From an archaeon (GTDB lineage: Archaea; Asgardarchaeota; Thorarchaeia; Thorarchaeales; Thorarchaeaceae), in contig JAJRZD010000068.1 of assembly GCA_024275415.1 (NCBI GenBank), positions 1-21,385 on the forward strand: a stretch of DNA of 21,385 bases, read 5' to 3'. Shown one piece after another: positions 1 to 21,385 of this stretch (positions within the stretch are counted from its first letter, which is position 1; each line of letters starts with the position of its first letter). A model generated the notes under the pieces. It was not told where the DNA came from. It was given only the letters and a program-made list of their open reading frames with translations, and did no database searches. The position numbers and the translations under genes are program-made.

Positions 1-2101
1 ATGTGTGACTGAGATTCATTGGTAGGGAATCACCAATCAAGAGGGATTTCGAATAGAGTGTATGCAATGTCCTCCATCGTGTGACTGTATGGTTATCGAC
101 AAGTAGATAATCTGCATCGAATTCTCTTGCTAAACCCAGTATCTCCCGCGTTGCATTACATTCTGGGAGGAATTTGCTGCTTAATGCCAGACTTGCTGTT
201 CTGCGATCCGTAATCCACGAGAATTCTCGTGCCCTGTCAACGATGAACACCGTTTCAGAATTGCCATAAGACGCTATCACACCTTGAAGGCCTTCCCATC
301 CATATCTTTTCTCTATTTGTACTAGCTCCAATCCAATTGGGTATGCCATATATCCCGGAACGAACAAAATGCCAACGACTAAAACCGTCATAATAGGCTT
401 CCAATTTCTTCTTAATACTGTCCCTCTCACATCACATTGGTTTCTAAATGATACTTCTCTCAACAGCACTTGGAAAAACGAACCAGTCGCGATAATCAGC
501 ATGAACGTGCTGAAGATAAAGAACCGCGAGTCCGAATAGATGTATTCCAATGTCAGAACATCCTTTCCAAATGATGCAAGTACCTTGAAAGTTCCTGCCG
601 CAACAATCAAGGCACATACAACCAGTACAAGTGAGGTTCTATCTCTCCCCTTCTTGAAGAAGACCACTACCAATATCGCCACCAGTGCCAATGAAATATG
701 AAAGGTGAAAAACACAAGAAAGCTCACTACTACTTTGGGATTCACAGGTGCTAGGATTGCAACCAGAATGTTTCCGCTCTCCGGGGTGATTGTCGAATTT
801 ATCAGGAATGAGGAGGTTATGACAGGCAGTCTCCAAGCAAGAATGCCTCCAACGCTCGAGTAGAATATTATCAGGAATTGCACCGAAGACGACCTATAAT
901 GCTTTACAATCAATGATAACATCATAATCCCTATCAGAGTGATCACAATAATATTAGAAAGCATAGCCCTCACAATAAACAATGACATGAATACTACAAA
1001 TGCAATCACAGTTCTACTGCTTTTGAAACCCCATTTGAGGCCAACTATTAATGGGAATATGAGGCATACTATGTAGAAGTTGACCACCCAAACCACGTCG
1101 GTCAATCCAAGAAGAAGCCCGATTACGATACCATACCTGACTTGTCCATTTTGCCTGATGTTATAGAGATGAATTGCCGATGCAACAAATAGCAGACTTG
1201 TAATCTCTGGACCGTATGCTACAACTGAGTGAAACACGAAAAGCGGATGAACTGCAATGATTCCTGCTATGACAATCGCAGACTGCCTTCCAAAGTAGTA
1301 TTCTGCAAGGTTAAAGCCCACTAGTATTACTGCCATGCCTATTACCACTAGAAGAAGATTAGGACCTGATCTCATGGGGTCAAGTAGCAACCAAGAAAGC
1401 GCAAATACATATGCAATTCCCTGATGTGCAATATAATCGACCCCATTCCGTAAGGGCACGACTGCGCCATCCCCTAGAATTGATGAACTGAACTCGCCTT
1501 GCATGATAGATCGCGCATAATCCGAATATAATGTTGCGTCTGGTGCAATTGAATCAGCCGAGGCTATTAATAGAAACACTCTTATACTCAAACCTAGCAA
1601 AAGGAAAACCACAACATTCTGATTAGGAACTGCAAATAGTTGTTTTAATGATTCCAGCTGGTTCGGTTTTAGGAATACTAAACCAAGAATGACAAAGATT
1701 GTTGTAGAAAGGAATACATACTCTGGAAGTGCAAGAGAAACTCCCGTAGACAATACGATTATGAACAGAACATGAACCTGAATGACGCCATAGACAAATC
1801 CAAAGAGTAGTGTGCTCCACAATCCCTTATTATTCTCTGAAAGGATTAAAGAACTTAGGATGATTCCCGGGCATAGCACAAGTACAAATGTGCCTGATAT
1901 TGCTTGAATGATTATAGAAATATACAATGATGTTGAATATGAAAAAAAGTATACAATCATCGTGACCGAGTACAGAATGAGGAGTTGGTAGAATGCATCC
2001 AGAGAACTGAATCGTGATGTGAGCGGAGCCAAAGGTGGTGTCCACCTAATTTCTTTGCTTTCAGAGCATTCAGAAATAGGAAATGTAGACTCACTGCCCA
2101 T
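1..2101 (-). CDS. Partial (>700 aa, runs off window start) polytopic membrane protein, GT-C-like (ArnT/PMT-type) glycosyltransferase
   Basis: Not in the ORF track; translated by hand. ATG at 2101 is preceded by GGTGA (SD), and the frame is open to base 1. It begins MGSESTFPISECSESKEIRWTPPLAP and has many hydrophobic helices. An acidic loop motif SIAPDATLYSDYARSIM resembles the first external loop of GT-C enzymes. The C-terminal part is more soluble (…FDADYLLVD…). Confidence 0.7.
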   Translation of the reverse strand, partial: MGSESTFPISECSESKEIRWTPPLAPLTSRFSSLDAFYQLLILYSVTMIVYFFSYSTSLYISIIIQAISGTFVLVLCPGIILSSLILSENNKGLWSTLLFGFVYGVIQVHVLFIIVLSTGVSLALPEYVFLSTTIFVILGLVFLKPNQLESLKQLFAVPNQNVVVFLLLGLSIRVFLLIASADSIAPDATLYSDYARSIMQGEFSSSILGDGAVVPLRNGVDYIAHQGIAYVFALSWLLLDPMRSGPNLLLVVIGMAVILVGFNLAEYYFGRQSAIVIAGIIAVHPLFVFHSVVAYGPEITSLLFVASAIHLYNIRQNGQVRYGIVIGLLLGLTDVVWVVNFYIVCLIFPLIVGLKWGFKSSRTVIAFVVFMSLFIVRAMLSNIIVITLIGIMMLSLIVKHYRSSSVQFLIIFYSSVGGILAWRLPVITSSFLINSTITPESGNILVAILAPVNPKVVVSFLVFFTFHISLALVAILVVVFFKKGRDRTSLVLVVCALIVAAGTFKVLASFGKDVLTLEYIYSDSRFFIFSTFMLIIATGSFFQVLLREVSFRNQCDVRGTVLRRNWKPIMTVLVVGILFVPGYMAYPIGLELVQIEKRYGWEGLQGVIASYGNSETVFIVDRAREFSWITDRRTASLALSSKFLPECNATREILGLAREFDADYLLVDNHTVTRWRTLHTLYSKSLLIGDSLPMNLSHT

Positions 2102-2306
2102 TGACTATCACCATCAGACATCTGACTCATGTTTATTGTTCACTTCTCTGATGTCATGTGCATGAAAAGACTTTCTAATCTTCCACTAATGAAGAAAGAT
2201 AATAGAAAACAGGGACACACTCCAATAGATTAAAGAATGTTACATATTACAAATCACAGTAGCTCCCAATATCATTTGAAGGAATTCGGGAAAGAAGGTG
2301 AATTGA

Positions 2307-3056
2307 GTGGGATCAGTGAAATATGGTGTTATCCCCGCAGCTGGTGTGGGCACCCGTATGGGCTATCTATCAAATGTGCTACCTAAGCCGCTCTTTCCGT
2401 TGTATGATCGCCCTGTGATTCACCATGTTGTTGATAATATGATACACATGGGTGTTGAGCAGATTTTTGTGATGACTTGGTACAGAAGCAGACAAATCAG
2501 AGAATACTTCGAATCGGTTGCAGGAGATCTTGATGCTGCTGTAGAGGTTGTTCAAATGAATGAACTTCCTCCGGGAATTGCGATGAGTATAAAGAATTCC
2601 GAGTCAATGGTCGATGATTCCTTCGTTGTGTTCCTTGGTGATGATGTCACTTTAGCTAATAACCTTCTATCAATGATTGAAATGTTTGAGCGCGCCAAAG
2701 CCGACGTTGTTGAAGCGGTCGTAAATGAGCCAAGCATCTCTGTTCTTCAAAGAACCTGCTGCGTGACTCTTGGAGATAATAACAAGATGATTCGCATCTA
2801 TGAGAAACCCAAAGTTCCGCAAACAACCTATCGAGGGTGTGGGGTCTATGTCTTTTCTCATTCTGTGTATGACGTTATAGAGAAAGCTAAGCCATCCTCT
2901 GTCCGAAATGAGGTTGAAATCACAGATGTTATCGATTCCATTGCCCAGACAGGGAGAGCGTATGGTGTACTTCTAGATGGTATGAATGTCAATATCAACA
3001 CGAGTGAGGATTTGTTAAACGCATGGAATATGTATCGTGAATGGAGAATGAGATGA
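2307..3056 (+). CDS. Sugar-phosphate nucleotidyltransferase (NTP_transferase family; RmlA/GalU/AglF-like), 249 aa
   Basis: Motifs GVIPAAGVGTRM…LPKPL, LGDD, EKP and RNEVEITD. GTG start with AGGTGA SD at 2296-2301. No hexapeptide C-terminal domain. Substrate cannot be assigned. Confidence 0.9.
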   Translation: MGSVKYGVIPAAGVGTRMGYLSNVLPKPLFPLYDRPVIHHVVDNMIHMGVEQIFVMTWYRSRQIREYFESVAGDLDAAVEVVQMNELPPGIAMSIKNSESMVDDSFVVFLGDDVTLANNLLSMIEMFERAKADVVEAVVNEPSISVLQRTCCVTLGDNNKMIRIYEKPKVPQTTYRGCGVYVFSHSVYDVIEKAKPSSVRNEVEITDVIDSIAQTGRAYGVLLDGMNVNINTSEDLLNAWNMYREWRMR

Positions 3057-4093
3057 TGAGTCAAGAAATACGATATCATAAAGTAAGTGTAATTCTCCTT
3101 AACTACAATGGAGAGAAATTAGCCCCACTATGGGAGTCCCTCTTCAACATTGACTATGATAACTATGAGATTATCTTCGTTGATAATGGGTCAATTGATG
3201 GCAGCTTGAATCATTTCAGGAAGCTTCAGGCAAAGTATTCTCATATCGATACCAAAGTAGTGAAGATTCCAAAGAATGTTGGCTACTCAAAGGCGAATAA
3301 TTATGGGAAACAAAGAGCTACTGGAAAGTATATCGTTCTCCTGTCCAATGATATAGAGGTTACACCTGATTGGATGAAGAACATGATCCAAGCTTTTGAA
3401 ATGCATCCAAAACTAGCAATCGCGCAAAGCAACTTACACTATCTATATGACCGAAAGATGCGTGACTACCAGTGCAACAATATCGATGTCCTAGGATTTT
3501 GCCACGTTGCACCACTAGAGGAAGAGGTCGAGGAAGTCTTCTACAGTGAGGGAGCTGTCATGTTTATTCGTCGTAGTGTCTTGAATGAGGTTGGGGGATT
3601 GTTCGACAAGGATAATTTCATGTTCGAAGAAGATATTGATTTATGCTGGCGTGTGCGACTGAGGGGATACAAAGTAGGCGTCGTTAAATCCTCGATAGCC
3701 TATCATGCTCGTGGTGGCACTGTTCCTGGTGTTGTGATGAAGACCGATCCTTTCTATGTTCATTTGACCACAAGGAATAAGATTGCAACCTATTTCAAGA
3801 ACTTTGGCACAAAGAATCTCATAAAGTACCTACCTCTCGTCATTAGCGTTGCATTTGCAAAGGGCTTATGGCTCATAGCAAAGGGGAAGTTGGATGGAGG
3901 ACTCGCAACCTTCAGGGGCGTGGGGGCTTTCTTAAAGAGATTAAGGAAAAACTTCAGCAAACGCATATTTCACCAATCACTTCGAAAGGTTCCTGACTCG
4001 GAAGCTCTCAACATGGTATTTCCAATTGGTTATGCTATTCTCGGTGGATTGCAAGCAATGACCAAGGTACGAAAAGAGTGGGTAAAGAAATAG
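3053..4093 (+). CDS. Family 2 glycosyltransferase (WbbL/rhamnosyltransferase-like subgroup)
   Basis: Motifs VSVILLNYNG, IIFVDNGSIDGS, NVGYSKANNYG, GAVMFIRR and FMFEEDIDLCWR. The likely start at 3053 forms an ATGA overlap with the upstream stop; the ORF track starts at 3041. Confidence 0.9.
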   Translation: MMSQEIRYHKVSVILLNYNGEKLAPLWESLFNIDYDNYEIIFVDNGSIDGSLNHFRKLQAKYSHIDTKVVKIPKNVGYSKANNYGKQRATGKYIVLLSNDIEVTPDWMKNMIQAFEMHPKLAIAQSNLHYLYDRKMRDYQCNNIDVLGFCHVAPLEEEVEEVFYSEGAVMFIRRSVLNEVGGLFDKDNFMFEEDIDLCWRVRLRGYKVGVVKSSIAYHARGGTVPGVVMKTDPFYVHLTTRNKIATYFKNFGTKNLIKYLPLVISVAFAKGLWLIAKGKLDGGLATFRGVGAFLKRLRKNFSKRIFHQSLRKVPDSEALNMVFPIGYAILGGLQAMTKVRKEWVKK

Positions 4094-4159
4094 ACCTGTT
4101 AGGTAGTACGAATACCTATATGCACATACTTAATTCACCATCGATTCGTTGCCATATTC

Positions 4160-5590
4160 ATGTCTGGAAACAATCTAGCCAAAGGAACACTTTATCTTGC
4201 GATATCCCAAATTGCAGTGGCATTATCTGGATATGCGATTCATATCTTTCTAGGTCGATTCTTGACTCCTGCTGAATATGGACTCTATGCTATTATTATC
4301 TCTGTGGCCACCATTCCGAACTTGGTGCTAGCTACCGGCGTCCCCCAAGCAGTATCTAAGTACATCTCAGAAGATTCAATGAACTCGCCATCGGTACGGG
4401 CACAGGGGATCAGACTTCAATTGATTCTAGGCAGTGTTGTATTCATCACCTATCTGTTAGCAAGCTATCCAATTGCCTATCTTCTAAATGATATGGCTCT
4501 CGTTCCTTATCTACAACTCTCAACGATAGTGATTCCTCTATACGCATTGTATGCGTTATATGTCATGATTTTGAATGGTGAGAAGCGATATCGTGAGCAA
4601 TCCTTCAATGTAATAGTCTTCTCTGCCACAAAGTCCTTACTTGTCATCTTTCTTGTATTGATTGGTTTCTCTGTTTCTGGAGCCGTCTTCGGTTTCTCGA
4701 TTTCTCCTCTAGTTGGACTTGTTCTAGGGGTTTTCTTGATTCGCCATATTCCCAAAACTGCAGATAGGTTCTCTGCTAAGAAACTGATTTCCTTTGCGAT
4801 TCCCGTCACCATCTTCTGGATTTCCTACCAGCTCATAATGAGTATCGATTTATTGGCTGTCAAAGCATTGTTACCAGATTCAGACGCGCAGGCAGGATAC
4901 TACTCCGCGGCTTCAATGATTTCACGAACTGCCTATTTTCTGGTTACAGCTATCTCCTATGCATTCTTCCCTGCAATATCTACAGCTAATCGTGCAAATG
5001 ATTACGGGACAGTGAAGCTATTTATCCGTGAGTCAAATCGTTATATTGTAATGATACTAACTCTCATGGTTGTTGGGGCGGCTTTCTATGGTACCGAGAT
5101 TGTTACATTCCTTTATGGAACCGCATACCTGAGTTCAGGTATCGTTCTTGGTATTCTGATGCTTGGAATGAGTTTTTTCTCCGTGTTCACGTATCTATTA
5201 TCAGTTCTATCTGCGGGAAGTAGACCGAGAATTGCCATGGTTCTAGGTGTCTTCACACTTGCGATTGATTTTATACTTAATATTCTTCTTGTACCTACAT
5301 ATGGGATAAATGGAGCTGCTTGGGCAACCACGATTGCCAGTGGAGTTGGCTTAGTTCTGTCCTCAACAGCAATTTTCTATGTCTTTGATTGCCTGATATC
5401 GCCTATATCAGTTACTAGAATAATCATTTCTGGGATTGTCACTTTTGGTGTAGTTCTCTTTTTACATCTAAATGTTTTTGGATTTATTATTGGAGGGACT
5501 CTTACCACCTTAATCTTTAGCGGATTGCTATTTATGACCCGAGAGTTGAATAATGATGACTTTGCACGTGTTCGGTCTTTCATCAAGTGA
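4160..5590 (+). CDS. Oligosaccharide flippase (Wzx/RfbX-like, MOP superfamily), 476 aa
   Basis: About 12-14 hydrophobic segments, with LGRFLTPAEYGLY, AGYYSAA and LVPTYGINGAAWAT. Lies in a GT cluster. Confidence 0.9.
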   Translation: MSGNNLAKGTLYLAISQIAVALSGYAIHIFLGRFLTPAEYGLYAIIISVATIPNLVLATGVPQAVSKYISEDSMNSPSVRAQGIRLQLILGSVVFITYLLASYPIAYLLNDMALVPYLQLSTIVIPLYALYALYVMILNGEKRYREQSFNVIVFSATKSLLVIFLVLIGFSVSGAVFGFSISPLVGLVLGVFLIRHIPKTADRFSAKKLISFAIPVTIFWISYQLIMSIDLLAVKALLPDSDAQAGYYSAASMISRTAYFLVTAISYAFFPAISTANRANDYGTVKLFIRESNRYIVMILTLMVVGAAFYGTEIVTFLYGTAYLSSGIVLGILMLGMSFFSVFTYLLSVLSAGSRPRIAMVLGVFTLAIDFILNILLVPTYGINGAAWATTIASGVGLVLSSTAIFYVFDCLISPISVTRIIISGIVTFGVVLFLHLNVFGFIIGGTLTTLIFSGLLFMTRELNNDDFARVRSFIK

Positions 5591-6683
5591 TAATGCGAGA
5601 AAAGACCGTGACATACTTTCCAGCGACTGAATGCCAGTTATAGTTTTGTTTAGTGAACTCTTGTGCCTGTTTACCAAATGCTTCTCGTAAGTTGGTATTG
5701 TCAATCAGATCTGTGATATTCTGCAAGAAACAATCAGCATCCTTTTCTTTGCACTGAAATCCGTTTTTCTTGTGTGCAATAGCTGTCGTTACACCGTCAG
5801 CATCTGAGGCAATCACTGGTAGTCCGAAGAAAGACGCCTCTACAGCAACCAATCCAAATCCCTCAAAATCGCCCTCTACATGTATATTTGGCATTACGAA
5901 TATATCTGCTCCAAGATACGCGTTATATAGGTCTTCATCATTGAGTTTTCCAAGTAGTCTGACATGGTTTTCTACTTTTACACGTTTGATCGCATTTTCA
6001 ATTTCATATCGAAACTCTCCATCTCCAATATGAACACAGATGACATCACAATTGTGTTCTACCACTTTTGGCATCACATTTTCTATGAACCAGTGGAATC
6101 CTTTTCGTTCAACCATTCTACCAACCATAAGAATAATCGTTGTGTTTTCTGATGCCCCAGTCAACTCCTCAAGACGACGTCTTGGTTCCCGAACTCCCAA
6201 CTCCGAGTTTGTCATGTATTTAAGTGCTTCTTCAGGCATGTGGATTCCGTTTGGCACAATATGTATCCGTGATGGCACTACACCTCGGCTGATACACTCG
6301 TATCTGGTGGCATGACTTACAGTGATGACTCCATCCATCATGGAGATCATAGTTGGAATCAGTGCTTGATAAAATGGATTCTTGTATGTGATATCAAGTC
6401 CATGAACTGTAATAATGACAGGTTTACGAAGGACGGCCTTTAGCACCACTCCAATTGGAGCGAGAAGGCCGTCTTGTAAATATACCATATCGTATTTTTT
6501 TGTCATGAGTCGATGAACTGCATTGAGAAGAAGATAGAGGTAACCCAGAAAAACCATCACATTATGCTTTGTCCATTTTACAAGAGTCACTTCAGCAATG
6601 TCGCAGAGCCCTTTGTACAGATAGTATGCCATACGTTCCATCCCCCCATTTAGTGGAGGAAACTTCCGTGTAACAAAAAGCAC
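5583..6683 (-). CDS. Family 4 glycosyltransferase (GT-B, retaining)
   Basis: Motifs LFVTRKFPP..GGME, ITVHGLD, IVPNGI, VGRMVERKGF and EGFGLVAVEASFFGLPVIASD. The true start may be ACG at 6707 (see findings). Overlaps the flippase 3' end by 8 nt, convergently. Confidence 0.92.
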   Translation of the reverse strand: MLFVTRKFPPLNGGMERMAYYLYKGLCDIAEVTLVKWTKHNVMVFLGYLYLLLNAVHRLMTKKYDMVYLQDGLLAPIGVVLKAVLRKPVIITVHGLDITYKNPFYQALIPTMISMMDGVITVSHATRYECISRGVVPSRIHIVPNGIHMPEEALKYMTNSELGVREPRRRLEELTGASENTTIILMVGRMVERKGFHWFIENVMPKVVEHNCDVICVHIGDGEFRYEIENAIKRVKVENHVRLLGKLNDEDLYNAYLGADIFVMPNIHVEGDFEGFGLVAVEASFFGLPVIASDADGVTTAIAHKKNGFQCKEKDADCFLQNITDLIDNTNLREAFGKQAQEFTKQNYNWHSVAGKYVTVFSRIIT

Positions 6684-6770
6684 TTTGACGCTCTTTTGTG
6701 ATTCCGTATAATTACCTCCTCTGCATCAGGTTTGGGATGCCTCTGCAGTATTCAACTTGTCTATTTCAAA

Positions 6771-6780
6771 CTTTTTATAT
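6771..6780 (-). promoter_or_regulatory. Candidate archaeal TATA box for the GT4 gene
   Basis: The minus strand reads ATATAAAAAG about 50 nt upstream of the AGGAGGT SD (6714-6720). Motif and position only. Confidence 0.4.
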
Positions 6781-6784
6781 TTAG

Positions 6785-7815
6785 GGCTCTGTAAAAAGTC
6801 GATGAGGTAACACAAGGATTAGTGACGAGACCGACAGGATCACATGATTCATGAACTACTACTCGTCATACGACGCAGCCAGGTCGCGTCATTTTCAGTT
6901 CTTGCTTGATGAACTTGTCAACCTTTAGCAATATGGTGCCCAAACGGATTTCTACCTTCGGACGGCCTCCTGACTTTCTCCTCCCAGCTCTCTGTGTCCT
7001 TCTTGTTCTCACGTTCGACTCAGGACTCAGCTACAGGATCTTTGTGGCGCAGCTTGCATTCAACCCCTCTCTCCTCCAACGACTTGGTCTTGAGAGACCT
7101 CCTTCTTATTCTATCCTCCAACAGGCACTGGAACGAGTGGATTCACAACTCTTTCATTGAATGATCCGACTTCTGGCTCGGAAGAAACCTCCTCCAAGGA
7201 ACATCGCAGTGGACTCTACCGAGTTCTCACACTCAACGGGAGGAGAGTGGATGTCCTTCAGGTTCAAAAGGACGTTACAACGGCGTTTCCATGCACCTCA
7301 CAACGTGATAGACACTGACACCCTGATGATACATGCATCCAGAGTATGTGCGCGACCTGCTGGCGATGCCAGGCACATGAGGGCTCTCGTGAGGAGAGTA
7401 CCAATTCCCTAGTTTGAGGTGGTCTACGGTGACAAGGCATATATCTCACGAAAGAACGTCCAGTCCATCTCTGACCTGGGAGCATATACAGATATCGAAC
7501 CGAAGAAGAATGCACGAGCCCGAGCATTGGGTCATCCGGCTTACAAACAGTTGGTCAAAGAGTACCGGTCGAGCCCTGAGAAATGGAAAGAGAGGTATCA
7601 GTATGGGAAGAGGAACCCTTGTGGAACAGTAATCCGGGGTACTGAAGCAGCGGATCAAGAGGTTCTACAGGAGGTGGTTTCGCAATGCGAGTATGGATCA
7701 AGTCTAGGAGTGGATGGAGTGTTTTGTCGCGATGTATCACCTCAAATGCTTCGCGGAGGGCTTATGTTGGCATCCTCGGTTATCTGACAACAAAACTGAT
7801 AAGGTGGTTATTTGA
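6785..7815 (+). mobile_element. Degenerate IS5-like insertion sequence (DDE transposase)
   Basis: The putative left end GGCTCTGTAAAAAGTC at 6785 resembles IS903/IS5-type termini. It encloses the transposase pseudogene and is higher in GC than its flanks in spot counts. No matching right IR or target duplication was found, so the boundaries are approximate. Confidence 0.7.
6851..7815 (+). pseudogene. IS5-like DDE transposase pseudogene (DDE_Tnp_1 type)
   Basis: Track ORFs 6906-7160, 7161-7412 and 7419-7787 share one frame. Motifs SYR…LGLERPPSYSIL, IAVDSTEF (D1), VYGDKAYIS (D2) and YGKR…VETV.GVLKQR (E, reconstructed across indels). Stops at 7158, 7410 and 7705, plus frameshifts near 6925 and 7615-7640. 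Confidence 0.88.
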
Positions 7816-7861
7816 ATTCGGAATCTGTCAAAACATCAAAAGGTAAAGATAGAATCTTTTC

Positions 7862-9424
7862 ATGAGGAAAAGGAGTGAATGTATGAAAATGGATGAAAAA
7901 GAGGAGGACGTTCCATTATCTATCATTGATAAAATTCGTTTCACTTGTCGCTCACCCTTCACCATTTTCTTAGCCATCTCCATTTTTTTGACATTCCTAG
8001 TAATCATGAATGGATTCCAAATCCATGCAGATGCAGCTCTCGAGTTTAGGAATGCTCGAAATCTTGTACTCTATGGAGTGATAGAGCCTGCCCCTCTGCT
8101 TCCCATTCTGCTTTATGCACTTCTCTTTCAGATATTTGGAATAAATTTGGCAATCATTCACTTCAGCCAAGCAATCTTTACAATCGGCGTAATGGGCATT
8201 ATCTACAAGTTTGCAGAGCAAGCGGGGGATAGCAGATATCATCTCCTACTTGCGATGCTTACAATATTTCTCTTGGCTCCCATTGCGTTTTTTGGTATTA
8301 TATCGGGGAAACAGTATCCAATGTTCATGTTCTTCGCCCTCATCTCCTACTATCTACTTCTCACGATGACTGAGAGCAATAACAATCGGTCGATTTTGCT
8401 AGCTGCACTCTTTATGGCCCTTGCGTACTTAACTCATGTTCTTGCAACATTTCTTGCCATCGTTCCATTAATCCTCTTCCTGTTCATGGCATTTAAAATA
8501 GAGAAAATCAAAGCGCTTAAGGATTTCCTCCTCTTCTATGTCACCTTTGTGACTACACTCTTCCCGTATCTTCTTTGGAGGTACCTGATTGATGGACTAT
8601 CATTCTACACTTACCCTAGCAACTGGTACACTCAAAGATATGGAGGAATCCTGAATCAGGTCTATTGGGGGATACCTGTACCTTTTTCATTCGAGTATTA
8701 TCTCCGATGGCTTACTATCATTAGCGGGACTCTAACACCAATTGGCATCGTCGCTTTATTTGTAGGGCTTTTCGAGCTTCGCAAGAGGAATGTTCTATAT
8801 CTGATCATGGGATGGATTATTGCATGTTTAATACCATTCATTTTGTCCATACTACCCACCTACGAGCATTATCTCTTCATGCTATTTCCAGTGATGGCTA
8901 TTCTGCTAGTTCGGGGCACCATACTTGTCCAGAAATATGCACAAAGAAATCGAATCCTGATTCTAGCAGTCATTATTTTGGTTATCTTGGCATTTAGCTT
9001 TGGAACGTTTCGGCTATTCAATGCTTCGTTTGCGTTAGGTCAAGGCAGGACGAATCTTGAAGCGGAAGCACTTCAGCATGCACAATGGATCGAACCTGAA
9101 GATGTCGTTCTAGCTCGTACCTATATTCTAAATGCATACATACCCTACTCTCATTTCATTACATTCGGCTTTGACCTCACCGAAGAAGAAACATTAACAT
9201 TCCTCAACTGGACGAGCGAGCTGTTGGTTCTTGATATTCTTGGAACCCATAACGTTTCATTCATTGTCATATACACTAATTACGAACGCGAAATAGCTAT
9301 TCATTCTTGGTTCACATCCTCATTCGGTTATCCGCCACGCCATGTACTAGGACTCAATTCCTCCTCTTTCATTCTAGTTTCGGTGGGGTCGACTTATAGT
9401 CTATATCAGGTGATAGAGCAATGA
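7862..9424 (+). CDS. GT-C-like polytopic membrane glycosyltransferase, paralog A (about 513-520 aa)
   Basis: About 11-13 TM helices, an early loop motif DAALEFRNAR, SGKQYP, and a soluble C-terminal domain. The start may be ATG 7883 after GGAGTGA. Clear paralog of 11041-12573. The GT-C call rests on topology and context. Confidence 0.65.
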   Translation: MRKRSECMKMDEKEEDVPLSIIDKIRFTCRSPFTIFLAISIFLTFLVIMNGFQIHADAALEFRNARNLVLYGVIEPAPLLPILLYALLFQIFGINLAIIHFSQAIFTIGVMGIIYKFAEQAGDSRYHLLLAMLTIFLLAPIAFFGIISGKQYPMFMFFALISYYLLLTMTESNNNRSILLAALFMALAYLTHVLATFLAIVPLILFLFMAFKIEKIKALKDFLLFYVTFVTTLFPYLLWRYLIDGLSFYTYPSNWYTQRYGGILNQVYWGIPVPFSFEYYLRWLTIISGTLTPIGIVALFVGLFELRKRNVLYLIMGWIIACLIPFILSILPTYEHYLFMLFPVMAILLVRGTILVQKYAQRNRILILAVIILVILAFSFGTFRLFNASFALGQGRTNLEAEALQHAQWIEPEDVVLARTYILNAYIPYSHFITFGFDLTEEETLTFLNWTSELLVLDILGTHNVSFIVIYTNYEREIAIHSWFTSSFGYPPRHVLGLNSSSFILVSVGSTYSLYQVIEQ

Positions 9425-10824
9425 TGAATCTCTCTGGAAGATTTTCCTCATTCAAGCGAATGCATGAGCAAATTCTGGTTTGGTGTCCGCTTTTCATCTC
9501 TATTTTCATTATCATATGTGTCCTTGTGCAACCTCTAGGAATAACTGTTGTGTACTTTTCTGATATGAACCGAGAGGATGAAGGAATTCGCCTATCTCCT
9601 GACCGTTATATCTCGGGAGTTCTTAATGAAGATGATATCACCTATAGGCGTTCCAACGCTAGCCTGTTGCATATTAATATTGATTCTCCACCATATATGG
9701 TACAGTACTTTGGCACACTATATCTCATTTCAAGACTCCGTACAACGTCAGAGTTGCTTATACTAAGGACGGGAACTGAAAATGGAACCATCTCAAAATG
9801 GGTGCTGAATAGGGCCCTAGATAAGTATTCAGCAAAGCTGGTTTATAGCTCCAAAACTAAGCTATCTCAATCACTAGCTCGGTTGCCTGATGATTCTACT
9901 TATTTCCTAGGCACCCCCTATGATGAGATCTTGGATCTAACTCAGGATCCGATGACTTGGTCCGATCCCGTAAACTGGACAGGTAGCATCCGAGGCCCCC
10001 TCTCGTTCTATGTCTATTCCAACAGTCCATACTCGATTAATCTCACAAAAAACGACCTCAACCAATACGAAGGGGTCGATGTCCTTAACATTACTGTCAA
10101 GAATATGAAAGGTACAATCCTTTACCGAACTGGGATTCCCGATGACGGCATTTCAACTGCAAACCATGTATCTGGTATCACACAAGAAGTCCAAATCGAC
10201 CTTCCAGCAAACGAAATTGTTCTTGTTGAATGTAATTCAACGTATGATTTACGGATTTCCCGTATTATGTCGGATTACGATGTGTCCTTTTGTTTCAAAG
10301 ATGGTTTTCATTACCTTGGGTCTGCTGATGGCTCGTCATCCCCTCCTCCTGTTTTCTTCTACAGCTACTCTGGTTCGCTTAGTCTTAGACTTGCTCACTA
10401 TTCAAACCGACAAAGTGTTCATGTCATTCAAGAAGGATCAAACCAGACGGTTTACCTAAACAAGACCAGCACTACCGTTATTCAAGTAACTCCAAAGACG
10501 CTTGGCTACATAGTTTTTGAGAAAGGCGATACGGTTATCAACACAGAAGGATATACTGCACTTTCTTCTTCAAATTTCTTTAAACCCTATCGAATCTATC
10601 AAATCTCCGATGCCGATTTGGCAGATTACATAATTGCAGATTATATTCCCTCTGTTGCTGATGATGATGGTTGGGCGTTGGTTTCCGTAATTCTTAACCC
10701 TATGGAGATTTTCGTAACAAATGACGGAACTATAGATTTAGTCATAGTGTCTTCCCATGGGATTAATGTTGATTTGGATTGGGTTCGAATTGAAATCACT
10801 CTCCCTCCGATTTGGGCGCGATAA
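9421..10824 (+). CDS. Membrane-anchored extracellular protein of unknown function, 467 aa
   Basis: Single N-terminal hydrophobic segment (ILVWCPLFISIFIIICVLV) followed by a beta-rich S/T/D/Y-rich region with 8 N-X-S/T sequons. ATGA overlap with the paralog A stop. Confidence 0.8.
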   Translation: MMNLSGRFSSFKRMHEQILVWCPLFISIFIIICVLVQPLGITVVYFSDMNREDEGIRLSPDRYISGVLNEDDITYRRSNASLLHINIDSPPYMVQYFGTLYLISRLRTTSELLILRTGTENGTISKWVLNRALDKYSAKLVYSSKTKLSQSLARLPDDSTYFLGTPYDEILDLTQDPMTWSDPVNWTGSIRGPLSFYVYSNSPYSINLTKNDLNQYEGVDVLNITVKNMKGTILYRTGIPDDGISTANHVSGITQEVQIDLPANEIVLVECNSTYDLRISRIMSDYDVSFCFKDGFHYLGSADGSSSPPPVFFYSYSGSLSLRLAHYSNRQSVHVIQEGSNQTVYLNKTSTTVIQVTPKTLGYIVFEKGDTVINTEGYTALSSSNFFKPYRIYQISDADLADYIIADYIPSVADDDGWALVSVILNPMEIFVTNDGTIDLVIVSSHGINVDLDWVRIEITLPPIWAR

Positions 10825-11041
10825 CGAGAATCTCTTTCTTTGAGAAAAGCTTCAATCCAATATCAAATGTAACTATGATAATAAAGAGCGCAAGAAACAC
10901 CACCAATGAGATGGAAAATAGTTCATTGAATGGGAATATTGGGAAAAGAAACCAAAGAACTCCATAGAACAAGCTACCTATACTTGCTGAGTGGAATAGA
11001 TTGCGTATTACATCATCTGTATCCATTCTACGACTATCCAT
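10796..11041 (-). CDS. Small two-TM membrane protein, 81 aa
   Basis: The ATG overlaps the stop of 11041-12573 by one base (TGATG). Two hydrophobic helices and charged termini. It fills the gap between two large genes, with a 29-nt convergent overlap with the 467-aa gene. Confidence 0.65.
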   Translation of the reverse strand: MDSRRMDTDDVIRNLFHSASIGSLFYGVLWFLFPIFPFNELFSISLVVFLALFIIIVTFDIGLKLFSKKEILVIAPKSEGE

Positions 11042-12573
11042 CAGGATTCCTCCTGAATAACTCTGATCAATCTATACGAGTAGCCTACTGCCACCTCCTG
11101 AAAATATGTGGACTTCTCTATCCCCTCTACATGCCGTGGCTGCCCTCCATATGCCACAGTAAACCACACATTACTTCGAATCTCCTTTGAAATGCTGCTG
11201 TAGAGGATAATGAATGAGATATTGTATTTGGCAAGCATCCCAAGAACCGCCGATTCATCCGTCCAGTTGATGTATATTACAGCATCCTCCTCCAATACAT
11301 CCTTGCCCAAGTTATAGAAATCTGCTTTGGGAATCAAAGGGGCAAAATAGTAGCTCCTGAATAGTACCCTGTCCTCATACTGGATGTATGTCGAAAACAA
11401 CATGGCATCTTCAAGATCTCGAGCCCCAACCTCTCCTTTTTCCATCCCTGTATGTACTGCCGCTGAGAAAGACAACGCTGAGAGAAATATGATTAGGAGG
11501 ACGAATATCAGCTTGATTGCTCTTTTGTTTGCTAGTAGTCTGAAATACTTGATGAGGCCTAGCATCATCACTATTACGATAGCTGGATAAAATACATAGA
11601 GATAGGACAGTGTAGTTGGAACCTTGGATAGAATGAATGGAATTGCAGCAGGAAGACTCCACGAGAAAGCCATCTTGTAGATTGTACTTGGGTATTGTGA
11701 TCGAATCGTATTCAAGAGGATTAGAATCAATCCTACAGGGACAAAGACTTGTGCTAGGATTTTCACCCATGTAGAATAATATTCCCAAGTATATCCCACA
11801 GGAACTCCCCAGTATTCCTGATTTAAGATGGAACCATATTTAATGGTAGCCCATGCATTAGGATAATGATAGAAGTTCCATCCATCAATTGAGAACCTCC
11901 ATAGTATGTATGGTGCAGTGAAGCAACCAAGAAGAATGTAGAATGAGAATATATTAATCACTCTGTTCTTAATGTTGCCCTCTTGAAGGAAGATATAGAG
12001 GACAGGGTAAATCATCAAGAAGGTTGACAAAATATGAGTCATATATGATAGAGCCAAAGAGAGGGCCGATAAAAACATTAGACGTCTACTTTGCTCCTTC
12101 AATGATTTGTCGAGTAGATATAACGATAGGAATGCAAAGAACATAAAGATAGGATATTGCTTTCCGCTCTGGACACCAAAGAATGTGAGGCTAGATACAG
12201 CAAAGATTGCTGATGAAGCAAAGAATGAAAGGCGTTCATCCGAGGTTTCTCGTACGACGAATTTGAAGATTAAAACACACAGGGCAAGTATGAAGAATGC
12301 CTGTGTATAGAATATCAATCGATAGTCCAATCCAAAAATCGCGAATAACACCGTATAGAGTACCACATCAACAATTGGTGCAGATTCAAGATTTCCATGT
12401 AGAAGGAGTTCTCTTGCGTTATAGAACTCGTATCCTGCGTCCGAATACAAAGTGAGTGCATATTGGTTTAGTACACTTATCGCAACTAGCATTATGACTA
12501 GAATGTATGTTAAGGGATTCAACAAGATCTTTGACTTTAAGGATTCAAAGATTGCTATCACACTCTTCTCCAC
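11041..12573 (-). CDS. GT-C-like polytopic membrane glycosyltransferase, paralog B (510 aa)
   Basis: Motifs DAGYEFYNAR, SGKQYPIFMFFA and PYILWRFSIDG…YGSILNQEYWGVP. Colinear with paralog A. Confidence 0.65.
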   Translation of the reverse strand: MEKSVIAIFESLKSKILLNPLTYILVIMLVAISVLNQYALTLYSDAGYEFYNARELLLHGNLESAPIVDVVLYTVLFAIFGLDYRLIFYTQAFFILALCVLIFKFVVRETSDERLSFFASSAIFAVSSLTFFGVQSGKQYPIFMFFAFLSLYLLDKSLKEQSRRLMFLSALSLALSYMTHILSTFLMIYPVLYIFLQEGNIKNRVINIFSFYILLGCFTAPYILWRFSIDGWNFYHYPNAWATIKYGSILNQEYWGVPVGYTWEYYSTWVKILAQVFVPVGLILILLNTIRSQYPSTIYKMAFSWSLPAAIPFILSKVPTTLSYLYVFYPAIVIVMMLGLIKYFRLLANKRAIKLIFVLLIIFLSALSFSAAVHTGMEKGEVGARDLEDAMLFSTYIQYEDRVLFRSYYFAPLIPKADFYNLGKDVLEEDAVIYINWTDESAVLGMLAKYNISFIILYSSISKEIRSNVWFTVAYGGQPRHVEGIEKSTYFQEVAVGYSYRLIRVIQEES

Positions 12574-12739
12574 ACTTACAGCTCCTCATTCGTGCTTATG
12601 TTTCTTAAGACGCATTAGGGTTAATATTTTTATGTTATCATCAGGACAAGTGAAGTCAAGATCGCAAAGCAGTCCCACAATCCTTATCTGCATGTCCTGA
12701 AAGCAGCTCGTTATCCTCTCGCATTAGGACGAAATTCCT

Positions 12740-13501
12740 TTGAAACTGATAGTGATGATTCCTGCCTATAATGAGGCTCATAGCATACAGAGAGTAATAC
12801 AAAGTATCCCTCGAAAGATTCCTGGAATTGATAAGGTGGAGGTATTACTTGTAGATGACGGATCCGCAGACAAAACAAGCGAGTTTGCTCATGAAGCAGG
12901 GGCTGATCATGTATATCGTCATGCAAAGAATTTTGGCGTTGTTCATGCTTTTAAGAATGGACTGACAAAAGCACTCGATAAAGGGGCTGATATCATCGTC
13001 AATATCGACGCTGATGGCCAATTTGACGCTGAAGAGATACCCATGCTTGTTGCACCAGTTCTATCTGGAAAAGCAGATGTCGTTCTCGGATCACGTTTCA
13101 GTGGATCAAGCTATCGCCGAGTACCCCTCATAAAGCGAATAGGAAACATTATCATCAGTCTTATTGTATCGTTGCTTTCAGCACAGCGAATACGTGACAC
13201 TCAATGTGGCTTTCGAACATTATCTAGAACAGCTGCTGAAAAAACCCAGCTCAGCGGCTTGTTCACATATACGCAAGAGATGATTCTTATGCTATCCTTC
13301 AAGAGAATGAGGCTTGTGGAACTTCCAATCTCAGTGAGATACTTTGCTGATCGTGAATCCCGAGTTGTAAAGAATATCTCTAGATACACCTTTAAGGTTC
13401 TTGGAGTCCTACTTGTCACAATCATCCGAAGGTTCTGGAGATATTTCCTTTTGATTATGACATGCGTTTTTGCACTCATTGTTCCACTCGTGATGCTTTG
13501 A
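12740..13501 (+). CDS. Polyprenol-phosphate glycosyltransferase (DPM/DPG-synthase-like GT2), 253 aa
   Basis: Motifs IPAYNEA, VDDGSADKT, IVNIDADGQF, VVLGSRF and RDTQCGFR, with a hydrophobic C-terminal anchor. TTG start. Sugar specificity is unknown. Confidence 0.88.
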   Translation: MKLIVMIPAYNEAHSIQRVIQSIPRKIPGIDKVEVLLVDDGSADKTSEFAHEAGADHVYRHAKNFGVVHAFKNGLTKALDKGADIIVNIDADGQFDAEEIPMLVAPVLSGKADVVLGSRFSGSSYRRVPLIKRIGNIIISLIVSLLSAQRIRDTQCGFRTLSRTAAEKTQLSGLFTYTQEMILMLSFKRMRLVELPISVRYFADRESRVVKNISRYTFKVLGVLLVTIIRRFWRYFLLIMTCVFALIVPLVML

Positions 13502-13568
13502 TTGCCCCGTATAACATAATGAGTCCTCGGAACAGATAAGACAAGTCTAGTATAACTACCGGTTGTGA

Positions 13569-13836
13569 TGCCGGAATTCGGACACGATATCAATCAGATT
13601 TGTTCTTCAAACGTATCTCACCCAACTAGAGTTTCTGAACAGACTGGTTGAAGTGATAGAGGTTGCTATTGCACAAGAGGTAGTAGATGACGGTGATGAC
13701 AGACTTTTGATGACCCTTCTTGGGATTGACTACCGCACTGCTGTTCACCAATGAGGTTGGTGACCTTGAACAATTGATGTCATTGCTTTGAAGATAATTG
13801 GAATTCTAATGAATACGACGAGAATCCCAATCGGGT
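13569..13836 (+). pseudogene. IS110-family transposase remnant (C-terminal Transposase_20 region)
   Basis: Hand translation gives RFVLQTYLTQLEFLNRLVEVIEVAIAQEVVDDGDDRLLMTLLGIDYRTA. After a frameshift near 13747 it reads NEVGDLEQ…(4 stops)…RRESQSG. The spacing from E(V)GD to SG matches the family pattern LxxIPGIG…A…EIGD…QSG. Confidence 0.75.
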
Positions 13837-14020
13837 GCTGCTTTTTGTATTTCTGTGGATTGGATGTTACAAAGGAAATCTTTGAAATCAATGAATCCAC
13901 GCCCTTGAATCTTTTCCAGCGCTAACAGCCATGTAGAAGTCCTGTATTATTGATAGACTATTTTGAGATACGCTTCTAACCCCCGAAGTAGAACTGTGAC
14001 AACCATAGTCCGATATGTTC

Positions 14021-15367
14021 TCATGGTCGCTTAATCCCAGCTTTTCCAATGGCCCGATATTCGAACCCCTTCCCTTCGACTGTTTCTCTATCGAACACAT
14101 TGCGGCCATCAACGACCACGGGAGTGCGCATCAATCCCTTCAGTTCAGCAAAATCGATGGAGAAGTACTCTTTGTGCTTGGTGACCAATGCAATACAGTC
14201 CGAGCCTGTCACTGCTTTCTCAAGATCATGTTCGATCTCCTGCTGTCCCAGATCCCACTCTCTCACGTACGGGTCATGCAAGACAACCTCCGCCCCTTTC
14301 GCTAGGAGTGAGCCAATCAGTGTAGCTGCAGGTGAATTCCGAGTATCATCGGAGTTCTCAAGATAGGCAGCTCCCAGTACTGTCACAGTGGCATCTTGGA
14401 TTGACATACCCCTTGCTCTCAAGGCATTCTCGATGAGGTCTGACATATGGATGGGCATGTGGTTGTTGACTCTCCGTGCAAGTGCGATGAATTCGGGTTC
14501 CACTTTCCATGTGCCATACTCGTAGAGTCCATACCTGAGCAGCCATGGATCCTTTGGGAGACAGTGTCCTCCCACACCAGCACCAGGGATATGCATCATC
14601 CTGTCGTCACGGGCATTGATCAGCCGGATGAGTTCGTATACATCAACCCCAAGGCTCTCACAGACCAGCGCCATCTCATTTGCGAACGCAATGTTCACAT
14701 CCCTATAGGCATTCTCAATGGTCTTACAAAGTTCCGCGCCGAGCGTGTCAGTTGTGGAGATCTCCTTCTTCACAATCTTCGAATAGAGCTCATAGGCTCT
14801 CTGGGTGCTTTGTGGTGTGATCCCACCTACGACCCGAGGCATGTTCACGATGTACTCGATGAGCTTTCCTGGCATGACCCGTTCATATGAGAATGCCAGA
14901 TCGAAATCCTCGCCACCCTTTAGACCTGATTCGCGTTCGATAATCTTCTGGACAACATTCTGTGTGGTTCCGGGTGCGACTGTGGATTCGACAATGACCA
15001 AAGCTCCTTTCTTGATGCGTTGGCCGATGTTCGCACTGACCTCTCTAAGTGAATCGTACCTTGGCATATTCTGCGAATCAGTAGGTGTCTGCACATCTAT
15101 CAGGATTATATCTGCATCCCTCAAGACCTCAAGGTCATCAGTGACCCTGAAGGTGCCCTTGGCAACAACTTTAGCAATCAACTCATCCAGCCCAGGCTCA
15201 TCGCCTTCAAATGGTGATTTACCACTGTTGAGGACATCAATCTTCCAGCCTGAGCGTTTCGACCTCCTCTGCAGCCCTGTTACATTATGACCATCCACAT
15301 CAGCAAGAAGTGCAGCGGCAGGAATCCCTACATAGCCCATTCCAATGACGACGATTTTTGTTACCAT
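14021..15367 (-). CDS. Nucleotide-sugar 6-dehydrogenase (UDP-N-acetylhexosamine dehydrogenase, WecC/WbpA-like), 448 aa
   Basis: Motifs IVVIGMGYVGIP (Rossmann fold), VESTVAPGTT, ERVMPG, KTIENAYRDVNIAFANE, GVGGHCLPKDP (catalytic Cys) and DDTRNSP. SD GAGGTTGA. Confidence 0.93.
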   Translation of the reverse strand: MVTKIVVIGMGYVGIPAAALLADVDGHNVTGLQRRSKRSGWKIDVLNSGKSPFEGDEPGLDELIAKVVAKGTFRVTDDLEVLRDADIILIDVQTPTDSQNMPRYDSLREVSANIGQRIKKGALVIVESTVAPGTTQNVVQKIIERESGLKGGEDFDLAFSYERVMPGKLIEYIVNMPRVVGGITPQSTQRAYELYSKIVKKEISTTDTLGAELCKTIENAYRDVNIAFANEMALVCESLGVDVYELIRLINARDDRMMHIPGAGVGGHCLPKDPWLLRYGLYEYGTWKVEPEFIALARRVNNHMPIHMSDLIENALRARGMSIQDATVTVLGAAYLENSDDTRNSPAATLIGSLLAKGAEVVLHDPYVREWDLGQQEIEHDLEKAVTGSDCIALVTKHKEYFSIDFAELKGLMRTPVVVDGRNVFDRETVEGKGFEYRAIGKAGIKRP

Positions 15368-15575
15368 TTTCTCAACCTCAGGTCGAACTCAATGGCGAGG
15401 GAAATCTGACCGTTGAAAAGCATTTCTCTTGAGCCATTTCAGAACATTATCCACGCGATTATCCCTTTAATCTACTCGTGTGGTGTGGAGTCAATCATAC
15501 GACCGAGTTGCCAACCACGCTCTTCTGGGAACTGGCTGTGCCAAAATGGCTGATACATTGACGTTTTCCCAAGCA

Positions 15576-17213
15576 CTAGGTTACTTGGGAATTCCTCTTG
15601 TACAGAAGCAAGCCCGACACAACAATTGCCAGAATCCCAATCCCAAGCCCACCGATGACAATGAGATTCACTTCTACAATTATCTCAATGAGCATGACAT
15701 GTGTGACCTCGTCTTCGTTCTGGATGATGAATGCCAGAACATGTTCTCCAGCTGTCAATGAGGTGATCTCTATCACGACATCATTCTGCTGCCAGAAGGG
15801 CAGGAGCGCAAAGGTTTCTTCTACGAGTGTGAGACCGCTCTCAACCAGAATCACCTGAATCTCGCTTCTGTACGGTCTATGGAATGTATCCCAAACCGAG
15901 AAGGCCATTACAAGTTTCTCGCCTTCGGTGATGGTGCTCATGTATGATAATGACGCGACCACTAGGTCTGGATAGAATCTTACTGCTCCTCCTACTGGGA
16001 CTGTCCACGCGAAATCGTCTGTTGCATTGATTGTCCACTTCCAGATAATCTCTCCCTCGGCATTCACCTCTACAAGAACAGGATTCACCTCTGCTGATGC
16101 CATCCAAACGGTATTCCCATTAGGTAGCCTCTCAACAAGACCTTCTATTGGTCTGTCAGAGGGCGGATCATATCGCCACACCTCATTGGCACTATTGGCC
16201 ACCTCATCAACTGTGAACTCTATCGCCCGAGCATTGCCACCATCATTAGAAGCCCTACCATATACAAGAAACCTATCTCCACCGACCAATTCAAGGTCCG
16301 AAGCATCAAAGAAGAGGCTAGTCACACTGTTTCCATTATCATCATACATCTCAAGTGGCGTAGTCAGCCCATTATACCTGCCAACAGACCAGACGGGTGT
16401 TCCAAGGTTCCTGTTTATTTTCACGATACAATCAAGATTCCTGACGTTTAGATAGATCTCGTTATTGTCAAGGTCCCAGTAAATACTGTTAGCGTGCGTC
16501 CAGTCAAGCCCTTCATCAATCGTTTCGTTTCTCAGGTAGAACTCATCCTCGTCGAACGGGAAGGAGGCATTCACACGCCACCTCCATCTCTCCACACCTG
16601 TTACGTGATACTCGACGACATCATCCGACCATATTGGAAGGATTTCTCCCTCAAAATCGAACTCCCCTATCTTCACTCTCTCGATGATGAGGAATGTCTT
16701 CTCAAACGGATTATATGTGATATCATCATGTCCCTGTGGAACCGGCAGCAATCGAGTATCATTAGTTTCGAGGTTCCAAAGCATGACGCTCCCAGAATCA
16801 GGTTCTCCGAAGAACACGGTAGTCGAATTCACGAAGCCAGGTGACTCGGGCACACCGCCTGGGATGTAAAGACCATTCACGATTTTCCCTGATGTGTCTA
16901 CAACGAGCATGTAGCCTTCAACAGTCGTGGTGTTGGGATAGTCAGGATATACGCCAAGAGCCAGCAGGTTCCATCCATCAATGAATTGCCCTTCGTCGTC
17001 GATTGTCATATGCGATGCATTCTCAAAGGACTGCAATATGGTGTCGTTCTGCACCAACGAGGAGGTAGGTTGAACACCAAGCTGGGTTATGCCGTCCACA
17101 CTCAAGGTCACATTTCCTGCATTGGAGATAAGAGATGAAGAAATGAATAGAATGATTAGGACTCTCGCAAGGAACCGCATACTCCTGAAGCACAGCGCCA
17201 TGGGCTTGCACAC
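15576..17213 (-). CDS. Secreted, C-terminally anchored arylsulfotransferase (ASST)-fold protein, probably catalytically altered
   Basis: Signal-like N-terminus. Motifs GHDD, DWTHANSIYWD, YLNVRNLDCIVKI…VWSVG and RLPNGNT. C-terminal TM helix followed by KR. The true start may be an internal ATG (17201 or 17180). Confidence 0.75.
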   Translation of the reverse strand: MCKPMALCFRSMRFLARVLIILFISSSLISNAGNVTLSVDGITQLGVQPTSSLVQNDTILQSFENASHMTIDDEGQFIDGWNLLALGVYPDYPNTTTVEGYMLVVDTSGKIVNGLYIPGGVPESPGFVNSTTVFFGEPDSGSVMLWNLETNDTRLLPVPQGHDDITYNPFEKTFLIIERVKIGEFDFEGEILPIWSDDVVEYHVTGVERWRWRVNASFPFDEDEFYLRNETIDEGLDWTHANSIYWDLDNNEIYLNVRNLDCIVKINRNLGTPVWSVGRYNGLTTPLEMYDDNGNSVTSLFFDASDLELVGGDRFLVYGRASNDGGNARAIEFTVDEVANSANEVWRYDPPSDRPIEGLVERLPNGNTVWMASAEVNPVLVEVNAEGEIIWKWTINATDDFAWTVPVGGAVRFYPDLVVASLSYMSTITEGEKLVMAFSVWDTFHRPYRSEIQVILVESGLTLVEETFALLPFWQQNDVVIEITSLTAGEHVLAFIIQNEDEVTHVMLIEIIVEVNLIVIGGLGIGILAIVVSGLLLYKRNSQVT

Positions 17214-17240
17214 CGTTTCCTGTCTGAAAAGGATGTTGTA

Positions 17241-18674
17241 TTAAGCACTGTCTATGAAATCCCTGACATGGAAGATGCCTATGATATTGGTTCGTCCGGG
17301 GATATGCCGGATCCCTGAGGTGAAGACGATATCCTTGTCATCGCCTAGATGTCCCTTTGCATACACTGCCCTGATGGACTCCTTCACCAGATCATCTACG
17401 TCATCCACAGTACGCTCGTATCTGATAGGATGGACTCCCCAAAGGAGCCGGAGTCGCCGCATGACAGTCGCATCTCGTGTGACTGCATAGATATGAGTGG
17501 GTGGTCTGAACTTGGAGATCCATCGTGCAGTAAAGCCACTTCGTGTGGCTGTTATGATGCCATCAACCTTGTCGGGGAGGACTGAGACTGCGTTATATAC
17601 GAGGTTGCCGATGACTTCGACGATCAGTTTCTCGGGGGATGTGAGATCCATAGGGTTGACAGGGGTTATCTTCTTTTCCGCGTTCCTGACGATGCGCTCC
17701 ATCATAGCGACCGCCTCGATAGGGTTGTGTCCCATGGCGGTTTCTGCGCTAAGCATGACGGCATCAGCCCTGTCAAAAACTGCATGGGCTACATCACTCA
17801 CTTCGGCTCTGGTTGGGATACGCTCGTGGGTCATTGATTCGAGCATATGTGTCGCCACAATCGAGGGTCGTGCCCACACGTTTGCTTTGCGGATCAATTC
17901 CCTTTGCAGGACTGGGACTGTTTCGATTGGCACTTCTATGCCAAGATCTCCTCTTGCGACCATGACCCCATGCGACTCTCTTAGGATTTCGTCATAGTTG
18001 CGGATAGCAAGAAGGTGTTCTATCTTACATATGACATCCGCATTCTTTGGACCGTTGCTCTCGATGATTGCATTCACTCTTCTGACATCTTCGCCATCTA
18101 TGACAAATGATAGTGCGATCAGGTCAGGTTCGAGCTCGGCAGCTAGATCTAAGTCCTTGAGATCTTTCTCGGTCGGCAGATGGCATGATAGGCGGATTCC
18201 GGGGATGTTCACACCCTTCCTACTAGAGATTGGCCCGCCATTTGTGACCTTTGTGATTATGTCTTCATCCTGAACCTCCACGACCTCAAGCCTCACGATG
18301 CCATCATTTATGGCAATGGTATCACCTGCTTTGACATCCTGTGGTAGTTCCTTATGGGATATTGACACCCTTTCCTTATCGCCGACAAAATCGGCTATTG
18401 AGAGAGTAAAGACCTGTCCTGCTTCAAGTTCAACAGGCTCCTTCATCTCACCTATTCGGATTTTCGGTCCTTGAAGGTCGAACAGGACTGCGATAGTTTC
18501 ATCAACTGAACGAATAAGGTCCAATGTCTTTCTTGCGGAGCTGTGATTCTCATGAGAGAGGTTGATTCGGGCGACATCCATCCCTGCTTCGGCCATCCCA
18601 GTGAGTGTTTCTTTTGATTTTGAAGCGGGACCCACAGTGCATACGATTTTCGTCCTCGTCTGTTCAGCTACCAT
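17241..18674 (-). CDS. pyk: Pyruvate kinase, 477 aa
   Basis: Motifs TKIVCTVGPAS, ARINLSH, DLQGPKIRIG, KIE, MVARGDLGIE, MLESM, PTRAEVSDVA and AVMLSAETA. SD GAGGTG. Confidence 0.98.
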   Translation of the reverse strand: MVAEQTRTKIVCTVGPASKSKETLTGMAEAGMDVARINLSHENHSSARKTLDLIRSVDETIAVLFDLQGPKIRIGEMKEPVELEAGQVFTLSIADFVGDKERVSISHKELPQDVKAGDTIAINDGIVRLEVVEVQDEDIITKVTNGGPISSRKGVNIPGIRLSCHLPTEKDLKDLDLAAELEPDLIALSFVIDGEDVRRVNAIIESNGPKNADVICKIEHLLAIRNYDEILRESHGVMVARGDLGIEVPIETVPVLQRELIRKANVWARPSIVATHMLESMTHERIPTRAEVSDVAHAVFDRADAVMLSAETAMGHNPIEAVAMMERIVRNAEKKITPVNPMDLTSPEKLIVEVIGNLVYNAVSVLPDKVDGIITATRSGFTARWISKFRPPTHIYAVTRDATVMRRLRLLWGVHPIRYERTVDDVDDLVKESIRAVYAKGHLGDDKDIVFTSGIRHIPGRTNIIGIFHVRDFIDSA

Positions 18675-18834
18675 CTTTCATGACACCTCTATTTCCGTCT
18701 GTTGTAATCGTCCTATTCCCTAAATGTATATGGTTCATGTCCATGCTTTTTGATTGTCTATAGAGATTAACATAAATCCAAGTTCCTTTCTCTCAAAACT
18801 TGAACAAGTGATTTTTCTCAAAGCGGTGATACAA
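18675..18834. promoter_or_regulatory. Probable bidirectional promoter region between pyk and eno-apgM
   Basis: 160-nt AT-rich spacer between divergent genes, with an SD-like site at each end. Exact TATA boxes were not pinned down. Confidence 0.5.
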
Positions 18835-20133
18835 GTGGTTGAGATTGCAAAGATTAAGGCGATGGAGATTCTTGACTCCAGAGGAAACCCAACACTGATG
18901 ACACGAGTGACTTTATCCGATGGGACTGAAGGTATTGCAAAGGTTCCGAGTGGAGCATCAACAGGCGAGAACGAGGCCGTCGAGTTGCGGGATGGCGGCT
19001 CTCGATATCTAGGAAAGGGTGTTCTACAGGCTGTTGCCAATGTGAATACCACTATCTATGAGGCGCTAAAGGGTGTAGATCCCCTGTCGCAGAATGATAT
19101 CGACAAGCGCTTGTTGGAACTCGACCCAAGCAAAGGGAAAGGCAAACTTGGCGCGAACGCTATCCTCTCTGTATCCATGGCAACTGCAGTCGCAGCAGCC
19201 AAACACCTTGGAGTAGAACTGTTCGAGTACATCAGATCCAACGTGATTGGTAAGGATGCAAGGTACCTACAGCCTGTCCCCATGTCGAACGTGATTAATG
19301 GTGGCGCACACGCGGGGAATGACCTCGCAATTCAGGAATTCATGATTCTGCCAGTTGGCTCAAAGAGCATCGTTGAGGCAATACAGTGCTTGTCAGAGGT
19401 CTACCATCATCTTGGCAAAATCCTGATAACGAAATACGGGCGAATGGGCAAGCATGTCGGCGATGAAGGCGGATTCTGTGGATTCGGATTGAAGTCCTCA
19501 CATGACGCATTTAGCGAGATAGTCAATGCCATAGAAGCGGCAGGCTATGAGCAGGAGAAGGATGTCGTGCTCGGAATGGATGCAGCTGCGAGCGGGTTCT
19601 ACAAGGATGGAGCATACACTTTGGATGGCAAGTCGCTGACCTCGGGCGAGCTCATCGATTACTATATCGACCTCGAACGGACGTTCCCGATTCGCACCGT
19701 GGAGGATCCATTTGACGAGCATGCCTTTGACGAGTTCGCCGAGTACGTGAAGAAGACAGATGTACAGGTCGTCACCGATGACCTCACCGTATCGAATCCC
19801 GAGATTGTGAAAAAGGCGATTGACCTGAAGGCTGGAAATGCGCTTCTTCTGAAGGTCAATCAAATCGGGTCAGTGACCGAGGCAATCGAGGCTGCAAAGG
19901 TAGCGTTTGCTGCTGATTGGGGGGTTGTTGTGAGCCACAGGTCTGGAGAAACCAGTGACACGTTTATTGCCGACCTTGCCGTTGCCCTTGGTGCTGGACA
20001 GATAAAGACCGGAGGGCCTGCCAGAAGCGATCGTGTCGAGAAGTATAACCGTCTTCTGGAGATACATTCCATCCTAGATGGCAAGTGCGATTATCCTAGC
20101 ACTGATTTTAGAACTGCATGGAGGAAGTTCTAG
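18835..20133 (+). CDS. eno: Enolase (phosphopyruvate hydratase), about 432 aa
   Basis: Motifs EILDSRGNPT, VPSGASTG, GANAILSVS, NVINGGAHA, GDEGGF, EDPF, DDL, LKVNQIGS, SHRSGET and GQIKTG. The start is placed at GTG 18835 after a GGTGA SD; the track's 18754 start adds a non-enolase leader. Confidence 0.98.
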   Translation: MVEIAKIKAMEILDSRGNPTLMTRVTLSDGTEGIAKVPSGASTGENEAVELRDGGSRYLGKGVLQAVANVNTTIYEALKGVDPLSQNDIDKRLLELDPSKGKGKLGANAILSVSMATAVAAAKHLGVELFEYIRSNVIGKDARYLQPVPMSNVINGGAHAGNDLAIQEFMILPVGSKSIVEAIQCLSEVYHHLGKILITKYGRMGKHVGDEGGFCGFGLKSSHDAFSEIVNAIEAAGYEQEKDVVLGMDAAASGFYKDGAYTLDGKSLTSGELIDYYIDLERTFPIRTVEDPFDEHAFDEFAEYVKKTDVQVVTDDLTVSNPEIVKKAIDLKAGNALLLKVNQIGSVTEAIEAAKVAFAADWGVVVSHRSGETSDTFIADLAVALGAGQIKTGGPARSDRVEKYNRLLEIHSILDGKCDYPSTDFRTAWRKF

Positions 20134-20137
20134 CGAG

Positions 20138-21379
20138 ATGTCTGGACACCGGACAGCTGTGCTTGTGGTGCTTGACGGTCTGGGAGACCGACCACATCCG
20201 GATCTGAATGGTCAGACTCCCCTCCAAGCGGCTAAGACCCCTACGTTTGATAGACTTGCAAAGGAGGGACAATCAGGTCTCATGGAAGTCTTGGGCCCTG
20301 GGATTACCCCTGGTAGTGATGCCGCACATCTCACTCTATTCGGATATGACTTCAAAGAGACCTATCCTGGTCGGGGACCACTTGAGGCTCTCGGTGCAGG
20401 CTTACCTTCAAAGCCCGGTGATGTCGCGTTCCGTTCTAATTTTGCAACCGTGGATGAGAATCTCATAGTTGTTGACCGTAGAGCAGGGCGTGAGTTCACT
20501 CCTGAAGAACATAGGATACTAGAAGAGGCATTGAAAGATATCGAGGTCGAAGGCGTCAAGATCCATTTCATTGCCACAGTTGAGCACAGGGGTGCACTTG
20601 TCCTTGAAGGTGAAGGTCTCTCAGGAGCAATCACTGATAATGACCCTCATGAGACCGGCAAGAGAATACTGGAATCCAAAGCGAAAGTGCCCGAAGCTGA
20701 GAAGACTGCACAGGTTGTCAACAAGCTCGTTGATATCTCGTATCAACGATTGAAGGATCTGGACATGAACAGGGAACGAGAGGCACGGGGTCTTCCTCCT
20801 GCCAATATCTTACTTCTACGTGGATCCGGCAAGCATGGTGAGATTCCTACCCTGCAAGACAGATATGGCATCTCTTCTGTGTGTCTTGCTGGTGGTGCGC
20901 TCTACATCGGGTGCGCGAAGTATGTAGGGATGAAGCATATCCCTGTCGAGGGGCAGACGGGCACAATTGACACCAATTTCGATGGTATTGCGGAAAAGGC
21001 AATCGAGTCCATCAACTCAGGAGTCAACTACCTGTTCATCCATATCAAGGCTCCAGATAATGCCAGTCATGACATGAACCCTGAGGAGAAGGTTCTCGCA
21101 ATTGAGAAAACCGATGAAATGGTGGGCAAGATAGTGCAGTCTGTTGGTGACAAGATTGTGCTGGCCGTGTTAGGGGATCACACAAGTCCCTGTTCTGTCG
21201 GCGAGCATACAAGTGACCCGGTTCCCGTTGTTCTTTGGAGCAATTTCATCAGGCCGGACACAGTGACGCAGTTCTCCGAGATGCACGCACCCTCTGGGGC
21301 TTTACATACGATTCGTGGTATTGACATAATGCCCATCCTCCTAGGGTATGCGGGTTATATTGGGAAAGTAGGTGCATGA
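20138..21379 (+). CDS. apgM: 2,3-bisphosphoglycerate-independent phosphoglycerate mutase, archaeal type, about 413 aa
   Basis: Motifs LDGLGDRP, TPLQAAKTP, PGSDAAHL, YPGRGPLEALG, DRRAGR, HIKAPDNASHD, GDHTSP and HTSDPVP. ATG 20138 starts 4 nt after the eno stop, whereas the track's 20078 start overlaps eno. Confidence 0.96.
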   Translation: MSGHRTAVLVVLDGLGDRPHPDLNGQTPLQAAKTPTFDRLAKEGQSGLMEVLGPGITPGSDAAHLTLFGYDFKETYPGRGPLEALGAGLPSKPGDVAFRSNFATVDENLIVVDRRAGREFTPEEHRILEEALKDIEVEGVKIHFIATVEHRGALVLEGEGLSGAITDNDPHETGKRILESKAKVPEAEKTAQVVNKLVDISYQRLKDLDMNREREARGLPPANILLLRGSGKHGEIPTLQDRYGISSVCLAGGALYIGCAKYVGMKHIPVEGQTGTIDTNFDGIAEKAIESINSGVNYLFIHIKAPDNASHDMNPEEKVLAIEKTDEMVGKIVQSVGDKIVLAVLGDHTSPCSVGEHTSDPVPVVLWSNFIRPDTVTQFSEMHAPSGALHTIRGIDIMPILLGYAGYIGKVGA

Positions 21380-21385
21380 AGAAGA

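What the first reader, a model, noticed from the sequence alone, without database searches (positions are those of the whole stretch)
7862..13501. Mirror-image twin GT-C cassette plus Dol-P-sugar synthase: candidate undescribed extracytoplasmic glycosylation system
Two paralogous membrane proteins of about 510-520 aa face each other. By eye they share roughly 40% identity over a gapless N-terminal 110 aa, with blocks DAxxEFxNAR, SGKQYPxFMFFA, ALxYxTHxLxTFL, PYxLWRxxIDG, YGxILNQxYWGxP and PRHVxG (seen). Each is translationally coupled to a different partner, and paralog B shares a divergent promoter with a DPM-synthase-like GT2 (seen). GT-C enzymes use polyprenyl-phosphate sugars on the outer face, as in ArnT, PMT, PIG-M/V/B and ALG3/9/12 (established). 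The simplest model is one donor-making enzyme feeding two specialised transferases with dedicated partner or acceptor proteins (inference). The loop motif DAxxEF differs from the usual DE..Y/H, and I do not recognise SGKQYP from any named family.
Basis: partly seen in the sequence, partly recalled or inferred. Interest (0 to 1): 0.75.

Follow-up and report, generated by a model that had tools for sequence, protein, structure and literature searches.

The report
Twin GT-C glycosyltransferases in glycan island
Two old, diverged copies of an ArnT/PMT-type (GT-C) membrane sugar transferase sit tail to tail in a probably horizontally acquired surface-glycan island of an archaeon, beside the enzyme that most likely makes their lipid-linked sugar donor; the mechanism is a known kind, but the subfamily and a surface protein that travels with it are uncharacterised.

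Summary
P0001 (7862-9424, +) and P0002 (11041-12573, -) are convergent paralogs, 36% identical over 497 aa (E 4e-106). Each overlaps the start of a downstream gene. Paralog B lies 166 bp from a divergent DPM1/AglJ/PpgS-like GT2.

The donor-synthase link is real. A P0004-type GT2 (44-52% identity) occurs in all six independent homolog loci of 7 kb or more, usually with a Wzx-like flippase and a GT4. That matches known three-component systems (GtrABC, ArnC/ArnT, AglD/AglR/AglS).

New here: the partner P0003 belongs to a conserved, sequon-rich, membrane-anchored family found next to GT-C genes in three loci. The island is low-GC, and the subfamily was not found full-length in the 399 other genomes of the phylum searched.

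The scan had already noted this same stretch, but not on other DNA.

The parts
7862..9424 (+). Twin A (P0001, 520 aa; the database gene call starts at Met8): GT-C class A glycosyltransferase of a small PMT_2/ArnT-like subfamily, with a C-terminal extracytoplasmic alpha/beta domain (about 405-520)
   Evidence: PMT_2 26.3 bits, cut-off 26.1; pLDDT 89.5
9421..10824 (+). Partner of A (P0003, 467 aa): one N-terminal TM helix (18-36), then a predicted all-beta, sequon-rich ectodomain. Member of an unnamed family found next to GT-C genes in L028 and L032
   Evidence: ATGA overlap; E 9e-11 to P0160; E 2e-20 to P0161; 9 sequons against 4.3+-1.9 expected
10796..11041 (-). P0005, 81-aa ORF with two hydrophobic helices. 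Its start overlaps twin B's stop by 1 nt, and it overlaps the 3' end of P0003's gene by 29 nt. Whether it is a real gene is unverified
   Evidence: No relatives in the homolog loci. No Pfam or NCBIfam hit
11041..12573 (-). Twin B (P0002, 510 aa): paralog of A and its sister in the family tree
   Evidence: PMT_2 16.9 and TMEM260-like 19.2 bits, both below cut-off; sister support 100/99
12574..12739 (.). Divergent intergenic region between twin B and the GT2, with an A/T-rich TATA-like stretch around 12621-12634
   Evidence: sequence only, promoter not tested
12740..13501 (+). P0004, GT2 of the polyprenyl-phosphate sugar synthase type (DPM1/AglJ/PpgS/GtrB-like). Has a DAD motif. It lacks the C-terminal two-helix hairpin of its orthologs and ends in one unrelated hydrophobic segment
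   Evidence: PpgS 1.7e-29, AglJ 4.3e-26, all far below equivalog cut-offs; orthologs in 6 of 6 loci
4160..5590 (+). Wzx/AglR-like flippase (Polysacc_synt_3, MurJ). Orthologs at 36-41% identity lie near the GT-C in L013, L029 and L031, and at the edge of L007
5583..6683 (-). GT4 glycosyltransferase. Orthologs at 38-47% identity occur in L007, L010 and L029
2307..4093 (+). Sugar-1-phosphate nucleotidyltransferase (2307-3056) and a cytoplasmic GT2 (3041-4093) of the same low-GC island
2..2101 (-). Third, distant PMT_2-like membrane protein (700+ aa, cut by the contig end). Not a member of the twin subfamily
   Evidence: PMT_2 18.4 bits; no A2-HMM hit at E <= 0.01
6906..7787 (+). IS5-family transposase broken into three ORFs (GC 0.505), inserted between the Wzx/GT4 block and the twin cassette

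Best explanation
The twins are two specialised extracytoplasmic glycosyltransferases of the GT-C class A fold. They belong to a small, uncharacterised branch of the PMT_2/ArnT/TMEM260-like superfamily. Proposed mechanism: P0004 charges dolichyl (polyprenyl) phosphate with one sugar on the cytoplasmic face. The lipid-linked sugar is flipped, possibly by the Wzx/AglR-like protein at 4160-5590. Each twin then transfers that sugar on the outer face to an acceptor. D57 in the first external loop would position the donor, and the conserved C-terminal alpha/beta domain (R419, W450, E477, H494) would engage the acceptor. The acceptor is probably a surface glycan or glycoprotein. The sequon-rich, membrane-anchored P0003 is a candidate for twin A. 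Shown: paralogy, GT-C fold, superfamily membership, conserved co-occurrence with the GT2, flippase and GT4, and a conserved GT-C/P0003-family gene pair. Inferred: donor identity, a mono-sugar donor, acceptor identity, flippase role and catalytic roles of residues. The cassette lies in a low-GC island that was probably acquired horizontally.
Confidence: 0.6

Rival explanations
1. En-bloc transferase. P0004 acts like AglJ and initiates a Dol-P-linked oligosaccharide, which the GT4 and GT2 enzymes extend and the Wzx-like protein flips. The GT-C then transfers the whole glycan to a protein such as P0003, or to another acceptor. It would be a non-STT3 oligosaccharyltransferase or ligase.
Confidence: 0.15
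2. Decaying cargo. The cassette is a remnant of a transferred glycan island and no longer works as a system.
For: A broken IS5 transposase lies at 6906-7787. P0004 has lost the membrane hairpin present in all six orthologs, and about 520 bp of non-coding DNA follows it. The subfamily was not found in the six same-genus genomes searched. Twin A has Ala where 25 of 28 members have Gly59.
Against: Both twins, P0003 and P0004 are intact ORFs. The twins keep all invariant and nearly invariant residues (D57, Y152, G245, W255, Y337, R419, W450, E477, H494) after a long divergence. Start/stop overlaps are preserved. DPM1-type enzymes with one or no TM helix are active in eukaryotes (established knowledge, not tested here).
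Confidence: 0.1
3. P0003 is a non-catalytic subunit or chaperone of the GT-C, as accessory subunits are in eukaryotic OST or as Pmt proteins pair up, rather than its substrate.
For: The 4-nt start/stop overlap fits co-translation in fixed ratio. P0003-family genes lie immediately downstream of GT-C genes in three loci, including next to a different PMT_2 subfamily in L032. P0003 has a single N-terminal TM helix that could pack against the enzyme.
Against: Six of the eight other independent loci that carry a subfamily member (L007, L010, L011, L013, L029, L031) show no P0003-like gene; L006 is too short to tell. So the enzyme does not generally need it. Sequon enrichment in all three partner-family members fits a glycoprotein substrate as well as a subunit.
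Confidence: 0.15

Closest known systems
ArnT (GT83; C. metallidurans structures 5ezm, 5f15) with ArnC
   Different: About 12-13% identity. No NCBIfam ArnT hit. Archaeal host, so no lipid A. The acceptor is unknown.
AglD / AglR / AglS of Haloferax volcanii (PMC3871713)
   Same: Archaeal precedent with the same logic. A DPM-like GT2 charges Dol-P with mannose, a Wzx-like protein (AglR) is needed for its delivery across the membrane, and a membrane transferase (AglS) adds it to an already N-linked glycan outside the cell. The window has candidates for all three roles.
   Different: The sugar, the acceptor and the duplication into two enzymes are unknown or different.
Bacterial three-component glycosylation systems (GtrA/GtrB/GtrC; GT136 system, PMC11127046; Gram-positive systems, PMC8035078)
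   Same: A polyprenyl-P-sugar synthase, a flippase and a serotype-specific GT-C. Often mobile and variable between strains, as this low-GC island is. Loci with several GT-Cs are reported (PMC11127046).
   Different: The flippase candidate here is Wzx-like, not GtrA/SMR or MATE. A conserved membrane-anchored partner protein is not part of those systems.
TMEM260 / PF11028 (protein-specific O-mannosyltransferase; 9rql; PMC10214176; preprint 10.64898/2026.03.17.711096)
   Same: Best solved relative by sequence profile (E 9.5e-6 over about 206 N-terminal residues). Shares a D-S-G loop-1 motif, with family D57 on the essential D52. TMEM260 also has an alpha/beta domain after the TM core, and that domain carries a catalytic acidic residue. 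This is a possible analogy to invariant E477.
   Different: No TPR domain. P0002 scores 19.2 bits against PF11028 (cut-off 24.2) and P0001 does not hit it. Equivalence of E477 to TMEM260 D441 was not tested.
STT3 / AglB / PglB oligosaccharyltransferases
   Different: No WWDYG motif, no DxD, no STT3 Pfam hit. The genome has its own STT3.

Membership tests
GT-C fold, class A | Polytopic membrane core with the GT-C helix arrangement, and an extracytoplasmic first loop carrying a conserved acidic residue | tested here: met
Pfam PMT_2 (PF13231) | Score at or above the gathering cut-off of 26.1 bits | tested here: inconclusive
   P0001 scores 26.3 bits (28.3 for residues 1-280). P0002 scores 16.9-18.6 bits. 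14 of 28 family members hit at E <= 0.01, best 2.7e-11. This is a divergent branch at the edge of the model.
ArnT (GT83) | Equivalog-level sequence match, and an Ara4N/lipid A pathway context (ArnA, B, C, D) | tested here: not met
   The NCBIfam scan returned no ArnT model for either twin. The window has no ArnA or ArnD. The host is an archaeon.
STT3/AglB/PglB oligosaccharyltransferase | STT3 Pfam domain, D-x-D in EL1, and WWDYG in the C-terminal domain | tested here: not met
   No PF02516 hit at E <= 1. WWD[YWFN]G occurs in 0 of 28 members. EL1 has a single Asp. Only the fold is similar.
TMEM260-like (PF11028) | Pfam score at or above 24.2 bits, and luminal Rossmann-like plus TPR domains | tested here: not met
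   P0002 residues 1-260 score 19.2 bits; P0001 has no hit. The family profile hits 9rql at E 9.5e-6 over the N-terminal TM part only. There is no room for a TPR domain in a C-terminal domain of about 115 aa. This is remote homology, not membership.
Three-component extracytoplasmic glycosylation system | A polyprenyl-phosphate sugar synthase (GT2, DPM1/GtrB/ArnC type) genetically linked to the GT-C | tested here: met
   P0004 is divergent from twin B across 166 bp. Its best models are PpgS, AglJ and Dol-P-hexose transferase. Orthologs occur in 6 of 6 independent homolog loci. Caveat: P0004 lacks the orthologs' C-terminal hairpin.
Three-component extracytoplasmic glycosylation system | A dedicated flippase for the lipid-P-sugar | tested here: inconclusive
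   No GtrA/SMR-type protein was recognised. A Wzx/AglR-like gene is present and co-conserved in 4 of 6 loci, but it may flip the main glycan instead.
Three-component extracytoplasmic glycosylation system | Transfer of a single sugar from the lipid-P-sugar to an acceptor outside the membrane | not testable with these tools
   This needs biochemistry or glycan mass spectrometry.

The most novel reading that the evidence does not exclude
The GT-C and the P0003-family protein form a dedicated enzyme-substrate pair. It would be a protein-specific, lipid-P-sugar-dependent glycosylation cassette, the prokaryotic counterpart of TMEM260-type protein-specific O-mannosylation, which moves between archaea as a unit and was duplicated here into two specialised enzymes. 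The invariant Glu477 of the C-terminal domain would be the catalytic base, as D441 is in the luminal domain of TMEM260.
Probability: 0.15. Interest if true: 0.6.

Novelty: new member of a known kind. Interest (0 to 1): 0.35.

Why it matters
Surface glycans decide how archaea meet viruses, partners and surfaces, and almost nothing is known about them in Asgard archaea. This locus shows a variable glycan island, probably acquired horizontally, that brings the familiar 'lipid-linked sugar plus GT-C' decoration step into such an organism. It also defines a small, rare GT-C subfamily with clear candidate catalytic residues (D57, Y152, Y337, R419, W450, E477, H494). Finally, it links GT-C genes to an unnamed family of anchored, sequon-rich surface proteins. 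This helps annotation and gives a testable target, but it does not change what is known about how GT-C systems work.

Tried and rejected
(1) Word-index searches with P0001 and P0003 returned only the query itself. The exhaustive HMMER search was needed to find the family.
With A1 and A4 it found no relative in the species-representative genomes. So no organism names were obtained for the homologs.
(3) The AF2 model of P0003 from a 3-sequence alignment has pLDDT 37.5 and is unusable. No fold search was made, and the fold of the partner remains unknown.
(4) Complex prediction with P0001 and P0003 residues 1-275 scored 0.00 and gave no verdict. It is evidence neither for nor against binding.
(5) Idea tested: P0005 is the missing C-terminal membrane hairpin of P0004, encoded as a separate gene. 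An HMM of the six orthologs' tails scores -0.2 bits on P0005 and finds nothing else in the six-frame window. No sequence support.
(6) A possible frameshift in P0004 was checked. No ortholog-like sequence lies downstream in any frame.
(7) The look-up of sequencing runs listed no run, and no RNA holder was listed.
(8) TMEM260 did not appear in the structural libraries searched. The comparison with it therefore rests on sequence profile only.
(9) The AglS paper (PMC3510580) is not held, so AglS's own family assignment was not checked.
(10) P0003-family proteins were not found in the 399 other genomes of the phylum searched.
Full report
WHAT IS THERE

The window is a whole 21,385-bp contig (C48) of a 3.5-Mb, 92.9%-complete archaeal MAG. 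Earlier notes of this scan call it Thorarchaeota. I confirmed only that its SSU rRNA is archaeal.

Positions 1-14,020 form a glycan-assembly island:
- a distant PMT_2-like membrane protein cut by the contig end (2-2101, -)
- a sugar-1-P nucleotidyltransferase and a GT2 (2307-4093, +)
- a Wzx-like flippase (4160-5590, +)
- a GT4 (5583-6683, -)
- an IS5 transposase broken into three ORFs (6906-7787)
- twin A (7862-9424, +) and P0003 (9421-10824, +)
- the 81-aa P0005 (10796-11041, -) and twin B (11041-12573, -)
- the GT2 P0004 (12740-13501, +)

Housekeeping genes follow: UDP-glucose dehydrogenase, an arylsulfotransferase-like protein, pyruvate kinase, enolase and ApgM. The island has GC 0.40-0.42 against a genome mean of 0.47 (sd 0.025 in 2-kb windows), while the housekeeping part and the IS fragments are at about 0.50.

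THE OBSERVATION

It is correct.
- The twins are 36% identical over 497 aa (E 4e-106).
- Twin A's stop overlaps P0003's start (ATGA). Twin B's stop shares one base with P0005's start.
- The two operons converge and overlap by 29 nt.
- Twin B and P0004 diverge from a 166-bp spacer.

WHAT THE TWINS ARE

A word-index search of 5.8 billion proteins found only the query itself. An exhaustive HMMER search of 1.84 billion cluster representatives found a small family: 159 at E <= 1e-3 and 24 at E <= 1e-30, most of those about 500 aa. Its members are rare, each seen on one to three contigs. JGI names one of them 'ArnT-like'.

A 28-member alignment is conserved end to end:
- invariant: Y152, Y337, E477
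- in 90% or more: D57, G245, W255, R419, W450, H494

Fourteen of the 28 members hit Pfam PMT_2, best 2.7e-11. P0001 just passes the cut-off and P0002 does not.

The AF2 model is confident (pLDDT 89.5, pTM 0.88) and unmistakably GT-C class A:
- Foldseek E 2e-8 to STT3; ArnT TMq 0.65, TMt 0.63

Atlas neighbours by features and by shape are ArnT/PMT_2 clusters.

By sequence profile the nearest solved protein is human TMEM260 (E 9.5e-6). There, family D57 aligns with D52, a residue whose mutation abolishes activity (preprint 10.64898/2026.03.17.711096). hhalign against a canonical PMT_2 protein (P0162) places D57 on the Asp of Y-D-E-G. So the loop motif is a variant of the usual one, not a different one.

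THE SYSTEM

I fetched nine loci with family members, representing eight independent places: L006/L028, L007, L010, L011, L013, L029 and L031, plus L032, which was found through the partner protein. tblastn with the window's proteins gave these results:
- P0004 orthologs (44-52% identity over about 228 aa) in all six independent loci of 7 kb or more
- Wzx orthologs (36-41%) in L013, L029 and L031, and at the edge of L007
- GT4 orthologs (38-47%) in L007, L010 and L029

In these loci the GT2 carries the GT2_TM_C tail typical of membrane-bound polyprenyl-P-sugar synthases. P0004 matches PpgS, AglJ and Dol-P-hexose transferase models best, all far below equivalog cut-offs.

This is the established arrangement of a GT2 lipid-P-sugar synthase, a flippase and an extracytoplasmic GT-C (GtrABC and relatives, PMC11127046, PMC8035078; ArnC/ArnT). 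Its archaeal precedent is AglD/AglR/AglS, where AglR is itself Wzx-like (PMC3871713).

One caveat: P0004 aligns only to the first ~230 aa of its orthologs. Their two-helix C-terminal hairpin is absent from P0004 and from the ~520 bp of non-coding DNA that follows.

THE PARTNERS

P0003 has one N-terminal TM helix and a predicted all-beta ectodomain (the model is too poor for a fold search). It is not an orphan:
- The gene directly downstream of the closest GT-C homolog (L028) is its relative (E 9e-11).
- So is a 764-aa protein (P0161, E 2e-20, with the central module duplicated). P0161 sits between two canonical PMT_2 genes in L032.

All three members are enriched in N-x-S/T sequons relative to shuffles (9 vs 4.3, 11 vs 5.1, 6 vs 1.3), as expected for archaeal surface glycoproteins.

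Six other loci with family members show no such gene, so the enzyme does not generally need it. I read P0003 as a candidate acceptor (or, less likely, a subunit) specific to one branch. The complex prediction gave no verdict.

P0005 has no detectable relatives and no family hit, so whether it is a real gene is open. The idea that it replaces P0004's lost hairpin has no sequence support.

ORIGIN

The twins are sisters in the family tree (support 100/99), with about 1 substitution per site on each branch. Only the window has two members side by side; the other eight loci examined have one each.

No full-length member was found in six same-genus genomes, in the 85 genomes of the same family, or in the 399 other genomes of the phylum searched. 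The best of those hits (E ~1e-19) cover only the membrane part. The P0003 family was not found in any of them either.

Together with the low GC and the IS5 remnants, this points to a horizontally acquired, strain-specific glycan island. The closest homologs come from hydrothermal-vent and Guaymas Basin sediment metagenomes.

VERDICT

This is a new, uncharacterised subfamily member of a known kind of system.

Two modest new points are the conserved GT-C/surface-protein pairing and the AglB-like C-terminal domain with an invariant Glu, Arg, Trp and His.

The main open mechanistic question is single-sugar transfer (favoured, 0.6) versus en-bloc transfer (0.15).

Noticed in passing
window 6906-7787: An IS5-family transposase split into three consecutive ORFs (84, 83 and 122 aa). 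Its GC is 0.505, unlike the 0.41 island around it. It is a broken insertion between the Wzx/GT4 block and the twin cassette.
   Followed up: partly
window 13230-14020: P0004 ends in a hydrophobic segment unrelated to the conserved two-helix tail of its six orthologs. About 520 bp with no ORF match follows, up to the first normal-GC gene. This looks like the right-hand scar of the island.
   Followed up: yes
window 2-2101 (-): A third, distant PMT_2-like membrane protein of 700+ aa, with about 230 residues ahead of the PMT_2 region, cut by the contig end. It is not matched by the twin-family HMM.
   Followed up: partly
window 15576-17213 (-): A 545-aa protein with a partial arylsulfotransferase (ASST) domain next to UDP-glucose dehydrogenase. 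It could sulfate or otherwise modify surface glycans.
   Followed up: no
L032:1248-6135: The gene for a P0003-family protein of 764 aa, with its central module duplicated, lies between two canonical (Y-D-E-G) PMT_2 genes and after a UDP-glucose dehydrogenase. This is the same sandwich as in the window, but with a different GT-C subfamily.
   Followed up: partly
L011:5841-9488 and L013:5836-9497: In two relatives the GT-C is the last gene of an overlapping epimerase/dehydratase, DegT aminotransferase, GT-C operon. This suggests an amino-sugar donor or acceptor, as in the Arn pathway.
   Followed up: no
L029:206-1780 (-): A second, only distantly related PMT_2 gene lies next to the Wzx gene and the family member. 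Several GT-Cs per glycan cluster therefore occur elsewhere, though not as close paralogs.
   Followed up: partly
L007:2804-4531, L011:13092-14768, L029:8197-10080 and 10512-12245, L031:10475-12136: Unannotated proteins of 550-630 aa, often beside small DUF1616 proteins, recur in the homolog clusters. They are candidates for polymerase-like or other membrane glycan enzymes. They were not compared with each other.
   Followed up: no
G000:C10:26394-27635: The genome's canonical STT3/AglB (928-aa frame) lies on another contig, so the island does not encode the N-oligosaccharyltransferase.
   Followed up: partly
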